Part shown: one piece after another, positions 1 through 64,000 of the stretch
How positions within the stretch are numbered: position 1 is the stretch's first letter
Layout: each line of letters starts with the position of its first letter
Origin: a virus
Reading direction: 5' to 3' (one strand)
DNA: 64,000 nt
IMG/VR virus record: IMGVR_UViG_3300043122_000207
Location: 1-64,000 of that record
Notes under the pieces: generated by a model
Database searches by the model: none
Seen by the model: only the letters and a program-made list of their open reading frames with translations
What the model was told of the DNA's origin: nothing
Translations under genes and position numbers: made by a program

Positions 1-135
1 TCTTACTGTCATTGTACCTTCAAAAAAATCTTCTTCTTCTAAAAGTGGTATATTAAAATCAATATCAATTGAGGTTGTATCCTCATATTGTGGAACTGAT
101 ATTTCCCCATTGAATTGGGAAACTTCTTCTGCCAT
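1..135 (-). CDS. Partial CDS (5' end; runs off window edge), acidic, probably structural
   Basis: ATG at 135 preceded by AAGGTG RBS; open frame MAEEVSQFNGEISVPQYEDTTSIDIDFNIPLLEEEDFFEGTMTVR to base 1; not in ORF track. Confidence 0.6.
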   Translation of the reverse strand, partial: MAEEVSQFNGEISVPQYEDTTSIDIDFNIPLLEEEDFFEGTMTVR

Positions 136-161
136 TAATCTTCACCTTCTTTCCTATTGTA

Positions 162-3080
162 TTAGGAAACCATAATAGTACCCTCTGTTTTAACATGGAA
201 ATTTGCACCGATCTTTCCTTTACCCATTTCAGTATGAACTGCAACATAAAAGTCTCTTTCATCACCATGGTTCATAACTTCATTTAATTCTATTAAAGTT
301 TTAGGTGTAAAAGAAGAGCCGTCTAAATCTATATACACGTTAGCTGTATCAGGTAAATCACCTTTTAGAGCAGAAATCTTAACTGACTCTAAAGCAGAGC
401 CTGTTTGATTCAAAAGTTTAACTCTTTTTGGATCACTGTTTTGACCTGCTATAATTTGGGGTAATTCTAACTTTTTTAATTCTACACCCTGATCACTCAT
501 ATAATAGTTACCCTCTTCATCTAAGAATAAAAGTCCATTATATTTACCCATAATATCAAAGGACTCTGTAGTTATTTCGTTAAATTCATCTTCAGCTTCT
601 ATGGTTACAGCATTCATTTCACCTAAACGCACATCATCACTTGTCCATTCGGCTCTAAATCCAGCTGGTGTTTCCATCCAATCTGTCCATTCCATAATGG
701 GTGTACCGTTTATTTTAACTCTGTATCTAATATTATCAGAATCAACATCACCAATTTCACCGTGCACATTAAATTCATTATATGAATAATTTATGTTTGG
801 TGCTGTATTGGTTAAAACAATATTGCCAGTATATTCTGATCCAAGCTCACTCCTTTGGTCTCTAACTTCAACTTTGATTTGGTTGGTGCCTTCTTCGAAA
901 TATGATTTATCATATGCTCTAAAGAAGGAAGAATAGTTATCTTTAGTTGTCCAAGGGTCAACTTCGGTAAAAAATCTTTCACTTTTAAATATTTCTAATT
1001 CGTCTATTGCTGTATATGAAGAACCATCATTCCCTGATATATTTATTCTATAATATGTGTATTCGGACGGGTTATCAATGGTATATTCTCTTCTTTCACC
1101 GGCACTCCAACCAGTTTCATCTGATATGGTATCTAAAACATCCCAATTCACACCATCATCGGAACCTTCAAAGGTCCAATCTTTGGGTGCCGCTATAGTG
1201 CCAACACCTCTAGAGGTTACAGAATACTTGGTCATTTTTTGTGGTGTATCTAATTGAATTTGTAACCATCCAGAAACTGTACCACTCGATGTTATCCAGG
1301 CATCATATGTGTCTGTGTTGGAATCATTAAAAGCTTTCCAAGCAGGATAATTTGCATTATATTCGCTACTTGCACTAATAGTACCCTCTGGGGTTGTGTA
1401 ACCTGATGCTGTTGATATAAAGTCATTGGTTTCTGTTGTGATGTCGTTGACTTTAGATATTAAAACCCTGTAATCAATTGTGTCACCTTCAAGGTCAACC
1501 AATTCACCAGTGACCTCTACATGGTTATTATGGATCTCATCTGGTGTGATATTGAAGTTATTTATAACAGGTCCTTGGTTTGGTTTAAATGTTGTTTCAA
1601 AAGAAGATACAGAGGGTAAGTTATCAGGATTATCGGATTCTAGATTTATTTTGTAATAGAAATCAAATTTATAAATACTATCTCCTACCCAATTTCTAAA
1701 CTGTGTTTCTGTTATACCTTCTAATTCAGATTGACTCATTTCATAATTTTCTTCAAACTGACCTGTTGTGGAATTAAAACCCCACCAAGTTTCGTTGTCT
1801 GTGGATACTTGATAAGTTATTTTTGAATAAGCGTTATAAGTCATCTCTAATTCTAAAGGGTCAGTAGAATCTGTCCAAGTAGAAATAGCAACTGGTTGTG
1901 GTAACCAATTAATTGGTTTATTTTCTTCCACAGTTAAGTCGACTAGGATTTCTTGAGTTGTTTCATCTGTGATACCATCTGTCCAGGTTATGATTTCAAA
2001 TTGATCTGGTAGAAGATCCCAATCGCTTTCTGTTAAGTCTTTAAGTTTCACACCGTGTGTTTCAAAATCAGAAAGCGTTAAAGGTTCTGATAAACCAGTA
2101 TCGACTAATGAATTATCATCTATTGTGTATAGTGTTCCATTATCGTTAAATAGTGAATACAATTGAAAAATAATAAATTGCCAAAAACCAGATGATGTTG
2201 GTGTATTTGTGATGACATTATAATTGTCATATCCCCATGATACTAAAGTACCATCTGATTTTAATGCTAGTGAATGGTAAGCACCACAGGCAACTTGCAC
2301 AAAATCATTATCTGTCGGTGTATCACTGACCAATGAATACCCATCGCTACCCCATGACACTAGAGTACCGTCCGATTTTAATGCTATCATATGCCCCCCA
2401 CCACATGCCACCTGTATGAAATTGTCATCTGTTGGTGTATTGCTAACTTGTCCGTTACCATCATCACCCCAACTCACTATTGTGCCGTCCGATTTCAATG
2501 CTGATGAATTACTACCACCACATGAAACCTGTACAAAATCATTTCCTGATGGTGTATCACTAACTTGTGAATGATTATCTCTACCCCAACTTATTAATGT
2601 GCCGTCCGATTTCAATGCTGATGAATTACTACCACCACATGAAACCTGTACAAAATCATTTCCTGATGGTGTATCACTAACTTGTGAATGATTATCTCTA
2701 CCCCAACTTATTAATGTGCCGTCCGATTTCAATGCTGATGAATGGTAATTACCGCACGCTACTTGTATATATCCGTTATCCGTCGGTATATCGGATGTCT
2801 GACCATAGTTATCACCACCCCAACCAAATAATGTTCCATCTTCTTTTAAAGTTAAAGTCCGAAATTGTGCTGCGTCCACTTGGACATAACCACTATCAGT
2901 TGGTGAGTCTGTGACCTGTGAACCACCACCGTTATTACCCCAAGTTGTCAATGTTTTGTCGGATAATAAAACAGTAGAATGGGCCCATCCACCCGATATA
3001 ACCAAAGGCCTCTCCCATGGTGATATATGTGGTGCTGTTGGATCGTAAACTCTATCTGTTATATTTGATTCTAAAGGCAT
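162..3080 (-). CDS. RCC1-repeat + F5/8 type C (discoidin-like) virion/tail-associated protein
   Basis: About 7 RCC1-like repeats (VQVACGxxHSxALKSDGTLxSWG) in N-terminal 300 aa; carbohydrate-binding-like module (WLQIQL...YSVTSR...APKDWTFEGSDDG.NW.VLD...YYRINI...ELEIF); GAGG RBS. Confidence 0.8.
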   Translation of the reverse strand: MPLESNITDRVYDPTAPHISPWERPLVISGGWAHSTVLLSDKTLTTWGNNGGGSQVTDSPTDSGYVQVDAAQFRTLTLKEDGTLFGWGGDNYGQTSDIPTDNGYIQVACGNYHSSALKSDGTLISWGRDNHSQVSDTPSGNDFVQVSCGGSNSSALKSDGTLISWGRDNHSQVSDTPSGNDFVQVSCGGSNSSALKSDGTIVSWGDDGNGQVSNTPTDDNFIQVACGGGHMIALKSDGTLVSWGSDGYSLVSDTPTDNDFVQVACGAYHSLALKSDGTLVSWGYDNYNVITNTPTSSGFWQFIIFQLYSLFNDNGTLYTIDDNSLVDTGLSEPLTLSDFETHGVKLKDLTESDWDLLPDQFEIITWTDGITDETTQEILVDLTVEENKPINWLPQPVAISTWTDSTDPLELEMTYNAYSKITYQVSTDNETWWGFNSTTGQFEENYEMSQSELEGITETQFRNWVGDSIYKFDFYYKINLESDNPDNLPSVSSFETTFKPNQGPVINNFNITPDEIHNNHVEVTGELVDLEGDTIDYRVLISKVNDITTETNDFISTASGYTTPEGTISASSEYNANYPAWKAFNDSNTDTYDAWITSSGTVSGWLQIQLDTPQKMTKYSVTSRGVGTIAAPKDWTFEGSDDGVNWDVLDTISDETGWSAGERREYTIDNPSEYTYYRINISGNDGSSYTAIDELEIFKSERFFTEVDPWTTKDNYSSFFRAYDKSYFEEGTNQIKVEVRDQRSELGSEYTGNIVLTNTAPNINYSYNEFNVHGEIGDVDSDNIRYRVKINGTPIMEWTDWMETPAGFRAEWTSDDVRLGEMNAVTIEAEDEFNEITTESFDIMGKYNGLLFLDEEGNYYMSDQGVELKKLELPQIIAGQNSDPKRVKLLNQTGSALESVKISALKGDLPDTANVYIDLDGSSFTPKTLIELNEVMNHGDERDFYVAVHTEMGKGKIGANFHVKTEGTIMVS
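2481..2743. repeat. Exact 117-bp tandem duplication (2 full copies + 29 nt) encoding RCC1 repeats
   Basis: Unit starting tgtgccgtccgatttcaatgctgatgaat at 2481, 2598 and 2715; first two units identical. Confidence 0.95.
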
Positions 3081-3105
3081 TATTTAAAACCTCCTCTATT
3101 ATTAA

Positions 3106-3627
3106 TTATTTATTCTGTTTTTGTCCGTTTGTTAAATTCATTGAGATTACATTTTGCTCGTTTAATTTTTCAGTTTCAATTTTAATATTTTTTGTCTGTC
3201 CATTTATATTTAAACTAAAAACATTTGTCTTTTTTATAGGTACAAATTTAAATCTTAATTTTATTTTCTGTTCCATCATATCTACCCAGAAAAGTAACTC
3301 GATACTATTTCCATTTTCATCTCTTTCTTTCCAACCTGTATAGTATCCTATTATGTAATCTTTACCTTTCCAGCCACTTACCTTTTCTTTAAAGTTTATA
3401 ATATCTTTACTTAAACCTAACTGTCGACCATTAAAAGAAAACATAAATTCACTTTCGTTTACCTTGCATACCCCTGTATCAGTAAAGTGGGTGAACTTTG
3501 ATCTATCACCTTTTAAGATGAATTCTTCTACTCTATATTTTTCTATATCTTCAAAATCTTTTTCTGTTTCTTTTAATACTTCGCCATTTTTATAAACTGC
3601 TATCCAGTCCATCAATCTTTTAGCCAA
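3106..3627 (-). CDS. Hypothetical protein
   Basis: 173-aa ORF co-oriented in tight operon; likely start MDWIAV; no recognisable motif. Confidence 0.6.
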   Translation of the reverse strand: MAKRLMDWIAVYKNGEVLKETEKDFEDIEKYRVEEFILKGDRSKFTHFTDTGVCKVNESEFMFSFNGRQLGLSKDIINFKEKVSGWKGKDYIIGYYTGWKERDENGNSIELLFWVDMMEQKIKLRFKFVPIKKTNVFSLNINGQTKNIKIETEKLNEQNVISMNLTNGQKQNK

Positions 3628-3665
3628 TTCTAAAACCCCCTAATTTGACTTCTTTAAATTATATA

Positions 3666-3695
3666 GCTGTAGCCAACCATAAGATCGGCTACAGC
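3666..3695. terminator. Intergenic hairpin, putative terminator
   Basis: gctgtagcc-N12-ggctacagc inverted repeat between 3707 and 3627 genes. Confidence 0.55.
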
Positions 3696-3706
3696 ATAAT
3701 ATGTTT

Positions 3707-4627
3707 TTAAGTATAGAAATATCTTACTGCAACTTTAAATGGTTTTGGTCCATGTGTTGCACCATATGGTACTTGTACCTGAAGTGTAACATCTGAAAAG
3801 TTTTCTAAAGCTGTTTCGTCACCAACATTGGCTAAACCAGAAATTTGGTTATCTGTAAGTTCAGAAGATCCAATAGGTAATTCAAAAGAATCATTCAATT
3901 CTTGTAAAGAAGTATCACCTAACGAATCACATTGAGCATATACCCAACCTGCTGTTACAACTTCCTGTAGTTTTGCACCATTTTCATCCAACACAAATAA
4001 AGAACAATCCTGCATTGCACTTGCTGGTTCAACATCAGCAGATACTAAATAATCAGTTGCATCTGGCATAGAGCCTGTAGAAAGTGGTGTTACACTACCT
4101 GCAACATAATCGATTGTGTAATCTGTGTCTTTAACATAGATATCTTCATAGTTGAAATCTAGTGTATGTGTTGCAACACCATCAACTGTTAAAGATGTCC
4201 CTGTTGGGAATGTGATTGTGTTAGCTGTATAGTCAATAACATAATCAGTTCCAGCTGTTGCACCAGAGATTGCAGCGTTACCATCGTCAATAATGTTTTC
4301 ATTGATATCAATAGCAACATCAAGTGTATCTGGCACAAAATCTTGTGTGGTGTTTAGAGGTAAAGATTTAACTACTTCTGTTCCTTCTGCAAGTTTGGTT
4401 TCACCTACATCGTTAGCTGCATCTAATGTAGCAGTTAACTGTACATCTGTTATAGAATCTACCCCACCTCTGTTATTCCAAATTCTTAAATTTAGTTCAT
4501 CTGAATTCTCCTGGGCTTTAATCTCTCCAAGATCCCAAGGATTGGATTTTAAATCAACATCTGCTGGCACACCTGTATCTGGATCAGGGGTCACATCATA
4601 AAAACTTACCTGAGGTACTTTAGACAT
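3707..4627 (-). CDS. Putative virion structural protein with beta-rich module shared with baseplate protein
   Basis: Acidic beta-rich 306 aa; ~75-aa segment (TQDFVPDT...GTDYVIDY..NTITFPTGTSLTVDG) closely matches an insert in 49126..51897. Confidence 0.6.
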   Translation of the reverse strand: MSKVPQVSFYDVTPDPDTGVPADVDLKSNPWDLGEIKAQENSDELNLRIWNNRGGVDSITDVQLTATLDAANDVGETKLAEGTEVVKSLPLNTTQDFVPDTLDVAIDINENIIDDGNAAISGATAGTDYVIDYTANTITFPTGTSLTVDGVATHTLDFNYEDIYVKDTDYTIDYVAGSVTPLSTGSMPDATDYLVSADVEPASAMQDCSLFVLDENGAKLQEVVTAGWVYAQCDSLGDTSLQELNDSFELPIGSSELTDNQISGLANVGDETALENFSDVTLQVQVPYGATHGPKPFKVAVRYFYT

Positions 4628-4649
4628 TAAATATCATTCCTTTCTCTTA

Positions 4650-5054
4650 TTATTTTTGATTTACATTAAGTTGTGCTATAATACTCATTGTGGTGACATT
4701 ATCAAAGTCGCCGCTGACTAATGTAATTCTTAACTTATCGTTTACGATATTAAAATTGGTCGGAAATTCTTTATGTTCTTCACCAGTCTGTAAATCAAAA
4801 CTATCCAAAATAACCCAATCATCTGTGTTAGATAATTTCTCTAAATTGATTATTAGGTTAGATTGATTGTCTGACTGGCTACCAATAGATATCAATAGAT
4901 TGTTTATTGTTCCTTCATACGGAACTTTAATTTCTGTGAATGTTTGGGGACCTTGTTTTAAATTTTCCCCCAACATAAATACTATATCTTTGGTTTCACT
5001 TTTGTTGGGGTTTTTATTAAGTTTAGACCACCCATTAGCAAATCCATTAGGCAT
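4650..5054 (-). CDS. Small structural protein, single copy of domain duplicated at C-terminus of 5591..7594
   Basis: DIVFMLG..L.QGPQ..TEI.VPY...W.ILD.F.L...RI.LVSGD..NV..M pattern shared. Confidence 0.65.
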   Translation of the reverse strand: MPNGFANGWSKLNKNPNKSETKDIVFMLGENLKQGPQTFTEIKVPYEGTINNLLISIGSQSDNQSNLIINLEKLSNTDDWVILDSFDLQTGEEHKEFPTNFNIVNDKLRITLVSGDFDNVTTMSIIAQLNVNQK

Positions 5055-5061
5055 TTATAAT

Positions 5062-5571
5062 CTACCCCCTAACCACAAGTCTATAAGGACCACTAGCTGT
5101 GATATTAAAAGAAGAGAAATCTTCAAATAAATCAGAGAAACTCTCTCCAGTATCAACTTTAATGCTGATATCATTGACACTCATGGTTAAAGATTGATCA
5201 CCATCATTGATTATTGAAATTGATTTTCCTATCTTTTGTAGAGTGTACGATTTATTTCCTGTGTGTTCATCAGCCAAAATAACCTTTGGGTTGTTTATTT
5301 CAGTCTGCACATCAGGGATTGATACATTTATACTATCTTCACCAGATGCATAAAGAAACCTTTTGTTTATAAAGAAATTCTTTTCTGGATTATAGCAAAA
5401 GGTTTTAGCTTTAATATCTGCTGGTATTGTCAAACCATTGTATATATTAAATGAATCTTTATCGGGTAATTTTATAGTACCATCTATTAATATATCACCA
5501 TCTACTTCTGTTGCTGTTGAGCAAATTCTGATTATAACGTCTGAGCCTTTTTCTGTTATGATACTAGCCAT
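5062..5571 (-). CDS. Hypothetical protein (structural cluster)
   Basis: 169-aa ORF with GGAGG RBS in minus-strand operon. Confidence 0.6.
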   Translation of the reverse strand: MASIITEKGSDVIIRICSTATEVDGDILIDGTIKLPDKDSFNIYNGLTIPADIKAKTFCYNPEKNFFINKRFLYASGEDSINVSIPDVQTEINNPKVILADEHTGNKSYTLQKIGKSISIINDGDQSLTMSVNDISIKVDTGESFSDLFEDFSSFNITASGPYRLVVRG

Positions 5572-5590
5572 ATTTTATCCCTCCTTTTTA

Positions 5591-7594
5591 TTATGTTCTG
5601 GGTTGATTACTTAATCTCAACATAACCGACATGTTTGAAACATTTTCGACATCACCACTGAATAACGATACCCTTAAAGTGGGGTTGTCTATTTCTATAT
5701 TGACAAATTTTTTAGCCGAATTACTACCTGATGGTATAGTTATATTGTCGAGTATATACCATCCATTTGCTGTTTCATCATAGTATTCTATAAATAAACC
5801 TATGTCTTCTGTATTGGATGAACTCTGACCTTTATTTGCTATTATGGTATTTATATATTTTTGATATGGCACATATATCTCTGTTTTTTCTTGTGGACCA
5901 AGTATTAAGGATGTACCCAACATAAACACAACATCTCTATCACCCTCTATAACCGTGGCTGATTCTAACTTGAGGATTACGTTCATATTAGAAACATTTT
6001 CATAATCACCACTCACTAATGATATCCTGAATATATCGTTATCTATTTCTTCTAAAACATCGTATGTCACATTGTTCTCATCAACCTGTAATTCAAATGT
6101 TTTCAATACATCCCAATTACCGGTGTTTTCATTTAAAATATCCAATGAAAATATCAAGTTAGATGAGTTTGTTGAACTTACACCTTTATTGACAGTTAAT
6201 GTTTTAATTTCTGCATCATAAGGTAACATCATTTCTGTGTGACTTTGTGGTCCAGTTATTAGTTCACCACCCAAAGAAAAAACCGCATCTTTAGTGAAGA
6301 TTGCTCCTACACCACCCGATGCCGTAGAGTTTATGGTTATTTCTCTAGTTGTGGGGTCCATTTCAAATTCTATATTGTTACCTGGTGAAAGATAATCTAT
6401 TAGGTTACTATTTAATGTTTCGATATTTTCTATGGTTACAATCCCCGATGGTTCGTCATATGAGAGATTTATATTGTTCCCAGCCCCAAGATAATCGATT
6501 AACCTATCTTTTTCTAAAAGTTCACTTGCATCAATAGTTAGTGACTCTGTTTCTGGATCATATATCAAATTGATATTATCTGATGAATTGAATGCAGAGT
6601 CCAGCTGACCCCTTTTTAATAGGTTACCATTTGTATCGATTGTGATTTCTTCTATTTCTGGGTCGTAACTTATGTCAATATCATCTCCGCCTTTGAAATG
6701 ATCTATGATTCTATTTTTTAATAAAAGATCACTTGCATCAATAGTTAAGATCCCAGTTTCTGGATCATACTCAAGATTTATATTGTCAGATGAATCAAAA
6801 AAATTATTTATTTCATTCTTTCTTAATAGATCTGGTGCACCTATGGTGATCTCGCCTGTTTCTGTATCCTCTGATAACGTTATGTTTTCACCTTGATTAA
6901 TAAGTTCATTTATACGTGAACTCATTATTTCGAAAACATCCTTTATATTATCAAATTTTATTTCTCCAGTATCTGGATCATAAGTTATAGAGATGTCGTC
7001 ACCAGCAATGAGTTTATCATTGATCAAACTCGATATATGATCACCCGTTAATGAACTTTCTATACTTATAGTGTTTGTGGTTTCATCTAAGGTTACACTA
7101 ACCATATCATCGGTATCTATCACATTACCAATGAGTGAGACTATATCTTCATCGGTTCTCTCATTTCTTATTACTATCTGATCATTGGTATCATCATAGG
7201 TTATGTTGATATTGTCTGTGCCTTTGAGTGTAGGTCCTATTAAATCTTGTATCTGCTGGGTGGATATTGGTTTGCCAGTTATGGTTATCTTATTGGTTGC
7301 AGAATCAAAATCAACCAATATATTGTCACCGGCAACTAGAGTCTCAGAAAGTGCTTCGCCTAATTCTCCACCACCAACACCTGCTCTCTGCCAAGTATCC
7401 TTAGCTGTATCTTTTTTCTGCCAAAGAGCTTTTGTATTATGTTCCATTAAAAATGTACCAGGTGGGGAATTATTTACTTTTGGGTCAGAGGATAGATTTG
7501 GGTCCCCTGTATATTGAGACCCATGTAGTAAAACTATTCTCTTTGGTAATTCTGTATTAATAAAGTTTATAAAACGTTCTAAATCAATAGGCAT
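5591..7594 (-). CDS. Repeat-containing tail fibre/appendage-like protein
   Basis: Many copies of DNINLxYDxxTGxITI spaced ~35-40 aa apart, then two tandem ~120-aa C-terminal domains; GGAGG RBS. Confidence 0.65.
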   Translation of the reverse strand: MPIDLERFINFINTELPKRIVLLHGSQYTGDPNLSSDPKVNNSPPGTFLMEHNTKALWQKKDTAKDTWQRAGVGGGELGEALSETLVAGDNILVDFDSATNKITITGKPISTQQIQDLIGPTLKGTDNINITYDDTNDQIVIRNERTDEDIVSLIGNVIDTDDMVSVTLDETTNTISIESSLTGDHISSLINDKLIAGDDISITYDPDTGEIKFDNIKDVFEIMSSRINELINQGENITLSEDTETGEITIGAPDLLRKNEINNFFDSSDNINLEYDPETGILTIDASDLLLKNRIIDHFKGGDDIDISYDPEIEEITIDTNGNLLKRGQLDSAFNSSDNINLIYDPETESLTIDASELLEKDRLIDYLGAGNNINLSYDEPSGIVTIENIETLNSNLIDYLSPGNNIEFEMDPTTREITINSTASGGVGAIFTKDAVFSLGGELITGPQSHTEMMLPYDAEIKTLTVNKGVSSTNSSNLIFSLDILNENTGNWDVLKTFELQVDENNVTYDVLEEIDNDIFRISLVSGDYENVSNMNVILKLESATVIEGDRDVVFMLGTSLILGPQEKTEIYVPYQKYINTIIANKGQSSSNTEDIGLFIEYYDETANGWYILDNITIPSGSNSAKKFVNIEIDNPTLRVSLFSGDVENVSNMSVMLRLSNQPRT

Positions 7595-7617
7595 TTAATT
7601 TTATACCTCCTTTATCA

Positions 7618-7844
7618 TGTAGATTTTACTTGTACATTTAAACTAGTTATATCTAAATCAGTGTTCACTTCCTTCTCATAAACTGTACCTTATTATTATT
7701 ATTTACTAAAGTTATAGCTTTACTTATCGTTGATATGGGATTACTCTCACTACCATCACCATTTGTATCATCACCATTTACTGCATCCACATAAATTATA
7801 TTGTCATAAGTTAATTCTTCTTTATTTATCTTTATAGTTGGCAT
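7618..7844 (-). pseudogene. Internally deleted remnant of a paralog of 43679..45511
   Basis: AGAGGTG RBS + MPTIKINKEELTYDNIIYVDAVNGDDTNGDGSESNP (matches N-terminus of the 610-aa ORF) joined out of frame to GTVYEKEVNTDLDITSLNVQVKST* (matches its C-terminus); in-frame stop at 7670-7668. Confidence 0.85.
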
Positions 7845-7862
7845 TTTTTAAATCACCTCTTC

Positions 7863-9254
7863 CTATGTTAATTGAATTCCACCTGAAGTGCCATATGTCT
7901 CTTCTGGTATAATATAAATATCTTCAGGTATATTTGAAATCACACTATCATTTACTAGATCACCATTTATAGGTATTAGTTTATCTTCCTTTGTGACACC
8001 TATCATTATATCACTTATATTTTTTATAACAGATTTGAAAGTGTAACCTGTATGGATATATTCACCTTCATATGTGTTGCCGATTGGATTACTACCACCC
8101 CATAAAAATAGTTTATCAGAATTATCTATAGCTAAAGATATCCCACTCCAAGTTGATGTGAATGCTTTTTTCCAATTAGAATTCCTGGGTGTGTAATCCA
8201 ATGTTTCACCACCACCATATCCACTAAACCACAAATTGATATACCCTTCTTTGGTTACATAATAACCATAACTAGAAGAAGCAAAATCATAATTGGTTAT
8301 ATTGTTGGTCAAAGGTATGGTTTCTAAAACTGTAGCTTTTCCATCTTCTCCCCACCCCATAATTGAACCATCTTCTTTTTGTGCTATTGCAGAAGAATGA
8401 CTTGTTTTGATGTCCACATAGTTATTACCAACTGGTAAATCACTCACGATACCATGTTCGTCATCCCCCCAACTTACAAGAGAACCATCTTCTTTTAGCC
8501 CAACGAAAAAACCGTCACCTGATTCTATTTTCACAAAATCGTTATCAGAGGGGGTATCACTTATTTGATCATTATCATTGTACAATGACCAACATTCTAC
8601 AGTACCATTTTCTCTTAAAGCCGACGCATTCATATTTTTAGCAGATACGTGGATAAAATCATTACCTTCTGGTACGAAATAAAACTCCGGGAGTGTATCA
8701 ACATCTTCTGGGGGGATTCCATTATCATCTATGAATTGCTGTTTTGTCATACTCATTGGTCCTACACCATCACCCCAACCCTCAATAGAACCGTCACTTT
8801 TAATTCTTATTCCATATGAATTTCCTATATCAAATTTTCTTAATTCTAGGTTTGTGTATTCTAAAAGCAAGTTAGCTCTTGCAAAATAATTTAATTTATT
8901 ATCACCTATACCGTCAGTTTTTACATACAGTTTATCTAAATTGTCGATTGGTATTGTCATTTGTCTTCCAGGTTTTAATATCATAACCTGTTTTTTTGCA
9001 TCACCAATAAATAGATCGTGATCGTTATCTGGGTCAGCCTGTAAGAGTATTTCTCTTGTCATCTTATATGTCGGTGATAATGGTCTGGCAGTAGTGTCAA
9101 CATCTACACTGTCACAGTAGGTGAAATTACTTTCATAATTGGTTTCTTCTACAGTTAATACATTCCATTCTCTTTTTTCGTTATCCCATCTAGCTGGCAA
9201 AGCACGACCTCTTAAATCAGTTGGTAGTTCTTCACCGTTATATTGTAAAGTCAT
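7863..9254 (-). CDS. RCC1-like repeat protein with N-terminal domain paralogous to 9269..9655
   Basis: Degenerate RCC1 repeats (ALRENGTVECW, GLKEDGSLVSWGDD, QKEDGSIMGWG); N-terminal 125 aa align with the upstream ORF. Confidence 0.7.
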   Translation of the reverse strand: MTLQYNGEELPTDLRGRALPARWDNEKREWNVLTVEETNYESNFTYCDSVDVDTTARPLSPTYKMTREILLQADPDNDHDLFIGDAKKQVMILKPGRQMTIPIDNLDKLYVKTDGIGDNKLNYFARANLLLEYTNLELRKFDIGNSYGIRIKSDGSIEGWGDGVGPMSMTKQQFIDDNGIPPEDVDTLPEFYFVPEGNDFIHVSAKNMNASALRENGTVECWSLYNDNDQISDTPSDNDFVKIESGDGFFVGLKEDGSLVSWGDDEHGIVSDLPVGNNYVDIKTSHSSAIAQKEDGSIMGWGEDGKATVLETIPLTNNITNYDFASSSYGYYVTKEGYINLWFSGYGGGETLDYTPRNSNWKKAFTSTWSGISLAIDNSDKLFLWGGSNPIGNTYEGEYIHTGYTFKSVIKNISDIMIGVTKEDKLIPINGDLVNDSVISNIPEDIYIIPEETYGTSGGIQLT

Positions 9255-9268
9255 ATTAAAAGCCTCCT

Positions 9269-9655
9269 TTATAATCTGTTTACTCTAGCCATAATATCTA
9301 AATTTAAATCGACTGATGATTTCTTTTTAAAATAAACCTCACTTAAATCACCTATAGGTATACTAAAAGACATATCTGGTTCTAAAACCATAGTTTGATT
9401 ATTTTTGTTACCTATATAAATATTTTCTTCATTTTCTTTACTTGATTGTACCATAACTTCTGTTACTGGAATAACCGTATCACTTATTGGTTTCTTATCA
9501 AAAGAAACCTCCAATGAGTCAATATATAACCCATTGGAAGCATAATTACTTTCTTCGGTTGATACTATATCCCAATCTTTTTTCTTATTATTATATCTAG
9601 AAGGTATGGCTATTCCACTATCACTTCTTTTAATTAGTTCTCTATTATAAGCCAT
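9269..9655 (-). CDS. Hypothetical structural protein, paralog of N-terminus of 7863..9254
   Basis: IPSRYNNKKKDWDIVSTEESNY vs LPARWDNEKREWNVLTVEETNY; IYIGNKNNQTMVLEP vs LFIGDAKKQVMILKP. Confidence 0.65.
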   Translation of the reverse strand: MAYNRELIKRSDSGIAIPSRYNNKKKDWDIVSTEESNYASNGLYIDSLEVSFDKKPISDTVIPVTEVMVQSSKENEENIYIGNKNNQTMVLEPDMSFSIPIGDLSEVYFKKKSSVDLNLDIMARVNRL

Positions 9656-9671
9656 TTTTATAAACCTCCAT

Positions 9672-12506
9672 TTATTGAATTCTATGGGATGTTGTCAAAA
9701 CAGGTGGATATAGATAATGCATGTTTGCGGGATAGACATCTCCACTGTAATTAAGATCTTGACCTCTCATGAATTTGAGTAACAGACCATCCATCCTTGG
9801 TCTATCATAATTTTCTAAACCATCTAATATGGATTCATCAAAAACACCATAGTTCGCATAATATTTAAAATAAAGATATGATAACATATCATCCCCGAAA
9901 AGTTCATACCTTTCTTCTATCTCTTTTAGACTATTAAAGTTTTCAGGGTTTTCAAATAAGATTTTATGATAATCGGGTAAAGCTTCTATTATATCTCTAT
10001 CGATGTTTTCTATATCGATTATCTGTTCTCTGTAATCTGTGTCGAAATGGTTTTTATCAAGCTTTTCATCATAACCATTATAATATAATCCCAAATAACC
10101 ATTATGGTCTATATCTATATAACGGAAATGTTTTAATAACCCACCATCAAATTTAGCAGCTCTTAATCCTGTAGATTTAATGTTGGTTAATAAAGATCCG
10201 TTCCACTTATCATTGTCGATAAATTCATTCATATATGAATAAGATAAATAGTCTTTTAAATCCTCATTATCGGAGCTTGAATAAATAGGTGAAGGGTTAG
10301 GGTTTGATAAACTTAAAAGTGTATCGTTTGGTTTATTTTCATCATCTCTTAAAAAACCAACCATTATTATCTTATCACCCACATCCACATTATTGATGAA
10401 TTTCATTATCAAAATTTCTCTATTGTCACCATAACCTAAATTGGTGGTTTCTGTTAAGATTTCATAATCACCAGGGTCCAAATATTCTCCATTACAATAA
10501 AACTCAGGATTATAAATATCCCCAACAGTATTTTTTAAAATTATTGAATTAGGGTATTTTTCATTAACACCGTATTCTTCCATTATCATATTGCGGTCTT
10601 TTAATATAACTCTAAACTCATTTGATTTATCAATGTATCTATCTACCAATTCATCTTTATATTTATCTACATTTATAAAGTGCTGGATTCTATTATCTAA
10701 TTTTTCGACACCAATATAAATGTAAGTGTATCTATCTTTTTTTATAACATCAGTATCTATTGTAAAAAGTTTATCTTTATAGAAAAGTAGAGGCTCACTC
10801 AATGCTGGGTTCTCTACCTTTATTTCAAATTTAGGATACATATATTTTTCACCATTTATATTTTCTTTAGTATAATCTAAATCAAATATGGTGAAAGTGT
10901 GTTCTAAATCCAAACCTGTATTATCAGAAATCCTATCTCTTATATGGTCGTTATCTGTATCCACATCGATAAATCTATCATTATTTGATATCTTTTTAGT
11001 GTAGTCATACCCTATAAAATGGTTCTGATAGTATATTTCATAGTTGGCATTTATGTTATCTTCTTTTAGTCTTCTTTTTAAAGGTATAACTTTTTTATCT
11101 TCTTTTATCTCATTTAGATAACCAGTCATTGTGATAATTTCTGCATGATCAGGTTTAAAATGGAATATCATAATATAAAGGTTAGTTCTTAACTGTACTA
11201 TATTGTATTCGTCTTCATTCATTTTTATTCCATTGTGGTAGAAGTTAACACCATTTAAAGTGAAGAAATCTGAATTCAAAAATATAAAGGAATTATATTT
11301 ACCAAGTGTCACAAAGGAATTGATTATATAATCTTTTCTTTTTAAATTTACGGTTAAAAAGTCTTTATTATTAAGCCATTTTAAAAGATGTTCTGTTATG
11401 TGTTCTGTTCTATTTACATTTATATAGTGTTGTAAAGGTGGGTAAAGTTTTTCTATACCTATATAAACGTATGTGTAATAAGGGTCCTTAATCAATATTC
11501 TTTCATCAGTGTATAATTTACCATTAAAGAATAATTCGACATCTTCTAAAGAGGGGTTTTTAATCTTAATAACAAATTTAGGTTGTTTGAATTCCCTTTT
11601 AGAATCAACAAAAAAATCACGACTTATTGGTTCTTCTGTAACATCTAAATCTTTGACTTTATAGGTTTTAACTTTTTCTAAACCCATATCATCTTTTATT
11701 TTGTCATACAACCCAACATCGTTATTTATTAAAGTTTCTATTATCTTTTCATTAGATAAATCATCCCTTTTACTTAAAGCTAAATCTTTAATTGGTATTG
11801 GGTGTGGTTTATCTTTAATTAAAAGATTATCCCCATATTCTTTTATAGTGTCGGTATAATAAGCATCCACGCTGTATAAATAAATGTAGACCTTATCGGC
11901 TGCCGATATGATAGATTGTATTTCTATCATATTTTCATTTATCTTTTCTATTCTCAATGGGTAGAACATATTATCTTTTAATATTATTAGATAATCACTA
12001 AAAGCATAATCGGTAGATGATAGTATACCGGTATCGGTTAACTCCAGAAAATCACCTTCAAGGTAATAGTCATCTTTTAGGGTCGATAGTTTAAGATATT
12101 CGTCAGTTTCTACTTTAGCCAAACTATCTTTAACTCGGCTAGTTCTAGCAGTATGGTATATAAAGGTTAATTTAGTGAAGGTAAATGTCTCTAAAATCTC
12201 ACCATAGATGAAGCATCTGCCATCTAAAAATTTATGTTCTAAACCGAGTTCTTCTAAAGATTTATTATCAAGATAGATTTCATATCTTTTTTTATCTGGT
12301 GGGTAAGGGAAAGAAATAACTTTACCCTCGTAAGGTTTTAATAAATCTTCTATAGTGTCGAGTTTTATATCACCAAAATAAAAGTCTTCTTCTGTCTCAT
12401 ATATTTTAAAAAATCTATCTGCAATTTTTAAATCTTTATACTCTGTTATATACTTTTCAAGTTCGTCTTTAAAATCATTTGAAAAGTGATCTATTTTTTC
12501 AATCAA
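9672..12506 (-). CDS. Large putative virion structural protein with internal duplication
   Basis: 944 aa, TTG start; PKF.IK..NP.L....LF...KL.T......KD.YTY.YIG.EKL...QH.INV repeated twice. Confidence 0.6.
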   Translation of the reverse strand: MIEKIDHFSNDFKDELEKYITEYKDLKIADRFFKIYETEEDFYFGDIKLDTIEDLLKPYEGKVISFPYPPDKKRYEIYLDNKSLEELGLEHKFLDGRCFIYGEILETFTFTKLTFIYHTARTSRVKDSLAKVETDEYLKLSTLKDDYYLEGDFLELTDTGILSSTDYAFSDYLIILKDNMFYPLRIEKINENMIEIQSIISAADKVYIYLYSVDAYYTDTIKEYGDNLLIKDKPHPIPIKDLALSKRDDLSNEKIIETLINNDVGLYDKIKDDMGLEKVKTYKVKDLDVTEEPISRDFFVDSKREFKQPKFVIKIKNPSLEDVELFFNGKLYTDERILIKDPYYTYVYIGIEKLYPPLQHYINVNRTEHITEHLLKWLNNKDFLTVNLKRKDYIINSFVTLGKYNSFIFLNSDFFTLNGVNFYHNGIKMNEDEYNIVQLRTNLYIMIFHFKPDHAEIITMTGYLNEIKEDKKVIPLKRRLKEDNINANYEIYYQNHFIGYDYTKKISNNDRFIDVDTDNDHIRDRISDNTGLDLEHTFTIFDLDYTKENINGEKYMYPKFEIKVENPALSEPLLFYKDKLFTIDTDVIKKDRYTYIYIGVEKLDNRIQHFINVDKYKDELVDRYIDKSNEFRVILKDRNMIMEEYGVNEKYPNSIILKNTVGDIYNPEFYCNGEYLDPGDYEILTETTNLGYGDNREILIMKFINNVDVGDKIIMVGFLRDDENKPNDTLLSLSNPNPSPIYSSSDNEDLKDYLSYSYMNEFIDNDKWNGSLLTNIKSTGLRAAKFDGGLLKHFRYIDIDHNGYLGLYYNGYDEKLDKNHFDTDYREQIIDIENIDRDIIEALPDYHKILFENPENFNSLKEIEERYELFGDDMLSYLYFKYYANYGVFDESILDGLENYDRPRMDGLLLKFMRGQDLNYSGDVYPANMHYLYPPVLTTSHRIQ

Positions 12507-12554
12507 AATTTAACACCCCCTTCAAAAGGTTATTGGTGGTCACAAGTTATTGGT

Positions 12555-14498
12555 TTATTTTATATTTGATAATAAAACAGTTTGTAATCTATTACATGGT
12601 AATTTCAGTTCTTTTTTGATTGTCTTCTTATTGGAATAAATAGCAAAATCATACCTTTCAGAAAATGCCATCACAACTAAATAAGGAACATAGTCTATAC
12701 AGAAAATACCCAGCTCACCAAATAACATTGTGTGTACCTTTATAAATGAAGCTAAATCTATCTTCAATTGTGGGAAAGTTTTTTTGATTACTTTAAGAAC
12801 TTTTTTAATGGATATGAAATCTTTTGTGTCATGTTCCATATTGATTAATTCTATTTTATCTAAGTTCTTGGTTTCAGATAAGGTTTGACATGTATCTTCT
12901 AATTTATCTGAATAACCCAATCCCAAAACAGAAAGGTGCATATATTTTGCTAGGATATATTTTAATACTTTAGCATTATCTGTCTTATTGGCAACAGAAC
13001 CCATCCTATTTATGGTAGACATCATCATTGTAGAGTACACTTCAAACAATTGCTTTCTTATCTTGAAGTTATGTTTTACCATATTTGGATTAGAAGCAAC
13101 CTCTAACATGGTGTAAGCTGCTGTTAATACATTTTCTAAACCGTTATCGTGATTGAACCTAAACTTTAATACCTCTTTATCATCTTCGACTTCCTTTTTT
13201 TCTTTAGTTAAAGATGTCACATTAACATATAATTTATAATCTCTTTTATTTTTAAATAAAGGCATAAACATAATTGATTTAGATAAAGATGTATCTGCAT
13301 TTCTTAAAAGAACTATTCTATCATCTGCTATTAATTTTTCGATTTGATTTTTAAACTTATAGCTTTTCTTCTGTAATCTTAAGAAGTCAAATTCAGCATT
13401 GGATGGTTTTACAACATCAGCAGTATCTAAAAATTTCTTTATTCTTTTATCTAATCTTAAAATACCATCTAAATGTGAATAGATTTCAGAGTTACTTATT
13501 TTAAAGATATCTTTATCATCTGGTGATTCTTTCACCATACCTTCATCTTTGACAAATTCTTCATCTTCCTCAGAATCTTCTGTTTCCTCTTCCTCTTCTT
13601 CTACCTCAACTGGTTCATCGTTCTCCTCTTCTAAATCTATATCATCATCTTCAACTTCCTCTTCCCCGCCACCATTCATCTCAAATAATTCGATAGCTAT
13701 TAATTCTATATAATCACATAGAAATTCCATATTGGTTGTGATTGGTGTTTCATTTTCTTTAAACATAGCTTTAATTTTATCAAATGACTTTGATTCTTCA
13801 TCGTAGCTTGGAAGATAAACTATCATGTCATCTGCTTCTTCAGATGCTTTATGTGCTTCAGCTAAATCGTTAGAATCTACTCTTCCTTTTTTGACATCAA
13901 CTATACTAACTGTAAGGTCAGCATCTTCTACTTTATTTACACCAACTACATCCACATTTCTTTTTGCTATGGTTTCTTTTATACTCTTTTCTTTTTTACC
14001 ATTTGCCTCAGATGAATCAAAATAAATTTTAATCTGTTTGGTTTCATCGTTTTCAATTTTGCTATCTGTGGTTTCCATACCTTCCATGTCTGGTGCCTCC
14101 TTATGTAATCTTGTATTATTTCCTTCTAAAAATGATATTAAAGGTTGAACATCATAAAAAATTTGTGATCTAGTTACACTATATTTTTGTGCCAGATCCT
14201 CAATTTTTGACATCGACTGTAATTTGTTTTTGCTTTTAAAAGTTTCCTTTACAATACAAATTACCACTTTGGATTTATACTTCATTATATCATGTACCAG
14301 TTCAGCTACTACAGATGCTGTAGTGGAACTAGTTAATATATAAACTAAAAAATCACAGTCCTCTTTTTTCCTATCTGTTTCTAACATCATAGGGTTAATC
14401 GTTTTAATTTTATTGTTCTCTAAAGACTTTGATACCTTAGCCTTCCACATCGATCTTCTTGAGCGTCTACCACCCAATCCATTTATTCCTATAAGCAT
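12555..14498 (-). CDS. Multidomain protein: nucleoside 2-deoxyribosyltransferase-like N-terminal domain(s), acidic linker, helical C-terminal domain
   Basis: INPMM..E.DRKKEDCDFLVYILTS...VVAELVHDIMK...KVVICI resembles the Nuc_deoxyri_tr2 family; E/D-rich linker; GAGGTG RBS. Confidence 0.5.
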   Translation of the reverse strand: MLIGINGLGGRRSRRSMWKAKVSKSLENNKIKTINPMMLETDRKKEDCDFLVYILTSSTTASVVAELVHDIMKYKSKVVICIVKETFKSKNKLQSMSKIEDLAQKYSVTRSQIFYDVQPLISFLEGNNTRLHKEAPDMEGMETTDSKIENDETKQIKIYFDSSEANGKKEKSIKETIAKRNVDVVGVNKVEDADLTVSIVDVKKGRVDSNDLAEAHKASEEADDMIVYLPSYDEESKSFDKIKAMFKENETPITTNMEFLCDYIELIAIELFEMNGGGEEEVEDDDIDLEEENDEPVEVEEEEEETEDSEEDEEFVKDEGMVKESPDDKDIFKISNSEIYSHLDGILRLDKRIKKFLDTADVVKPSNAEFDFLRLQKKSYKFKNQIEKLIADDRIVLLRNADTSLSKSIMFMPLFKNKRDYKLYVNVTSLTKEKKEVEDDKEVLKFRFNHDNGLENVLTAAYTMLEVASNPNMVKHNFKIRKQLFEVYSTMMMSTINRMGSVANKTDNAKVLKYILAKYMHLSVLGLGYSDKLEDTCQTLSETKNLDKIELINMEHDTKDFISIKKVLKVIKKTFPQLKIDLASFIKVHTMLFGELGIFCIDYVPYLVVMAFSERYDFAIYSNKKTIKKELKLPCNRLQTVLLSNIK

Positions 14499-14531
14499 TT
14501 ATATTCACCTCAATTATTTTTATTTTCTCAC

Positions 14532-14545
14532 AACATATTATTGTT
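14532..14545. promoter_or_regulatory. Overlapping divergent AACA-N6-TG motifs (putative late phage promoters)
   Basis: caaca-tattat-tgttg gives AACA-N6-TG on both strands between divergent gene blocks. Confidence 0.5.
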
Positions 14546-14915
14546 GAGGTTAACCCAAAACTGGTATAAAAATATAAAAGGAGATGTTTTTATGTCTAAA
14601 ACAAAAGAGAAAACTTTTATCGACCAATTTTTTGAAGAGAATCTATGGGTATTAAATGATAGATCTAGATACAAATTATCCATAACTTCTGGTAGATTGA
14701 TGATAACCAAAGACGATGGATTAACAAGAGTAGAAGAAATACCACTGGATTATATAACAGGATTTAAATTTGTGGGTCAAAGCCCAGAGGAGTCAAATCA
14801 TTTTTACATTTATTTTAAAGAGTATCACACTTACCCTTCAGAAAAAAGATTTCTGATATGGAAATACGAGGGAGTTAGTAAGGTTAAAAAGGAATTTAAA
14901 ATGAGAATATACTAG
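14541..14915 (+). CDS. Hypothetical protein (probable start ATG 14592)
   Basis: AAGGAG RBS before ATG 14592 (MSKTKEK...). Confidence 0.6.
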   Translation: MLRLTQNWYKNIKGDVFMSKTKEKTFIDQFFEENLWVLNDRSRYKLSITSGRLMITKDDGLTRVEEIPLDYITGFKFVGQSPEESNHFYIYFKEYHTYPSEKRFLIWKYEGVSKVKKEFKMRIY

Positions 14916-14926
14916 GAGGTTTTTAA

Positions 14927-15241
14927 ATGAATAAATTAAAAACTGATATTTTAGAACACATTTTAGAAGTTTTAAATAGAAAGATAATGGGAGAGTATAG
15001 AATAGACAGAAATGAAGAAGATCTTTTAGCTTATGATTATAAAGATAGATTATACTTTGCTGTATCTTTAAAAAATATAACTGACATCCATATAGATGAT
15101 GATGATAATGTTTATATTATGGCACTGTCACCTAAATTCAAACCAAGAAGTGATGGTATGAGAAAAGAGATGTCAAAGGAGTTTGAAAAAGAATTGGTAA
15201 AATATATACTTTATGATGGGGGAGAATATGTGAGGTGGTAA
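14927..15241 (+). CDS. Hypothetical protein
   Basis: 104 aa, AGGAGG RBS, tight operon. Confidence 0.6.
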   Translation: MNKLKTDILEHILEVLNRKIMGEYRIDRNEEDLLAYDYKDRLYFAVSLKNITDIHIDDDDNVYIMALSPKFKPRSDGMRKEMSKEFEKELVKYILYDGGEYVRW

Positions 15242-15242
15242 T

Positions 15243-16406
15243 ATGAAAGAAATTATAAAGATGATAAATATAGCAGATATTCATTCTGTACCAAATGATA
15301 CAGATGCATATACATTTTTTAATGATGATCTTTATTTTGTTTTGGAGTTTTTAGATAATAATGATTTTGATTTATTAACTATATCTGGTGATTTATTCGA
15401 AACAGTTTATAAAGCAGATTCACCAGAAGTTAGAATAACTTTAAGGTTTATGCATTTGCTTCTCAATATAGCTAGACAAAAAAATGCAAAGGTTAGAATA
15501 ATAAAAGGAACACACAGACACGATTATGACCAGCTATCACTTTTAGAACATTATGTATCTGAAACACATTATGATTTTAAAATATATGACAGTCCAACTG
15601 ATGAAGAAATCTTTGAGGATTTCATTGTTAAGTTCATACCAGAAATGTATGTTGATGATTATGTTGATTTTAAAGATAAATACTTATCAAGTTATTGTGA
15701 TGTAATGGTCTTTCATGGTATGGTAGAGGGTGTAATGAAAATAGCAGAAAGAAGAAACGATATTATATTAGACAAATCTGTCCCCATTATGAAAGTGCCG
15801 GATATAGAAAATTGCACTGAAATATTTGCAGTTGGCGGTCACATTCATAATAGGATTTTTGCGACAGATAATATATGGTATACGAACTCATTGCATGCAA
15901 AATCCTTTTCTGACACTGATGATAAGGGTTTTGATTATATTACAATAGATAATGTATCTAAAACTTTTGAAACTGAGTATATAATAAATGAGGAGTCACC
16001 TTCATACAAGGTTATAGATTTTACTGAGGATTTTCTAACACAGGGTAAAAAATCTTTAAGAGCTAAATTACTGGAGATGAAAAGAAAATTAGATTATAAA
16101 TCACATGTGAGATTGGATGTGGATATATCCAAATTAAATTCCACCCAAAAAGAAAACTTAGATTTTTTAAAAGTTAAATTCGGGGATAATTTTGAATTCA
16201 AAACAACAAAAAGTGATTTAAATACATCTGATGAAGTTTTTAATAAGAAATTAGAAGAAGCTAATATGGTTTTAGATAAGGGTATTCATTTAGAAAAAAA
16301 GGTATTAAAAGTTCTTCAGCAGAAAAAAGAACAGTATAATTTAAAAGAAAGTGATTTAGATATTAAAAAAATACAGGATGTACTAGAAATTCTCAGAACA
16401 GAATAA
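15243..16406 (+). CDS. sbcD: SbcD/Mre11-like metallophosphoesterase nuclease
   Basis: Calcineurin-like motifs: IADIH, ISGDLF, GTHRHD, VFHG, GGHIH. Confidence 0.85.
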   Translation: MKEIIKMINIADIHSVPNDTDAYTFFNDDLYFVLEFLDNNDFDLLTISGDLFETVYKADSPEVRITLRFMHLLLNIARQKNAKVRIIKGTHRHDYDQLSLLEHYVSETHYDFKIYDSPTDEEIFEDFIVKFIPEMYVDDYVDFKDKYLSSYCDVMVFHGMVEGVMKIAERRNDIILDKSVPIMKVPDIENCTEIFAVGGHIHNRIFATDNIWYTNSLHAKSFSDTDDKGFDYITIDNVSKTFETEYIINEESPSYKVIDFTEDFLTQGKKSLRAKLLEMKRKLDYKSHVRLDVDISKLNSTQKENLDFLKVKFGDNFEFKTTKSDLNTSDEVFNKKLEEANMVLDKGIHLEKKVLKVLQQKKEQYNLKESDLDIKKIQDVLEILRTE

Positions 16407-16422
16407 ATGGATATCAAATGTT

Positions 16423-18063
16423 TTGGAGGTGTTAAACTTGGCTTTTTATGATAACCGGGAGATGATGAAGACTACTCTTTTAAGTGTTTTAAAAAAAGGA
16501 CAGAATACAAAATATGTTATGACACTTAAAGAGGTATTTTCAAATGTCAAAATTAAAGATATGGTGGATGAAACTTGTATTGAATTAACTAAAATGATTA
16601 AAAAAGCAATAGAAGGTATAGGAGATTCTATACTTCGTTCAGAGATGCTTTTTGAATATGCTAAATCATCCGATGAAGATTTGAATGAAGAAATACACTC
16701 TAGAATGGATGAGCCTTTAGGAGAGTCTGTTATGCACGATTTAATGGCACATTATGCAACCATTAAATTATACCCCATTTTAATAGATAAGAGTGAAGAG
16801 ATTATTGATGCAGTGACCAAGATTAATATTGGTGGTATTAAAGATTCTGCTGATGCTATGGAAAACTTAAGAGAACTTTTAGGTAATGTTCAAACTGAGA
16901 TTAATAAATCCCTATCAGTTGAAGATGGTAAAACTATAGAGTTTGAAGAAGATACAATTATTGGTTTTGATGAAACTATTAAAGAAATGCGTGATACTGA
17001 AACATTTAGGGTTTATACTGATACAGCTTTAGATGACCATGATGGTGGGTATGCGCCAACTAAATCTTATTGTAAGATAGGTATTCCAGGTGGTGGTAAA
17101 TCTTTAACACTTTTAAATACTGCTCTTTTAATAAGGCACGCTAATAAATTTACACCAATGGAGCTTGAAGGTTATAAACCTATAGTGATTTATATTACCT
17201 TAGAAAATACCACTGTTCAAACTTTTGAAAGAATGTTGGCTTTCTATGGTATGGATAGTGATGAAATAGATGCAATGTCACCTGCTGAACTTAAAGCAAA
17301 ATGTATGGAGCTGGTTTCTCCTAAGGATGAATTTGACATAAGATTTTCTATTAAGCAGTTTAAAAGGTATACCATTGATGGTGTACATCTAACCAATATG
17401 GTCAAAGATTATGAAAACAGAGGTTACAAAGTTATGGCTTTAGTTGTCGATTACCTTGACCTTTTAGAGTTCCACGAAGATGCAGAGGATAGATATAATT
17501 CAAAAATGCCTATTGTAAAAAAGGCAGAGGATTTAAAAAATACTGCAATCGATGGGTTCACACCTGTTATAACAGCAGCACAGACAAATAGAAATGGTGA
17601 GGTTGCTATTAAAGAGGCTATAGAAAGAGGTAAGAATGTTATTGATCCTATTAAAGCATTACATGGTGGTTGTATTGCTGGTGGCTATCAGCTTAAGGGT
17701 GAATTTGATTTTGTGTCATTTATTTATAAAGGTGAATTCAATGGTAAAAATTATGTTTCTATTATGAGTGATAAAGAAAGAGACCATGTTGAAAAGAATG
17801 AAGATAGAAAATATCAGTCTGGTAAAAAGTTATCTGTTGTTCCACTTAATGGATTTAGATATACTAAAGAAACACTTCATTCTGCATCGGAGTTATTCCC
17901 TGAGGATAAAACCACAGTTAATATATTATCTGAGGGTAATAGGAAGTTTAAAGATATGGTTGAAGAAGGTAAAGGAAAAATAGAAACATCCAGTAATAAA
18001 AAGAAAAAAGAAAATGATGATGAAAAATCTAAGGGTATGAAAAGATCAATAGAGCAAAGTTAA
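16423..18063 (+). CDS. dnaB: DnaB-like (SF4) replicative helicase
   Basis: Walker A GIPGGGKS, YITLEN, Walker B VVDYLDLL, VITAAQTNR, C-terminal K.R arginine-finger region. Confidence 0.8.
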   Translation: MEVLNLAFYDNREMMKTTLLSVLKKGQNTKYVMTLKEVFSNVKIKDMVDETCIELTKMIKKAIEGIGDSILRSEMLFEYAKSSDEDLNEEIHSRMDEPLGESVMHDLMAHYATIKLYPILIDKSEEIIDAVTKINIGGIKDSADAMENLRELLGNVQTEINKSLSVEDGKTIEFEEDTIIGFDETIKEMRDTETFRVYTDTALDDHDGGYAPTKSYCKIGIPGGGKSLTLLNTALLIRHANKFTPMELEGYKPIVIYITLENTTVQTFERMLAFYGMDSDEIDAMSPAELKAKCMELVSPKDEFDIRFSIKQFKRYTIDGVHLTNMVKDYENRGYKVMALVVDYLDLLEFHEDAEDRYNSKMPIVKKAEDLKNTAIDGFTPVITAAQTNRNGEVAIKEAIERGKNVIDPIKALHGGCIAGGYQLKGEFDFVSFIYKGEFNGKNYVSIMSDKERDHVEKNEDRKYQSGKKLSVVPLNGFRYTKETLHSASELFPEDKTTVNILSEGNRKFKDMVEEGKGKIETSSNKKKKENDDEKSKGMKRSIEQS

Positions 18064-18107
18064 TAATGATACCATAGCTATCTTTCGCTATAGTTATGGT
18101 ATTTTGA

Positions 18108-18118
18108 TTATATATTAT
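18108..18118 (+). promoter_or_regulatory. TTATATATTAT motif, putative early phage promoter
   Basis: Same 11-mer recurs upstream of + strand genes at 29874, 35623, 51904, 53695, 57042; follows a hairpin at ~18070-18103. Confidence 0.6.
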
Positions 18119-18184
18119 ATGGTTGAAAGAGGAGATTTACATTAATGCATTAATTAAAAATACTTTAAAAGGAGATGTTAGAAA

Positions 18185-19513
18185 ATGGGAACTAATTATG
18201 TTGAGAGAGGTTATGACAGTTATGAAAGAGAAAACAAGTTAAGAGATTATTCGATTGCAGTTGGTAATGTACAACACGTTGAAGATTTAAGAGACAGGTT
18301 TGATTTACAGAAAGGGTCAGCTCATTCTAATGTAATGCACATGTTAGATGCATTGGAGACTGGAGAGGAATTTAACACACAAGCTAATATGAATATGGTC
18401 TTTGATGGTGCTTTAGCGGACTTTCTGGAATTTGTTAATCAGACTAATAAAGACCAGTACAAGTATTTAGAGGATGAAATTGATATGCTTAAAAGAATTT
18501 CATCTGGGCTGGCAAAACTTAAGATGGATGGTATTCTAAACGAGTTGGAAAAAGAAGGTATTCTAGAAAGAGATGAAGTTGATGCAATGGCTTCACATCA
18601 TATTCTAGATGATGCTGCTGAAGATTTAACTACAGCAACAAGTAAGAACATACTTCTTGCTAGAACAAATTCTGATTTAAAAGCTGCTATCCACAGTATT
18701 AGAAATACCTTTGATGACAATGCTTATAGATTTAATTTCGAAGGTAACCCTGTTATTGAGAAGTTACAGGACTTGGGAGTTGTAGAAAGTGTGCGTTCCC
18801 GAGGTATTATAAGAGAAGATGAAGGTTATAACGACGGACGCTCTACTGACTTTAGAAGAAGTACAGAAAGCAACTTCAATAGAAGAAGACCACAAAGACA
18901 GGGTGATAGAGTAGATTTCAATAGAGACTATTCTAGAAGAAATGATGATGTTGGTTATGCTGGAAGTAGAAGAACACCGCAGAGACAATATCAACCAAGA
19001 CAAAACTATCAGGACAATAGAAGATATGATAGTAGAAATGTGAGGTCTGATTATGGTGGTCGTTCAGGTGGAATACAATTAGACTTAAGTGGTGATAGAG
19101 GAAGACAACAAGATACCAGAAGAAATCAACCTGTAAGAAATTCTGCAGGAGGTAGAACTTCTAGAGCACCAAGAAAGAGCAGATATAATCCAAGCTATAA
19201 TGAACCAAGAAATAACTATGGAAGAAGAGATGATGGAAGATATAGTAGAAGAGATGCCCAGTATGATAGGGGTTATGACAGAGACAGAGGAGGATATGAT
19301 AGAAACAGAAGATCCTTCTCACTAAATGATTTTGGTGGTGGTTCAAGACAACCAAGACAATCAAGGGAAACTAGATTCTATCCCGATAATGATAGAAGTC
19401 GAAACAGATCACCAAGACCTTCTACTGGAACTTTCTCAATCTTAGGTTTTGATCAAGATGAAAGAGGAAACCGTAGTCTGCATATAAATGTCGATGATGA
19501 TTTTGTTTCTTAA
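18185..19513 (+). CDS. Protein with helical N-terminus and long R/G/D/Y/Q-rich intrinsically disordered C-terminus
   Basis: Residues ~215-430 dominated by R, D, G, Y, S, Q, N (e.g. RDAQYDRGYDRDRGGYDRNRR); AAGGAG RBS. Confidence 0.75.
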   Translation: MGTNYVERGYDSYERENKLRDYSIAVGNVQHVEDLRDRFDLQKGSAHSNVMHMLDALETGEEFNTQANMNMVFDGALADFLEFVNQTNKDQYKYLEDEIDMLKRISSGLAKLKMDGILNELEKEGILERDEVDAMASHHILDDAAEDLTTATSKNILLARTNSDLKAAIHSIRNTFDDNAYRFNFEGNPVIEKLQDLGVVESVRSRGIIREDEGYNDGRSTDFRRSTESNFNRRRPQRQGDRVDFNRDYSRRNDDVGYAGSRRTPQRQYQPRQNYQDNRRYDSRNVRSDYGGRSGGIQLDLSGDRGRQQDTRRNQPVRNSAGGRTSRAPRKSRYNPSYNEPRNNYGRRDDGRYSRRDAQYDRGYDRDRGGYDRNRRSFSLNDFGGGSRQPRQSRETRFYPDNDRSRNRSPRPSTGTFSILGFDQDERGNRSLHINVDDDFVS

Positions 19514-19581
19514 GTTATCATCTTAACCATAAATAAAGAACTGATAATTAAAAATAAAAAATTATTAAAGGAGATGTTAAA

Positions 19582-20514
19582 ATGAGAGATTTTGAAAACT
19601 TTCTAAAAGAAATGTATGAGTTCTATGAAAATTTGGATTGGAGTTATTCAGGAAGAAAACCAGAAAATAATGAAATCCGTAATAAGATTTCAATGACAGC
19701 TAAAAAGTATGGGGTGCCTATCTTTGGTGAGGGTACCAATAGAACAGTATTTGAAAATAATGGTTATGTTTATAAGCTTGCACATAAAAGAGGTGCAACT
19801 TATGATAACATTGGTGAGAAATCAAATACTGAATATATCAAAAGAAAGCATCCAGAGCTTATACCACATATTGCTGAAGCGACCAAATACATTGGTAACG
19901 AATACATGCTTGAAGAAGAGATGATTACCCCTATCTTTGAATTTGAAGGTATTGATAAATTCGAGGGTAGTGATGGTGAGAGAGCTCTTCAATTCTTAAT
20001 GGAAAGAGCAGACGATTATGATTATCTAATCGAGCTTCTTTCAAGAGCATTTATTCTAATGGATGCTTCACCAAAATCCATCTTCAACTATGGTCTAAAG
20101 ACTACAAGAAGTAGAGACGGTAGAAGACAAACTACTTTGGCAAACTTAGACTATGCATATTTTGTACCAAAAGATGGTGCTCTAATTTGTCCTACATGTA
20201 ATAATGGTGAATTAAAATATGATAAGATTGATTTACATTATAGAAATAATCAGGAAAGAGAAAAGATTATTAAGACTGTAAAATCAATCAATGAAGAACA
20301 ATATGTCTGCACCAATGAAGGATGTCAGCATCACAAAGGTGGAAGAGGTATTGCAGTTGAAGATGTTATTGAGATGTATGAGGATGGACAAATCCAAACA
20401 CAAAGATACCAGTCAGGTCCTGGCTCTAGAAGAGGAGGATATTCTTCCAGAAGTTATGAGAGAAGTTATGCTGGTAGCAGAAGTGGTGGATATAATGATG
20501 GGTTTAACAGATAA
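19582..20514 (+). CDS. Protein kinase-like protein with Zn ribbon and RGG/SR-rich tail
   Basis: GEGTNRTV (Gly loop), VYKLA (Lys), DNIGE (alphaC Glu), MDASPKSIFNYG (catalytic-loop-like), LDYAY (DFG-like); CPTC...CTNEGC; tail SRRGGYSSRSYERSYAGSRSGGY. Confidence 0.6.
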   Translation: MRDFENFLKEMYEFYENLDWSYSGRKPENNEIRNKISMTAKKYGVPIFGEGTNRTVFENNGYVYKLAHKRGATYDNIGEKSNTEYIKRKHPELIPHIAEATKYIGNEYMLEEEMITPIFEFEGIDKFEGSDGERALQFLMERADDYDYLIELLSRAFILMDASPKSIFNYGLKTTRSRDGRRQTTLANLDYAYFVPKDGALICPTCNNGELKYDKIDLHYRNNQEREKIIKTVKSINEEQYVCTNEGCQHHKGGRGIAVEDVIEMYEDGQIQTQRYQSGPGSRRGGYSSRSYERSYAGSRSGGYNDGFNR

Positions 20515-20524
20515 TTAAATTAAT

Positions 20525-20550
20525 GTGGGGGTGTAGTGCCCCCACTTTTT
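20525..20550 (+). terminator. Rho-independent terminator
   Basis: gtggggg-tgtagtg-cccccac stem-loop followed by T run, just after 19582..20514. Confidence 0.75.
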
Positions 20551-21075
20551 ATCACACCAACAATTTTATGTAAAAATATACCAAAAAATATGGAGGTGTT
20601 AATTATGTCAAAAATCATTAAGTTGATATATCAAATTAAACTATACCTTTTTAAGATTACATCTATTTCTGGTTTACAGGCAAAAAGAATTGTAAGCAGA
20701 AACAATTTAAAAGCCTATTCAAATTTACCTTGGTTTTTAGACAAAAGAATTAAAATCAAAGGGGAGACTGGTATTTTTTCCAGCATAAGAGATTTGTCTG
20801 GGTTTTTTGATGTAGAGAGGTTTGATAACGATCAGTTAACTTTAAGAAAAGATCAGCTATCAATTTTGATTTGTAGAATTTTAAATGCTATGGATTATAA
20901 ACCTAAGATGCTGATACTTTTTGATGGGTTCGATATCAATACATATTGTTTCTTCAATCATAAAGGGGAAACAGTTATTTTTAATAACACATGTTATTAC
21001 AATAAATATGATAACATTGAAGATGTGTTGGATGTTTATGACCATGATGAATTCATAATTTACGATCCTAAATAA
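20536..21075 (+). CDS. Hypothetical protein (true start probably MSKII after GGAGG RBS)
   Basis: ORF track; GGAGGTG before ATG at ~20606. Confidence 0.55.
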   Translation: MPPLFITPTILCKNIPKNMEVLIMSKIIKLIYQIKLYLFKITSISGLQAKRIVSRNNLKAYSNLPWFLDKRIKIKGETGIFSSIRDLSGFFDVERFDNDQLTLRKDQLSILICRILNAMDYKPKMLILFDGFDINTYCFFNHKGETVIFNNTCYYNKYDNIEDVLDVYDHDEFIIYDPK

Positions 21076-21150
21076 TAAATGTTGATGAGGTTTACGCCTC
21101 ATCAATTATTTTTGCTTTTTTGAAAACATTAATATAGGAGATGATTAAAG

Positions 21151-22113
21151 ATGAATGAAAAAAATAATGGATATATCTATACAGAAAAAGATGTTCGGTC
21201 TCTTTTTAATTTAAGTAAGCGTTGTATTCAGCAGGGGTTATATGAGAAAAAATATTCACATTCCATAAGAGCCGAGCATGAACACGGGAGAAAAAGGTAT
21301 TTAAGAAAAAAGGATGTAATGGAGTATGTTATAAATAGATTGATACATAAATCAGGTATTAAAGAAGATGTTTTGTATTCCTTATTAGATGGAGATGATG
21401 TCTCTAATATTATACCTAAAGTAAAGGGGTTGAATAAAGTGTGGATAAGCAGAATGAATATCGGAAGTTTTTTAGAAAAGGTTGGTTATGATAGTGAATT
21501 ACCTGAGGGTATCGACATTGTAAATAAAACCAATATGTACTGGAGTGTCTTTGGAAGAAAAGGTATAATTAAATATGTTCTTTTCGAACATATGGATAAA
21601 ATTATTTTATCCCTTGACATTGATGAGTTGACTTTAGATCAAAATGAACTATTCGATATGATATTAAAGATCACAGAAAAACATGAATTAAAAGGTGAGA
21701 TTTTTGATTTCGTGGATGATAAGGATAATATTGAATTGAAAATAAACTATGAGAAGGCTGAAATAAGAATCGGAGAAATAAGAGATTTTTCTTCGATAAT
21801 TGAAAGCTTAAAAATAGAAGAAAATCATATAGCTAGTAACGAAATATCTTTCAATGAATTGATGTATGAAGATTTTTTATTAACCAAGGATATATGTTAT
21901 GGTTATAAAATAGTTGGTGGTATTTATTCTTCAGAAGAGGAAAGTTATTTAGAGGACATTAAAAACTCAATGTTTATAAACCCTATAATATCTTTAAAAG
22001 TTAATCCTAAAAAGGGTGGTATTTATAAGGGTGAAGATTTAACCATGGTTTTTGAAGAAAATGAGAATGGGACACCACAAGTTGTTTTCTATGATAATAA
22101 TCTAAGGAGGTAA
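21151..22113 (+). CDS. Hypothetical protein with possible N-terminal MerR/excisionase-like HTH
   Basis: YTEKDVRSLFNLSKRCIQQG...G..RYLRKKDV pattern; AGGAG RBS. Confidence 0.45.
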   Translation: MNEKNNGYIYTEKDVRSLFNLSKRCIQQGLYEKKYSHSIRAEHEHGRKRYLRKKDVMEYVINRLIHKSGIKEDVLYSLLDGDDVSNIIPKVKGLNKVWISRMNIGSFLEKVGYDSELPEGIDIVNKTNMYWSVFGRKGIIKYVLFEHMDKIILSLDIDELTLDQNELFDMILKITEKHELKGEIFDFVDDKDNIELKINYEKAEIRIGEIRDFSSIIESLKIEENHIASNEISFNELMYEDFLLTKDICYGYKIVGGIYSSEEESYLEDIKNSMFINPIISLKVNPKKGGIYKGEDLTMVFEENENGTPQVVFYDNNLRR

Positions 22114-22117
22114 TAAA

Positions 22118-22480
22118 ATGGGTTTAACTATAAATGGATTAAAGGCAACCAAGAACATAATTGAAAAAACGATTGAAGAATACACAGTATACGAATACGG
22201 GTACTGTGTAATAATGATGGATGATTTAAGTGGTAATCAACTAGATGAGTTTATGGTTCACATATGTACAATTGAAATATTTAAAAGGGATGAGTTTGAA
22301 AAGAAACTTAAAAAAAGACTCAAGAGTTTCAATTACAGTCATTGTCATATAACTGGTCGTCTAACAGAAGATTTAAAAGAACATTATGACATTGTGGTTG
22401 GATTATTCGATAGAAAGGGTTTATTAGTGGATTCCACTTATAAAAAAAGAAAAGGTGAGTGTGTTGACAGGTTGTGTTAA
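22118..22480 (+). CDS. Hypothetical protein
   Basis: 120 aa, AGGAGG RBS. Confidence 0.6.
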   Translation: MGLTINGLKATKNIIEKTIEEYTVYEYGYCVIMMDDLSGNQLDEFMVHICTIEIFKRDEFEKKLKKRLKSFNYSHCHITGRLTEDLKEHYDIVVGLFDRKGLLVDSTYKKRKGECVDRLC

Positions 22481-22961
22481 TATCATATTCCTAGATATAG
22501 ACGGGGTTATGAGACCCGATAGTTTTATAGAGTTATCTCATATAAGTTTAGGTGGTGGTCAATATCCACCAGAAAAATTTAAAATAGAAAAAAGATTTGC
22601 ACCTTGGTCTGTTGATGTTTTGAATATATTATTAAATAGAAACCCAAATTTATATCTTGTGATATCATCCGAATGGAGAAGAAATATGTCTAGAGTTTAT
22701 GATGCTTTCGATTATAGTGGTTTACCTACAGAAAAAATTATAGGTAAGACACACCATATAAATGAATTGAAAACAAGGGGTGAGGAAATAAATAGATTCC
22801 TAGACGATTATGATTATCTCATATCAGACTACCTTGTAATAGATGATGATGATATTGAGGGTATTGATAAAAAAATTATAGTAAATAAAAAGACAGGTTT
22901 ATCTTTTGATACATTATCTAAAATAGATAATGATTTTAATTTAAGCTGGCTTTGGGAATAG
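22455..22961 (+). CDS. HAD-superfamily phosphatase (Swiss-army-knife RNA repair-like HAD domain)
   Basis: IIFLDIDGV, LVISSEWR, RGEEI, YLVIDDD motifs. Confidence 0.8.
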   Translation: MSVLTGCVNIIFLDIDGVMRPDSFIELSHISLGGGQYPPEKFKIEKRFAPWSVDVLNILLNRNPNLYLVISSEWRRNMSRVYDAFDYSGLPTEKIIGKTHHINELKTRGEEINRFLDDYDYLISDYLVIDDDDIEGIDKKIIVNKKTGLSFDTLSKIDNDFNLSWLWE

Positions 22962-22967
22962 GAATAG

Positions 22968-22987
22968 GCGAGGGATATAACCCTCGC
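22968..22987. terminator. Bidirectional terminator hairpin
   Basis: gcgaggg-atataa-ccctcgc between convergent genes. Confidence 0.7.
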
Positions 22988-22993
22988 TTAAAA

Positions 22994-23599
22994 TTAAGAT
23001 GGTCTTTGAAAAGAATACACTTTTTCAAAAAACATTTCTTTACAACCATTTTCAGGTTCTATAATATCACAAGGTCTACAGTCACCTTTTTTAATATCAG
23101 ACCTAACATCATACCCAAGGTTTAAATAAGCATCATCACCCAATTCAGAACAGATAACATATCTTGGGTCATTGAATTTATTTTCTCCACCAAATAAAGC
23201 TTGGTGTATGTAACCTACAATTTGGAAGATGTCATATTTTGTCCCGTGCTTATCTAGAAGAAACTTAATCATTTTTTCTTTTTCTTCTTTAGATAAACCA
23301 CCTATTTTTCTATAAACATCGAAATCATCGTATATAGAAATGGGGTTTGTTTCAACAGTGAGTTTAGCTTCTATTAGTGTATAAGAAGATAAAGCCACAG
23401 CAACATGATTATATTCACTATCTGTAAACCACTGTATTGCTTTACTATATGGTCCATCACCTCTGGTGAGAATTAAATCCCCTGTTTCTATTTCATTAAA
23501 TATCATGGTCATTTTATACCTCCTTAATCTATAAGGGTATTTACTATATATATTGTTTTTGCACCCATATATTATGTGGGTAAGAGAACTCATAAACAT
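22994..23599 (-). CDS. Permuted papain-like NlpC/P60 peptidase/amidase (YiiX/YebB, C92 family)
   Basis: GDLILTRG, YNHVAV (His), KYD, ICSEL (Cys) in circularly permuted order; probable start MTMIF. Confidence 0.8.
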   Translation of the reverse strand: MFMSSLTHIIYGCKNNIYSKYPYRLRRYKMTMIFNEIETGDLILTRGDGPYSKAIQWFTDSEYNHVAVALSSYTLIEAKLTVETNPISIYDDFDVYRKIGGLSKEEKEKMIKFLLDKHGTKYDIFQIVGYIHQALFGGENKFNDPRYVICSELGDDAYLNLGYDVRSDIKKGDCRPCDIIEPENGCKEMFFEKVYSFQRPS

Positions 23600-23624
23600 A
23601 AAAATTTAAAAGGAGGGGTTAAAA

Positions 23625-23897
23625 ATGAATTTAAAAGAATTGATTGATGGTATAGTTGAGACTAATAAAGAAAATGTTGATAGTTGCATTGAAGAAAACC
23701 AGGAGATAACCGAATTAGAAAACCTTATATTTGAGAATTTAGATTTAATGGATGTGGTGGCTGATGTCCCAGAGGGTGCTGAAAAAAGTGGTAAGACATT
23801 AAGAGAGATGTTTACAGAGTTTTCTATCCTTTTACAGGATGAAGCTTATAAAAAAGGAATAGAAGATGGTATCAAAATAAAAAAGATGTTAAGTTAG
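23625..23897 (+). CDS. Hypothetical protein
   Basis: 90 aa, AGGAGG RBS. Confidence 0.6.
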   Translation: MNLKELIDGIVETNKENVDSCIEENQEITELENLIFENLDLMDVVADVPEGAEKSGKTLREMFTEFSILLQDEAYKKGIEDGIKIKKMLS

Positions 23898-23934
23898 TTT
23901 TTAAAATACATTCATTATAAAAGGAGATGTTAAT

Positions 23935-24225
23935 ATGATTAGTAGTGAAGACATCAAAAACATTGATATTGTGGAGTTATCGTCAAACGCCGATTTTCTT
24001 TCTAATTTAAAAAAGGTAGCTGATAAGAGAATAGGTAATTACTCTAAGGGAGATATAGTAGAGTCTAAAGAATTACTGGAACCTATATGGAGTAACTACG
24101 GACCTTTAGAGCAAAGGGAATTGGGTAAGTGTTTTAGGGTATTGGTTGAGAGTGGTTTCTATCCTAAACTAAAATACATGGGTAAGAAATCTAATAGACA
24201 CGCAAAGTATAAAGTATTAGTCTAG
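23935..24225 (+). CDS. DUF1413-like small nucleic-acid-binding protein
   Basis: W...EQRELGKCFRVLVESG....Y.GKKSNRHAKY pattern typical of DUF1413. Confidence 0.55.
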   Translation: MISSEDIKNIDIVELSSNADFLSNLKKVADKRIGNYSKGDIVESKELLEPIWSNYGPLEQRELGKCFRVLVESGFYPKLKYMGKKSNRHAKYKVLV

Positions 24226-24281
24226 TTGATTATTGGGTGGGTTAAACCCACCCTCTTTAAAATTAAAAGGAGGAGATTTAT

Positions 24282-24665
24282 ATGTTAAAGAAAACTTTAT
24301 TAATTACAATTATGTTGGTTATGGTATTGGGGCTATCTGCACAGGCAATGGATGTTACAGCAGGCACAGAAATCAATGAGAACTTAGACTTAAAAGAAGA
24401 AAAGACTGTTATCCCTAATAACGGTGCTCTTTATGTTAGAGCTGAATCTGATAAAGGTCGTTTCGGTCAGGATTATCTTACTATAACTTTATTTGATACT
24501 TCTGGTTTTGGAGAAAAGATAGTTAATAAAGGCAACTTACCTGTAGATCCCAATTGGTCAGTTTATGTTATGAGACCTAGTTTATATCCTGGTGAATATA
24601 AAATAAAAGTAGAAACCCAAAATGATGTTGGTTATTTAGAAATTGAAGTAATAGAGGCTGATTAG
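24282..24665 (+). CDS. Exported protein with N-terminal signal peptide
   Basis: MLKKTLLITIMLVMVLGLSAQA (basic n-region, hydrophobic core, AxA site). Confidence 0.7.
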   Translation: MLKKTLLITIMLVMVLGLSAQAMDVTAGTEINENLDLKEEKTVIPNNGALYVRAESDKGRFGQDYLTITLFDTSGFGEKIVNKGNLPVDPNWSVYVMRPSLYPGEYKIKVETQNDVGYLEIEVIEAD

Positions 24666-24679
24666 TAAAGGAGGACAAT

Positions 24680-25051
24680 ATGAAAATCATAATGGAATCT
24701 AATTTAAATGGAGTAGGCAAGTTAGCATATAAGTTATTACACAAAAAAGGAAAGATAAGACTTAAAGAAAAGTGTAAATGTAAACCAGATGGTGATTCAA
24801 GTCATTGTGATACTAATCCACATCTTATATTGGAATGTAAGAGAGATACCAGGGGCAAATACTATTATAGAACTTATGATAGTAGTAAACATACTAGAAG
24901 AGGTAAGTGGCTTAAAATCCATCCTATAGCTTTAGAGGATAAGATAGATTTCTTTACAAAAGAATACGATTCATATATAGAAACTAATCCATTAGAGTTT
25001 TTCGAAAAGATATCTAAAAAACCTGTTAAAGAGTTATTGAAAAATTACTAA
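24680..25051 (+). CDS. Hypothetical protein, Cys/His cluster
   Basis: KCKC...HCDTNPH...C; GAGG RBS. Confidence 0.55.
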   Translation: MKIIMESNLNGVGKLAYKLLHKKGKIRLKEKCKCKPDGDSSHCDTNPHLILECKRDTRGKYYYRTYDSSKHTRRGKWLKIHPIALEDKIDFFTKEYDSYIETNPLEFFEKISKKPVKELLKNY

Positions 25052-25067
25052 TAAAGGGGGTATTTAA

Positions 25068-25484
25068 ATGAAAGATTATTTAGTACCATTTGATTTACAA
25101 GGGGATGAAAATCCTAGTAAGGAAGATTTAATAGCTGAGATTAAGAATTTAGGTATACACATTCATGATAGAATGTATAGTAGGTTAGATATCAAAGAAC
25201 ATTATAAAAATTCATACCAAACACTTATCATATCTCCCTATAGGTATAAGAGCACGATTGTAATAGGTTTAAAAGATGAAGATGATGGTAGTAAGTATGT
25301 TAAGGTAAATAAAATGGAACCTAATCTAACTGGTGATACTTTAGCATCTTATATGTATGAGAAGGAAGATTTAAATAAACTATCTATTGATGAATTAAAG
25401 TATATATGGACAGAGCTTGAAACTTATAACGATACTTTGAATGAAATCATAGCAAAGGTTAAAATGAAAGGAGAAGATATCTAA
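25068..25484 (+). CDS. Hypothetical protein
   Basis: 138-aa ORF in operon. Confidence 0.6.
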   Translation: MKDYLVPFDLQGDENPSKEDLIAEIKNLGIHIHDRMYSRLDIKEHYKNSYQTLIISPYRYKSTIVIGLKDEDDGSKYVKVNKMEPNLTGDTLASYMYEKEDLNKLSIDELKYIWTELETYNDTLNEIIAKVKMKGEDI

Positions 25485-25930
25485 TGGCTAATGCAAGGGT
25501 TGTAATGAATACTACAGCATTTAATTTAAAGGGGGGCACTAAAGAGGAGTTTCTAAAGGTATTGGAATTGTTTAAAGGAGTTAATATGTTTATTAAAGAA
25601 GGGGAATATGATGTTAAAGCTGAATATAAATTATTTCATAACGGGGATGGTTTCGTTTATGATATAGACGACATATACTACCAATTAGAAGAGGAAGAAG
25701 ATAATAAAGAATTAAAGGTGTTAGAAGAAAACAGTATAACTAACCTATTACAACTAATACAACACTACATGGACCCTAAAGAAATAGACCGTATATTGTA
25801 TAAAGAAATATCTAATACTAAGGTACGTAGTATATATGGTTTTAGTGCTATAATTACTAAGGACAATATATCTACTAAAACTTTATTTAATATACATGAC
25901 TTGCATCCTAGTAGTAAAGATAAAAGGTAA
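25484..25930 (+). CDS. Hypothetical protein
   Basis: 148 aa, translationally coupled (TAATG overlap). Confidence 0.6.
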   Translation: MANARVVMNTTAFNLKGGTKEEFLKVLELFKGVNMFIKEGEYDVKAEYKLFHNGDGFVYDIDDIYYQLEEEEDNKELKVLEENSITNLLQLIQHYMDPKEIDRILYKEISNTKVRSIYGFSAIITKDNISTKTLFNIHDLHPSSKDKR

Positions 25931-25976
25931 TAACTAAATAACTAAAAGGGAGAGTTATATACTCTCTCTTTTTTTG

Positions 25977-26064
25977 TTTTTATAATCAAATCCTACTAAT
26001 TTTTTTATAATCAAAATCTTTCTTAAAATTTTTTATAATCAAAATATTTTTTATAATCAAAATC
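25977..26064. repeat. Four direct repeats TTTTTATAATCAAA(A)T(C)
   Basis: Copies at ~25977, 26002, 26030, 26048 in the intergenic region after a terminator (25946-25975) and before the recombinase-like gene. Confidence 0.9.
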
Positions 26065-26196
26065 CTGCCTATTACGTCCTTATACGTCTATATGGGGGAG
26101 GGTCGGTTTTTATTAATAATGGGTGATTAATAAATTAAATACCGATAACAAAGTAATTAGAGTAGTTTAAAAGGAATCTGAAAGGGGAATAATAAT

Positions 26197-26763
26197 ATGA
26201 GTGGTATATTAAATAACTTACCTTTAGTATTGGATGATTATCAGATTGAAGACTTATTAGAGCAGGCTAATATGGAATGCTTTACAGGTTATAGAAATTA
26301 CTGTATATTAAGGTTAATGGTTTTTAATGGATTAACTTCAACAGAAGTTGCCAGATTAAGATGGGAAGATGTTAAATTATATGAAGGGGATTGTTATATA
26401 AGAGATAATGATGACCCTAGAGATTCAAGAAGGATATTATTAGATTTTGAAACTTTAGAACACCTAAGGGATTTAAAAAGAATTCAGGCTATAGAGGTTC
26501 AGCCACATAGTCATATATTTACTACTAAAAAAAATAAACCAGTATTAGCAGTATATATCGCACATATGGTTAAACGCTATGCAAGACGTGCTTATCTACC
26601 AGAGGAGGTTAATCCATCTACACTGCGTCAGACCTTTGGTAAAAACTTATATAAAAAAACTAGAGATATTGAGGAAGTAAGAGAGCATATGGGTTATACC
26701 AAAAAAACGACCTTAAGTAAGTTTAAGTATTTAGCTGATGAGGATATAGTAACTAACTATTAA
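26197..26763 (+). CDS. Tyrosine recombinase-fold protein with degenerate active site
   Basis: RNYCILRLM..NGLTSTEVARLRWEDV / PSTLRQTFG / VREHMGY..TTLSKFKY align to XerC/FimB boxes but catalytic residues are substituted. Confidence 0.8.
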   Translation: MSGILNNLPLVLDDYQIEDLLEQANMECFTGYRNYCILRLMVFNGLTSTEVARLRWEDVKLYEGDCYIRDNDDPRDSRRILLDFETLEHLRDLKRIQAIEVQPHSHIFTTKKNKPVLAVYIAHMVKRYARRAYLPEEVNPSTLRQTFGKNLYKKTRDIEEVREHMGYTKKTTLSKFKYLADEDIVTNY

Positions 26764-26778
26764 AAGAGGTGAATTAAA

Positions 26779-27156
26779 ATGACATTTATGGAGACCTTAA
26801 GGGTTTTAAAAAGAGGAGAACTTGTAATAGATGATGAGGATATGGGTGATGTTGAATCTATTTATATAAACTATTATGGTGATAAATATGCTAAAAGAGT
26901 TTATAAAAATACAGAAGTAATTAAAGTAGAAATAGGTTTTGATGATTTAAAAACTAATCTAATAGATTATATGAGATGGCTTGAGGATAATTTATGTGTT
27001 GAAACATCTATAGAGTATTTAAATAATAGATTAAGGTATAACTTCCCATTATCTTTAAAGATGGTTTCTATCTATAGTGTATGTATAGAAGGTTCACCAG
27101 ATATGATAAAAGAATTTAAAAAAGGGTTATTATTGGTAGGCTGTAAGATAAATTAA
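26779..27156 (+). CDS. Hypothetical protein
   Basis: 125 aa, GAGGTG RBS. Confidence 0.6.
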   Translation: MTFMETLRVLKRGELVIDDEDMGDVESIYINYYGDKYAKRVYKNTEVIKVEIGFDDLKTNLIDYMRWLEDNLCVETSIEYLNNRLRYNFPLSLKMVSIYSVCIEGSPDMIKEFKKGLLLVGCKIN

Positions 27157-27173
27157 TTAGGGGGTAAATACTT

Positions 27174-27827
27174 ATGAATATTGATATGATAAAAGAACTT
27201 TATAAAAATAAAATAACTTCTGATTTGAATTTAGAAATAAATGATTTAGCTATTTATTCAACCAAGGATAGATTAAGACAAAGATCAGCAAAAGAGGAAA
27301 AGGTTTTTAATGTGGGCCCTTATAAAACATGTGACTTTATGGTTGAGGTTAAATACGGGTTACCTTATCTAATAGAAGGAAAAGTAACCTTCAGTTCAGT
27401 TGAAAGTGAATTAATTAAAAGGGATAAAAAATTAAATGAACTTTTAAAAGATTATGATTTTAAATTGACCTCAAATGCTATGGCTGTTGATAGGTTTGAT
27501 CCAGAAAGAAGTGATTTTTCTTTTACTATTAAGGAATTTTATAAGTTTGATAAAAATAAGAATAAAACTGTATCTTTTTCTAAAGTATTAAAAGAAGTTA
27601 AAGCTGGTAAGAAAATAGCTAGAAAAGGTTGGAATGGTAATGGGATGTTTGTTTATTATGTTGGTGAAGATAAATATAAAGCCAAAACTAAAGCAGCTAA
27701 AAAGACCTTTGGTAAGTGTGTACCATATCTTCCTTATCTGGCTTTAAAGACTGTAGATGATAATGTAGTACCCTGGACAATAAGCCAAACAGATGTCCTT
27801 GCAGAAGACTGGTATATAATTGATTAA
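27174..27827 (+). CDS. tad2: Unknown N-terminal domain fused to Tad2/DUF2829 (anti-Thoeris sponge-like) domain
   Basis: C-terminal FSKVLKEVKAGKKIARKGWNGNGMFVY...PYL.LKTVD..VVPWTISQTDVLAEDW is the DUF2829 signature. Confidence 0.75.
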   Translation: MNIDMIKELYKNKITSDLNLEINDLAIYSTKDRLRQRSAKEEKVFNVGPYKTCDFMVEVKYGLPYLIEGKVTFSSVESELIKRDKKLNELLKDYDFKLTSNAMAVDRFDPERSDFSFTIKEFYKFDKNKNKTVSFSKVLKEVKAGKKIARKGWNGNGMFVYYVGEDKYKAKTKAAKKTFGKCVPYLPYLALKTVDDNVVPWTISQTDVLAEDWYIID

Positions 27828-27845
27828 AGTAGGAGGTAGTACAGG

Positions 27846-28235
27846 TTGGATAAAATTGCGATAAATAACTTTTTAAATACAGCTAATGATATACTAAAAG
27901 ACATGGGTTATGTGGATGAATTGGAGTTTAACTATTTAGATGGTGAATATATATTAAAACTTATTATGTTAAGTGATTCTCCTGTTATGTTAGGTAAACA
28001 TTTGATATCTTTAAAAGATAATAAGATAAAGGTAAATAAATCAATACATGATAAGTTATTTTTGATATCTAAACTTAAAGATGTATTGGATCAATTCAAA
28101 AAAGATTTTAAAGGTAATGATTTAAAAGTATACCATAATAGAGTTATGAGAAGAGAATATGAAGCTCGCGATAGTATGATAGATGGTAGAGATTTTACTG
28201 TTATAACTAAAAATTACTTATTAGGGGATGATTAA
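27846..28235 (+). CDS. Hypothetical protein
   Basis: 129 aa, TTG start with AGGAGG RBS. Confidence 0.55.
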   Translation: MDKIAINNFLNTANDILKDMGYVDELEFNYLDGEYILKLIMLSDSPVMLGKHLISLKDNKIKVNKSIHDKLFLISKLKDVLDQFKKDFKGNDLKVYHNRVMRREYEARDSMIDGRDFTVITKNYLLGDD

Positions 28236-28985
28236 ATGTTTTATGATATAGACGATAATTTAATTCTAAAGAAAAAAGAATATACTTCAATTAGACTAAA
28301 AAACAATAATGAAGATGATAAATCAAATAGTAAGTTAAACGATATTTCTATATTTATCCCGAATATTAATATAAAAGATTTGGATGTTATATTAAAGAAA
28401 TTTAAGACATCTGAATCTACAGATAAAGAATATATAGAAGATTTCACATTGACCCTTTTAGATGGGTATCAAGAAGAAATAAAGACCTATAATATAAAAC
28501 TGGATGATAAAGAAAATAAAGTCTTATTAGAGAATGTAAACTTTAAACAAAATGAAATTTATATTATTAAAATTGAATTTGATTTTTCAAATATCGAGGG
28601 GTTTATATTTGGAGAGTGGTTATACAATATAACATTTAATGTACCTGAGAGAAAGGATGTTTCTAAAGGTGATAATATGGGTGCTGATGAGTTTCTAGAA
28701 CATGTTTCTGAAATATTAAAAGAAGATGGTGTTTCATTTTCTAAAGCTTTAAAGGCTTGTAAGAGTGGAAAAAGAATCCAAAGAAAAGGTTGGAATGGAA
28801 AGGGTATGTTTGTGTATTATGTAGGAGAAGATTCTTACCCAGCTAAAACTAAAGCAGCTAAAAATACCTTTAAAGATAATGTACCTTATCTACCATATCT
28901 AGCTTTAAAGACTGTAGATGAAAAGGTAGTACCCTGGACTATATCCCAAACAGATGCTCTAGCAGAAGACTGGGTTATACTGTAA
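28236..28985 (+). CDS. tad2: Different N-terminal domain fused to second Tad2/DUF2829 domain
   Basis: FSKALKACKSGKRIQRKGWNGKGMFVY...PYL.LKTVDEKVVPWTISQTDALAEDW; internal AAGGTG + ATG at 28677. Confidence 0.75.
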   Translation: MFYDIDDNLILKKKEYTSIRLKNNNEDDKSNSKLNDISIFIPNINIKDLDVILKKFKTSESTDKEYIEDFTLTLLDGYQEEIKTYNIKLDDKENKVLLENVNFKQNEIYIIKIEFDFSNIEGFIFGEWLYNITFNVPERKDVSKGDNMGADEFLEHVSEILKEDGVSFSKALKACKSGKRIQRKGWNGKGMFVYYVGEDSYPAKTKAAKNTFKDNVPYLPYLALKTVDEKVVPWTISQTDALAEDWVIL

Positions 28986-29284
28986 TGAAAAAGATAATAT
29001 TACTAATAGTATTGACGGTCATATTTAGTACTAGTGTATATGCAGTAGATATAAATATTACCTATCCAAAAGAGTATGAAATAATAGATGTGGAATTAAT
29101 AGATCAAAGTAAGATTAAATGGGATATGCTTATTAAAGCTAAAGATGATAATGAGTTTATTATAATACCAATTGAATTAAATTTTAAAGCAAGTCCATTT
29201 GGTATATTAGGTGATAGGGGTCCAGATAAAATTACATTTTCTAAAGGTGATGTTTACAATCCATATATATCCTATAGTGATTAA
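28985..29284 (+). CDS. Exported protein with signal peptide
   Basis: MKKIILLIVLTVIFSTSVYA; TAATG coupling to upstream gene. Confidence 0.65.
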   Translation: MKKIILLIVLTVIFSTSVYAVDINITYPKEYEIIDVELIDQSKIKWDMLIKAKDDNEFIIIPIELNFKASPFGILGDRGPDKITFSKGDVYNPYISYSD

Positions 29285-29305
29285 GACAATATAAGGGGGG
29301 CACCA

Positions 29306-29821
29306 ATGAGTTTATTTATTAAAGATAGATTAGATTATTTAACTAAAAAAGAAAATGAGATCAGTAAAGAAAAGAAATTGGAATCAAAAAAGCTATTGAT
29401 TAAAAACTTGTGTGATAAACCTGATACTATGTTTTATAACCTTGCTTTATCTGCAGTACTTAATTCTGGTAAGTTTAAAGATAAGTATATAAGGCGAATT
29501 GTAAAGATTGGGATATTACAGGTTTCAGAAGGTAAAAGAGTATTTAAAAGAAATGATTTATCTTTTGATAATATGTGTAACCTTAAAGAAGAATTAGAAT
29601 ATATTAAACCTATTAGTGTTCATACAAAAAAAGAAATGACTTTATATATAAAAAAAGACTTTGAAATAAATGAACACATCACAACATTGGAATCAAAGTA
29701 TCCTGATCTTAGTAGAGAAACTATAGCACACGAAATAAATAAATTATTAATTAAGGTGCCTATTGATATTATATCAGGTTCTCTTAAATTATCATTTAGA
29801 TTATTAGAATCATATATTTAA
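29306..29821 (+). CDS. Hypothetical protein
   Basis: 171-aa ORF followed by hairpin gctgag...ctcagc. Confidence 0.55.
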   Translation: MSLFIKDRLDYLTKKENEISKEKKLESKKLLIKNLCDKPDTMFYNLALSAVLNSGKFKDKYIRRIVKIGILQVSEGKRVFKRNDLSFDNMCNLKEELEYIKPISVHTKKEMTLYIKKDFEINEHITTLESKYPDLSRETIAHEINKLLIKVPIDIISGSLKLSFRLLESYI

Positions 29822-29873
29822 AATATTAAGCTGAGGGTTTAAATACTCTCAGCTATCACTAACTGTTTTATAA

Positions 29874-29884
29874 TTATATATTAT
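29874..29884 (+). promoter_or_regulatory. TTATATATTAT motif, putative early phage promoter
   Basis: Recurrent 11-mer followed by GTGAAAG; upstream of 29996. Confidence 0.6.
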
Positions 29885-29995
29885 AAAAGTGAAAGAAGAA
29901 TAAATGTTATTACTTATTAATCCGCCCTCCCAAAGAGGAGATAATACTACGGGGCGAACCAAGTCATGGGTGCTACACTTTAGGAGGTGTTTTAA

Positions 29996-30649
29996 ATGAC
30001 TAAAATTAATATTGAAGATGTAAAGGTAAACGGTGGAGCTTACTTAGTAGAGGATACAATGGTATGGTCAGCAGGATGGGATGAGAAGTATTACAAGAAG
30101 AATATTAAATTCTTTGATTTACTTATTAAAGCCGAATATGATGAACTTATTCTGGCAGTGGATATGGAAAACACCCATATCTATTATGAACTGGTTGTCA
30201 TAAGAAAAGATGATAAAGACTTAGTAGTACCTCTACCATTAGTAATGGAGACATTACACTTTGGTGGGGGGTATGAAGATTGGGATGAGTTTATCAGTGA
30301 TTCTGCCATAGTTTGGTTGAATGAAGATATTGATGAAGGTGTTGATCACAGAACCTTTAGTAAAGTGATGACAAGAAAGAATTATTATCTTGATAGAGAG
30401 TATAAAGATAATAAAAAGAAGATAGATGTTATAGCTGAACTTCTAGAAGAAGAATGTATAGAGCTCCCCAAAAGTTATAATACAGAAGGAGAACTATTTA
30501 ATATTATAACTTTCCATTTCGATAATGATGATAATTGGGATGGTGAAATAACAATTTCAACTAAGATGGATGAAGGTTATGGTGATAAAATTTACACACA
30601 CCATTTAACTTTTGAAGAATTAGTCGAGATAATAGAGGAAGCTTATTAA
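29996..30649 (+). CDS. Hypothetical acidic protein
   Basis: 217 aa, AGGAGGTG RBS, followed by ggggt...acccc + T-run terminator. Confidence 0.65.
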   Translation: MTKINIEDVKVNGGAYLVEDTMVWSAGWDEKYYKKNIKFFDLLIKAEYDELILAVDMENTHIYYELVVIRKDDKDLVVPLPLVMETLHFGGGYEDWDEFISDSAIVWLNEDIDEGVDHRTFSKVMTRKNYYLDREYKDNKKKIDVIAELLEEECIELPKSYNTEGELFNIITFHFDNDDNWDGEITISTKMDEGYGDKIYTHHLTFEELVEIIEEAY

Positions 30650-30701
30650 ATAATCAGGGGTGTAAAAACCCCTCTTTATTTTTTTAAAAAGGAGAGATAA
30701 A

Positions 30702-30770
30702 ATGTATTCTATTTTAGAGTTTATCTTTTTAATGGCAATAGGTATATTCTTTTTGGTCAGTCTAATATAA
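30702..30770 (+). CDS. 22-aa hydrophobic membrane micropeptide
   Basis: AAGGAG RBS + MYSILEFIFLMAIGIFFLVSLI*; below ORF-track cutoff. Confidence 0.45.
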   Translation: MYSILEFIFLMAIGIFFLVSLI

Positions 30771-30797
30771 CACTAAATAATTAAAGGAGATGGTAAT

Positions 30798-31994
30798 ATG
30801 TTAAACGATATTTATGATTTAACCGATTATGATGGTATTGGAAAAAAGACAGTAATAAAAATAATCGATGCAGGATTAGGTGGATATAGACAGTTAAAGA
30901 ACAATCCCGGTATGTTATATATCCTGGATTTTGATATTCAGGGGTTATTAGAGTATTTAGGAGATAATGGTGTAACTCATAGATCCACTGATATATTAAG
31001 AGCCGTTAAAAAGATAAAAGAAGAAGGTGATATAAAAGAAATAAAAGAAGTTTTATCTTTTGAATTACCAATAGATAAGTTTAAAGATTCTAATTTCTTA
31101 TTACAATTTAAAAGAAAGTGGAATGAAAGTTTATCACACACCATAGAGTTTAATTCCACTCCAGAAAACATATATAAATATGGGAAGACAATAGGGCTTT
31201 TAAATAAGTTAGAAAGGGGTTTTAGTGTAGAAGATAAAGAGGTTCAATTTATAATAGACACAATAGGTTTTAAAGATTTAGAGTTATTAGAAAATAAAGG
31301 AGATGCTGATATGGAAAAGGATATCGATGATTTTGAAAATACCGAAGTCGATTGGGAAGATAAGACTATATTCGAGCTATCAAAGGAATTTGATATAGAT
31401 GAAAATGATAGGGGTTTTATATTAAAGTTTAAAAGAAAGTTTAATAAACTTGTACCTCTTGAAATAGATGTAGAAAATAGTATGTTAGATATAGATCAGA
31501 TCAATAGATTTAAAAAGATATCATCCAATGTTGCTATGGGGAAAGCTATTAGTGAATTTGATTTACGTTATATCTTATGTATTCTAGATACAATATATAG
31601 GGAAGAAGGTATTGAAGATACTACCATACAGGCCGATAGGAATAGGATGGTATTATCTAGAGAAGACGATGATAGAAGGTTTAGAAGAGATAGAAGTTTT
31701 TTGAATTCTAGAGAATCATTTGAAAGACCTTCTTTTATAGGACGTATTGATAGAGATGATAGAAGAAACAGAAGAAGAGACAATACCAGAAGAAGGGATT
31801 CAATCTTTAGAGGGGTTGATGCTGAAATAGAAGCTATATTGGAAGATCATGTTACAGACGAGACTCTTTTAAAGTTTATTGAAAAATTAGAGGACATGAC
31901 ATATGAAAAGGAAATGGACTTTCCTGTTAATAAATCGATTATGTTCGAAATATTAAAAAAGAGATTATCTAAAAATATAAGGGGGAGAAGATAA
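30798..31994 (+). CDS. Hypothetical protein with N-terminal helix-hairpin-helix motif and R/D-rich segment
   Basis: LTDYDGIGKKTVIKIIDAG (HhH-like); DDRRFRRDR...DRDDRRNRRRDNTRRRD. Confidence 0.55.
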   Translation: MLNDIYDLTDYDGIGKKTVIKIIDAGLGGYRQLKNNPGMLYILDFDIQGLLEYLGDNGVTHRSTDILRAVKKIKEEGDIKEIKEVLSFELPIDKFKDSNFLLQFKRKWNESLSHTIEFNSTPENIYKYGKTIGLLNKLERGFSVEDKEVQFIIDTIGFKDLELLENKGDADMEKDIDDFENTEVDWEDKTIFELSKEFDIDENDRGFILKFKRKFNKLVPLEIDVENSMLDIDQINRFKKISSNVAMGKAISEFDLRYILCILDTIYREEGIEDTTIQADRNRMVLSREDDDRRFRRDRSFLNSRESFERPSFIGRIDRDDRRNRRRDNTRRRDSIFRGVDAEIEAILEDHVTDETLLKFIEKLEDMTYEKEMDFPVNKSIMFEILKKRLSKNIRGRR

Positions 31995-32419
31995 TGATTG
32001 TAAAACCTAATCTTAAAGGAAAAACAAGGAAAGAGATTTTATTTGATGGTGTTAAAGAAAAGGCAGAAAAAGAAAGAAAAGAATATGTTGAAGGTACAAA
32101 CCTAGATGAACTTAATAAAGAAGGTAAGTTAGCTTATGAGGCTAGCTTACTTGTATTTGATGATTTCATCTTAAAGGTAATGGTCCCAGAAAATATGGAA
32201 CTTACTGGCAAAAGATTTGTAACCATTACAGTATCTAAAGATGAGGTTAATGCTTTATTCAATAAGATGTATGATAAGATAAATAAAGCAGCTGTAAGGA
32301 ACTTTGTCCATAAGATGCATCATTTATATTTTGAAGAGTTTAATGGTCAAACTAATGTTATTGATGTAGGTACAGGAAGTAAGTTTGAATCAATAACATA
32401 TAAACTTGTAATCGAGTAA
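31994..32419 (+). CDS. Hypothetical protein
   Basis: 141 aa, coupled to upstream gene. Confidence 0.6.
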   Translation: MIVKPNLKGKTRKEILFDGVKEKAEKERKEYVEGTNLDELNKEGKLAYEASLLVFDDFILKVMVPENMELTGKRFVTITVSKDEVNALFNKMYDKINKAAVRNFVHKMHHLYFEEFNGQTNVIDVGTGSKFESITYKLVIE

Positions 32420-32427
32420 GTGATGAT

Positions 32428-32820
32428 ATGGATTTAGTTTTTAAATTTATACTGAGTTTTATAATCTTTAGTCAAACTATTAAGAGTATACAAAGTGATA
32501 TCAAAAGAAGAAAGATGAGAAAAGAAGCAATTGAAAAGTTTATACTTAAAGCAAATAAAATATTAAAGGGTGATAATATGGATATTAATATAACCACACA
32601 GTTAGAGGATTTCGGTCTTAAAGAATTAGATGATGCAGCTAAATTACTTTTAGTTTATAAAAAAGAAATAAGAGAAGATAAACTCACAGATGAATTTAAA
32701 AAAGAAGATGTTAAACTTTGTTTCAATAAAAACAATGGTAAAGTTAAGTTGGTTAATGTTTATGGTGATGCATTGGTCAGAGATGATAATAGACTCTTTT
32801 TAGAAAGGGTTGTGGATTAA
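32428..32820 (+). CDS. Hypothetical protein with N-terminal hydrophobic segment
   Basis: MDLVFKFILSFIIFSQTI. Confidence 0.55.
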   Translation: MDLVFKFILSFIIFSQTIKSIQSDIKRRKMRKEAIEKFILKANKILKGDNMDINITTQLEDFGLKELDDAAKLLLVYKKEIREDKLTDEFKKEDVKLCFNKNNGKVKLVNVYGDALVRDDNRLFLERVVD

Positions 32821-33048
32821 TGAAGTCATTTACCTTTATTAATTATTTAAATAAAGAATTAGATAAACTATCAGATGAAGAAAGATTAAAAGCTTTTAAT
32901 GAATATAATAAAGGCTTACGAGGTATTAATCATTTTAAAGATAAAAGAAATACATTCAATAATAAGCAGGATTAATCCCCTGCTTTATTTTTTTAAATTT
33001 GAAACACTTATATAGTTAGATATTATAACAGTACAGGAGGATGATAAA

Positions 33049-33525
33049 ATGAATTCAATGAATAAAGAGGAATGTTCTAACCCAACATTGTATGGAAAAT
33101 TAATTGCAGGTGGATACAATATACCTGAAAATGTTGACTCTATAAAAATTGCTCATTTAGATTTTAATGAACCTGAAACATTAGATGATGGCACTGGGGG
33201 GTTTATTATGGATAAAAATAAAATGGCAAATAAACTAAAGAAGATGTTAATGGAATCAGAACTTAAGGGTAATGATAAAAAGACATTGGTTCATACTCAA
33301 GGTTATACCATAACAGAAATTAAAGGGGGGAAAAAAGAAGACTTTAATAAATTAGATATGATAGATATCCTCTCTAATCACTTTAATGTATTAGATGCGA
33401 TAATAAAAGATATGGGTGAGGATAATATAAAGATGACATATCTTAACTGGACTGTTTTAAGTTTAGGTTCTTTTTTACCTGTAAGTGGAAATAAGATAGA
33501 TATTACTATAGAGTTTTTTACTTAA
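33049..33525 (+). CDS. Hypothetical protein
   Basis: 158 aa, AGGAGG RBS. Confidence 0.6.
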   Translation: MNSMNKEECSNPTLYGKLIAGGYNIPENVDSIKIAHLDFNEPETLDDGTGGFIMDKNKMANKLKKMLMESELKGNDKKTLVHTQGYTITEIKGGKKEDFNKLDMIDILSNHFNVLDAIIKDMGEDNIKMTYLNWTVLSLGSFLPVSGNKIDITIEFFT

Positions 33526-33542
33526 ATAAAGGAGGTGGACTA

Positions 33543-33776
33543 ATGGATGACATGAATATAAAAGAAATACTAGATAGCTTATATAGGGATTTAAATCATG
33601 GGTGGTTTATAAATAAGCGTTTATTTAAAAAAGGTAAGATAGGTTTATCAAAGTATATGGTGTATAACAGCTTAGAGCTTTTAAAGTTTATCTTTATTAT
33701 TTTACTGCTTATTGCAGCTTCTTTGGTATTGCCTTTATATTTGGTATTTAAATTCATTAAAGAAAAGATTGGATAG
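33543..33776 (+). CDS. Small membrane protein
   Basis: C-terminal TM FIFIILLLIAASLVLPLYLVF; GGAGGTG RBS. Confidence 0.65.
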   Translation: MDDMNIKEILDSLYRDLNHGWFINKRLFKKGKIGLSKYMVYNSLELLKFIFIILLLIAASLVLPLYLVFKFIKEKIG

Positions 33777-33785
33777 GAGGATAAG

Positions 33786-34076
33786 ATGGATTATCTAGAA
33801 AAGGTAATAAGAGATAAATTCTTAGAACATTTAAAAGCATTAGAGAAAAATGTAAAAAAATATGAACTCTATGATTACGGTCTATTTGAATTCATGAATA
33901 AAAATGGTTACAGGTTACTTAGAGAAGAAGGATTAGAATGGCTTAAAAAGACAAGTATACTAGTACAAGAAGAGGTCTTAGTTCATAGAGAATTTAAAGC
34001 CTTCATAAATGATTATTATGAAGGTACATTACCAGAGTGGTTTATTAAAAAGTACGGACTTAAAAATAATAACTAG
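33786..34076 (+). CDS. Hypothetical protein
   Basis: 96 aa, AGGAGG RBS. Confidence 0.6.
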   Translation: MDYLEKVIRDKFLEHLKALEKNVKKYELYDYGLFEFMNKNGYRLLREEGLEWLKKTSILVQEEVLVHREFKAFINDYYEGTLPEWFIKKYGLKNNN

Positions 34077-34087
34077 GAGGAAGTTTA

Positions 34088-34900
34088 ATGCGTGAAAGAG
34101 GTTTTAAGTTCATTTCAAATAGACAAATGGTTGAGGATATAAAAAAGGCAATAGAAGTTAATGATTATTCTATGATGACAGGTGAGCTTAGAGTATTAGA
34201 ATATAAGATAAATGATTTAGAATATAATAAAGGGTTAAGAGATTTAGAATGTTTTACATTCCCTAAAAGGGCCACAATGCATTCAGCAGGTCATGATTTA
34301 TATTTACCAATAGATATTAGATTATCCCCAGGTGAAGTGATCAGTCTACCACTTGGTATTAAAGCATATATGCAAATAGATGAATCAATGGATATTTATC
34401 CAAGAAGTGGTTTAGGTTTTAAATACTTTATTAGACTTGCTAATACAATCGGTCTAATAGATTCTGATTATTATAACAATAGATCAAATGAGGGTAGTAT
34501 CTGGATTAAGATAAGAAATGAAGGCGATAAGGTTCTAGAGCTTAAAAGAGATGAAGCTATAGCTCAGGCTCGCTTTAGTAAGTATTTAATAGCCGATTCA
34601 GAAAGTTTTGATGAGGGTGATTTAAGAGAAGGTGGAATGGGTTCTACATCATCTGGTTTATCTAGTTTTAATAGTATTAAAGAAGACACCTTTGATGATA
34701 AAGAATTTATTAAAACAATGAAAGAAGCTAAAAAGACATTTAATGAAAGTATAAAAGAACATGAAGAGTTTGCTAAAGAATTACAGGATGTTGATTTAGA
34801 TGATGAAAAAGAACTTAAAGAGTTTATTGAAAAACATGATTTAGATAAATCAAAGATAGTAACACTTGATACATTAACTGCTTTAGGTTTTGATGATTAA
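34088..34900 (+). CDS. dut: Trimeric dUTPase with N- and C-terminal extensions
   Basis: Five motifs: SAGHDL, PRSGLGFK, GLIDSDYY, AIAQARF, REGGMGST; extra ~80-aa charged C-terminal tail. Confidence 0.9.
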   Translation: MRERGFKFISNRQMVEDIKKAIEVNDYSMMTGELRVLEYKINDLEYNKGLRDLECFTFPKRATMHSAGHDLYLPIDIRLSPGEVISLPLGIKAYMQIDESMDIYPRSGLGFKYFIRLANTIGLIDSDYYNNRSNEGSIWIKIRNEGDKVLELKRDEAIAQARFSKYLIADSESFDEGDLREGGMGSTSSGLSSFNSIKEDTFDDKEFIKTMKEAKKTFNESIKEHEEFAKELQDVDLDDEKELKEFIEKHDLDKSKIVTLDTLTALGFDD

Positions 34901-34910
34901 AATCATATAA

Positions 34911-34930
34911 CCCGAGGTTAAACCCTCGGG
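34911..34930. terminator. Bidirectional terminator hairpin
   Basis: cccgagg-ttaaac-cctcggg then T run, between convergent genes. Confidence 0.7.
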
Positions 34931-35256
34931 CTTATTTTTTTGATTAGATATTTATCTAGATTATATTTTTTTATTAGTTCATCCATTTTCTTCTCATTAT
35001 AGTTTTTAGAGTATTTGGTATGTATTGATTTAATTAAAATAGTTTGATCCATTTGCTGGTGAAACTCTTTATTTACATTGTAATAGGTTTTCAATTTATA
35101 TAACCTTATAACAAACTTAGTCTTTTCATTTAAGTGTAGTGGTCTATATTGGAGCTTATAATTGTGCTGCATAGATACTAAACCCTTTAATCTTTTTATT
35201 AAATCTATATGGGGTTTTATAAGTTTATTTTTTATATTATTAATAAATGTTTTCAT
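34918..35256 (-). CDS. Hypothetical basic protein
   Basis: 112 aa, GGAGG RBS. Confidence 0.55.
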   Translation of the reverse strand: MKTFINNIKNKLIKPHIDLIKRLKGLVSMQHNYKLQYRPLHLNEKTKFVIRLYKLKTYYNVNKEFHQQMDQTILIKSIHTKYSKNYNEKKMDELIKKYNLDKYLIKKISPRV

Positions 35257-35267
35257 AAACCCTCCCC

Positions 35268-35657
35268 CTACAATTTTATTGGGTTTTTAATATTTAACCT
35301 AATTGGTGTTTTAATTGCTATCATATCATAATTTATATTGGTGTATGTGACAGACTTATCTATTTTAAATTCACTCATTTTTATTTTCATATAACAGTTT
35401 TTATCTATACCTTTATCTTTTAAATAGTTTTTTAACCCGTTGACCGATAGATGTATTCCTATATGGTCTTTATGTTTATTTGACACTTTTAAATAACCTT
35501 TATTTATATCTTCATCTGATATTGGTAAATAACCATACTTTCCTTTTAGAGTATCTAGAGCTTTTTTAAAACTTTTCATATAAACCCCCTTTGTTTTTAA
35601 AAAATGACTATAACATTTATAATTATATATTATAATAGTGTTAGGAAGAATAATCAA
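35268..35657 (-). CDS. Hypothetical protein (probable start MKSFKK at ~35580)
   Basis: AAAGGGGG RBS before ATG ~35580. Confidence 0.5.
   Translation of the reverse strand: MIILPNTIIIYNYKCYSHFLKTKGVYMKSFKKALDTLKGKYGYLPISDEDINKGYLKVSNKHKDHIGIHLSVNGLKNYLKDKGIDKNCYMKIKMSEFKIDKSVTYTNINYDMIAIKTPIRLNIKNPIKL
35623..35633 (+). promoter_or_regulatory. TTATATATTAT motif, putative early phage promoter
   Basis: Recurrent 11-mer upstream of 35683. Confidence 0.55.
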
Positions 35658-35682
35658 TACATAATAAAGGAGATGGATAAAA

Positions 35683-36189
35683 ATGAGAAAGATTTATAAT
35701 GTTGTGGTATTTAATATTGTATATTATCTGTTGATATTGGGTAGTTATTTAAGAGGGAATATTGAATATCAAATAAAAGATGGAAGAAAGATTAGAGTTA
35801 TTAAAAATGATTTGATTGTTAGATGGTATGGATTTGGGTATGGTGTTGCAGTATTGGATAGGGGAGATATATTTATGGAGGAAAATTTAAATGATGATAT
35901 AAATGATTTTGTTAAATTTCATGAGATGGGTCATATAATAAATGGTCATTATAAAGATGAAAGGAATTTAAGTGATGAATTGGAAGCTGATAGTTATGCT
36001 ATTGGTGAGTTATTTAAATTAGGATATAATAAAAAAGAGATAGAGAATATAATAAGAGAGATGATGAATAGGAGTATTAGATCATTTATAAATAGTGATC
36101 TAGAAAAAGAAGATAAAGAATATTATATTGATTTATTAGAAAAAGAAAGAAAAGAGAGAATAGAAAATATAAAAAAGCAGAGAAATTAA
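35683..36189 (+). CDS. Zincin metallopeptidase-like protein (ImmA/IrrE-like) with N-terminal hydrophobic segment
   Basis: FHEMGHII (HExxH) and downstream ELEADSYA. Confidence 0.7.
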   Translation: MRKIYNVVVFNIVYYLLILGSYLRGNIEYQIKDGRKIRVIKNDLIVRWYGFGYGVAVLDRGDIFMEENLNDDINDFVKFHEMGHIINGHYKDERNLSDELEADSYAIGELFKLGYNKKEIENIIREMMNRSIRSFINSDLEKEDKEYYIDLLEKERKERIENIKKQRN

Positions 36190-36207
36190 TCTCTGCTTTA
36201 TTTTTTT

Positions 36208-36648
36208 TTATATAATAAACTGATTTAAATCATCGATATCATAATATTCTAGAGTCATCTTATGAGTCTTCTTTAAGGATTTCTGAGCAAGCTCTGTATA
36301 TACTTTAGATACTGGCACACCTAAATTAATTGGTTTATCATATTCATTTAATAATTTATAGTATCTTTCACCAGCACATTTATTACATATTTTTTCTGTT
36401 AAACAACCCATAGGATATCTTATCTCAATGTCTTTACCTATATATTTTTTTATATTATCATAATCTAAAAGGGTGAGTTCTTTTCCATCAACCATATAAG
36501 CATCTATATATTCACTTTGGTTATCTTCAGTCACATGGACAGTTCTATACTTTTTAGTACCACAATCAGTACCATGTTTATCAGCATATAAACCCTGTAA
36601 TACTGAACCACCTCTTTTTTTCTGGTATCCACCCATTGCAGTATTCCT
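36208..36648 (-). CDS. rpoC: RNA polymerase beta' subunit, exon 3
   Basis: RNTAMGGYQKK (bridge-helix TAxxGY), DCGTK, IRYPMGC...ICNKCAG Zn site. Confidence 0.9.
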   Translation of the reverse strand, partial: RNTAMGGYQKKRGGSVLQGLYADKHGTDCGTKKYRTVHVTEDNQSEYIDAYMVDGKELTLLDYDNIKKYIGKDIEIRYPMGCLTEKICNKCAGERYYKLLNEYDKPINLGVPVSKVYTELAQKSLKKTHKMTLEYYDIDDLNQFII

Positions 36649-36926
36649 CGTTACCTTCATATAGATTCGTTAAATCTATACAGTTCTTTTATGAACTTCT
36701 CATGTTCACACATGAAGTCGAGACTATATCTTTACCATATGTATTTAAACACTTAGGTATTCCGCTTTTCCAACTTACTTAAGTTGTACTCCCTAGAAGG
36801 GATAGTCGTTGAACTACACCTATCGATATAGCTGCTGATTATCTCACACCCTTTAGGATATGACATTTTCCAGCAATTAACGGAATCATAATATATATTC
36901 TTTCGAATATACACGCCTAGAAATTA
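36649..36926 (-). ncRNA. Group I intron (278 nt, no ORF) in RNAP beta' gene
   Basis: Minus-strand core: P AATTGCTGGAAA (36878-36867), Q AATCAGCAGC (36840-36831), R GTTCAACGACTA (36814-36803), S AAGATATAGTCT (36732-36721); 5' exon ends in U, intron ends in G; P10 AUUUCU pairs with 3' exon AGGAAU; splicing gives GGYFRA|RNTAMGGY. Confidence 0.9.
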
Positions 36927-37856
36927 AGCCCGAAAGTACCCACCTAATATCATAGAAGAGGATACTTTATGAATATCTGATTTCTTTAAACCATCCACAT
37001 AGTTAGATGTTGTTACATGGAATTTAGTTGAGTTTAAATTAGCAGGTATAGCACCAACCATAAGTGAACTCTTTTTAAATGAGTTACCTAATGAAGGACC
37101 TGCACCAGATAGATAGTGCTGCATTTGTGGATTATCTTTATAAACTTCTTTTACTTTTTCAATTAGTTTTTCTTCTATCTCACTTACTATTTCTGTATCA
37201 CCATTTTCGATAGCCTCTTTATTATCTTTAATTAGTTTATCTCTTAACTTTTTAATAGATGGATCTACATTCATCATATCGACACTTAAAGAAGGATTAA
37301 CAAAAGAAGACATCCTAAGTGAAAAATCCTCAAATCTATTAAGGAGCGATTTGTATTCTTTCATATCTAATTCTTTATTTAATACTTTAGCACCTATATA
37401 GTTTAGATGGTATTGGATTTTCTTTTCAGTAAAGGTATCGTTTTGATAGTCATAACCTACTGGATCAAATATTATTTTATTGATAAGTAGTTTACCCAAA
37501 GTAGTCTCTGTCTTTTTATTGATACCTTTATAATCACCTTTTTTTAAAATAACTTTATCATTTAATTCATATATCTTATCACGGTTTGGGAACTTACCTA
37601 AACCTAAATCACGCAATATATATTTGACTGTGAAGTCTTCTTTTTTAGCATTTAGTATTTCTGAGACTTTATCTCTTTTAACTATCTTATTATCTTTAGT
37701 AGGTGGCAAAGACATAGAATATAAACATTGAGCTGATTCAAGATCAATACCTTTATTATTAGTTCCTTTATTATCGAATACATAAAGTGGATCATCTATC
37801 TTTTCTGCACATTCTAAATTAGCCTCTTCGGAGAATACACCGCGATTACCAGTTTT
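36927..37856 (-). CDS. rpoC: RNA polymerase beta' subunit, exon 2
   Basis: Frame open from 37856 (KTGNRGVFSEEAN...QCLYSMSLPP) through ORF 36924..37715 to SNYVDGL...GGYFRA; 930 nt = 310 codons. Confidence 0.9.
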
Positions 37857-38534
37857 CTTAATTTGGACTATATCTTTAACATATGGTTTAAAACCACTTA
37901 GTTACCTTGTGCTTCCATTTATACCTTTCCTTGTATAAACGTACATTACTCGGTTATACTTAAATTAAGTATCCTTTCATTAGTCTCTGAACATATTGAT
38001 TAATTAAATCCTCTTCCTTTTTTAGATGGGTTTTTATCTTTAGCCTTTTTTTTTCACCTGAGATTGGATATGTGGTTATTTAATAACACACCGTCTAGAT
38101 GGTCTATTTCTTTCTTTTTTTTCTTGTTGTTGGGGATGAATGTTTTAGCAACAAGCATATCAACCTGGAAGTCTCTTTTTGAACCACCATCACAATTTAG
38201 TTCAACATATAATTTACCATCTTCTTTTAAAGTAGTTGGTAGAAACCCCTGTTCTAATATACCGTAAACATCCCCTCTTTCTGAGAGATAATAATCTTTT
38301 CTTTTAATATCTAAAAAATCAATAAACTCCCACTTTAAACCTTTTTTATCAAACATAGTTTATCACATCCTTTAAATATTTGTTCCCATCTATTTAAATT
38401 CAATATGCACAGGATTACCCAATAGGGTTTCCCTGTTAGCCTTATAATTAATAAGACACCGCTGGTTAGGCGTTCTCAAGGTATTCTCCTTTTAAGGAGC
38501 CAACCATATTTCTATGGTAGGGAGACAAAACTTT
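37857..38534 (-). mobile_element. Group I intron (678 nt) with HNH homing-endonuclease ORF, inserted right after the catalytic DYDGD codons
   Basis: P TAACAGGGAAA (38438-38428), Q AATCCTGTGC (38416-38407), R GTTCAGAGACTA (37992-37981), S AAGATATAGTCC (37876-37865); P1 GGAGAU/GUCUCC; P10 AGUUUU/AAAACU; splicing gives GDYDGD|KTGNRGVFS. Confidence 0.93.
38054..38356 (-). pseudogene. Intron-encoded NUMOD4/HNH homing endonuclease, probably degenerate
   Basis: Y.LSERGDVY...LVAKTFIPN...IDHLDG..LNNHISNLR*; TGA falls where HNH_3 has Trp; AGGATGTG RBS and upstream AACA-N6-TA. Confidence 0.75.
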
Positions 38535-39944
38535 ATCTCCATCGTAATCACCATTCATTCCCCAAAGATGTAAATTAGAAAAATTCATAGTTTCAGCAAA
38601 CATAGAAGAAACCTTAGATTCAAATTCATCCACATTATTTTGTAATTCAGGGTCATTTAGTATATCATCTATAACAGGATAGTATTTAAAGTCCATACCA
38701 TCCATTCTAACTTCTCTGGTTTCTATAGTAGATAAAACATGTAATTTATTTGGTACGGTATTGAATTGATCCATTACAGGATAACGGGTTGTGATATCAT
38801 GTTTTTGGTCTAGCTCTACTCCAAAGTAAGTTGCTATATAAATTAAGTCTGTAAGAGTAAGTGGTCTATTAAAGCTCTCCCACTCCCCATCTATTTTTTG
38901 TTCACCTTTTATTTTGATTGGGTTATCTTTGCCAGGTACATTAATAAAGTTAAATCTCTCACCCCAACTATCCACATATGTATCTATTAAATCCTGTAGT
39001 TCCTGTCTTGAAAACTCTTCTTCAAATTCTTCTTCACTACAATCTAGTTCACCATTATCAAACTTCTGTCTTAAATACTTTTTCATATTATTTATTACAA
39101 AAGGAGAAAACATATCAGCTAAAGCACCAAGTGGTAGACCTGCTGTATCTAGATTAACTGGCCCTTCACCAAAGTTTTCACTATCAAAATGTGGTGCAGA
39201 TAATACAAGGCGTGATGTGTAATCAACATTACGACTCATTACCTTACGCCGCATAACGCCATCTTTACCAAATACTTTATTCATTAAAAAATCAAGTAAC
39301 TCAACCAATAAAAGTTGTACCCTAAATCTTACACCGTGTTTATCAAATAAGGGGTTATCTTTACCGTCTTTAATAATTGAAGTTAAAGTAAGTAACTTTT
39401 TATACTTCTCATTTAATATATCAAGTGAGATGTGACCTGAATCTTTAGTATTAATATCACGGAAAGCAAGAGGTAGTATTAAGAACTTATCTATAAAGAT
39501 TTCATTTCTTCCCTTGGTTTTAACCACCTTTTTTAAATCCTTTAATATTAAAGAATCATCTTCTTTTACCTTTAGGTTTTTTAAGTTTATCTTATTATAG
39601 TTTTCATAGAAAAACTCTATACCTGTCCCACCATTTTCATCTTCTATTAAAGAACCTGATTTAGATATCTTGTAGTTTTTACGACCAGCTAGAAGATCAT
39701 CTATTTTTCTCATTGACCTTTTAAAGATTCTTGAATAAATTAAAGGGTGTAAATACTTACCGTCCAATTTAACATAACCCATCTTCTTTCTTTTTTCTCT
39801 CATTGATGAACCAAATATATCATCGCTCATTAATCCCTTTTTATTAGGTGTTTGTGAACTACCCTCAAATAAGAAGGGTTCTGTAACTTCTTTAGATTTG
39901 TGGTTTCTTATATAGTTATTAAAATCTGTTAACTTCTCTTTCAT
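38535..39944 (-). CDS. rpoC: RNA polymerase beta' subunit, exon 1
   Basis: GLMSDDIFG...MGYVKL...HPLIY; GKDGVMRRKVMSRNVDYTSRLVLS; TRYPV; GMNGDYDGD catalytic triad; 1410 nt = 470 codons. Confidence 0.92.
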
Positions 39945-39950
39945 TTAACT

Positions 39951-40697
39951 TTACCTCCCTTTATAATAGTTCTGGAGTTCTAATATATCCCTGCCGAATT
40001 TCTTTTCAGGATTTGTTTCACTCATTTTCTTTAATTTATTTTTATCTATATTATAACTTAAAACTTCTGCTTTAGCTGAATCTACATCTATTTCATATTC
40101 ATCTAAAATATCTCTTACATTCTTTGGTATAGATTTATCTTTATTTTTATCCTGTTTCATATTTTGGAATCTCTGTTCTTCAGAGCGTTTTCTAATATCT
40201 AAGGCATCCTCAATAAGTTTTGTGTAGGTTTGTTTAGAAAAAATTCTAATAAAGTATTTAATCCTTTCGATATCTAGATACTTAGTTAAATGTCTTAAAT
40301 GATCATCACTTGTCATATCTAAAATAAGCTCTGCAATATTATCGATATTTTCCTGGTGTTCTTTTTCTGTGGGCGGAATCCTTATTGCGTTATCATCTAC
40401 TTTGTCTTCATGATAATTTAAAACATTATCTTCTACATATTCATTTGCTATAATACCAACCATAAAAAGTAGTGGTTCTAAATCCTCTTCTAAATTAAAC
40501 TTATTATAGTTTCTGTGTTTAAAAGTGCTCCTATCAAAATATTTTTCTTCATCTGATTTTTCCCTATTTAAATCTTTAATAAAATCAAAGGTGTTTTTTA
40601 CTATAGAACTTAAAGCAAGAAGTGATGCAATCAATACAACTGTCAATTCTAAATTTAAAAATTCTTTCATTAATATACCCCCTTTTATAGATATCAT
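39951..40697 (-). CDS. Membrane-anchored hypothetical protein
   Basis: N-terminal TM LELTVVLIASLLALSSIV; probable start MKEFLN after AAGGGGG RBS. Confidence 0.6.
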   Translation of the reverse strand: MISIKGGILMKEFLNLELTVVLIASLLALSSIVKNTFDFIKDLNREKSDEEKYFDRSTFKHRNYNKFNLEEDLEPLLFMVGIIANEYVEDNVLNYHEDKVDDNAIRIPPTEKEHQENIDNIAELILDMTSDDHLRHLTKYLDIERIKYFIRIFSKQTYTKLIEDALDIRKRSEEQRFQNMKQDKNKDKSIPKNVRDILDEYEIDVDSAKAEVLSYNIDKNKLKKMSETNPEKKFGRDILELQNYYKGR

Positions 40698-40698
40698 T

Positions 40699-40714
40699 CT
40701 AACAAATTTGTTAG
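40699..40714. promoter_or_regulatory. Perfect 16-bp palindrome between divergent genes
   Basis: ctaacaaatttgttag; AACA on both strands. Confidence 0.4.
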
Positions 40715-40741
40715 GTATAAGAAAGGAGGTATATTGAAAAT

Positions 40742-42859
40742 ATGGCTCTAATAGAAGAAGTTTTTGCTCTTGCAGGGAATGCTATTGTTAAAAGAAAAAA
40801 ATATGCAGACTCTTTAGAAACTGTTGAAGCGACAAAACAATTTGACATTTATAAAGGTGCATATTTGTATTATGATGATTTAACACCTGTAGAGCGTCAA
40901 AAGATTATAGATGATTACGAAGAAAAAAATAACTATTACAGGTTATTAAATGGGTACCCTCCACTTAATGAAGAGGGTATAAAAGTACCACCAGAAACTG
41001 ATTTGGTGGGTATTGATAATAATATGTATTTACATGATATGAATGATGCTGATTTAGATATTATTATAAGGGTTGGTTTATTAGATGAACTTATTGAAAA
41101 ATACCCTGATAAAACATATCTTAAATCACTTAAAAAAAGAATACCATTTATAGAATCCCGTTCAGCTGATAAGTTTTCTTTACTTGGTATCTTCGATGTA
41201 GAGGATATGAATATAGATCCTAACATCAAAAATACATTCATGAATACATATGAAAAAAATAGACACTATTTTATGAGGACCAATTTTAACCCGTACTATT
41301 TTGAAAACTACGATTATTATGAAATCATGATGATTTTATATCTTTTATTTTCTACAGTAATTTCTACAATAGATGAATTAAACGAAGAGATGATAGATAT
41401 TAATATGCTAGATGAGGTGGATATGAATAATCTCCTAAACGAATATGGTGTACCAAACTGGGGTCTACCTTTATCTATTAAAAAGAATTTAGTTAAGATT
41501 ATAAATACTTTGGTTATGAATAAAGGTTCAAAGCAGACTATTATAGATATTGCAAAGTTATTTGATTTAGATAATATTTATAGATACTATCTGCATAAAA
41601 AGTTAATAAACTATAACTTTGATGAAACCACTCCTGCTAATGAGAAATACCAGCTTGAGTTTATAAGGGTACCTTTTGGTCAAAAAAATGTTTATGAGTG
41701 TATGCAAAATAGAGATAATATAAGAGACTTTGAAGAGTTTGTTTATGATGATCCAAAATGGGGGGATAGAAATACAGGTGATCTCCTTGAGGATGAACTA
41801 TTAGAAACTGACTTTTCTTTTATGTCTACAAAGTACATGTCAATTGAGAATATGATAGAGCTTACTAAATTAACTTTTGAGAACTCTTTATTTTTTCAAG
41901 GTTTTTTTGATTCAGATCATATATCAAAATACCTTTATATAAGACATGATAGAATAGATGCAGAGGTTTCTTTATTTGAACTATTAGTTTATGAAACTGC
42001 TTTAAGTATTCTGCGTTTAGGTTATGATGATTTAATTCCTTATAACAGTGAAAAGGTATCTTATGTTATAGGTTTAAATGATGAAGCTGACCTATATCAT
42101 CTTGAACATGATTTCCGTGTTGCTTTAGCTAATACAGAAGATCAGGAACTTTTAACCATTTATAAAGAAATGGGTGAGGGTAAATCAATCTATGAGGTTA
42201 TGGATGATTATGCTGAAGATGTAGACATTATAAAAAAGATAAGAGATGTAATGCGAGATTGTGAGGATATAGAAACTTATAAGTTGCTTAAAAAGGTTCA
42301 CGATACAATGACAATAGTAGACACCAATAAAAAAGTATATGGTGATGTTGATAGATACTCTGAATATTTAGCAGATAATAATGATATACTTTATGCTAAA
42401 TACCATGAGCTTAAATTTAATAATGATAAAGAAAAGATTCAAGAGGAGATGCGTTATGTGTTTGAGCTTTTAAAAAAGGAATTGGAACATATATCTCCAG
42501 CTAACTTAAAACACTTTGAATTTTTAGATGATCATATAAATGAAGAATTGGATGATTTAAAGGGATACTTATTTAAAGTAATAGAATTTTTTAAATCACA
42601 CACTAATGAATTAAAGGATTATTCTGTTCTTTATAAAATAGATGATCCTTTTAATAGATTGCAAATTTTAGAGGATTTAACTATCAGTGAAGAATTCTAC
42701 GATTGGGAAAAGGTTGAATATTTCCTATATGGTGGAATGAGTAAGATAGAAGAATTAAATAATAAACTTGGAATGTATAAAGATAAACATGAGATAAAAG
42801 AAGTATTAATAGATAAAGATTTATATAATGAAAAAGGAGGATTCATACACTATGATTAA
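40742..42859 (+). CDS. Putative virion structural (baseplate-associated) protein
   Basis: 705 aa heading a structural operon; L.EYGVP.W.LP...KKNL.K.IN.L...KGS...IIDI..LF resembles jumbo-phage baseplate proteins. Confidence 0.55.
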   Translation: MALIEEVFALAGNAIVKRKKYADSLETVEATKQFDIYKGAYLYYDDLTPVERQKIIDDYEEKNNYYRLLNGYPPLNEEGIKVPPETDLVGIDNNMYLHDMNDADLDIIIRVGLLDELIEKYPDKTYLKSLKKRIPFIESRSADKFSLLGIFDVEDMNIDPNIKNTFMNTYEKNRHYFMRTNFNPYYFENYDYYEIMMILYLLFSTVISTIDELNEEMIDINMLDEVDMNNLLNEYGVPNWGLPLSIKKNLVKIINTLVMNKGSKQTIIDIAKLFDLDNIYRYYLHKKLINYNFDETTPANEKYQLEFIRVPFGQKNVYECMQNRDNIRDFEEFVYDDPKWGDRNTGDLLEDELLETDFSFMSTKYMSIENMIELTKLTFENSLFFQGFFDSDHISKYLYIRHDRIDAEVSLFELLVYETALSILRLGYDDLIPYNSEKVSYVIGLNDEADLYHLEHDFRVALANTEDQELLTIYKEMGEGKSIYEVMDDYAEDVDIIKKIRDVMRDCEDIETYKLLKKVHDTMTIVDTNKKVYGDVDRYSEYLADNNDILYAKYHELKFNNDKEKIQEEMRYVFELLKKELEHISPANLKHFEFLDDHINEELDDLKGYLFKVIEFFKSHTNELKDYSVLYKIDDPFNRLQILEDLTISEEFYDWEKVEYFLYGGMSKIEELNNKLGMYKDKHEIKEVLIDKDLYNEKGGFIHYD

Positions 42860-43664
42860 GCTTAACGATAGAGTTGATATAAAAGATGGATTTAATAAAA
42901 AGTTTGCCCGTGGAGTATGTTACGAGAAAAATAAAACTCTAAATGGTAATACTTTATTTAATAAATTAGGTGAAAATAAAATCACCTTAGGTCTAGCTCA
43001 GGAAATAGTCGCCTGGTGGACTAATACAGAACCATTTAATGATATTCAAAAATTAGATGAAGAGGCTGCTTTAAATCTTTTGCCAGTAGATACCATTGTA
43101 GATGAAAACCCACAGCTTATTGGGTTTACTCTCTCAATAGACGGTGGAGATGAGAATGTGACTTTACCTGTTAAAAAATATTCCAAAGGTTATTCACTAG
43201 ATGGACTATTACCTTTTAGAATGCTCACAACAGATATAGAAGATACTATGGATATCAATGATAAATACGGTGTGCGTCATACTGATGGTAGTGGTAACAT
43301 TTATTATTATATGAAATACTTTGATAAAATTACAATAAGAAATATTACTGAAGATAATAACCCTGTACCAGATTATCCAGATATTAATTTAAGTGAGGAT
43401 ATGCAGGTTTATGCTATTATTGATTTAGAACTTACCATTGAAAAAGAAGATTTAGCAGAATACTTTGCTCTAACTCAGGGTGGAGTAAACTTTAGAAGAT
43501 ATAATGGTATAACACTTTTTAGAGGTTATCCAGTAGAATGTACTAAGTTTGGAAATCCAATAACAGACTATAGAGGCCTTCTTGCAACTAATAGAATGAA
43601 TATCAAACAGCGTGATTTAGCTGAAGAAGGTAAACAGGAATTACTCTATAGAATCTATGTTTAG
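42828..43664 (+). CDS. Putative virion structural protein (probable start ATG 42852)
   Basis: AAGGAGG RBS upstream of MIKLN; GFTLSIDGG...LLPFR motif. Confidence 0.55.
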   Translation: MKKEDSYTMIKLNDRVDIKDGFNKKFARGVCYEKNKTLNGNTLFNKLGENKITLGLAQEIVAWWTNTEPFNDIQKLDEEAALNLLPVDTIVDENPQLIGFTLSIDGGDENVTLPVKKYSKGYSLDGLLPFRMLTTDIEDTMDINDKYGVRHTDGSGNIYYYMKYFDKITIRNITEDNNPVPDYPDINLSEDMQVYAIIDLELTIEKEDLAEYFALTQGGVNFRRYNGITLFRGYPVECTKFGNPITDYRGLLATNRMNIKQRDLAEEGKQELLYRIYV

Positions 43665-43678
43665 GGGGTATAAACTAA

Positions 43679-45511
43679 ATGCCAACTATAAAAATTAATA
43701 ATGAAACTTTAGAATATAATAATATAATTTATGTAGATGCAGTAAATGGTGATGATACAAATGGTGATGGTAGCGAAGGTAATCCTTATGCTAGTATACC
43801 GTATGTGGTGGATAATACCATAACTAACGGTGACGCCATAGTTTTATTGTCTGATATTTTGGTAGAAGATTACCAAACATCCAAATTTTTTGACATCATC
43901 GGTAACCAACATGAATTGCACTTGAATTACCCAACCACTGGATCTATTATGCTCTTTACCAATAACAACACAGTTTCGAATTTTTATAATACAAAATTAA
44001 AGATGACCGGTGCGGCTTGGTCCTATTTCGGTAGAGAAACCAATGTAAATATGTATTTCATAAACTGTGTTCTACACATACCAAATTCATCCCCTGAGCA
44101 ACCATTTGCAGAATATAATTCTTCATGCCAATATCATTTTGAAAACTGCTCATTTGATTTTTATGATTTGTATGGAAGTATTCTTGTTAAAGCGAGTATA
44201 AAAGACTTCATTAATTCGTCATCAAATTTAGTGTCTGGTGAAACACAATTGGAAGGTGTTACATATGATTCTGATTATAATATAACATCAGATGGTTGGG
44301 AAAATACAGGTACTGGATTAAACCCTGATGGTACTCAGGCTCATATTGGTGTTTATGGTGGACCATATGGTTGGGGTGAATGGTCCAATATGAGATTAGT
44401 TAACTTATTATTTGATCCTTTATACCCATTTAAAAATAAAGATACTAATATTAATTTAACTGGTAATATTAAAGAAAAAGATGGATTAAATGAAAGTATA
44501 AGATACAGAATAACTTTAAACGGTGAACAGTTGTATCCAGAGTCTCCATACCCATATTCGATAAGTGAACCAAGTACAGAAGATTATATGTCTACTGCAA
44601 CAGGATATGAAACACCAGAAGGTACTATAAGTGCTAGTAGTGAATATAGTGTAGATTATACGGCATGGGAGGCTTTTAACGATACTCTAATTGATGGTAT
44701 TGATGCGTGGTCTTCAGATGGTGCTTCTGGGTATTTACAAGTGGAACTAAATGACCCGGTGGTAATTAAAGGATACAGTGTATCTGCCAGAAACTATTCG
44801 GATATTATTGCTGCACCAACCGATTGGACATTCGAGGGTTCTGTAAACGGTATTGACTGGGTTGTGTTGGACACACAGTATAATATAAACTCTTGGTTTC
44901 CATCCGAAAAGAAAGAATTTATGATATCAAATAATAACCTATATTACTATTATAGGATATATGTGACAGCAAACACAGACAATACATCTTGGACATCGAT
45001 TGGCGAAATGGAGTTGTTTGGGCCGGGTGAAAAGAAGAAGGGTTACACAGAACTTAAAACCACACCATTTAATATAGATTTAAATTTAGACACAAATAAA
45101 TTTAATGTTGGTAGTAATAATTTAATTATAGAAACCTTAGATGAAAACGACAATATTTTCGAATTATTAAATACCACAATAACCAAAGAAGATAGAGATA
45201 CATTTACCATGAATCATAATTTAAATTATGATGGTTCACCAATACTTACTGGTGATACTGTAATAGACAATTATAAGGGTTTAACACTTTCCAATACAGG
45301 TAAAGGTTCTGCTGTAATTGAAATCCCAACAGAAGGTAAAGCCAGGTTACAAGATGTTTTAGGTATATCTGATATTGTTGAAAGTGAATCTAAAACAGAA
45401 GTTAATGATATGGTTGACCAAGGTTCACTTGATACCGGTACAGTTTATGAGAAAGAAGTGAACACTGATTTAGATATTACCGATTTAAATATAAATGTTA
45501 AATCAACTTAA
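43679..45511 (+). CDS. Virion-associated protein with YVD..NGDD.N.G motif, beta-helix-like region and F5/8 type C domain
   Basis: IYVDAVNGDDTNGDGSEGNPYASI; HIGVYGG; F5/8 module paralogous to that in 162..3080. Confidence 0.7.
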   Translation: MPTIKINNETLEYNNIIYVDAVNGDDTNGDGSEGNPYASIPYVVDNTITNGDAIVLLSDILVEDYQTSKFFDIIGNQHELHLNYPTTGSIMLFTNNNTVSNFYNTKLKMTGAAWSYFGRETNVNMYFINCVLHIPNSSPEQPFAEYNSSCQYHFENCSFDFYDLYGSILVKASIKDFINSSSNLVSGETQLEGVTYDSDYNITSDGWENTGTGLNPDGTQAHIGVYGGPYGWGEWSNMRLVNLLFDPLYPFKNKDTNINLTGNIKEKDGLNESIRYRITLNGEQLYPESPYPYSISEPSTEDYMSTATGYETPEGTISASSEYSVDYTAWEAFNDTLIDGIDAWSSDGASGYLQVELNDPVVIKGYSVSARNYSDIIAAPTDWTFEGSVNGIDWVVLDTQYNINSWFPSEKKEFMISNNNLYYYYRIYVTANTDNTSWTSIGEMELFGPGEKKKGYTELKTTPFNIDLNLDTNKFNVGSNNLIIETLDENDNIFELLNTTITKEDRDTFTMNHNLNYDGSPILTGDTVIDNYKGLTLSNTGKGSAVIEIPTEGKARLQDVLGISDIVESESKTEVNDMVDQGSLDTGTVYEKEVNTDLDITDLNINVKST

Positions 45512-45527
45512 AAGAGGTGAAATATAA

Positions 45528-47090
45528 ATGGCATTAACAATGAATGATGTCGTTAGTGCTGGTATGAATGGTGGGGTGTTTATTTCTGATATCACCCCAC
45601 TTAATACTGACGACAATATAGGTAATAAAATTTTTTCAATGGATGGTAAAGTCCTAGATTCCTGTATAACCGATACGCTTAATTTAAAGGTGCATGTTAC
45701 AGCTTTTACAGGTAATTCAAATTACACACCCAAAATTAAAGTTAAAGGTACTGAAGTAACCAGCCTAAATGAAATAGATAATAATGGTATATTTACAGGT
45801 ACCATTAATATAACCATTACAGAAATAGATGAAAGAATAACTGCACTACATGAAGATGGTGCTAAAGATTTTGTAGAAATTGAATATGTACCAAAACCTG
45901 AAATTATAGAAGCTTATTTTACTGGTGGTTATCCAGGTGGTCAAACAGAACTTAAAGAAAACGATACATTTGATATCTTTATAAAAGCAAATACTGAAGT
46001 AGTTGAATTAGAAATAGCAGATGAATCAGCTTTTAAAGGCTTAGTAACTTCAGGTGTTAGTGGTAGTGAGAATACAGTAACTAACTTTATAGCTGACCGT
46101 GGTAATACAGCTGTGGCTCGATATGCTAAGGTAAGAATTAAAGATTCAAATGGTTCTTATTCAGAATGGTTTTTTACTAATTCATTAGGAACTAATGACG
46201 GTGAACACACTGTTATTTTAAATAACATAAGACCAACACTTTCTATTGGTTCTATAACTTATCCAGTTGACCAAGAAGCTATTAAAAATAATGAATCAGC
46301 AACGGTTAATATAGCAGCTAATAACTACAGTGAATTTTTGATGGAACCTATTAATGGAGAACTTGATATTATAGATCCAAATATTTATTCTACTACTAAA
46401 GAAGTTAAAAGATTATCTGGTGATTATAATATAGATACCAATAATTTCAAAATAACTTTAAATAGAATTCAAAATGATTCTTCTATCGCAAAAGAAGGTT
46501 TAGTTAAAATAGTGAATGTTCCAGCAGAGATTACAATTTCTGAACAGAATGAAAACTTAAAAAGCTCACCTACTGGTAATAATAACTTGATTAATTTAAA
46601 TTCCAATCAAGAGTTAATAGAACCACCAACACTACAAGCTGAAGTTGGTACCTGGGTGGAATTAGCTTTCCAGGGTGGACCATATGATTGGACTAGAAAC
46701 CTATCAATAGATGATTCTATTACAAAGGGAACATATAACTGGTCTAATCTATTAGCAAAAGGTTTAAGTGGTATTATAACATCTACAATAACTGGTGAGA
46801 GTGAATATACACTAGCAGGATTTAAAGAAAGAGAATTATCTTTTCCACCATTTACAAGAAAAGTAGATATAGGCACTAATGTTGTAGATCCATATAGTTT
46901 AATTTGTACTGATATGAGTGGAGAGGAATTTAGTTATCAATCAAGTAAATTAAATTCCAGCTGGGGTTTTACTATAGTAGATAGTGATGGGACACCAAAC
47001 CCTAATGGGAAATATATTTATATCACAGACGATAATTGGGTTTATAAAAACTCAGAAGGTTTAGCATATGTTACAATAAAAGAAATATAA
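45528..47090 (+). CDS. Putative structural protein with Ig-like domains
   Basis: 520 aa, beta-rich T/N/I composition, in structural operon. Confidence 0.5.
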   Translation: MALTMNDVVSAGMNGGVFISDITPLNTDDNIGNKIFSMDGKVLDSCITDTLNLKVHVTAFTGNSNYTPKIKVKGTEVTSLNEIDNNGIFTGTINITITEIDERITALHEDGAKDFVEIEYVPKPEIIEAYFTGGYPGGQTELKENDTFDIFIKANTEVVELEIADESAFKGLVTSGVSGSENTVTNFIADRGNTAVARYAKVRIKDSNGSYSEWFFTNSLGTNDGEHTVILNNIRPTLSIGSITYPVDQEAIKNNESATVNIAANNYSEFLMEPINGELDIIDPNIYSTTKEVKRLSGDYNIDTNNFKITLNRIQNDSSIAKEGLVKIVNVPAEITISEQNENLKSSPTGNNNLINLNSNQELIEPPTLQAEVGTWVELAFQGGPYDWTRNLSIDDSITKGTYNWSNLLAKGLSGIITSTITGESEYTLAGFKERELSFPPFTRKVDIGTNVVDPYSLICTDMSGEEFSYQSSKLNSSWGFTIVDSDGTPNPNGKYIYITDDNWVYKNSEGLAYVTIKEI

Positions 47091-47104
47091 AGGTGGTGAT
47101 TTAA

Positions 47105-48187
47105 ATGGCTAACGGTAATTTTGCGGGAGGAACAGGTGTAGAAAATGACCCGTATCTGATTGAGGATGCTGACGATTTAAACGCGATAAGAGAAGATCTT
47201 TCTTCACATTATAAGATGGTTTCCGATATTGATTTAAATATAGAACCTTACAATATAGACCCGGGTTGGGAACCAATCGGTACTGTAACTGATCCATTTG
47301 TCGGGAGTTTGGATGGTGGTTGGAAAAAGATTAAGAATTTATACATCAACAGAAATGACACCATTCAGAGTTTTATCTCGAGTATAGATTATGGCGGCAA
47401 TATAAAAAACTTGGGTTTAGAAAATATTCGTATTGAATGTACAGGTTTTTCCAGCGGCATTGCTTATTATTTAAAAGATGGTTTAATTGAAAATTGTTAT
47501 GTGACGGGTGTCATAATGAATTCAAGTTCAAACACTTATAATCAAGTGAGATGTGGTGGCATGGTATCTTATATGATGAACAATGGGGGTCATATAAAAA
47601 ATTGTTGGGCCAATGTCAATGTGGATGGACCTGGGGAAATCATAGGTGGTTTAGTTGGTGATTTAACATACGGGATTGTGGAAAATTGTTATTCTTATGG
47701 TGTAGTCACATCAGACACATCTGTTGATGTGGGTGGGTTGATTGGAAAAAAAGGTAATGACGGAACATCCACCGGATGTTTTTGGGATAAGGAGGTGTCC
47801 GGTATAGAAGTTTCATCTTCTGGTACTGGGTTGACCACATTAGAAATGAAGACACCACAAGTGTTCATCGATGCTGGGTGGGATCAAGAAGTTTGGTTAT
47901 TAAAAAATAGTGAATACCCCCATATTACCTCTCATTATCTTGTGGTCGGGTCACTTTTAGAATCTGAAGGTATTTTGTATATTTTTAAAAATAATCGATT
48001 TATCGAAACTAATGATTTTCAAAACGAAGGGATGTCATATTTATCCCCAATACTAACACCAGATAATCTAATTAAATACGGTATGGACTATAATATTGAC
48101 GATAATGGTGGTAAAATATTCAAAAAAGAAATAAATAAAGATTTATTAAAATCTATTAAATCAGGTAAATTTTCTTTTAATTTATAA
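47105..48187 (+). CDS. GLUG-motif/beta-helix surface or adhesin-like protein
   Basis: FAGGTG..NDPYLI.DADDLNAIR.DLSSHYK...DIDL, F.GSLDG...IKNL, IGGLVG...ENCYSYG.V, VGGLIG. Confidence 0.75.
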   Translation: MANGNFAGGTGVENDPYLIEDADDLNAIREDLSSHYKMVSDIDLNIEPYNIDPGWEPIGTVTDPFVGSLDGGWKKIKNLYINRNDTIQSFISSIDYGGNIKNLGLENIRIECTGFSSGIAYYLKDGLIENCYVTGVIMNSSSNTYNQVRCGGMVSYMMNNGGHIKNCWANVNVDGPGEIIGGLVGDLTYGIVENCYSYGVVTSDTSVDVGGLIGKKGNDGTSTGCFWDKEVSGIEVSSSGTGLTTLEMKTPQVFIDAGWDQEVWLLKNSEYPHITSHYLVVGSLLESEGILYIFKNNRFIETNDFQNEGMSYLSPILTPDNLIKYGMDYNIDDNGGKIFKKEINKDLLKSIKSGKFSFNL

Positions 48188-48212
48188 ATGAAAGAGAGGT
48201 GTATTTATTAAT

Positions 48213-49172
48213 ATGCCAAACACATTTGATGAAAAAGTAATGCAGTCTTATGGGCTTACAACCTCCCCAGAGACTGCAAGACGTTATATGAGAAATTATT
48301 TTAATACTTATAATAGAGTAATGGTTGATTTATTTCCGGCATTTGAATTTAGTTATGTTTTTATAACAAGACCTGAGTTAAATCTTTTCGGTCAATCAGC
48401 CAATAAATCAATTGATTTACCTACTATGGTGAATCACGATAGAGAATTATCAAAGTGGCTTGATTATAAAGCTGATAAACAAAAGGGTTCTTTTCTAACA
48501 CCAATGATTAACCATTTAACTGAGATGTCTGTATCTGATGTTGAGTTTCAATCTAAGACTTCACCTGCTAATGCACACAACATAAGAATAAACTATCCTA
48601 CAAATTATGAAGAGTCTCTAGCTGGTGTACCTGTTAACTTAACATTCCAGGATAATAAGTCTGCTGATATATTGAAACTTTTGAATATCTGGACAACTTA
48701 TATGTCAGAGGTTTCACTTGGTAGAATAGAACCAAGAGCTGAGGATATATTAAAAAATAAATTTGAATCTTCGGTTTCCATTTATCAATTCGTTACAGGT
48801 GAAGATGGCGAAACCATTAAATTCTGGGCAAAGTGGATTGGTTGCTATCCAAACAATTTACCCTTCTCATCTTTTGAGCATAAAAAAATAAGAAAAGAAT
48901 TACAACCTATGTCGGTTTCTTTTTATGCACCTTTTGTAAAGATGATGAGGCCGTCTATATTGGCAGAGTTTAATAAATTAGGAAATCACTCTGTTGTGAA
49001 AAATTTAGATTCTGGGTGGAAAAAATCCAATCCAAAAGATAGGGATATAAATAATTATTTTATGGATACTGTTGCGGTGGTAAAAGAAAACGGTGATTAT
49101 AAATTAAAGTTTTCCAATACAAATAATGATCCAGTTACAATGGCTGCAGGGCCAAACACCACATTGGGATAA
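48213..49172 (+). CDS. Putative tail tube/baseplate hub-like structural protein
   Basis: YVFITRPELNL, I.FWAKW.GCYP.N.P.S.F pattern typical of myophage tube-fold proteins; precedes baseplate wedge. Confidence 0.55.
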   Translation: MPNTFDEKVMQSYGLTTSPETARRYMRNYFNTYNRVMVDLFPAFEFSYVFITRPELNLFGQSANKSIDLPTMVNHDRELSKWLDYKADKQKGSFLTPMINHLTEMSVSDVEFQSKTSPANAHNIRINYPTNYEESLAGVPVNLTFQDNKSADILKLLNIWTTYMSEVSLGRIEPRAEDILKNKFESSVSIYQFVTGEDGETIKFWAKWIGCYPNNLPFSSFEHKKIRKELQPMSVSFYAPFVKMMRPSILAEFNKLGNHSVVKNLDSGWKKSNPKDRDINNYFMDTVAVVKENGDYKLKFSNTNNDPVTMAAGPNTTLG

Positions 49173-51897
49173 GAAAGGAGGTAGAAATTTGAAAGATTAT
49201 ACAATACCAGAGCTTATAGAAAAAGCTGTAGGTGAAATGACAGATAGACACGAAATAGAAGATGATGAATTTCAACTTATGAGTACAAACGGTATGTTAC
49301 TTGATGGGTTAATTGAGGTTGCAGAAAACAGTTTATACAAGATAAATTCTGCTAAAAGAGAAAGATTTTTCGTTACAGCCGAACAAGAAGATTCTCTTCT
49401 AAAACACGGTAGACGTTTTGAGATTGACCCTGATCGAGCGGTACCAGCTAAGATGGATGTAATGCTTATAGTTAGATTAAAAGATGTTATAGATAATGCT
49501 GAACTTGATAGCAATAATATCTATAGGTATACAATCAATAAAGATTCTGAAATAACTATTGGTGAACATTACTTTAACTTAGATTATGATATCAATATTA
49601 GTATTTTTGATTTAAAATCAACATGGGGTGTAACCTCTGCTTATAATATAGATAACACAAATGATTTCAGTGATTTAGAAAACCCCAATATTAAAACTAT
49701 CCGTTTTAAACAAAATGGGGAAGATTATATCGGTATGATTTTAACTATAAGACAATTTAAAAGAGTTACTGAAGAATACACATATATTAGTAATGTAGAT
49801 ACCAGATCTTTTAAAGTACCATACAGTGATCAGCTTTTAGATTTTAATGTATATTATAAAGAAGAAGGAAAAGATTTAGAAAAGATAAATAAAACTATGT
49901 TTTTAGAAGATAGTGGTGAAGTACAAAAAAATATCTTCTATAGACATTTAGATAATAAAGAATTTTTAGTAATGAATAAATACGAATTAGGACACTTCTA
50001 CCCTGAAAGAGGTTCTATCTTTAATATAGAAAAATTTGTGACAAAAGGTAGTGAAGGTAACTTTACATATGAGGGTGGTGACACTAAACTCATAAACTCT
50101 AATGATGATAATTTAGTAGTTAATGTTCATGTATTATCTTCTGCTATTAATGGTAGTGATAAACTCGGGGTAGATGGCATAAGAAGAACACTTGTGGATA
50201 AAAATATAACAAGAGGTTCACTTGTATCGACTAATGATATAGCAAGAACCCTATCTAACTATGATGATAGATATAAGATTATTAAATTTAGAGATGATGT
50301 TGCTTATAGAATTTATAATATCTTCGGTGTTATGAGTGATGATGAAGATAATATAGTACCCACAAATACTTTGGATGTAGATGTTAACTTAACTAACTTT
50401 ATAGAAGAAGATGGAGAATATATGCTTCCTGAAGAACATATAATTTCAGCTGATGGGTATAAGGGTATATTAGAGGACACACCAGATGAAAGACATAAAT
50501 ACATCTATCCTTTTAATATGACATATGATATGAGTGATAACTTTATTACGGTCTTTAGAAAATATATCGATGAATCATATAGAACTGATTACGATTTTAT
50601 TAATTCATTAATACCTGTAACATATATGGTAAATAATATCGACTTTGAAAAAAGATTAAATAAAGATTATAAAATAAAGTTTGAACTAAGAACCAATACA
50701 GCTGAACCTGTGGATTTCTTACACGAGGTTTTAACTAGTGATACACAAACATTTACACCTTCTACTTTAGATACACCACTTAACATAAATAAAGATATTT
50801 TAGATGATGATTCAGCCAGTTTGGATTCAGGTACTGAAGGTACAGATTTTATTATAGATTATGAAAATAATACTATTGAATTCCCTACTGGTACAACTTT
50901 AACAGTTGATGGTTCTACTAGCTATATATTGACATATAATCACGAAGATATAATTGTTGATAAAGACCATATAAGGTGTGCTATGATTGTAAAAAATAAT
51001 GGTATACCAAAAGGTTATTTGGATATGGAAATGGTTAATTATACAGAAGAAGGGGATTTCTATAGTTATGAAAAGGTATTAAACTTTAATTCTATTTTAA
51101 GAGCTGATGGTACAGCAAATATAGATTTAAAAGATATCAATACACATAATGTTATGAGTCAGGATATAAATATAACCGATTGTGAATTCGAACTTTATAT
51201 AATGTCTAAAGACAATATAGTCGATATGAAAGATCCTTTAATAACTATGACAGATTATTCAACTTCAAATATCTTTTCTTTTGATGCACCTATATATGAG
51301 GATATAACATATCTTAACTATCTACAAATAATAAATAACACGCCAGATGAATTGACCTTAAGATTTGTCCCACTATTGGGATACGACTACTTTATGGAAT
51401 TTAATGAAAAAGCAAACCAGATAGTAAACCGTAATGTTCGTAACTTAGAAACCTTATTTGGTTTAATGAAAGATGACTTTGAATATACTTTACTTTTCGT
51501 TAATACATTTGGTAAATCTAGAATTCATAAGATTGGTCTTGATTATATTGATTTAGATAGAACAGATTTAGCCATGTCATTTAGAATGGGAATTAAAAAC
51601 GGTATGACTGTGGAAAAAGACACTATCCGTGATTATATCTGTGATTACTTTGAATCTATCGATTTTCTTGATAATCAAAATTTCCACATCTCAAGATTAC
51701 TAAAAGAATTAAAAACTAACTATACAGAAATAGATTTCGTTGAGTTTTTAGGTGTTAATGGATACAATAATGACCATCAATTAATCTCTTCTAATGATGA
51801 AGATCTTAAAAATGATAGTGTCCCTGAATACTTAAATATTTATAGAAAAATCGTCAACAAAGAATTAGTACCAGACATTGATATTTTATATGTATAA
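49126..51897 (+). CDS. Baseplate wedge-like protein (probable TTG start ~49189)
   Basis: AERxxS..KH...F...P.RA.PA; TKGSEGNF; NG.D..G.D.IRR; R..LVSTNDI...L; FLGVNGY; GGAGG RBS before TTG. Confidence 0.65.
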   Translation: MIQLQWLQGQTPHWDKKGGRNLKDYTIPELIEKAVGEMTDRHEIEDDEFQLMSTNGMLLDGLIEVAENSLYKINSAKRERFFVTAEQEDSLLKHGRRFEIDPDRAVPAKMDVMLIVRLKDVIDNAELDSNNIYRYTINKDSEITIGEHYFNLDYDINISIFDLKSTWGVTSAYNIDNTNDFSDLENPNIKTIRFKQNGEDYIGMILTIRQFKRVTEEYTYISNVDTRSFKVPYSDQLLDFNVYYKEEGKDLEKINKTMFLEDSGEVQKNIFYRHLDNKEFLVMNKYELGHFYPERGSIFNIEKFVTKGSEGNFTYEGGDTKLINSNDDNLVVNVHVLSSAINGSDKLGVDGIRRTLVDKNITRGSLVSTNDIARTLSNYDDRYKIIKFRDDVAYRIYNIFGVMSDDEDNIVPTNTLDVDVNLTNFIEEDGEYMLPEEHIISADGYKGILEDTPDERHKYIYPFNMTYDMSDNFITVFRKYIDESYRTDYDFINSLIPVTYMVNNIDFEKRLNKDYKIKFELRTNTAEPVDFLHEVLTSDTQTFTPSTLDTPLNINKDILDDDSASLDSGTEGTDFIIDYENNTIEFPTGTTLTVDGSTSYILTYNHEDIIVDKDHIRCAMIVKNNGIPKGYLDMEMVNYTEEGDFYSYEKVLNFNSILRADGTANIDLKDINTHNVMSQDINITDCEFELYIMSKDNIVDMKDPLITMTDYSTSNIFSFDAPIYEDITYLNYLQIINNTPDELTLRFVPLLGYDYFMEFNEKANQIVNRNVRNLETLFGLMKDDFEYTLLFVNTFGKSRIHKIGLDYIDLDRTDLAMSFRMGIKNGMTVEKDTIRDYICDYFESIDFLDNQNFHISRLLKELKTNYTEIDFVEFLGVNGYNNDHQLISSNDEDLKNDSVPEYLNIYRKIVNKELVPDIDILYV

Positions 51898-51903
51898 TTA
51901 AGG

Positions 51904-51914
51904 TTATATATTAT
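51904..51914 (+). promoter_or_regulatory. TTATATATTAT motif, putative early phage promoter
   Basis: Recurrent 11-mer upstream of SSB-like gene. Confidence 0.6.
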
Positions 51915-51967
51915 AATAGAGAATATCAAATAAAATATTTTAAAATCAAAAAGGAGATGATTGAAAA

Positions 51968-52606
51968 ATGGCAAAGAATGATAATGTATTTGTGACAACG
52001 GAAATTTTTAGTTTAACAGAATGGAATAATGATAGTAATAGTAAAAACCTATCAGCAAGATTATTAAACAACAATGGGTTCATAATTTTCTTTCAGGAGC
52101 AGAATCAAGGTAAAGGAGCCTATTGGAATAACAAGGGTAACTTTTGGTGTAGACAGGATGATATGCCGATTCTAGCTAGGATGATTGAATTAGTAGTAAG
52201 AGATATTAAAGAAGGGAACTACTCCAGAGAAAGATACATGAAAGGCTCTAAGAGTGACTTCTATATTCTAGCTAAAGAAAAAAACGGCAGATTATATATT
52301 GCTGCTAAACTGGTACCAAAAGATAGCAATGGAAACCAGGATGATTCTAAAGCACTACTTATTAAATTCCCATCAAATAAAGTATTAGATGATGAACAGA
52401 CTAAAGGATTAATTTTACTTGAAACATTCAGAGATGCTATTAAAAATACCTATGATAGAGTAAACACATCCTTTGATTCTCATTACAAGAAATACTTTGA
52501 GGAAATCAATGGTAGTAGTGGTGGTTCTAAATCAGGTGGATCATCTAAAGGTAAAAGCAGTGGGGGTAAAGAAGACATCGAAAGTGATGATGATTATCCT
52601 TTCTAA
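51968..52606 (+). CDS. Putative single-stranded DNA-binding protein
   Basis: Gly/Ser/Lys linker followed by acidic tail ending DDDYPF, like bacterial SSB C-termini. Confidence 0.55.
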   Translation: MAKNDNVFVTTEIFSLTEWNNDSNSKNLSARLLNNNGFIIFFQEQNQGKGAYWNNKGNFWCRQDDMPILARMIELVVRDIKEGNYSRERYMKGSKSDFYILAKEKNGRLYIAAKLVPKDSNGNQDDSKALLIKFPSNKVLDDEQTKGLILLETFRDAIKNTYDRVNTSFDSHYKKYFEEINGSSGGSKSGGSSKGKSSGGKEDIESDDDYPF

Positions 52607-52619
52607 ATTAAATATAAAC

Positions 52620-52641
52620 CCCGAGGGATTATACCCTCGGG
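52620..52641. terminator. Bidirectional terminator hairpin
   Basis: cccgaggg-attata-ccctcggg + T run between convergent genes. Confidence 0.75.
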
Positions 52642-52651
52642 ATTATTTTTT

Positions 52652-53626
52652 TTATACTTCTTTTCCTTTTTGTCTCCATTGCTCTCTATAGTGTTCTGGC
52701 ATATTTTCTTTTTTATCTTCTACAAACTCATAAGAATTATTTAATGAGTCTGTAACTACACCTTCATCCATATTCAAATTAATGTCACCAAGTGTTTCTA
52801 TGTTTTTCTTTCTAGCATCACTTATTGTGTGTCCTTCTTCATCTTGTACTTCTATCCAGTAAATCTCTTCTTCTAAATCAAGATGCATAACTTCTTTTAA
52901 ATCTTTATCTTTGTATCTTAAGTTAGCAGCAGATGAACCATAATTTATTCCATACTGTTCTTCTAGGTCAGCGTTTATATTTCCAGAACTTTTTTTCTTA
53001 GCTTTTTCTGGATCACATTTTGGTTTATTTTCATCTAGGGCTTTATTTGGTTTTGGTTGTGTTGAGTTTGCTATATCTTCTTTAGTTCTTTTTCTGGGTT
53101 CAGTTCTTGTTGGTCTTCTTTTAGTTTGTCTTCTATTTTTTTCTGGGTTGGTTAAAAAAGAACCATTTAACTGTGGTGTGTCAGCTGAATCATTGGAGAA
53201 AAATTGAGCATATGTACCACGCATATCACGAGGGTCATTACCCACACCACCAACATCCTTTTGGTTGAGTTTCTTTTCTTTCATTTCAAGATCAATGATA
53301 TTTTTAGTGATTGAAGATTTTTTATCTATAGCAGTTATTTTGGAAGTTAAAAGAGAAGTTAGAGTCTGATACATATCCTTTTCATATACCAGTTGATTTC
53401 CGTGTTCTTTTCTTACCTCACGTATTCTATGTTTAACTTCATTGGCTGCTGAGTCTATTTGTTTTTGTACTTTATTTAAATCCTTAATAGATTTTTTAAA
53501 TCTTTTTTCTATATCAGATTTTTCGTTTTTCTTTTTAGGTTCTAGAACTTCGACATACTCCATATAATCATCCATGGATTTATTGGAGTTTAATCCAAGT
53601 TCTCTCATACCTTTATTAAGAATCAT
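52652..53626 (-). CDS. Hypothetical protein (coiled coil + basic/low-complexity linker)
   Basis: 324 aa, GGAGG RBS, AACA-N6-TA upstream. Confidence 0.65.
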   Translation of the reverse strand: MILNKGMRELGLNSNKSMDDYMEYVEVLEPKKKNEKSDIEKRFKKSIKDLNKVQKQIDSAANEVKHRIREVRKEHGNQLVYEKDMYQTLTSLLTSKITAIDKKSSITKNIIDLEMKEKKLNQKDVGGVGNDPRDMRGTYAQFFSNDSADTPQLNGSFLTNPEKNRRQTKRRPTRTEPRKRTKEDIANSTQPKPNKALDENKPKCDPEKAKKKSSGNINADLEEQYGINYGSSAANLRYKDKDLKEVMHLDLEEEIYWIEVQDEEGHTISDARKKNIETLGDINLNMDEGVVTDSLNNSYEFVEDKKENMPEHYREQWRQKGKEV

Positions 53627-53694
53627 TTAAGTCTCCTCCTTTTGATTTTCCATATATTTATTTGTTTATAACAATAAAACTATCCTTTATATAG

Positions 53695-53705
53695 TTATAT
53701 ATTAT
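53695..53705 (+). promoter_or_regulatory. TTATATATTAT motif, putative early phage promoter
   Basis: Recurrent 11-mer followed by GGTGAAAAG. Confidence 0.55.
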
Positions 53706-53709
53706 AAAG

Positions 53710-53967
53710 GTGAAAAGAAAACTACATATAAAAAAAAAATTAAAAGAAAGGGTTGATAAAATGTTAATACTTAAAGTTTTATTTATTGGTTTAATTGTTT
53801 ATTTTATTGGTGGTGTAATGGCTATACCTTTAACCATTTATAAATTGGGGGATAAGGTTGGTTGGGATGATGATCCAGTTGATGTTAAGGTTGGGATAAT
53901 TGTCTACATAATATTACATGGTTGGCAGTTAATCCATAGACTAACAGTTCATAGTGAGCAGAGTTAA
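53710..53967 (+). CDS. Small two-TM membrane protein (probable start MLILK)
   Basis: Two hydrophobic segments. Confidence 0.55.
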   Translation: MKRKLHIKKKLKERVDKMLILKVLFIGLIVYFIGGVMAIPLTIYKLGDKVGWDDDPVDVKVGIIVYIILHGWQLIHRLTVHSEQS

Positions 53968-54012
53968 TTCTCTGCTTATTTTTTTATATCCACAACAATT
54001 TTTTGAAGGAGA

Positions 54013-56835
54013 GTGAATAAAGTGAGCAACGAAAATATGTTACTTCTTAATAACTATTTTGATAGAAATAAAAATAGACACCATATATTAATGAAGAATG
54101 TAGATACTGAGGAAAAGAAAGTTTATAAAATAAATAACCCAACTATACCTATATATAAAGTTAAAGATGATGTTGAGGTGCCAGATTATTTTATGGAGTA
54201 TCGTGATATAGAAGACCTTGAAAAACATGATGTCTCATATAGATGGAGAGAATGGGACCTTGCAAGATTAATAGGTTATGATGGTTTTACAAATGATGTA
54301 AGAAAAAAGCATATTAAAAAGGAGCAGATTTATTTAGATAAAAGATTATTCGGAGCTGATGTTAGATTAACAGATAGAACTATTATGGACTATCTAGATT
54401 CAATGGGTAAAGAAGATAAAGAAGGTAATATAACTTATCCTGATGAACCACCAATTAAAAATTTACACATAGGTTTTTTTGACCTTGAGTGGGATATTAG
54501 AATAGATAGTGATGATGAAGCTGATTACCCTATATACCTTATGACGTATTTTGATTCTAAAGAAAATGTTTGTCACACTTTTTATCTTGAAGATAAAAAT
54601 TATAAATACCAAGATAAACTTCTTAAAGATAAGGGTCATAAAAAATTTATCAAGGAATTGAAAAAAGAACTCGAAGAAGATTTTAGTAAACTATCCTTAA
54701 AAAATGCTAAGGAAGAACAGCAGGTAAAAGAGACAATATTCAAAAGATTAGATAATATTAAATATGAGCTTAAATCTTACAGCAGTGAACAGAGAATGAT
54801 TCGTGATTTTTATAAAATGATAATCAGAGATTATATGCCTGATTTTCTATATGCATATAACACCAGTGCAGATATAGGACAAACTCTAAACCGTTGTGAT
54901 AAATTAAATATCAAACCATCTAGCATTTTCTGCCACCCTGATGTCGGAGATTATGTTGACTTTAGAATTAGAGATAACACCTTCCCACCAGAGGATAGAA
55001 AGCATAACTATGAATGTGCATCTTATACCAAGATAATGGATATGTTTATAACCTATCATGCTATAAGGGGTGCATCATCTTTTACAAGTTATAAGTTAGA
55101 TACTGTTGCTAAAGATAATCTTGGTGTTGGTAAACTAGACTATTCTCATATCTGTGACCACATTGGTGATTTACCTTATAGAGATTTTTATACCACAACT
55201 AAATACAACATTCGTGATGTTTTGGTTATGCCATTTATAGAGGATGTTACACAAGATACTAAGACAATGGTATCTAAACGGTTTACAACAAGAACAGAAT
55301 ACGATCAGCTTTTTACTTCTATGGCTCAAGTTATGAATGCTTTTTTCCATATGGGAGAAAGAAATGGTCAGATACTCTCTAATGAAGTTAATAAACTTCT
55401 TTTAAAGTTGTCCGATAAACAGGTAGAGATCCTAAAGGAAGAAGACAGAGTAACCTATGATATTATTATGTCTATTAAAAATGGTGATAGAATCCAGGGT
55501 GGTTTATGTACTGACCCAAATAAAGTTACAAGAAAAGGGATAAAACTTTTACCACTATTAAATAATAAGAAAGTATTTGAAACAGTAATTGATGCAGATG
55601 CATCTTCTATGTATCCTAATAATTTGATATCCCACAATATAACTAAGACAACTTTGGTTGGTAAGTTAATATGGATAGATGAATTTCATGACTTAGTTTA
55701 TAAAGAAACTAAAACAGTAAATGGTAGGTTGATAATAAGTAGGGATGATTGGGCAGCTATTAAAAAGATGCGTTCTAAATCAAATAATAATAAGTTCCAA
55801 AGAAATAAGTTTCTTAAAATGTATAGGGCTATCAAATATTTTGATTATAAAGAACTTGCTAATAAGTCTATCGATATAGATATCATGAGTGTACTTGAAG
55901 ATTACGGTTTTAAAGAAGAAAAAGAGTATATGCCAAATTTAAGAAAGATATTCAAATACTTTAATGGTTCTATGATAGATAAGGAAGAGTTTGAAAAAGA
56001 TTTCCCAGATAAAGATAAAAAGGACTTAAAACACACTATAGAAATAATCCAAATCTATATTAAAAACATCACATCAAGAATAGGTGAAAGGGCTATCATT
56101 TCTTTAATCCAAAGAAACATTATAGAAATAGGAGAGATATTTTTTAATCTTCCGAATCTAACTGATTTAGATTTTATTTTAAATAATATATCTCAAAAGG
56201 AAGTTAGTCTGGTTGATTCACATGATGACTATGAAGTAAAAATAGTTAAAAACAAATTAAGACCATTACTTTCTATTTTGTCTCAGCTTGATTCATCTAT
56301 GTTAAATGATAAAGATTTAGATACCGGATTATATAAAACAAACGGTATGTTTTATATCGGGGATAAAAAGAGAAATTATATCAGATATACTGGCACTGTT
56401 ATAGAATACTTTCTTGAAAGTGGGAAAAATCTAACAGATGTCTTCGAAATAGATGAACCAATATATACTGATAGAAGAGGTAACGTTGCAAATTACATTT
56501 ATGAAGAACAAGTCAAAGTTAAAGAGATACCAGATATTAATGGTTCAGTCATTTTCAGTGGTGAAGTTGATGAAGAAAATGTTCGTAAATTGAAGTTAAC
56601 AGATAGGTTATCTAGGAGGTTAGACTTTAAAACTAAAAGTGGAGAAATAATAACCATTAATTTAAACCCTAGAATGGTTCCCTGTATAAGGGAGATAGAG
56701 TCATTACATGTTAAGATATGTAAAACAGAACATGATAGTATTTATGATGTGATAATAAGATCTGAAATACCAATAGAAAAACCACACGAAGATAAATTTA
56801 TATATAACCAATACATGAAAATACTAAATTACTAA
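54013..56835 (+). CDS. polB: Family B DNA polymerase, N-terminal part (exonuclease + palm motif A) of a split enzyme
   Basis: ExoI FFDLEWDI, ExoII YAYN, ExoIII YNIRDV, IQGG, DADASSMYP; no KxxxNSxYG or YGDTDS seen. Confidence 0.85.
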   Translation: MNKVSNENMLLLNNYFDRNKNRHHILMKNVDTEEKKVYKINNPTIPIYKVKDDVEVPDYFMEYRDIEDLEKHDVSYRWREWDLARLIGYDGFTNDVRKKHIKKEQIYLDKRLFGADVRLTDRTIMDYLDSMGKEDKEGNITYPDEPPIKNLHIGFFDLEWDIRIDSDDEADYPIYLMTYFDSKENVCHTFYLEDKNYKYQDKLLKDKGHKKFIKELKKELEEDFSKLSLKNAKEEQQVKETIFKRLDNIKYELKSYSSEQRMIRDFYKMIIRDYMPDFLYAYNTSADIGQTLNRCDKLNIKPSSIFCHPDVGDYVDFRIRDNTFPPEDRKHNYECASYTKIMDMFITYHAIRGASSFTSYKLDTVAKDNLGVGKLDYSHICDHIGDLPYRDFYTTTKYNIRDVLVMPFIEDVTQDTKTMVSKRFTTRTEYDQLFTSMAQVMNAFFHMGERNGQILSNEVNKLLLKLSDKQVEILKEEDRVTYDIIMSIKNGDRIQGGLCTDPNKVTRKGIKLLPLLNNKKVFETVIDADASSMYPNNLISHNITKTTLVGKLIWIDEFHDLVYKETKTVNGRLIISRDDWAAIKKMRSKSNNNKFQRNKFLKMYRAIKYFDYKELANKSIDIDIMSVLEDYGFKEEKEYMPNLRKIFKYFNGSMIDKEEFEKDFPDKDKKDLKHTIEIIQIYIKNITSRIGERAIISLIQRNIIEIGEIFFNLPNLTDLDFILNNISQKEVSLVDSHDDYEVKIVKNKLRPLLSILSQLDSSMLNDKDLDTGLYKTNGMFYIGDKKRNYIRYTGTVIEYFLESGKNLTDVFEIDEPIYTDRRGNVANYIYEEQVKVKEIPDINGSVIFSGEVDEENVRKLKLTDRLSRRLDFKTKSGEIITINLNPRMVPCIREIESLHVKICKTEHDSIYDVIIRSEIPIEKPHEDKFIYNQYMKILNY

Positions 56836-56847
56836 GGAGAGATATAA

Positions 56848-57036
56848 ATGGGTTTTACAAGTATTAAAGATCCACAATCATTTGAGGTTCAGGTAGATCA
56901 TATAATCAAAGAGTGCAAGAATGATCCTGAAGATATGCATAAGAGATTAGATTCTTTAATGGAAGAGCAATTATGCCAACTAGGTTATTATAGGGCAATA
57001 AACAAAATAAGAGAAACGACAAGACACTACTCATAA
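56848..57036 (+). CDS. Small hypothetical protein
   Basis: 62 aa, AAGGAG RBS; DPEDMHKRLD.LM...L..LGY pattern. Confidence 0.6.
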   Translation: MGFTSIKDPQSFEVQVDHIIKECKNDPEDMHKRLDSLMEEQLCQLGYYRAINKIRETTRHYS

Positions 57037-57041
57037 TATAA

Positions 57042-57052
57042 TTATATATTAT
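57042..57052 (+). promoter_or_regulatory. TTATATATTAT motif, putative early phage promoter
   Basis: Recurrent 11-mer followed by TTGAAAG; upstream of 57098. Confidence 0.55.
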
Positions 57053-57097
57053 TTATTTGAAAGACAAATAAAATATTTCAAATAAGGAGAGATTCAA

Positions 57098-57490
57098 ATG
57101 GAAATTGTAGATATTGAATTTGATTTGGATTTATACAAAAAGGAAGACTTTAAAAAAGAAGATATCGTAGAAGTGTCTAATAAGATTTTAAATATCTTGA
57201 AAAAGAACGATATAGTCCATGATGAATTGATTAGATCACATGTCACCCTTTTTAGTTGTATTTACAAAGTGCCTGTTAAAATAATAGGACTTACAAAAAA
57301 ACAGGTTGGTTTATTAATAGATGATATAATAAAAAATAAAACAGCCTCGGATTCTATAGTGGCTGGTAGGGTATCATCTATGGAACATAATAAATCATAT
57401 ACTGTTGTATTGGAAATGGATAATACAAAGTATCATGTTTTTAATAGGGATTCAGTACCAAAAGAAAATTTAGAGTATTCTTTAAAATAG
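57098..57490 (+). CDS. Hypothetical protein
   Basis: 130 aa, AAGGAG RBS, followed by hairpin 57498-57516. Confidence 0.6.
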   Translation: MEIVDIEFDLDLYKKEDFKKEDIVEVSNKILNILKKNDIVHDELIRSHVTLFSCIYKVPVKIIGLTKKQVGLLIDDIIKNKTASDSIVAGRVSSMEHNKSYTVVLEMDNTKYHVFNRDSVPKENLEYSLK

Positions 57491-57593
57491 TATCTACACC
57501 CGGTTAATAGCCGGGTATTTTTTTTGTCATTATATTCCAAAAGCACTATTTAATTCGAACAAAGATATAATAAAAAATGAGAGGTGAAAACCA

Positions 57594-58748
57594 ATGACAA
57601 TAGAGATAAACACAATTCAAGGTTTATTAGATATTAAAAACGATTTATCAGCTGATTACGTTTTAACCGACGATATAGATTTAAGTGGTTTAAGTAATTG
57701 GGAACCTATTTTTAATCATAAAGCAGCAACAGCTGAAGATGGGTTTTTTAAAGGAACACTTGATGGACAGGGTCACAAAATAATGAATTTGTCCGGGCAA
57801 TATATTTATGAAGAGGACATGTGGCGTGCTTATTTTGAAAAAAATAATTTAGAGGATTTTGAGAAAGTTAAAAACGATCTTAAAACTGGAGAATTTGCTG
57901 ATGATGAGCATTTATCTATATCTTTAGAAATGTTTTTTGATATGGTGGTCATGGGTATCTTAGGTGATAATGATACAGTCTCTCCTTTTTTATCACCAGA
58001 TACGGTGACACTTATAACAGACAATAATAATAATGATTATTTTTTAGACGATACTATAGGTGAAAGACCAACTGAAGCAAAAATTATATTTAACAGTTGG
58101 CCTCTGCAAGATGAGATGGAGGGTTATTTTGGTCAGTTTGATGCTGATGGTGATAGTGGTATCACATTGGAAACAGATGCTATTCTTACTTATTTTGAAG
58201 ACAATTATTCAAGATGTGAGATTATTTATACCTTGCCAGATGATCCAGCAGAGGACCCACAGATAACCAATTTTTCTGGTAACTTTGCACCGAATGGCAC
58301 TGATAGTATAGTGCCACCGAGAAGTTTATTTATGGGTTTATTAAATGCTGAAATTAAAAATTTAATTTTAGAGAATGTAGATATTGCTGGTTTAGATTCA
58401 TCTGGACCTGATATGTTAGGTAATCCAGAGGTAGATTTTGTAAGTGTATTGTCACACATGTCATGCAATAGCACTTTTAAAAATATCAAAATTACTGGTA
58501 CTGTTGCTGGAAAATGTTATGTTGCAGCTTTATCAGGTATAGGATATAAAAAAAATCAAGATGACAAGATATTAATAGATAATGTTGTTTTTGATGGAGA
58601 TATATTTTCCAGAAGTAATTTTGCTGGTTTTATCACAAATGTTATACCAGTTGATCAAAATGTAACTCTTGATGTTGATGATATCGAAATAAATGAAAGC
58701 TATGTGCAGGGTAGGTTTACTATTTTAGAACAGCCAGTAGCAGTATAA
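57594..58748 (+). CDS. GLUG/beta-helix-like protein, N-terminal part
   Basis: DLSADYVLTDDIDLSG..NWEPI...FKGTLDGQGHKIMNL; IKNLILENVDI; paralogous to 47105..48187. Confidence 0.65.
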   Translation: MTIEINTIQGLLDIKNDLSADYVLTDDIDLSGLSNWEPIFNHKAATAEDGFFKGTLDGQGHKIMNLSGQYIYEEDMWRAYFEKNNLEDFEKVKNDLKTGEFADDEHLSISLEMFFDMVVMGILGDNDTVSPFLSPDTVTLITDNNNNDYFLDDTIGERPTEAKIIFNSWPLQDEMEGYFGQFDADGDSGITLETDAILTYFEDNYSRCEIIYTLPDDPAEDPQITNFSGNFAPNGTDSIVPPRSLFMGLLNAEIKNLILENVDIAGLDSSGPDMLGNPEVDFVSVLSHMSCNSTFKNIKITGTVAGKCYVAALSGIGYKKNQDDKILIDNVVFDGDIFSRSNFAGFITNVIPVDQNVTLDVDDIEINESYVQGRFTILEQPVAV

Positions 58749-58774
58749 TTTTAATAACTGAGAGGTGAATAAAA

Positions 58775-59506
58775 ATGATAATTGATTTCCCAATAGATAC
58801 ATTTGCTATAGATACTGGATTAAATGATTTTGTGGCTGGAATGACAATTGCTGGACCACAAACAAAAATAAGAAACTCGTATGTTTCTGTTAGGCTAATT
58901 AAACCCGATTTGGCTGGAGATGAATACTATGAAATGAGAGGACTCATTAGATCCAGTTTAGCAATAGGAGGACCATTGACCCATAGGTGTTATTACAATT
59001 CTGATTTATTTGGTCTTGTGGATACACAAGCTACACCTTTAACTAACGAGAGAATGAAGGACATGTTAAATTATGTTGAATGGGATTTTGAAAACACATG
59101 GGGTATGGATGATGGTGAACCTGAAGGGTATACTCCTGAAGAATTGAATTTTGATGGTTTCTACGATCTTTTGATGGGTAGTTTTTCTGAAACAGGTATG
59201 CTTCCACCTGGAGACGAGCAGGAAATAAAAGATATGATGGAAATGTCCATTGGATCTTTGATGATGATGCTTTTTATGGCTGGAATGGCTAATAATCCCA
59301 ATACACCTGATGCACCAGGTGATATCCCACCGGGTTTGTTATCTGGTGATGTTGTTAGTTTTAAATTGGATGGACAACCAATGGATTTAGAAAATCTTAC
59401 AGAAGAAGAGTTTATGAACATTGATCCAACAAAAAACGTAACAATTACAGTTAACGATTATTCGAAACTTCTGCAAAATTTTAAAAATATACCAGATATG
59501 ATTTGA
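58775..59506 (+). CDS. GLUG-type protein middle/C-terminal part with Met-rich segment
   Basis: IRNSY, YYNSD...TPLTNERMKD...WDFENTWGM; GAGGTG RBS. Confidence 0.55.
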   Translation: MIIDFPIDTFAIDTGLNDFVAGMTIAGPQTKIRNSYVSVRLIKPDLAGDEYYEMRGLIRSSLAIGGPLTHRCYYNSDLFGLVDTQATPLTNERMKDMLNYVEWDFENTWGMDDGEPEGYTPEELNFDGFYDLLMGSFSETGMLPPGDEQEIKDMMEMSIGSLMMMLFMAGMANNPNTPDAPGDIPPGLLSGDVVSFKLDGQPMDLENLTEEEFMNIDPTKNVTITVNDYSKLLQNFKNIPDMI

Positions 59507-59573
59507 CCAACAGACCCACCACTTGGTAGATAAGTGGTTTTGGTTTTTAATATAAAATCAGATAATATAAGAG

Positions 59574-59939
59574 GTGATAAAAATGGATTTAGAGATGATT
59601 ATTTCTATGTTAGAAGAAATATCTAATTTTATATCGTCAAGTGAAACTGAAGTGAATTTTGGAGATATAACTCAAGCAACTGACCCCACAACAGTACAGA
59701 TGCAACAGTATAAGTTTTATAAAAAATATCAAGGTATAAATAATGGGTATCCTTTTCTTAGAGTTTTTGATGGCTCCTCTCCAGTTATTGATCCAGAAGA
59801 TTCTACTGGTGATAATGGTGGTGGGTTACCTAATACCGGCAATTTAAGGGAGGTTATTGCACCTTTAATTTATGGTGATAGATATAGATATACTTTCCCT
59901 TATGTTAATTTACCTAGTGAATTTTTCACTAATAAATAA
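59574..59939 (+). CDS. Small protein carrying INNGYPFL motif (C-terminal cap of GLUG-type proteins)
   Basis: GINNGYPFLR; GAGGTG RBS before MDLEM. Confidence 0.5.
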   Translation: MIKMDLEMIISMLEEISNFISSSETEVNFGDITQATDPTTVQMQQYKFYKKYQGINNGYPFLRVFDGSSPVIDPEDSTGDNGGGLPNTGNLREVIAPLIYGDRYRYTFPYVNLPSEFFTNK

Positions 59940-59947
59940 TAAATAAA

Positions 59948-59967
59948 ACCCAGGGTTAACCCTGGGT
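59948..59967. terminator. Perfect 20-bp palindrome, bidirectional terminator
   Basis: acccagggttaaccctgggt flanked by A and T runs between convergent genes. Confidence 0.7.
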
Positions 59968-59973
59968 TATTTT

Positions 59974-60282
59974 TTATATAAAACCTTTTTTGGTTAATTT
60001 TTTAATTAAATCTTCGAGAGAAATTTTTCTTGATGCTTCTATACTTCCATTTTTAATCCACATCAAAGATTCCCCATTTTTTTTACCGTAAAAATAGACA
60101 GGTCCGATTCTATCAACATTGCAAAATTTACCAACACATGTTTTTGTACCAAATACTCTTTCTGGTGTCCCTAACTTTTCTTTTAACTTCTCAACTCCAC
60201 GACATAGTAGTAGTTTTTCTTTCCCCAATTTAACTATAACCATTGTCTCCACCCTTCTTATTCCTATTATTTTTATATACAC
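59974..60282 (-). CDS. Hypothetical basic protein (probable start MVIVK)
   Basis: ORF track; GGTGGAG before ATG. Confidence 0.5.
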   Translation of the reverse strand: MYIKIIGIRRVETMVIVKLGKEKLLLCRGVEKLKEKLGTPERVFGTKTCVGKFCNVDRIGPVYFYGKKNGESLMWIKNGSIEASRKISLEDLIKKLTKKGFI

Positions 60283-60311
60283 TTTAGTGTACTAAATATT
60301 TGTTGTGATGA

Positions 60312-61418
60312 TTAGACTATTTCACATTTATTCACAACTTTGTAAGATCTTGGTTTTATTTTAAATCCAGCGTATTCTCTTTTTGATAAACTATTATTTA
60401 ATAATAAAGTTTTATCACCTTTAGTGACAACATAAAGGTCTGAATCCAAATAGTTTAATTCATTTTTTTCTTCGCTGTTGTTTACCTTAATCAAAGGATC
60501 AATCCTTTTTTTGAGATTATAGTCGAAATAATCTTTCCAGAAAATAACAGCCGGTTCATTTTGAAAAAGTATGTACGCATAGGCTAATTCTTTATTCTCG
60601 ACTATATCCTTTGTGTACCCATTTTCGGTTCTACCTATATCGTGATTGGATACAAAGTTTATCATACCCGGATAACTCATACCATATATTTTTCTCATAT
60701 CAAATTCTGGGTTCATACACATTTCTTTTAATTTATAAAACATAGGGAAATTTAAAGTATCTATTTTAGTTTGGTTTCTAAAATCATCTATGTAGGTTAT
60801 ATCTCCATCCCATAATTCACCCATCGTAAAACAATCAAAATTTTCTTTCCATTCTTTAAGAAAGTCCCATCGTATGTCTTTGCAATTATCTATTCTGAAC
60901 CCATCGTATCCTATGTCTTTTTTCAACCATTCACACCATTTTATCAATCCATTTTTCATATATTCATTATCTGAATAATAACAGATCGTTTCACCGAATT
61001 CATTATTTGATCCACAATTCCCACAGTTATGGCAGAAATGCTTGTGGTTTTTTGGGAATCTCTTTTCAGTAAATCTGGTCCAAGTCTCTACTTGAACTCT
61101 TTCATCTGATAAAGATGGGTTTGGTTCTCTATCTCCACCAACCATATGACCCATAACAACATCAGCTAAAACTTCTATATCTTTTGATTGTAAATTGGAT
61201 ATTAAATTCTTTAGGTCTTTTTTTGTTCCGAATCTAGAATTTAAGTTGTAGTGTTCTTTAATGTCATATCCCATAGAATCATTACCATTCATTCCTCTTG
61301 ACGGTGGTGGCAACCATATTTTTTTAAAACCTTTTTTTGATAAGGCGTCAACTAAGGCATCTAATTCTTTATACCAGTCTTTATGACAATCCCAATAAAA
61401 CCCTTGTAGAATAACCAT
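60312..61418 (-). CDS. GH13 alpha-amylase
   Basis: LQGFYWD, WLPPPSRG...SMGYD, SRFGTK.DL, ADVVMGH, catalytic DGFRID / GELW / FVSNHD; no signal peptide. Confidence 0.92.
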   Translation of the reverse strand: MVILQGFYWDCHKDWYKELDALVDALSKKGFKKIWLPPPSRGMNGNDSMGYDIKEHYNLNSRFGTKKDLKNLISNLQSKDIEVLADVVMGHMVGGDREPNPSLSDERVQVETWTRFTEKRFPKNHKHFCHNCGNCGSNNEFGETICYYSDNEYMKNGLIKWCEWLKKDIGYDGFRIDNCKDIRWDFLKEWKENFDCFTMGELWDGDITYIDDFRNQTKIDTLNFPMFYKLKEMCMNPEFDMRKIYGMSYPGMINFVSNHDIGRTENGYTKDIVENKELAYAYILFQNEPAVIFWKDYFDYNLKKRIDPLIKVNNSEEKNELNYLDSDLYVVTKGDKTLLLNNSLSKREYAGFKIKPRSYKVVNKCEIV

Positions 61419-61505
61419 TTAATAAAACACAACCTTTATCTATATATTTCCTTTCATTAAGTTCTAAAAAATTGTTTAAATGGTGTTTCAAATGGTAAAT
61501 TAAAA

Positions 61506-61526
61506 GCGAGGGATTTTAACCCTCGC
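61506..61526. terminator. Terminator hairpin
   Basis: gcgaggg-attttaa-ccctcgc after 61536..62951. Confidence 0.65.
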
Positions 61527-61535
61527 ATAAATTAT

Positions 61536-62951
61536 TTACATTGCTTTTTTTAGTTCTTGTTTTAATGCTGGATCTTGCACACACATATTTAATACTGCTT
61601 TAGGTTGCATGTTAGTTTTAAGAATAAATTTCTGACCTTTAGGTAGTTCTCTTGAAAGGGTTCTTGCAAAACCTGATAAAGCAACACTAATAGATTGCAC
61701 AGGATCATAACCATTCTTTAATGCAACACCGACTATTTCTTGAATGATTGGTTTGATAATAGCAAAATCTTTTTTATCCAAAATAACAATTAAAGGTTCT
61801 GTTACTTTACCATTCATTAAATCAGCATCTTTTAATTTATATCTCTTACCTGAGTTTTTACCAATAGCAAAACCGTTTCTAGCTTCTTTAGCTTTAATCA
61901 TTCTAAGAAGTCTTGACATATTATTTTCCTTGATCATGGTTGTTCTTAAATCGTTGATGATATTGCTTTCAGCAATCAGTACCTCGTGGGCTTTGAATGC
62001 TCTGGCAGTTTCTTCACCAAGCAAATCAAAAGACTCCCTAATCATTTCTTCGTCCATTTCTGCTTCGTAATCTTCTGCTGCTGGTTCTTCTCCTTCTTCG
62101 TCATCGCCATACAGTTCATTAAAGCTATCTTCTAATTCTTCTGGTGGTGTTTCTTCCATATCATCCATTCTTTCTAAGAACTCTTTTTTCTTCATTAATC
62201 TTAATCTATCAAAAGCCACAGCAATAGCGACATAGACTATAGTATCTAACTTAGCTGACTGCATGATCACATCTTCACCAGCATCAATATTTGAATATGT
62301 ATCAATCACTCTTTCTTTTATAATGGAAATGTAATCCTTATCAGGGGTTACTTTATTATTAAAGGGATCTAAAGATTGGATTGCATCGAAAGTTGATTCA
62401 CCAATTGTTTCTGATTCGTCTACTTCATCTTCGAAACCCATTCCCTCTTCATCTTCTACATCTAATTCTTCTTCTAGTTCTTCTGCTTCTTCTTTATCCT
62501 TTTTGACTTTTTCTGCATCTTCTTTCATTTCTTTTTTAATTGTTTGGGAAATCTCTTCTTCTATGTCTGTATTCTCCATTTCACCTAATACATCTTCTAC
62601 TTCTTTTGGTGCCTCTTTGGTTTCTTCTTCATCTTTAGCCTCACCAATTAATTTAGAATAATGATCTGTTAAACCCTCAATGATACCACGAATATAGATT
62701 GTATTGAATTCGTTTGTCTGTTTTACTCTTTCATCGAATTCTTCAAAGGGAAGTATTTCATCAACAACCTCACCTATATGGTATTTGACATCTCTAGCAG
62801 GGATATCTGATAACTGTTCTTTTTGTTGATCTGGAATCGAGTTAAAGATAACCTCACCCATAACTGACTGATAAATCTTATCATAAGATTCATCTAACAT
62901 TTTTCCTTTTTTATTTAATAAAATTTGATCTTCAAAACTATTAAAGTACAT
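61536..62951 (-). CDS. Highly acidic hypothetical protein
   Basis: 471 aa with E/D-rich runs; no recognised catalytic motif. Confidence 0.6.
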   Translation of the reverse strand: MYFNSFEDQILLNKKGKMLDESYDKIYQSVMGEVIFNSIPDQQKEQLSDIPARDVKYHIGEVVDEILPFEEFDERVKQTNEFNTIYIRGIIEGLTDHYSKLIGEAKDEEETKEAPKEVEDVLGEMENTDIEEEISQTIKKEMKEDAEKVKKDKEEAEELEEELDVEDEEGMGFEDEVDESETIGESTFDAIQSLDPFNNKVTPDKDYISIIKERVIDTYSNIDAGEDVIMQSAKLDTIVYVAIAVAFDRLRLMKKKEFLERMDDMEETPPEELEDSFNELYGDDEEGEEPAAEDYEAEMDEEMIRESFDLLGEETARAFKAHEVLIAESNIINDLRTTMIKENNMSRLLRMIKAKEARNGFAIGKNSGKRYKLKDADLMNGKVTEPLIVILDKKDFAIIKPIIQEIVGVALKNGYDPVQSISVALSGFARTLSRELPKGQKFILKTNMQPKAVLNMCVQDPALKQELKKAM

Positions 62952-63282
62952 TATCTACACCTCTTTTTTTATTATAGTTATTAACATGATAGGATACAAA
63001 TTCTTTAGAATTTTCTTTTTCTAAAACTTCTTTAATATCCTTTTTATGATAGAAATTATTGGACAAGGAAAGAAGTGTTGAAAGTGTTCTTTCCCTATTC
63101 ACAAACTCACCAAATAAACGATTTATATCTTTAGCAGAAACTTCTATATCAGTTTTTTTTATTATCTCATTTGCTATATTCATTAAAAGCAGTTTGTCTT
63201 TTTCTTCTACTGTCGCAATCATTAAGCTCACCCTTTTTTTATAGTTTACCTTTAGACTCCACAACATAAGTTGAAAGAGCAT
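62941..63282 (-). CDS. Hypothetical protein (probable start MIATV)
   Basis: ORF overlapping neighbours; AAGGGTGAG before ATG. Confidence 0.5.
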   Translation of the reverse strand: MLFQLMLWSLKVNYKKRVSLMIATVEEKDKLLLMNIANEIIKKTDIEVSAKDINRLFGEFVNRERTLSTLLSLSNNFYHKKDIKEVLEKENSKEFVSYHVNNYNKKRGVDNVL

Positions 63283-64000
63283 TCACATTTTTAGATTTTT
63301 TTCCACCCAATAGTTTAGGGTTTATATTTTCTAAAATGGTTATGACTTCATCTGCATAGAAAACACTGTTGATATATTTAGCAGCTTTATCGATACATTT
63401 ATTTTTTCTTTTAGCTTTATCTTTTATATGTGAATACGATGTGTGGAACTTTAGTTTCTTTATGAATTTTTTAAAATGCTCAAACAGTTCCTTACCCTCT
63501 AAACCTTTCATTTCTATATATTTTCTAGAAAGTTTAAATTTATTATACACCATAGATTTCTTTATTGATTTTTCATAACAGTCATAAAGATAATCTTCTG
63601 AGTATAACACATCTATTTCTACTCTGGGATTATTGGAATAATATTTTTCTGTATAATTTTTAATTATTGAACTGTCATTTAATATTATTTTAAAAGCGTC
63701 ATCTTGTAATATATCCCAATGTACCTTTTCTATATTATCATTATCCTTTAAACCCAAAGCAGGAGCATTTTCTTTTTCTAAAATCTCATCAGGCAATGCT
63801 GCATCGAATGCTTTTTTTGGTTCTACATATATCCTTAAAACCAACATATGAGGGTATGTTACACATGTGTTTAATAATAGTTCATCTTCCTCATATAGTT
63901 TTTTAAATAACTTCTTTAAAGCATTTTTATTTGGGTTATAGAAATGTCCAGATTTAGTACCCCTAGGTCTTGAATCACTTACAGGTGTACCCGGGATAAC
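63239..64000 (-). CDS. rusA: RusA-like Holliday junction resolvase (5' end beyond window)
   Basis: Frame open to base 64000: IPGTPVSDSRPRG..GHFYNP...KDNDNIEKVHWDIL...ILNDSSI....KYYSNNPRVEIDV. Confidence 0.7.
   Translation of the reverse strand, partial: VIPGTPVSDSRPRGTKSGHFYNPNKNALKKLFKKLYEEDELLLNTCVTYPHMLVLRIYVEPKKAFDAALPDEILEKENAPALGLKDNDNIEKVHWDILQDDAFKIILNDSSIIKNYTEKYYSNNPRVEIDVLYSEDYLYDCYEKSIKKSMVYNKFKLSRKYIEMKGLEGKELFEHFKKFIKKLKFHTSYSHIKDKAKRKNKCIDKAAKYINSVFYADEVITILENINPKLLGGKKSKNVNALSTYVVESKGKL

Follow-up and report, generated by a model that had tools for sequence, protein, structure and literature searches.

Here we describe two adjacent genes, within the first 64,000 nucleotides of the viral record IMGVR_UViG_3300043122_000207 (hereafter the window), that we read as an early two-gene scaffold-plus-enzyme module of AR9-related jumbo phages, possibly condensate-forming; we put the probability of this reading at roughly 45%. 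AR9-related jumbo phages are phages with two RNA polymerases. Composition, charge and synteny support a putative functionally coupled scaffold-plus-kinase module, and condensate formation by the predicted module is plausible. The parts of this reading that the analysis established directly are the fold, conservation of the catalytic residues and of the gene order, the presence of an early promoter, and the joint variation of composition and of charge.

The original prediction described a two-gene unit between a promoter motif and a terminator, and we found both ORFs (gene 1 at 18185-19513, 442 aa, and gene 2 at 19582-20514, 310 aa), the motif at 18108 and the flanking hairpins. The motif (18108..18125, + strand) consists of TTATATATTAT, 6 nt and then a G, and agrees with the AR9 early (virion RNA polymerase) promoter consensus, AAATATATATTAT-(6N)-G (PMC5312081). 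The 194.6-kb genome contains TTATATATTAT in 19 + strand copies and one - strand copy, all located 5′ of genes and all followed by 6 nt and a G. It is also present 5′ of the gene for the disordered-arm partner in three related loci (L004, L002 and L007), and the partner gene of the cultured Fusobacterium phage JD-Fnp4 is preceded by the close variant ACTATATATTAT. A terminator-like hairpin with a 14-bp stem and a T run (18068..18103, + strand) ends the helicase unit upstream, and an intrinsic terminator with a 9-bp stem, 6 G-C pairs and TTTTT (20525..20545, + strand) ends the two-gene unit, in a region where the hairpin scan observed 8 terminator-like hairpins compared to 2.4 expected. With an AR9-type promoter and terminators on both sides, the gene pair is predicted to be an early-expressed unit.

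The pair was also said to follow nuclease and helicase genes, and both are confirmed upstream. The conserved block opens with a gene (15243..16406, + strand) for an SbcD/Mre11-like nuclease with homology to the SbcD-like AR9 gp002 (30% identity, E 4e-28) and a weak match to TIGR00619 sbcd. The second gene (16423..18063, + strand) encodes a DnaB-like replicative helicase according to its profile matches (PF20307 divDNAB, 3.7e-12; PF03796, 5.9e-08; phrog_19, 1.2e-18).

For gene 1, a helical N-domain followed by about 215 low-complexity residues had been proposed, and we recovered this architecture as a helical head and an arm of about 217 residues that is modelled as disordered. The head (aa 1-225; 18185..18859, + strand) is a predicted all-helical domain with a net charge of -18 and a pI of about 4.6-4.7 (4.6 for residues 1-215); its helices span residues 12-196 in a model of low confidence (overall pLDDT 43, reaching 70-79 only in residues 100-150), and a Foldseek search with this poor model returned no match at E <= 0.001. 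It is conserved in P0005-P0008, P0059 and L007. The arm (aa 226-442; 18860..19513, + strand) has a net charge of +19 and a conserved tip. Residues 198-426 have pLDDT < 50, and residues 216-442 contain 22% R, 12% D, 11% S and 10% G, with a pI of 11. The fraction of charged residues in the arm is 0.36 and that of aromatic residues 10%; the arm is long, disordered and provided with sticker residues (Arg, Tyr), a trait of low-complexity scaffolds. Its charges are well mixed (kappa 0.18, equal to shuffles), which does not by itself favour self-coacervation. In-frame indels are found in the arm among homologues, and a search for a DNA tandem repeat beneath it found none.

The description of gene 1 as an RGG protein is a loose label, because it carries one RGG and six RG; gene 2 also has one RGG. 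Repeated RGG/RG motifs such as those of FUS and LAF-1 are found in neither, and by its composition the arm of gene 1 is an Arg/Asp/Ser/Gly/Tyr polyampholyte and not an RGG-repeat region.

Three conserved segments interrupt or end this arm. The island GIQLDL (aa 296-301; 19070..19087, + strand) has invariant G296, I297 and L299 in alignment A2, and the island RRSFSLNDF (aa 375-383; 19307..19333, + strand), a candidate docking or phospho-acceptor motif, has invariant R375, R376, S377, F378 and L380 in the same alignment and occurs twice in P0008. The C-terminal block (aa 410-442; 19412..19510, + strand) ends in SLHINVDDDFVS, is invariant at many positions from 410 to 437 (A2) and has related tips in L007 and L004. 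An RRxS-hydrophobic motif, with a definition too loose for scoring, is common to gene 1 and P0061.

The core of gene 2 (aa 1-272; 19582..20397, + strand) is a minimal protein-kinase-like domain according to its model (pLDDT 90.4, pTM 0.85) and to structural searches, in which the best matches are all kinases, in line with the kinase-like motif order read earlier from the sequence. All the motifs of that reading are present, namely GEGTNRTV, K65, E79, D161...N169, D190-YAY, C203xxC206...C243xxxxC248 and an S/G/R/Y tail, and the G49xG51 loop, K65 (strand 62-67) and E79 (helix 72-89) can be placed on the model. Among 52 family members the catalytic set is kept nearly throughout (G51 in 51, R54 in 51, K65 in 46, E79 in 48, D161 in 52, N169 in 48 and D190 in 52), and the metal loop D190-Y-G/A has D in 52/52, Y in 35/52 and G/A in 52/52. 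We therefore predict, from the model and these residues, that gene 2 is a minimal, catalytically competent member of the protein-kinase-like (PKL) superfamily. A primase reading of gene 2 was dropped because the fold is kinase-like.

A C4 zinc ribbon (C203, C206, C243, C248; 20188..20325, + strand) is inserted after the DYG motif. Each of its four Cys is kept in 47-52 of the 52 members, strands 200-213 and 240-243 of the model carry the predicted knuckles C203xxC206 and C243xxxxC248, and family members match Pfam zinc-ribbon models. The tail (aa 273-310; 20398..20514, + strand) is S/G/R/Y-rich, with a net charge of about +5, the tip GFNR and pLDDT < 50 for residues 284-310. A tip of the form G-[FY]-[NY]-[RK] is common to Arg-clade members, and RS-domain-like tails are found in member P0009. 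A clear low-complexity tail is present in about 19 of the 52 family representatives, more than half having none. Neither gene has a significant match in Pfam, PHROGs or NCBIfam; Pkinase (PF00069) matched neither gene 2 at E <= 1 nor any other part of the 194.6-kb genome, and the list of the 25 families matched most often by the 52 members (E <= 0.1) does not include it.

The same succession of genes (SbcD-like nuclease, DnaB-like helicase, disordered-arm protein, kinase) recurs in roughly twelve jumbo-phage contigs that diverge strongly, and also in JD-Fnp4, whose pair is gp82 and gp83; gp83, the kinase family member, was detected by the family HMM only. In 12 of 14 contexts the kinase gene has a gene for a disordered-arm protein on its 5′ side, which adjoins it in the window, L004, L002, L007, L009, JD-Fnp4, L016, L017 and L018, and is one gene away in L011, L014 and L015, while in the short contigs L005 and L006 the fragment 5′ of the kinase is not low-complexity. 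A gene of SbcD-like size occupies the equivalent position in L002, L007, L009, L011, L014, L015 and JD-Fnp4. The two proteins, which had been proposed to act as a pair, are conserved together across deep divergence, and because the pair is kept across such different relatives they probably work together. Absence of a kinase fold and loss of joint conservation, two of the three outcomes set as refuting the original prediction, were both checked, and neither was observed. Here partner heads are detectably homologous within the Arg-rich clade only, the other partners being defined by position and architecture, and hhalign did not link the heads of different lineages. No match to gene 1, gene 2 or P0061 was obtained by tblastn against 50,697 phage records, a related-locus search of viral contigs found no relatives, and a final homologue search added no further members.

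The composition of the arm differs completely by lineage (R/D, Q/P/Y, N/G/M, T/G/V or G/S/Y/F), and the kinase tail follows it. The lineages compared are phylogenetically not fully independent; with this limit, kinase tails matched to their own partner arms gave the highest summed similarity of 40,320 permutations (8 lineages with unrelated arm compositions), while in a control using the kinase core the observed value was reached in 3,196 of 40,320 permutations, and the net charge of the arm correlated with that of the kinase core at r = -0.94 (9 pairs). Tail and arm match even where both are uncharged and rich in N/G/Y or Q/P/Y. This match is new evidence that both proteins may act via their low-complexity parts, and such co-variation is what the condensate idea predicts.

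A first alternative is that the two genes lie side by side but act separately, gene 2 being an early host-takeover or anti-defence kinase like gp0.7 of T7, aimed by its zinc ribbon and basic tail at nucleic-acid-bound targets, and gene 1 an unrelated replication protein. The early promoter before the pair fits this, nucleic-acid binding is conceivable for the zinc ribbon and the Arg-rich tail, and the T7 kinase (T7K) is likewise early, promiscuous and steered by a C-terminal DNA-binding domain (PMC13645617). Gene 2 resembles T7K in being an early phage kinase-type enzyme with a C-terminal module that could steer it. However, separate jobs do not account for a tail whose composition tracks that of the arm even without charge, nor for a gene order kept across deep divergence, and we consider this explanation unlikely. 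Relatives of T7K are marked by a DPV motif together with a shut-off (SO) domain and come mostly from Autographiviridae (PMC13645617), whereas the gene 2 family has DYG, a zinc ribbon, a tail of low complexity and a disordered partner of its own. Membership of gene 2 in the T7 gp0.7 kinase family was rejected, the family having DYG without DPV and a zinc ribbon and tail in place of the SO domain.

About as doubtful is the possibility that gene 1 is an SSB-like replisome hub, with the arm a mere flexible linker, no condensate, and the kinase a docked client. The head would bind a replisome component or DNA, and the tip (...DDDF) would dock the helicase, the polymerase or a similar protein. Bacterial SSB, with its OB fold, disordered linker and acidic tip, shares with gene 1 the succession of head, long low-complexity linker and short, conserved C-terminal tip of acidic or hydrophobic character, as well as the replication context. 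Gene 1 directly follows the DnaB gene, short conserved tips end the arm in all lineages, arm composition drifts freely as expected for a linker, and no match to Pfam SSB (PF00436), Toprim or the DnaG zinc ribbon was found in the 194.6-kb genome, all of which would suit a hub. Unlike SSB, however, gene 1 has a strongly acidic head that is helical and not an OB fold in its low-confidence model, and a pure linker leaves the copying of arm composition by the kinase tail unexplained.

The structural matches of gene 2 raise the possibility that it is an ATPase switch or assembly factor, whose ATP turnover would remodel or release a gene 1 assembly. RIO kinases and Bud32 act mainly as ATPase switches and not as protein kinases. 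The best Foldseek matches are to RIO kinases (Rio2; 6fdm, 1zao) and Bud32/PRPK (4ww7, 6wqx), with Rio2, PRPK, DCLK1 and CLK1 at probability 1.0 and Rio2 at E 1.5e-4. As in these proteins, the fold of gene 2 is minimal (about 230-280 residues), has extra N-terminal helices and a full catalytic set, and lacks an activation segment; substrate-binding helices are also missing after DYG. VIA-align, however, gave Z 8-9 over 170-190 residues to ULK1 (9.0), HIPK2, PRPK and Bud32 (8.4-8.7) and APH(2'')-Id, and since ULK1, HIPK2, CLK1 and APH(2'') reach equal scores, ranking by structure does not separate the candidates. The RIO1 profile (PF01163) has no match in gene 2 at E <= 1, so that the resemblance is structural only. 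The loops of gene 2 read GEGTNR, D-x7-N and DYA/DYG, which we take to differ from the RIO signatures. Unlike RIO and Bud32, gene 2 has a GxGTNR P-loop, D-x7-N instead of D-x4-N, a DYG metal loop and a C4 zinc ribbon, and it has neither a ribosome or KEOPS context nor a RIO1 or Pkinase profile match. Overall, a pure switch appears distinctly improbable.

PDB profile searches gave sub-threshold matches only, of ribosomal L19e to the gene 2 tail and of an APH(2'') N-lobe. A kinase acting on small molecules, of the aminoglycoside or choline kinase type, is highly improbable, since its support (the APH(2'')-Id N-lobe match at E ~0.09 as the only weak sequence-profile match, APH (PF01636) as 20% of the members of one Atlas cluster, and Z 8.4 to 4dbx) includes sequence matches that are below significance and confined to the nucleotide-binding lobe, and the zinc ribbon, disordered tail and disordered partner have no role in such enzymes.

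We therefore return to the scaffold-plus-enzyme module, which we envisage as follows. Gene 1 would supply a helical acidic head, an arm of about 217 residues that carries a few short, conserved hydrophobic islands, and a conserved tip; gene 2 would be an enzyme of about RIO/Bud32 kinase size in which a zinc ribbon replaces the activation segment and the tail copies the arm of the partner. The tail and the complementary charge of the core may bring the enzyme to the arm through like-with-like low-complexity contacts, and the enzyme may then phosphorylate the arm or recruited proteins, or remodel them with ATP. Early in infection, the arm protein would nucleate a replication-associated multivalent assembly, possibly a condensate.

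A stronger version, which we hold to be rather unlikely, is a composition-coded, kinase-regulated viral factory: an early condensate of the arm protein would surround the replication machinery of AR9-related phages without a protein-shelled nucleus. Here the tail, by copying the "code" of the arm, would address the kinase to the condensate, phosphorylation would tune or dissolve it, and each lineage would have drifted to a private code (R/D, Q/P/Y, N/G/M or G/S/Y/F).

Known systems offer partial parallels. In the CLK/SRPK kinases with their SR proteins, and in DYRK3, a low-complexity or RS region of the kinase matches that of the substrate and partitions with it. Gene 2 likewise has a low-complexity region that matches that of its partner, but homology goes no further than the kinase fold, and these kinases are eukaryotic, whereas gene 2 comes from a bacterial virus and its function is read from sequence and models. 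Rotavirus NSP5 and NSP2 form a viroplasm pair of a disordered phosphorylated scaffold and an enzyme partner; the likeness to gene 1 and gene 2 is a two-protein factory analogy only, between unrelated proteins and with a eukaryotic RNA virus.

Phase separation during phage infection has only recently been shown, with ChmC of Chimalliviridae (10.1101/2023.09.22.559000) and SPO1 Gp27 (PMC13401047), phage proteins that drive condensates. Gene 1 resembles both in having a structured head and a disordered low-complexity region, its condensation being hypothetical, but neither of the two is paired with a kinase, whereas gene 1 adjoins a kinase-like gene. ChmC, an RNA binder of the Whirly fold, has a tail of about 50-70 residues, while the arm of gene 1 has about 200 residues and a lineage-variable composition. 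The original prediction knew of no equivalent in phages; this does not hold for condensates as such, as ChmC and Gp27 are known. Our literature search found no paper describing the pair or a phage condensate with its own regulating kinase.

Taken together, gene 1 and gene 2 form a module that a large group of jumbo phages, most of them uncultured, has conserved; the cultured JD-Fnp4 has it too, which makes bench testing feasible. The match between tail and arm, particular to each lineage, would offer a natural experiment on the sorting of proteins by low-complexity "codes". Even without a condensate, this study defines an unnamed kinase-like family that has a zinc ribbon built in and, in the early replication block, a conserved partner.

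Gene 1 (18185-19513, + strand, 442 aa) and gene 2 (19582-20514, + strand, 310 aa) lie in the ~30% G+C window that forms the first 64 kb of a virus record of 194.6 kb (194,604 bp, rated complete). The original prediction placed them, after nuclease and helicase genes, in a two-gene unit between a promoter motif and a terminator, and this is what we found: the motif is at 18108, a G+C-rich hairpin followed by TTTTT (20525-20545) ends gene 2, and upstream are an SbcD-like nuclease-like gene (15243-16406; 30% identity to AR9 gp002, annotated as SbcD-like, E 4e-28) and a DnaB-like helicase gene (16423-18063; matches to PF20307, PF03796 and phrog_19), whose unit ends in a hairpin with a 14-bp stem and a T run (18068-18103). 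A terminator scan gave 8 terminator-like sites in the gene pair region versus 2.4 expected; none separates the two genes, which are 68 nt apart and so form a single transcription unit. A few genes 3′ of the pair, positions 22455-22961 (+ strand) encode a HAD_SAK_2 protein (PF18143, 2.6e-17), with the HAD domain from 'Swiss Army Knife' RNA-repair proteins; the related contig L004 also has a HAD_SAK_2 protein downstream of its pair (4364-5200).

The motif upstream of gene 1, TTATATATTAT, is no chance AT-rich word. Genome-wide it occurs in 19 copies on the + strand and 1 on the − strand, followed by six bases and G, and almost all copies are 5′ of a ribosome-binding site; TTATATATTAT-(6N)-G sites are located at 18108, 29874, 35623, 51904, 53695 and 57042 in the window, with 13 more in the genome. 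This sequence is the core of the experimentally defined AR9 early promoter, AAATATATATTAT-(6N)-G, which the injected virion RNA polymerase reads without new protein synthesis (PMC5312081). It also precedes the gene 1 counterpart, or partner gene, in three related jumbo-phage contigs (L004, L002 and L007), and a close variant, ACTATATATTAT, precedes that of Fusobacterium phage JD-Fnp4. Because the motif is of AR9 type and the closest relatives of the helicase are those of Fusobacterium JD-Fnp phages, AR9/PBS1 and Staphylococcus jumbo phages, the pair most likely forms an early unit in a jumbo phage related to AR9, and we infer early timing for it in the window phage. The site set could serve to delimit its early regulon.

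Gene 2 has no significant match in Pfam, PHROGs or NCBIfam, and an exhaustive profile search found only 53 proteins among 1.84 billion representatives. Its structure model, with a 52-sequence alignment as input, has a pLDDT of 90.4 and a pTM of 0.85, with disorder limited to residues 284-310. The top PDB matches in Foldseek are all kinases at probability 1.0 (Rio2, E 1.5e-4; PRPK/Bud32; DCLK1; CLK1), VIA-align comparison with ULK1, HIPK2, PRPK, Bud32 and APH(2'')-Id gave Z of 8-9 over 170-190 residues, and matches in a viral structure library were annotated phage kinases and uncharacterised phage proteins. Each motif of the predicted kinase-like order falls on the expected element of the model: a Gly-rich loop (G49-x-G51-T-N-R54), K65 on strand 62-67, E79 on helix 72-89, D161...N169 (an Asp-Asn spacing of eight residues, not five) and the metal motif D190-Y-A/G. 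These catalytic residues, and likewise the four zinc-ribbon cysteines, are kept in 46-52 of the 52 family members. After DYG, the model contains only the zinc ribbon and two helices, with no activation segment or substrate-binding lobe. Given the modelled kinase fold and the kept catalytic residues, we place gene 2 in the protein-kinase-like superfamily as a new branch without a name, and its product is probably catalytically active.

Membership in Pkinase or RIO was rejected for want of profile matches; membership in APH is unlikely, its profile matches being confined to the N-lobe of APH(2'')-Id at a sub-threshold E of about 0.09; and membership in the T7 gp0.7 family was rejected because gene 2 has DYG instead of the DPV motif of T7K relatives (PMC13645617); the kinase fold rules out a primase. 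In P0013, a 1765-aa protein from the exhaustive search, 15 separate stretches match the kinase-family profile, all of them over the zinc-ribbon part of the profile (profile positions 186-267); P0013 appears to be a long array of the zinc-ribbon module without the kinase.

Gene 1 has the predicted helical N-domain and long low-complexity part. The acidic first 225 residues (net −18) are helical by prediction, in a poor model (pLDDT 43) for which no fold assignment was obtained with Foldseek, and residues 226-442 are modelled as disordered. This arm (R 22%, D 12%, S 11%, G 10%, Y 6%; net +19) has well-mixed charges (kappa 0.18, as in shuffles), and no tandem repeat was found in the DNA under it. 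The description as a long disordered R/D/S/G/Y region stands; with a single RGG, the RGG label is a loose one. Among the few homologues (P0005-P0008, P0059 and one in L007), the arm diverges freely with in-frame indels, and three islands are kept: GIQLDL, RRSFSLNDF and a C-terminal block ending ...SLHINVDDDF. Another protein of this genome, P0061 (30798-31994, + strand), for which neither a Pfam family nor a cultured-phage match was found, combines an N-terminal GIGxxT helix-hairpin-helix-like motif with an Arg/Asp-rich disordered linker of ~60 residues, whose islands RRDRSFL, RPSFIG and RRDSIF resemble the RRSFSL of gene 1; P0061 may thus be one more substrate or client in the gene 1/gene 2 system.

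The pair is conserved together. In 12 of 14 genomic contexts of kinase-family members, the kinase gene has upstream of it a gene whose product combines a folded head with a long arm of low complexity; in two short contigs (L005 and L006) the upstream fragment is not low-complexity. The arm gene directly adjoins the kinase gene in the window, L004, L002, L007, L009, JD-Fnp4 (gp82/gp83), L016, L017 and L018, and is one gene away in L011, L014 and L015. The intervening genes (L011 5019-5969, 316 aa; L014 6201-6932, 243 aa; L015 6448-7008, 186 aa) have no Pfam family, and that of L011 has its own P/S/N-rich low-complexity stretch. SbcD-like and DnaB-like genes precede the arm gene wherever the contig is long enough; AR9 lacks the pair after its helicase. 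JD-Fnp4 gp83 (ON464764, L012 7818-8801), which has no annotation beyond hypothetical protein, is recognised by the family HMM with 119.8 bits; it has lost all four zinc-ribbon cysteines but kept the catalytic motifs, and it carries a G/S/Y/F-rich N-terminal tail. Homology between partner heads can be detected within the Arg-rich clade only; outside it, equivalence rests on position and architecture.

Arm composition is wholly different between lineages: R/D/S in the window, L004, L002, L007 and L016, T/G/V in L009, Q/P/Y in L011, N/G/M in L014, N/G/T in L015, G/S/Y/F/K in JD-Fnp4, N/P/V/G in L017 and G/Y/N in L018. A short tail of low complexity is clear in about 19 of the 52 kinase representatives; members of the Arg clade carry it C-terminally, others N-terminally, and its composition resembles that of the cognate arm. 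Across eight lineages, which are not fully independent, the true tail-arm pairs gave the highest summed cosine similarity of 40,320 permutations, also after subtraction of the kinase core composition; L017 and L018 were picked for their unusual tails before their partners were known. When the tail was replaced by the kinase core in this test, 3,196 of 40,320 permutations reached the observed value; the match is therefore not explained by a general proteome bias. Furthermore, increasing basicity of the arm goes with increasing acidity of both the kinase core (r = −0.94, 9 pairs) and the head of the same partner (r = −0.85), with the same partial dependence among lineages.

Collectively, the co-variation and conserved order fit best with a functionally coupled module, in which like-with-like low-complexity contacts and complementary charge would bring the enzyme to the arm of the scaffold, where it would act. 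The same logic of a kinase brought to a low-complexity scaffold is seen in CLK/SRPK kinases, which act with SR proteins, and in DYRK3. Of the phosphorylation-controlled condensate originally proposed, fold, co-conservation and tail-arm match thus support the coupled scaffold and kinase; a match of this kind would also be expected if the two proteins shared a condensed phase, and the condensate itself stands as a plausible hypothesis.

If gene 1 were a hub of the replisome, its arm a flexible linker and its tips used for docking, this would explain part of the data, namely the position after DnaB and the conserved tips, but not readily the copied tail-arm composition. The whole 194,604 bp has no Pfam match to SSB (PF00436), Toprim_2, Toprim_4 or the DnaG zinc ribbon; the phage either has strongly diverged versions of SSB and primase or gets them in another way, which leaves room for unrecognised replication roles. 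Gene 2 is possibly an early promiscuous kinase, of T7K type as to its targets (PMC13645617), or possibly an ATPase switch like RIO and Bud32.

The original claim that phages have no equivalent does not hold for condensates as such, which are documented for ChmC (10.1101/2023.09.22.559000) and SPO1 Gp27 (PMC13401047), but in our literature search no paper turned up that describes a phage kinase coupled to a disordered partner, or the gene 2 family. The pair adds an unnamed kinase family and a proposed kinase-coupled low-complexity scaffold to the known kinds, and through its JD-Fnp4 member it is testable in a cultured phage.

Follow-up and report, generated by a model that had tools for sequence, protein, structure and literature searches.

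Genomic setting of the locus

The window, by which we mean the whole stretch of DNA that was analysed, is the 64-kb segment that opens an IMG/VR virus record of 194.6 kb, itself rated as complete. The G+C content of the window is about 30%. Phage structural genes are present in the window together with helicase and DNA-polymerase genes. The nearest cultured relatives of the DNA polymerase are found in the 174-180 kb Fusobacterium phages JD-Fnp (37% identity), followed by phiR1-37 and jumbo Staphylococcus phages.

Three genes, referred to here as A, B and C, lie on the plus strand within a tightly packed unit of eight genes (positions 26,197-30,649). This unit is bounded by terminator-like hairpins on the same strand, one on its upstream side that closes the preceding unit (25,944-25,972) and the other at its end (30,656-30,673). 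Gene A (27,174-27,827) encodes a protein of 217 residues comprising an orphan N-terminal domain (27,174-27,557, residues 1-128), predicted by AF2 to be an α/β two-layer sandwich, and a C-terminal Tad2-like domain of the PF11195 family (27,570-27,824, residues 133-217). Gene C (28,236-28,985) encodes 249 residues and is built in a similar manner: its orphan N-terminal domain (28,236-28,640, residues 1-135), an all-β sandwich in the AF2 model, is connected through a linker (28,641-28,730, residues 136-165) to a second PF11195 domain (28,731-28,982, residues 166-249). The linker is predicted with low confidence, contains a single helix (residues 150-161) and holds an in-frame ATG at position 28,677. 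Between the two Tad2 genes lies gene B (27,846-28,235), which encodes a conserved orphan protein of 129 residues and starts with a TTG codon placed after an AGGAGGT motif.

The A-B-C arrangement was assembled independently in eight contigs from several samples, which rules out an assembly artefact. Both A and C are uninterrupted open reading frames, exactly as delimited in the earlier note, and a G-rich Shine-Dalgarno stretch precedes the ATG of each. The fused A and C are thus real genes.

The C-terminal regions of A and C are Tad2-like domains

Tad2 is a phage domain that sequesters bacterial immune signals, and it represents one of the main phage routes to silence signalling-based immunity (Thoeris, Pycsar and some CBASS systems). 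The earlier note had recognized this domain (DUF2829) at the C-terminus of both proteins, and an HMM search with PF11195 bore out the assignment. Gene A matched with 89.2 bits (E 2.5e-25, residues 134-216) and gene C with 87.7 bits (E 7.3e-25, residues 167-248), well above the curated cut-off of 25 bits, and the matches span positions 2-73 of the 73 in the profile. A and C are the only two copies of PF11195 in the 194.6-kb genome.

Searches with phmmer identified ModTad2 (9eib) and Tad2 (8v3e) as the closest solved relatives of the two domains, with E-values of about 1e-27 to 1e-29. The domain of gene A aligned with ModTad2 9eib free of gaps at E 7e-29 and that of gene C matched ModTad2 at E 2e-27, while HgmTad2/AcrIIA7, SptTad2 and SPO1 gp34.65 also matched both domains, ranking after ModTad2. 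The AF2 models had pLDDT values of 79.8 (A) and 72.7 (C) over the whole protein, with both Tad2 domains above 90. When compared using VIA, where a Z below about 8 corresponds to the usual background, the modelled Tad2 domains superimposed on 9eib with Z 12.9 (A) and 12.5 (C) and an rmsd of 2.4-2.6 over 85-86 residues (2.4 over 86 residues for A), and on 8kbi with Z 11.1 and 10.9. By these superpositions both models have the Tad2 fold, which is defined by an N-terminal helix, an antiparallel sheet and short loop helices. The C-termini of A and C are therefore true Tad2-like domains, and their family assignment is secure.

The two proteins might instead be read as AcrIIA7-like anti-CRISPR proteins that inhibit Cas9, and they do match the AcrIIA7 entries 9kzr and 8kbi with E-values of 1e-13 to 6e-15. 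However, Li et al. failed to reproduce Cas9 inhibition by HgmTad2/AcrIIA7 or by other Tad2 homologues (10.1101/2023.11.15.567273), and the nearest solved relatives of the A and C domains are Thoeris sponges. We regard Cas9 inhibition as highly improbable.

Predicted signal-binding pockets

In HgmTad2, mutagenesis defined the gcADPR-pocket residues W21, N22, G23, W87, S90, T92 and D93 (10.1101/2023.11.15.567273). In the HMMER alignment, A and C carry the same amino acid as HgmTad2 at each of these seven positions. The same residues (W-N-G ... W..S.TD), together with the family assignment, are common to A, C, SPO1 Tad2 (gp34.65; 8sme), HgmTad2/AcrIIA7 (8kbi) and SptTad2 (8wjd), the last three being less identical to A and C than ModTad2 is.

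ModTad2, also called MoTad2 (9eib, 8v3e), originates from a Myroides odoratus prophage and shares about 55% identity with the A and C domains over a gap-free alignment of 85-86 residues. The loop lengths are equal, including the region after strand β2 that forms the second pocket of ModTad2, which binds cUMP and cCMP (10.1101/2025.08.24.671296). Because the loop lengths match those of ModTad2, a second pocket for cyclic mononucleotides, the signals of Pycsar, is possible in A and C as well. The proteins differ in that ModTad2 stands alone, with a length of 89 residues, whereas the Tad2 domains of A and C follow unrelated N-terminal regions of 132 and 165 residues; furthermore, His-ADPR and cUMP/cCMP are proven ligands of ModTad2, whereas for A and C we infer them. 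Among the sponge homologues assayed in the same work, about a quarter inhibited none of seven systems (10.1101/2025.08.24.671296).

HgmTad2 and SptTad2 differ from A and C in a second respect, as they carry an insertion of 35-41 residues between β2 and β5 that binds cyclic dinucleotides. This insertion is absent from the A and C domains, and in the alignments with 8kbi, 9kzr and 8wjd the targets have 12-18 extra residues in the β2-β5 region. The absence of the insertion makes a cGAMP/CBASS role, which the earlier note had raised, unlikely by that route.

By analogy with the characterized proteins, A and C are probably Tad2-type sponges for ADPR-derived Thoeris signals, which they would sequester by means of a Tad2 tetramer. 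As in the solved Tad2 structures, the C-terminal domains of A and C would most likely form homotetramers, and the inter-subunit pockets may trap the Thoeris TIR products 3'cADPR, His-ADPR or N7-cADPR. With the signal trapped, the host effector would never be switched on. The sequences of A and C do not reveal their ligand, for which a Thoeris signal derived from ADPR is the most plausible candidate.

Duplication of the Tad2 domain within the phage lineage

We compared A and C with each other and with their homologues. BLASTP aligned residues 110-216 of A with residues 137-249 of C (E 5e-46) and found no match between the N-terminal parts, in agreement with the earlier description of homologous C-termini behind unrelated N-termini. 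The real similarity begins at the Tad2 domain, at about residue 133 in A and 166 in C. Described before as near-identical, the two domains in fact share 76-79% identity in protein; across 255 nt of DNA the identity is 76.9%, with 87, 85 and 62% identity at codon positions 1, 2 and 3 and a longest identical run of 20 nt. Their dN/dS is 0.27 and their dS about 0.68, so that synonymous sites are well diverged.

An exhaustive HMMER search with the Tad2 domain of gene A returned 4,572 relatives, the top two being P0005 (214 residues) and gene C itself. Over its full length, N-terminal domain included, P0005 is 62% identical to gene A and represents its orthologue, while P0004 (264 residues) is the orthologue of gene C. 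A maximum-likelihood tree combined the phage group's four Tad2 domains with 54 other representatives and recovered the four as one clade with 100/100 support on a long stem. This places the duplication inside the phage lineage, earlier than the divergence of the known relatives, and supports the proposal of a duplication made in the earlier note. Within the clade, A and its orthologue formed a sub-clade (97/96), and the C-type domains sat on near-zero branches. Recent gene conversion between A and C was considered as well and finds no support in the tree, where A groups with its own orthologue at 97/96. The synonymous distances (about 0.68 between A and C, 0.5-1.3 between orthologues) are too noisy for dating the duplication. 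A single duplication in the phage lineage gave rise to the two Tad2 domains, and each sits behind a different lineage-specific N-terminal domain.

Against the orthologues, dN/dS was 0.34 for the N-terminal domain and 0.22 for the Tad2 domain of gene A, and 0.18, 0.17 and 0.064 for the N-terminal domain, linker and Tad2 domain of gene C. Values between 0.06 and 0.34 in every part indicate purifying selection on all parts of both proteins. The Tad2 domain of gene C, which is 94% identical to that of its orthologue (80% in the linker), is the most constrained part, and the A copy is the faster-evolving one.

Variation of the locus among related phages

Three types of locus were found among the related phages. 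Type 1 (window, eight contigs) reads 125aa - A - B - C - 99aa - 171aa - 217aa, where unnamed genes are given by the length of their products. Type 2 (L003-L006, L024) has no A and reads 116aa - 131aa - B - C - 99aa - 171aa - 215aa, and type 3 (L021, L025), which has neither C nor the 99aa and 171aa genes, reads 125aa - A - B - 218aa. Gene C thus travels together with its two downstream genes (99aa and 171aa). At least one Tad2 gene was present at every locus seen, gene content having been read at the locus only. The locus is accessory, and its pattern fits a counter-defence role without proving one.

The existence of natural relatives that have no A or no C, together with the faster evolution of the A-type Tad2 domain (dN/dS of 0.22 versus 0.064 in C, branches of 0.23-0.30 versus about 0), could also be read as turnover of redundant paralogs. 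A would then be a relaxed duplicate on its way to loss or to a slightly shifted specificity, and the N-terminal domains would be whatever sequence the duplicated module happened to land behind. However, gene A is intact, its dN/dS is well below 1 in both domains, the gene and its N-terminal domain have been kept in a relative at a dS of about 0.95, and every pocket residue is retained in A. Such turnover therefore appears distinctly unlikely as an account of the pair.

Gene B is present in all three locus types with 75-77% identity and a dN/dS of 0.22-0.27. It had no match in Pfam or PHROG and no tblastn match in 50,697 GenBank phage records, and searching metagenomes and viral contigs with its alignment retrieved no further relatives. 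The anti-defence role proposed for it in the earlier note consequently finds no backing from either a family match or a phage homologue. When ten neighbouring genes were scanned against Pfam and PHROG, an integrase-like gene was the only one to match, and the notion of an anti-defence island at this position is unsupported. The 125-residue protein encoded upstream, which starts MTFMETLRVLKRGE, was considered as a degenerate Tad2 and discarded, its similarity not being significant (E 8.4).

The N-terminal domains are orphans of a small phage lineage

In the AF2 model of gene A, the N-terminal domain (residue 1 to about 126-128) adopts an α-β-β-α-β-β two-layer sandwich followed by a very short linker to Tad2. 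In a search of the PDB, tail terminator or tail completion chains of the lambda gpU-like type gave Z 5.8-7.7, equalled by nitroreductases and S6, against a background of about 8. The tail terminator and neck chains aligned over 100-108 residues with an rmsd of 3.5-4.7, and their Z remained within background. The N-terminal domain of gene C is an all-β sandwich with strands spanning residues 3-134; residues 136-163, with pLDDT below 50, contain one helix and are followed by Tad2. Its PDB matches were generic sandwiches of carbohydrate-binding (CBM-like) or adhesin type (best Z 7.6), with unrelated β-sandwiches at 6-7.4.

Neither N-terminal domain matched Pfam or PHROG, the profiles phrog_872, phrog_1048 and phrog_30130 being confined to the Tad2 part, and neither was found by tblastn in the 50,697 GenBank phage records. 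The ESM Atlas provided no feature match for either domain, that of A reaching a TM of only about 0.5 to GHKL or ferredoxin-like models, and Foldseek matches of both models in BFVD were confined to the Tad2 domain. A word-index search found no homologue of the N-terminal domain of gene A, for which the exhaustive HMMER search then gave the orthologue P0005, and a single homologue of that of gene C (58% identity). Scanning viral contigs with gene A yielded matches in the Tad2 domain only, except for two contigs in which the match reached back to residue 80. Both N-terminal domains are orphans restricted to a small phage lineage. Of the earlier suggestion that the two unrelated N-terminal domains are candidate anti-defence modules or localisation tags, the lack of relationship between them holds; the structure searches returned generic folds only (Z below 8), and no anti-defence family was matched.

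The linker of gene C carries a putative internal start, noted earlier, in the form of the in-frame ATG at 28,677 with AAGGTG 5 nt before it (10 nt for AGGTG). From its sequence, gene C might accordingly yield two products, the 249-residue fusion and a near-stand-alone Tad2 of 102 residues. The position of this ATG within a predicted flexible linker, just before Tad2, would suit such a start, and the orthologue of gene C keeps K-G-D-N-M and the G-rich stretch. However, the bases resembling a Shine-Dalgarno sequence are those of the Lys-Gly-Asp codons, so the conservation of the motif is explained by the protein and provides no independent evidence, and gene A has no equivalent site. The motif is present as described and largely dictated by the codons, and we consider a second product unlikely.

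N-terminal extensions in the Tad2 family

In the literature consulted, the Tad2 proteins characterized so far are essentially stand-alone domains or nearly so. To place A and C within the wider family, we examined the 152 closest Tad2 cluster representatives. An N-terminal extension of at least 30 residues was present in 102 of them and one of at least 100 residues in 32, while 23 had C-terminal extensions and only 28 were stand-alone; some metagenomic start calls behind these counts may be too long. A partner known to Pfam was found in 11 of the 84 clearly extended representatives, namely crAss001_48 in six and Phage_gp49_66 in five. The N-extended architecture is not unusual, and the fusion in itself does not mark out an anti-immune arsenal as the earlier note had supposed. 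Carrying two copies is less common: tblastn matched 350 places, spread over 339 phage records, about 3% of which therefore carry more than one.

The extended Tad2-like proteins, represented by phrog_872, phrog_1048, phrog_30130 and the Phage_gp49_66-Tad2 and crAss001_48-Tad2 fusions, likewise consist of a variable N-terminal part followed by a C-terminal Tad2. A and C differ from them in that their N-terminal domains have no homologue outside the phage group and that the PHROG profiles match only their Tad2 part.

If A and C act as sponges, the N-terminal domains would probably be accessory, providing a second binding function or additional oligomerization or stability. If both primary pockets are identical, however, the retention of two copies is left unexplained by a simple sponge role. 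This retention would be accounted for if the proteins were bifunctional inhibitors, with the N-terminal domains as the main, divergent effectors, each binding a different host defence protein or small molecule, and with Tad2 providing tetramerization besides, or in place of, signal capture. The combination of identical pocket residues with wholly different N-terminal domains points in this direction, as do the purifying selection on these domains (dN/dS 0.18-0.34) and the frequency of extensions in the family, which mostly belong to no known family. Against it, the two domains have no counterpart among known anti-defence or ligand-binding families, the structure searches gave them generic folds below Z 8, they are confined to a small phage group, and relatives live with either gene alone. 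We judge bifunctional inhibition, the main rival of the sponge reading, to be rather unlikely, and attach a similarly low probability to the specific proposal that the orphan domains are new counter-defence modules mounted on a shared Tad2 tetramer, each neutralizing a different host immune component, be it a protein or a second signal. Were that proposal true, the many unannotated N-terminal extensions across the Tad2 family would constitute an extensive, so far unexploited source of anti-defence domains. Roughly two in three of the nearest relatives found here are N-extended.

Taking A and C as probable Thoeris-signal sponges, the locus adds two Tad2 genes and two orphan domains to the family, a solid and fairly ordinary counter-defence finding that is useful for annotation rather than surprising. 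Its main value is that of a paired test case for the function of N-terminal extensions on Tad2, as the phage offers a natural comparison in which the same pocket residues are combined with different N-terminal domains and sister phages keep one or the other.

Among cultured phages, BFVD contains Tad2-like proteins of 102-270 residues. Extended examples are the 216-residue protein of Pseudomonas phage PaBG and the 229-residue protein of Lactobacillus phage 521B.

Gene content variation around the Tad2 genes

Gene C, one of the two paralogs with a C-terminal Tad2-like domain, is followed by a gene for a 99-aa protein and, directly after it, by a 171-aa orphan gene (together 28985-29821). The N-terminus of the 99-aa protein, MKKIILLIVLTVIFSTSVYA, is hydrophobic and signal-peptide-like. 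Related phages either have both genes along with gene C or lack all three, and because of this joint presence or absence the three genes behave as one cassette. A second indel lies within the same small region. In L003, the locus of a relative with gene C and without gene A, an additional 116-aa gene (L003 4883-5233) is flanked by the integrase-like gene and a 131-aa gene; this 116-aa gene has no counterpart in the window.

The integrase-like gene (26197-26763) is the first gene of the unit containing the Tad2 genes. Its 188-aa product matches Phage_integrase with an E-value of 2.8e-18, the match being confined to the catalytic domain. Immediately upstream of gene A, a 125-aa orphan (26779-27156) is kept in all three locus types, namely those with both paralogs, with gene C only and with gene A only. 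Its N-terminus, MTFMETLRVLKRGE...IYINYYGDKY, resembles the helix and strand at the start of Tad2; by BLASTP, the similarity of the orphan to Tad2 is not significant (E-value of 8.4).

The eight-gene Tad2 unit is preceded by a repeat array (25977-26061) of four exact copies of TTTTTATAATCAAA, spaced by 25, 28 and 18 nt. The array is located inside a 250-nt gap, directly 3' of the terminator and 5' of the unit, and may function as a promoter or an operator. Within the window, the 12-nt core TTTATAATCAAA has just one further exact occurrence outside the array.

Multiple Tad2 matches in single proteins

Among the proteins matched by an exhaustive HMMER search with the Tad2 domain of gene A, eight close Tad2 relatives (P0006, P0007, P0008, P0010, P0032, P0035, P0046 and P0085) have two or three separate stretches matching this single-domain query. 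These proteins may contain tandem Tad2 domains in a single polypeptide, which, if true, would represent another route to multiplying the Tad2 module.

Phage affiliation

The DNA polymerase (54013-56835) is nearest to those of Fusobacterium phages JD-Fnp1, 4, 6 and 7 (37% identity over 58% of the length), with Yersinia phiR1-37 and jumbo Staphylococcus phages being farther away. This relationship gives a clue to the group that the phage belongs to and, perhaps, to its host range.

Follow-up and report, generated by a model that had tools for sequence, protein, structure and literature searches.

RNA Polymerase Gene in Three Pieces

The window (the whole 64-kb stretch of viral DNA analyzed here) carries on its minus strand a row of three coding pieces separated by two inserts (Table 1). 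In comparisons with PHROG profiles, the pieces match RNA polymerase (RNAP) families: exon 1 matches phrog_2986 (E 2.8e-58), whereas exons 2 and 3 match positions 72 to 294 and 296 to 423 of phrog_2962, respectively (E 2e-27 and 3.8e-27), and are thus consecutive pieces of one profile. This agrees with the view, put forward in an earlier note made from the sequence alone, that the three open reading frames (ORFs) carry consecutive β′ motifs. The catalytic DxDGD motif is present as GDYDGD. The terminator hairpin that follows the gene has a 10-bp stem with a T run next to it on either strand. Exon 1 is present in a single copy in this genome, whose CheckV completeness is 100%.

Table 1. Positions of the RNAP gene, its introns, and adjoining features in the window
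Feature	Position	Strand	Remarks
Shine-Dalgarno sequence	39954..39959	-	GGGAGG, 9 nt 5′ of the ATG at 39944; read from the sequence
RNA polymerase gene	39944-36208	-	Three coding pieces, two inserts (678 nt and 278 nt)
Exon 1	38535..39944	-	470 codons; β′ N-terminal part; final GGA GAT is the end of catalytic GDYDGD
Intron A	37857..38534	-	678-nt group I intron
P4-P6 core of intron A	about 38436-38365	-	
HNH homing endonuclease ORF	38054..38356	-	100 aa, truncated; located within the intron A P6 loop
R element of intron A	37992-37981	-	Exact match
S element of intron A	37876-37866	-	Exact match
Exon 2	36927..37856	-	310 codons
Intron B	36649..36926	-	278-nt group I intron, ORF-less
P, Q, R, and S elements of intron B	P 36878, Q 36840, R 36814, S 36732	-	
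Exon 3	36208..36648	-	146 codons and TAA
Intrinsic terminator hairpin	36174..36199	.	Bidirectional; directly 3′ of the stop codon; terminator scan

Exon 2 has neither a start codon nor a ribosome-binding site where its homology to RNAP starts, which is at its first codon, and no homologues were found for the 22-aa read-through tail of exon 1. Joined at the splice sites that the earlier note had derived from intron pairing and the U|...G| rule, the three exons form an open frame of 926 aa (470 + 310 + 146), and the coordinates that it had assigned to the two introns all check.

The closest homologue from an isolated phage is gp14 of Fusobacterium phage JD-Fnp1 (ON464759, 930 aa), which shares 37% identity with the spliced product over the full length and 37.6% identity with exon 1 across 100% of the exon. 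Exon 1 is also 31% identical to g145 of phage AR9 (GenBank KU878088), the virion RNAP β′-N subunit, and the first 50 aa of exon 2 correspond to exon 3 of that gene. The AR9 genes matched by the exons are annotated as virion RNAP subunits. Alignment to AR9, proposed earlier as a check, points to orthology with g145 plus g264, the latter being contiguous and gap-free at junction B. Judged by sequence, the gene is the orthologue of AR9 β′-N and β′-mid, which are encoded in AR9 by separate, distant genes (g145 and g264) but form one gene here, fused as in the JD-Fnp phages. The product is colinear with β′-like proteins, as had been proposed, yet a fused N-plus-mid protein may not represent the whole β′. 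By its orthology to the virion RNAP genes of AR9, the polymerase would be carried in virions and would act in early transcription.

Pfam searches with the exons, the orthologue from a metagenomic relative (L008, 71 to 73% identity), AR9 g264, and JD-Fnp1 gp14 detect a significant RNAP domain in none of them. When exon 3 or the L008 exon 2-3 protein is the query, sequence searches of the PDB return nothing meaningful, so a comparison of folds was needed. To this end, the L008 orthologue, which is contiguous, was modeled (pLDDT 66.9), and the model was searched against PDB structures. It matches Clostridioides difficile β′ in Foldseek (E 2.7e-11), and VIA-align 2 (Z 12.7) places its residues 9 to 430 on residues 472 to 925 of Escherichia coli β′, a range that begins directly after NADFDGD. 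In this model, the part of the protein downstream of the catalytic loop has a fold that matches solved β′ structures. The intron B site, previously placed just before the bridge helix, would instead lie inside a long helix that corresponds to the bridge helix by interpolation of the structural ranges, the model having a pLDDT below 50 in that helix.

Homologues With and Without Introns

JD-Fnp1 gp14 has the same fused N-plus-mid architecture but is intron-less, and serves here as the intron-less reference; no RF00028 matches are found in the whole JD-Fnp1 genome. The 926-aa product aligns with this uninterrupted protein over the full length without gaps at either junction (GDYDGD|KTGN and YFRA|RNTA), and the JD-Fnp1 protein runs on in the same frame from its exon 1 match into exon 2. 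In L008, exons 2 and 3 are contiguous (FRA|KNTA), which makes it an intron-B-minus allele. Protein P0122 (448 aa, 60% identity) is likewise unsplit at site B, and three others (P0123, P0124, and P0126) terminate there.

The presence of introns varies among this phage and the metagenomic relatives L008, L010, and L013; in L011, which also has an intron, the contig ends before the site could be fixed. No match to the locus was obtained with Megablast among isolated phages, and exon 2 gave nothing when IMG/VR was scanned for close relatives.

Intron B

Both gaps contain, on the minus strand, the P, Q, R, and S core elements of group I introns that had been reported there. Core-motif matches at two other places in the window, 7139-7149 and 57871-58005, lie within long intact ORFs and are attributed to chance.

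Intron B matches the Rfam group I intron model RF00028 over its full length (model positions 1 to 253) with 71.3 bits and an E-value of 2.6e-18, the gathering cutoff being 50. The conserved U-G pair of the model falls on the predicted 5′ splice site, U36927, and a G in the guide sequence; the last base of the intron, G36649, adjoins exon 3. Taken with the gap-free colinearity with intron-less homologues, this match goes far beyond chance and supports the proposal that the gaps are group I introns with the derived splice sites.

In a comparison of two sequences, intron B and its L013 orthologue at the same site, 22 of the 85 consensus pairs show compensatory changes and none is broken; shuffled controls gave a mean of 3.7 such changes and a maximum of 7. 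The changes are spread over P1, P2, P3, P5, P8, and P9. In P1, exon C-2 and the guide G are replaced in L013 by G and C, respectively. The P10 pairing claimed for this intron (AUUUCU with exon AGGAAU) is present, but since it is not conserved in L013, it is weak evidence, and the covariation in P1 is the better support. P1 itself is weak and has an internal G-G mismatch. An alternative in-frame 3′ site, after G36658, would add the residues KVT; it was rejected, as all intron-less homologues align without these three residues.

The match to intron B is recovered when a short, 391-nt stretch is searched, whereas Rfam scans of the whole window and of 4.2 kb return no group I intron matches. The 71-bit match is missed there due to the speed filters in AT-rich DNA. 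The model scan that the earlier note had called for is thus blank for the whole window and positive for the short stretch, and "no covariance-model match" in a whole-window scan is an unsafe refutation. Apart from these blank scans, nothing specific favors the idea that the gaps are inteins, gene-inactivating mobile DNA, or an assembly artifact, and it is hardly credible: both gaps have stop codons in the frame of the gene, which excludes inteins; the group I model matches intron B over its full length; independently assembled contigs from other samples also carry orthologous inserts at these sites; and a 99% identical copy of the 492-aa exon 1 read-through product (P0001) is present in a public protein collection. 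That entry is labeled "hypothetical protein," and the public record breaks the gene into unrelated "hypothetical proteins," the kind of miscall that had been foreseen for automated annotation. Any reconstruction of how this phage group transcribes its genes needs the spliced 926-aa product.

Intron A and Its Endonuclease Remnant

Intron A follows directly on the final codon of the GDYDGD motif, which binds metal. Its P1 and P10 are in the sequence as claimed: P1 is a perfect 6-bp pairing of exon GGAGAU with the guide GUCUCC (38526-38521), with U-G at the splice site, and P10 pairs AGUUUU (38532-38527) with exon AAAACU over 6 bp. The intron ends in G37857. The P1, P10, and terminal-G elements are also present in L008.

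With RF00028, intron A yields two partial matches, of 11.6 bits (model positions 60 to 138) and 13.4 bits (the 3′ part). Their order and strand are correct, but both are below the cutoff; the model is interrupted here by the 303-nt ORF and by extra hairpins. Compact, ORF-less introns in IMG/VR that share the 5′ domain of intron A score 31 to 37 bits (E 1e-7 to 1e-9). A search of IMG/VR with the 15-mer TAACCAGCGGTGTCT gave 31 loci, four of which (L023, L048, L037, and L032) are introns; the others were discarded as chance matches. Comparison with the L008 orthologue, which occupies the same site and likewise has an ORF in the P6 loop, shows that P2, P2.1, P4, P5, P6, P7.1, P7.2, and P8 are all retained. 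Between these two sequences, 19 of the 78 consensus pairs carry compensatory changes and none is broken, against a mean of 2.7 and a maximum of 7 in column shuffles.

The ORF in intron A matches the HNH family phrog_959 (E 8e-17, profile positions 10 to 95 of 138), and its match to phrog_59 ends at profile position 224 of 423. It is 33% identical to the N terminus of a 247-aa HNH protein encoded in a DNA polymerase intron, and its score with Pfam HNH_3, 22.6 bits, is below the cutoff of 24.8. A TGA replaces the Trp conserved in the family and ends the ORF, which lacks both a complete HNH catalytic motif and the DNA-binding C-terminal part. By these features, it is a remnant of a homing endonuclease rather than a functional member of the family. 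Decoding of TGA as Trp was considered and rejected: read-through gains only 17 unrelated residues, TGA and TAG each terminate 12 of the 124 long ORFs, and no tRNA genes are found in the genome.

Intron A has no P9/P9.0 domain: just 8 nt, AAAUUAAG, separate P7 from the splice site. In the L008 orthologue, a 6-bp P9 hairpin is present at the 3′ end. Selection of the 3′ splice site in intron A might be weakened as a result. A P9 domain is usual in group I introns but is not strictly a defining feature.

The short 3′ end, the weak RF00028 matches, and the decayed endonuclease would all fit a splicing-dead relic, with the gene either broken or expressed as the 492-aa read-through protein plus a product from an internal ATG such as that at 37715; in most jumbo phages, β′ is naturally made of separate polypeptides (PMC7598289). 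We consider such a relic very improbable. The natural split of β′ in AR9 lies about 50 to 65 residues downstream of DYDGD and not at the motif, and the 47 codons with which exon 2 begins, before its first ATG, show conservation in JD-Fnp1, L008, L013, and AR9. Furthermore, the core helices of intron A all still pair, with the compensatory changes noted above, and both exons are intact, exon 1 being the sole copy in a genome rated 100% complete by CheckV.

The locus is best read as one minus-strand gene that contains two group I introns and very likely encodes a 926-aa β′-like catalytic subunit of a virion-type multisubunit RNAP; the covariation counts behind this reading come from two sequences per intron. 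In the proposed mechanism, each intron would fold into a group I core, and its guide sequence would pair with the final bases of the upstream exon, leaving a U-G wobble at the cleavage site. An external guanosine would cleave the 5′ site, and the exons would then be ligated after the terminal G of the intron. The protein would be encoded by the doubly spliced mRNA only. Both introns would be expected to splice unaided during infection, and production of the phage RNAP would depend on this self-splicing.

Genuine group I introns that self-splice inefficiently and rely on a phage or host cofactor, such as a maturase-like activity or an RNA chaperone, are an unlikely variant of this scheme. Protein-assisted splicing of group I introns is established in other systems, and the reduced 3′ domain of intron A and the weak P1 of intron B would be in line with it. 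However, self-splicing in vitro is the rule for group I introns of phages, a maturase-type ORF is absent, the only intron ORF being the truncated HNH gene, and the mature mRNAs of AR9 have been determined experimentally (bioRxiv 10.1101/2020.12.14.422802).

Introns in Other Phage Polymerase Genes

Phage genes with several introns are familiar, e.g., Twort orf142 and the T4 td, nrdB, and sunY introns, which are of the IA type, with extra hairpins of the P7.1/P7.2 type and an ORF in a peripheral loop. Their host genes are different; the introns described here may be of a similar, IA-like type. Polymerase genes split by introns have already been published for AR9-like and phiKZ-like phages, and the gene described here is a further case. 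The orthologous AR9 g145 has a coding sequence annotated as a join of three pieces separated by two group I introns, and the gaps hold the homing endonuclease genes g146 and g147. One of these introns interrupts the same catalytic motif, at GDYD|GD, 6 nt upstream of site A. The other follows ...TRYPI (residue 390 here), a site that is empty in this phage, whereas site B is intron-free in AR9. At least 13 matches to RF00028 above the cutoff are found in the AR9 genome.

The gp210 intron of PhiPA3, located in the virion RNAP β gene gp211/209, belongs to group I and encodes an HNH endonuclease (Birkholz et al. 2024, PMC11620839). Like intron A, it interrupts a virion RNAP subunit gene of a jumbo phage directly after conserved aspartates, although the subunit is β rather than β′ and the phage belongs to another family. 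Its endonuclease is intact, and nicking of a competitor phage's gene has been demonstrated for it (PMC11620839), whereas the HNH gene here is truncated.

It has been proposed that split RNAP genes arose through intron activity (PMC7598289). The canonical β′ split site holds neither intron A nor intron B, and a gene that is unsplit between β′-N and β′-mid bears on this idea marginally. The locus does provide a thoroughly documented example, intron-plus and intron-minus alleles being present among relatives, of mobile group I introns that target the most conserved codons of jumbo-phage RNAP genes.

A more tentative reading, which we regard as possible but not favored, is that the catalytic DxDGD loop of virion RNAP β′ in jumbo phages is encoded by a multisite landing pad of approximately 18 nt. 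Introns would have invaded it repeatedly and independently, driven by homing endonucleases that also serve as weapons between co-infecting phages, as has been demonstrated for gp210 of PhiPA3. On this reading, intron A would be a late survivor that still splices accurately with neither endonuclease nor P9, its 3′ site being set by P10 alone. Distinct group I introns are found in this clade alone at NG|DYDGD, DYD|GD, DYDG|D, and DYDGD|K, and in other phages at NAD(U|UC)F.

Gene identity and joined product

PHROG profile matches run consecutively along the three coding pieces of the interrupted gene, with phrog_2986 on piece 1 (E = 2.8e-58) and phrog_2962 split between piece 2 (profile positions 72-294) and piece 3 (positions 296-423), so these pieces represent successive parts of phage multisubunit RNA polymerase (RNAP) subunits. 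Pfam searches and PDB sequence searches showed nothing for the RNAP protein. Its only matches in the Bacillus jumbo phage AR9 are g145, annotated as the virion RNAP β′ N terminus, and g264, a virion RNAP subunit that corresponds to the window protein from residue ~560 on. Because g145 ends ~50 residues past DYDGD, the window gene is a fusion of AR9-like β′-N and β′-mid, as is likewise found in the JD-Fnp phages. Exon 1 is present in a single copy in the genome.

The observation in the earlier note is confirmed, and its interpretation, an RNAP β′ gene split by two group I introns, is supported; two such introns with the junctions listed in the table are highly probable. Joining the exons at the sites proposed there restores the frame, giving 926 open codons. 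The product aligns over its full length (37% identity), without gaps at either junction, with the uninterrupted gp14 (930 aa) of the Fusobacterium phage JD-Fnp1: GMNGDYDGD/KTGNRGVFSEEANLEC with GMDGDLDGD/KNIARPVFSDEANEEC at junction A and ILGGYFRA/RNTAMGGY with LVGGYSRG/KAPEVGGA at junction B. AR9 is also contiguous over junction B. In the metagenomic locus L008 (Logan SRR17165157; 71-73% identity), exons 2 and 3 form a single 457-aa gene (MILGGYFRA/KNTAVGGY), which is therefore an intron-B-minus allele. Among other relatives, P0123, P0124, and P0126 stop at site B and P0122 reads through.

At junction A, the intron starts with AAA and exon 2 with AAAA, so that a joint shift of both splice sites by 1 to 3 nt would yield an identical mRNA. 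The sites adopted are those chosen by the rule of a U before the intron and a G as its last base. An in-frame alternative 3′ site for junction B, 9 nt upstream, was rejected, as it would insert three residues found in no homologue.

Features of the interrupted gene and of related loci
Feature	Position	Strand	Remarks
Start codon ATG	39944	minus	GGGAGG upstream
Piece 1 ORF, 492 codons	opens at 39944	minus	read from sequence
Piece 2 and 3 ORFs, 263 then 150 codons	gaps between pieces	minus	read from sequence
Exons 1, 2, 3	39944-38535, 37856-36927, 36648-36208	minus	
Intron A, 678 nt	38534-37857	minus	P1, P10, terminal G, core elements
Intron A ORF, 100 aa	38356-38054	minus	HNH family, N-terminal part only
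Intron B, 278 nt	36926-36649	minus	full-length RF00028 match
Stem-loop with T run	directly after TAA 36208-36210	both	terminator scan
DNA polymerase interruptions (L049, in this genome but not in the window)	G000:C1 ~78700-79660, ~80470-81740	minus	group I-type cores
Intact HNH, 247 aa, in DNA polymerase intron	L049:2333-3076	minus	
Second DNA polymerase HNH ORF	L049:4007-4942	plus	one in-frame TAG at conserved Trp (SNLE-stop-VTTREN)
L008, extra upstream intron	7402-7700		RF00028 60.8 bits; U-G pair on U7401
L008, intron A orthologue	7716-8364		
L013, introns in same gene (ENA ERZ27266011 k141_152717)	7204-7672, 7909-8655, 9589-10127		

Intron B

In a search limited to 391 nt, intron B gives the Rfam match called for in the earlier note, spanning the whole RF00028 model (71.3 bits, cut-off 50; E = 2.6e-18), and the conserved P1 U-G pair of the model coincides exactly with U36927, where exon 2 ends. 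This match is absent from cmscan runs over the whole window (1-64000, gathering threshold) and over 36000-40200 (4.2 kb, E<=10), an effect of the speed filters on AT-rich DNA. An orthologous intron occupies site B in L013 (a 199.5-kb metagenomic contig, 54-65% protein identity), with an additional ~270-nt insertion in the P6 loop. In P1, both sides change between the two introns (exon C-2/guide G to G/C, and A/U to U/A), with further compensatory changes in P2, P3, P5, P8, P9, and P9.2. The RNAalifold consensus contains 85 pairs; both partners differ in 22 of these, with no pair broken, against a mean of 3.7 and a maximum of 7 such changes after column shuffling. The proposed 6-bp P10 is present in the window; none was found in L013, so it adds little.

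The earlier note had placed intron B just before the bridge helix. When the exon 2-3 protein of L008, in which the two exons are contiguous, was modelled with AlphaFold (pLDDT 66.9), the model matched bacterial β′ (Foldseek E = 2.7e-11; VIA-align 2, Z 12.7, rmsd 11.1, 355 residues aligned), its residues 9-430 aligning to Escherichia coli β′ 472-925, directly after NADFDGD. A 36-residue helix predicted with low confidence (model residues 293-328) has junction B at its middle; by interpolation this helix corresponds roughly to E. coli 778-815 and overlaps the bridge helix (residues 769-805). Intron B would thus lie inside the bridge-helix coding segment, a placement that is approximate.

Intron A

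The P1 proposed for intron A (GGAGAU/AAAGUUUUGUCUCC) is a perfect 6-bp helix that places a U-G pair at the cleavage site, P10 forms between AGUUUU and the six bases that open exon 2, and the last intron base is G, all as claimed. The R element GUUCAGAGACUA and S element AAGAUAUAGUCC are exact, and P4 is CAGGG...CCUGUG. The Rfam evidence is partial: RF00028 gives just two fragmentary matches in the right order, 11.6 bits (P4-P6 region) and 13.4 bits (3′ part). Two features interrupt the model here: the P6 loop contains a 303-nt ORF, and P3′ and P8 are separated by extra hairpins.

In L008, an orthologue occupies this site; its P6 loop also holds an ORF, though not the same one, and the two introns align well apart from the ORFs. 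Of the 78 pairs in their consensus fold, 19 are compensatory and no pair is broken (shuffles: mean 2.7, maximum 7); 3 of the 6 P2 pairs belong to the compensatory set, as do several in each of P2.1, P6, P7.1, P7.2, and P8. The 5′ domain (GAACGCNUAACCAGCGGUGUCU...GGCUAAC) is shared with four ORF-less introns of IMG/VR jumbo-phage contigs (L023, L032, L037, and L048), located in the NADFDGD codons of other phages. These score below the RF00028 cut-off (31-37 bits, E = 1e-7 to 1e-9), suggesting an intron subgroup poorly covered by the Rfam model. The L037 intron (~790-1125) has its splice site at AAU GCC GAC U/UC GAU GGC GAU, within NADFDGD of the β′ gene of a different phage. A hairpin at 38456-38473 on the minus strand (ACGCCUAACCAGCGGUGU plus a U-rich tail), flagged by the terminator scan, is not a likely terminator; it is the conserved 5′-domain hairpin of this intron family.

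Intron A leaves only 8 nt between P7 and its terminal G, where the L008 orthologue has a 6-bp P9 hairpin, which makes splicing competence of intron A the least secure inference. Both introns presumably self-splice in vivo, somewhat less certainly for intron A.

Homing-endonuclease ORFs

The intron A ORF covers positions 10-95 of 138 in phrog_959 and 140-224 of 423 in phrog_59; Pfam HNH_3 scores 22.6 bits, under the cut-off. It is 33% identical to the N terminus of the intact 247-aa HNH from the DNA polymerase gene and ends ...NNHISNLR-TGA, the stop standing in place of the Trp of the family. A Trp reading of TGA was rejected: read-through yields just 17 unrelated residues. The ORF is a decayed homing-endonuclease gene, so intron A has probably lost the ability to move by itself.

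[quoted passage not shown] In the second of these ORFs, 120 more homologous codons follow the TAG; this Trp position is TAG there and TGA in the intron A ORF. ARAGORN found no tRNA or tmRNA genes in the whole CheckV-complete genome (194,604 bp), where ORFs of >=200 codons end in TAA (100), TAG (12), or TGA (12).

Distribution among relatives

Intron occupancy of the gene (a slash marks the insertion point)
Genome or locus	Site 390	Catalytic motif	Site B
Window	empty	DYDGD/K (intron A)	intron B
L008	empty	NG/DYDGD, and intron A orthologue at DYDGD/K	empty
L013	intron	DYDG/D intron	intron
L010 (83% identity)	intron	cut off by contig end	cut off by contig end
AR9	intron	DYD/GD intron	empty
JD-Fnp1	empty	empty	empty

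The patchy presence of introns among relatives is the trace expected of mobile introns. As deposited, the g145 CDS of AR9 consists of three joined pieces, and the gaps contain homing-endonuclease genes. One of its introns follows ...TRYPI (residue 390 of the window protein) and the other splits GDYD/GD, 6 nt upstream of site A. L013 has three introns: one follows ...SRYPI, as in AR9, one lies at GDYDG/D, and one is at site B; the second is 3 nt from site A and of a type unlike intron A, and 2 of the 3 hold inserts with opposite-strand ORFs. In L008 (7396-8364), a 15-nt micro-exon, GATTATGATGGAGAT, encoding exactly DYDGD, lies between two group I introns. AR9 has at least 13 RF00028 matches over the cut-off and JD-Fnp1 has none.

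Jumbo-phage RNAP subunit genes are often interrupted by introns at sites differing among relatives (Staphylococcus jumbo phage preprint, 10.1101/2020.12.14.422802). In PhiPA3, a group I intron carrying an active HNH nickase interrupts a virion RNAP β gene directly after conserved aspartates (PMC11620839), and a 2020 review recalls the hypothesis that intron activity led to split RNAP genes (PMC7598289). Neither intron A nor intron B lies at the canonical RNAP split site. Distinctive here are the intron at site B, in the putative bridge-helix segment, the fusion of β′-N and β′-mid in one gene, and the lack of P9 in intron A.
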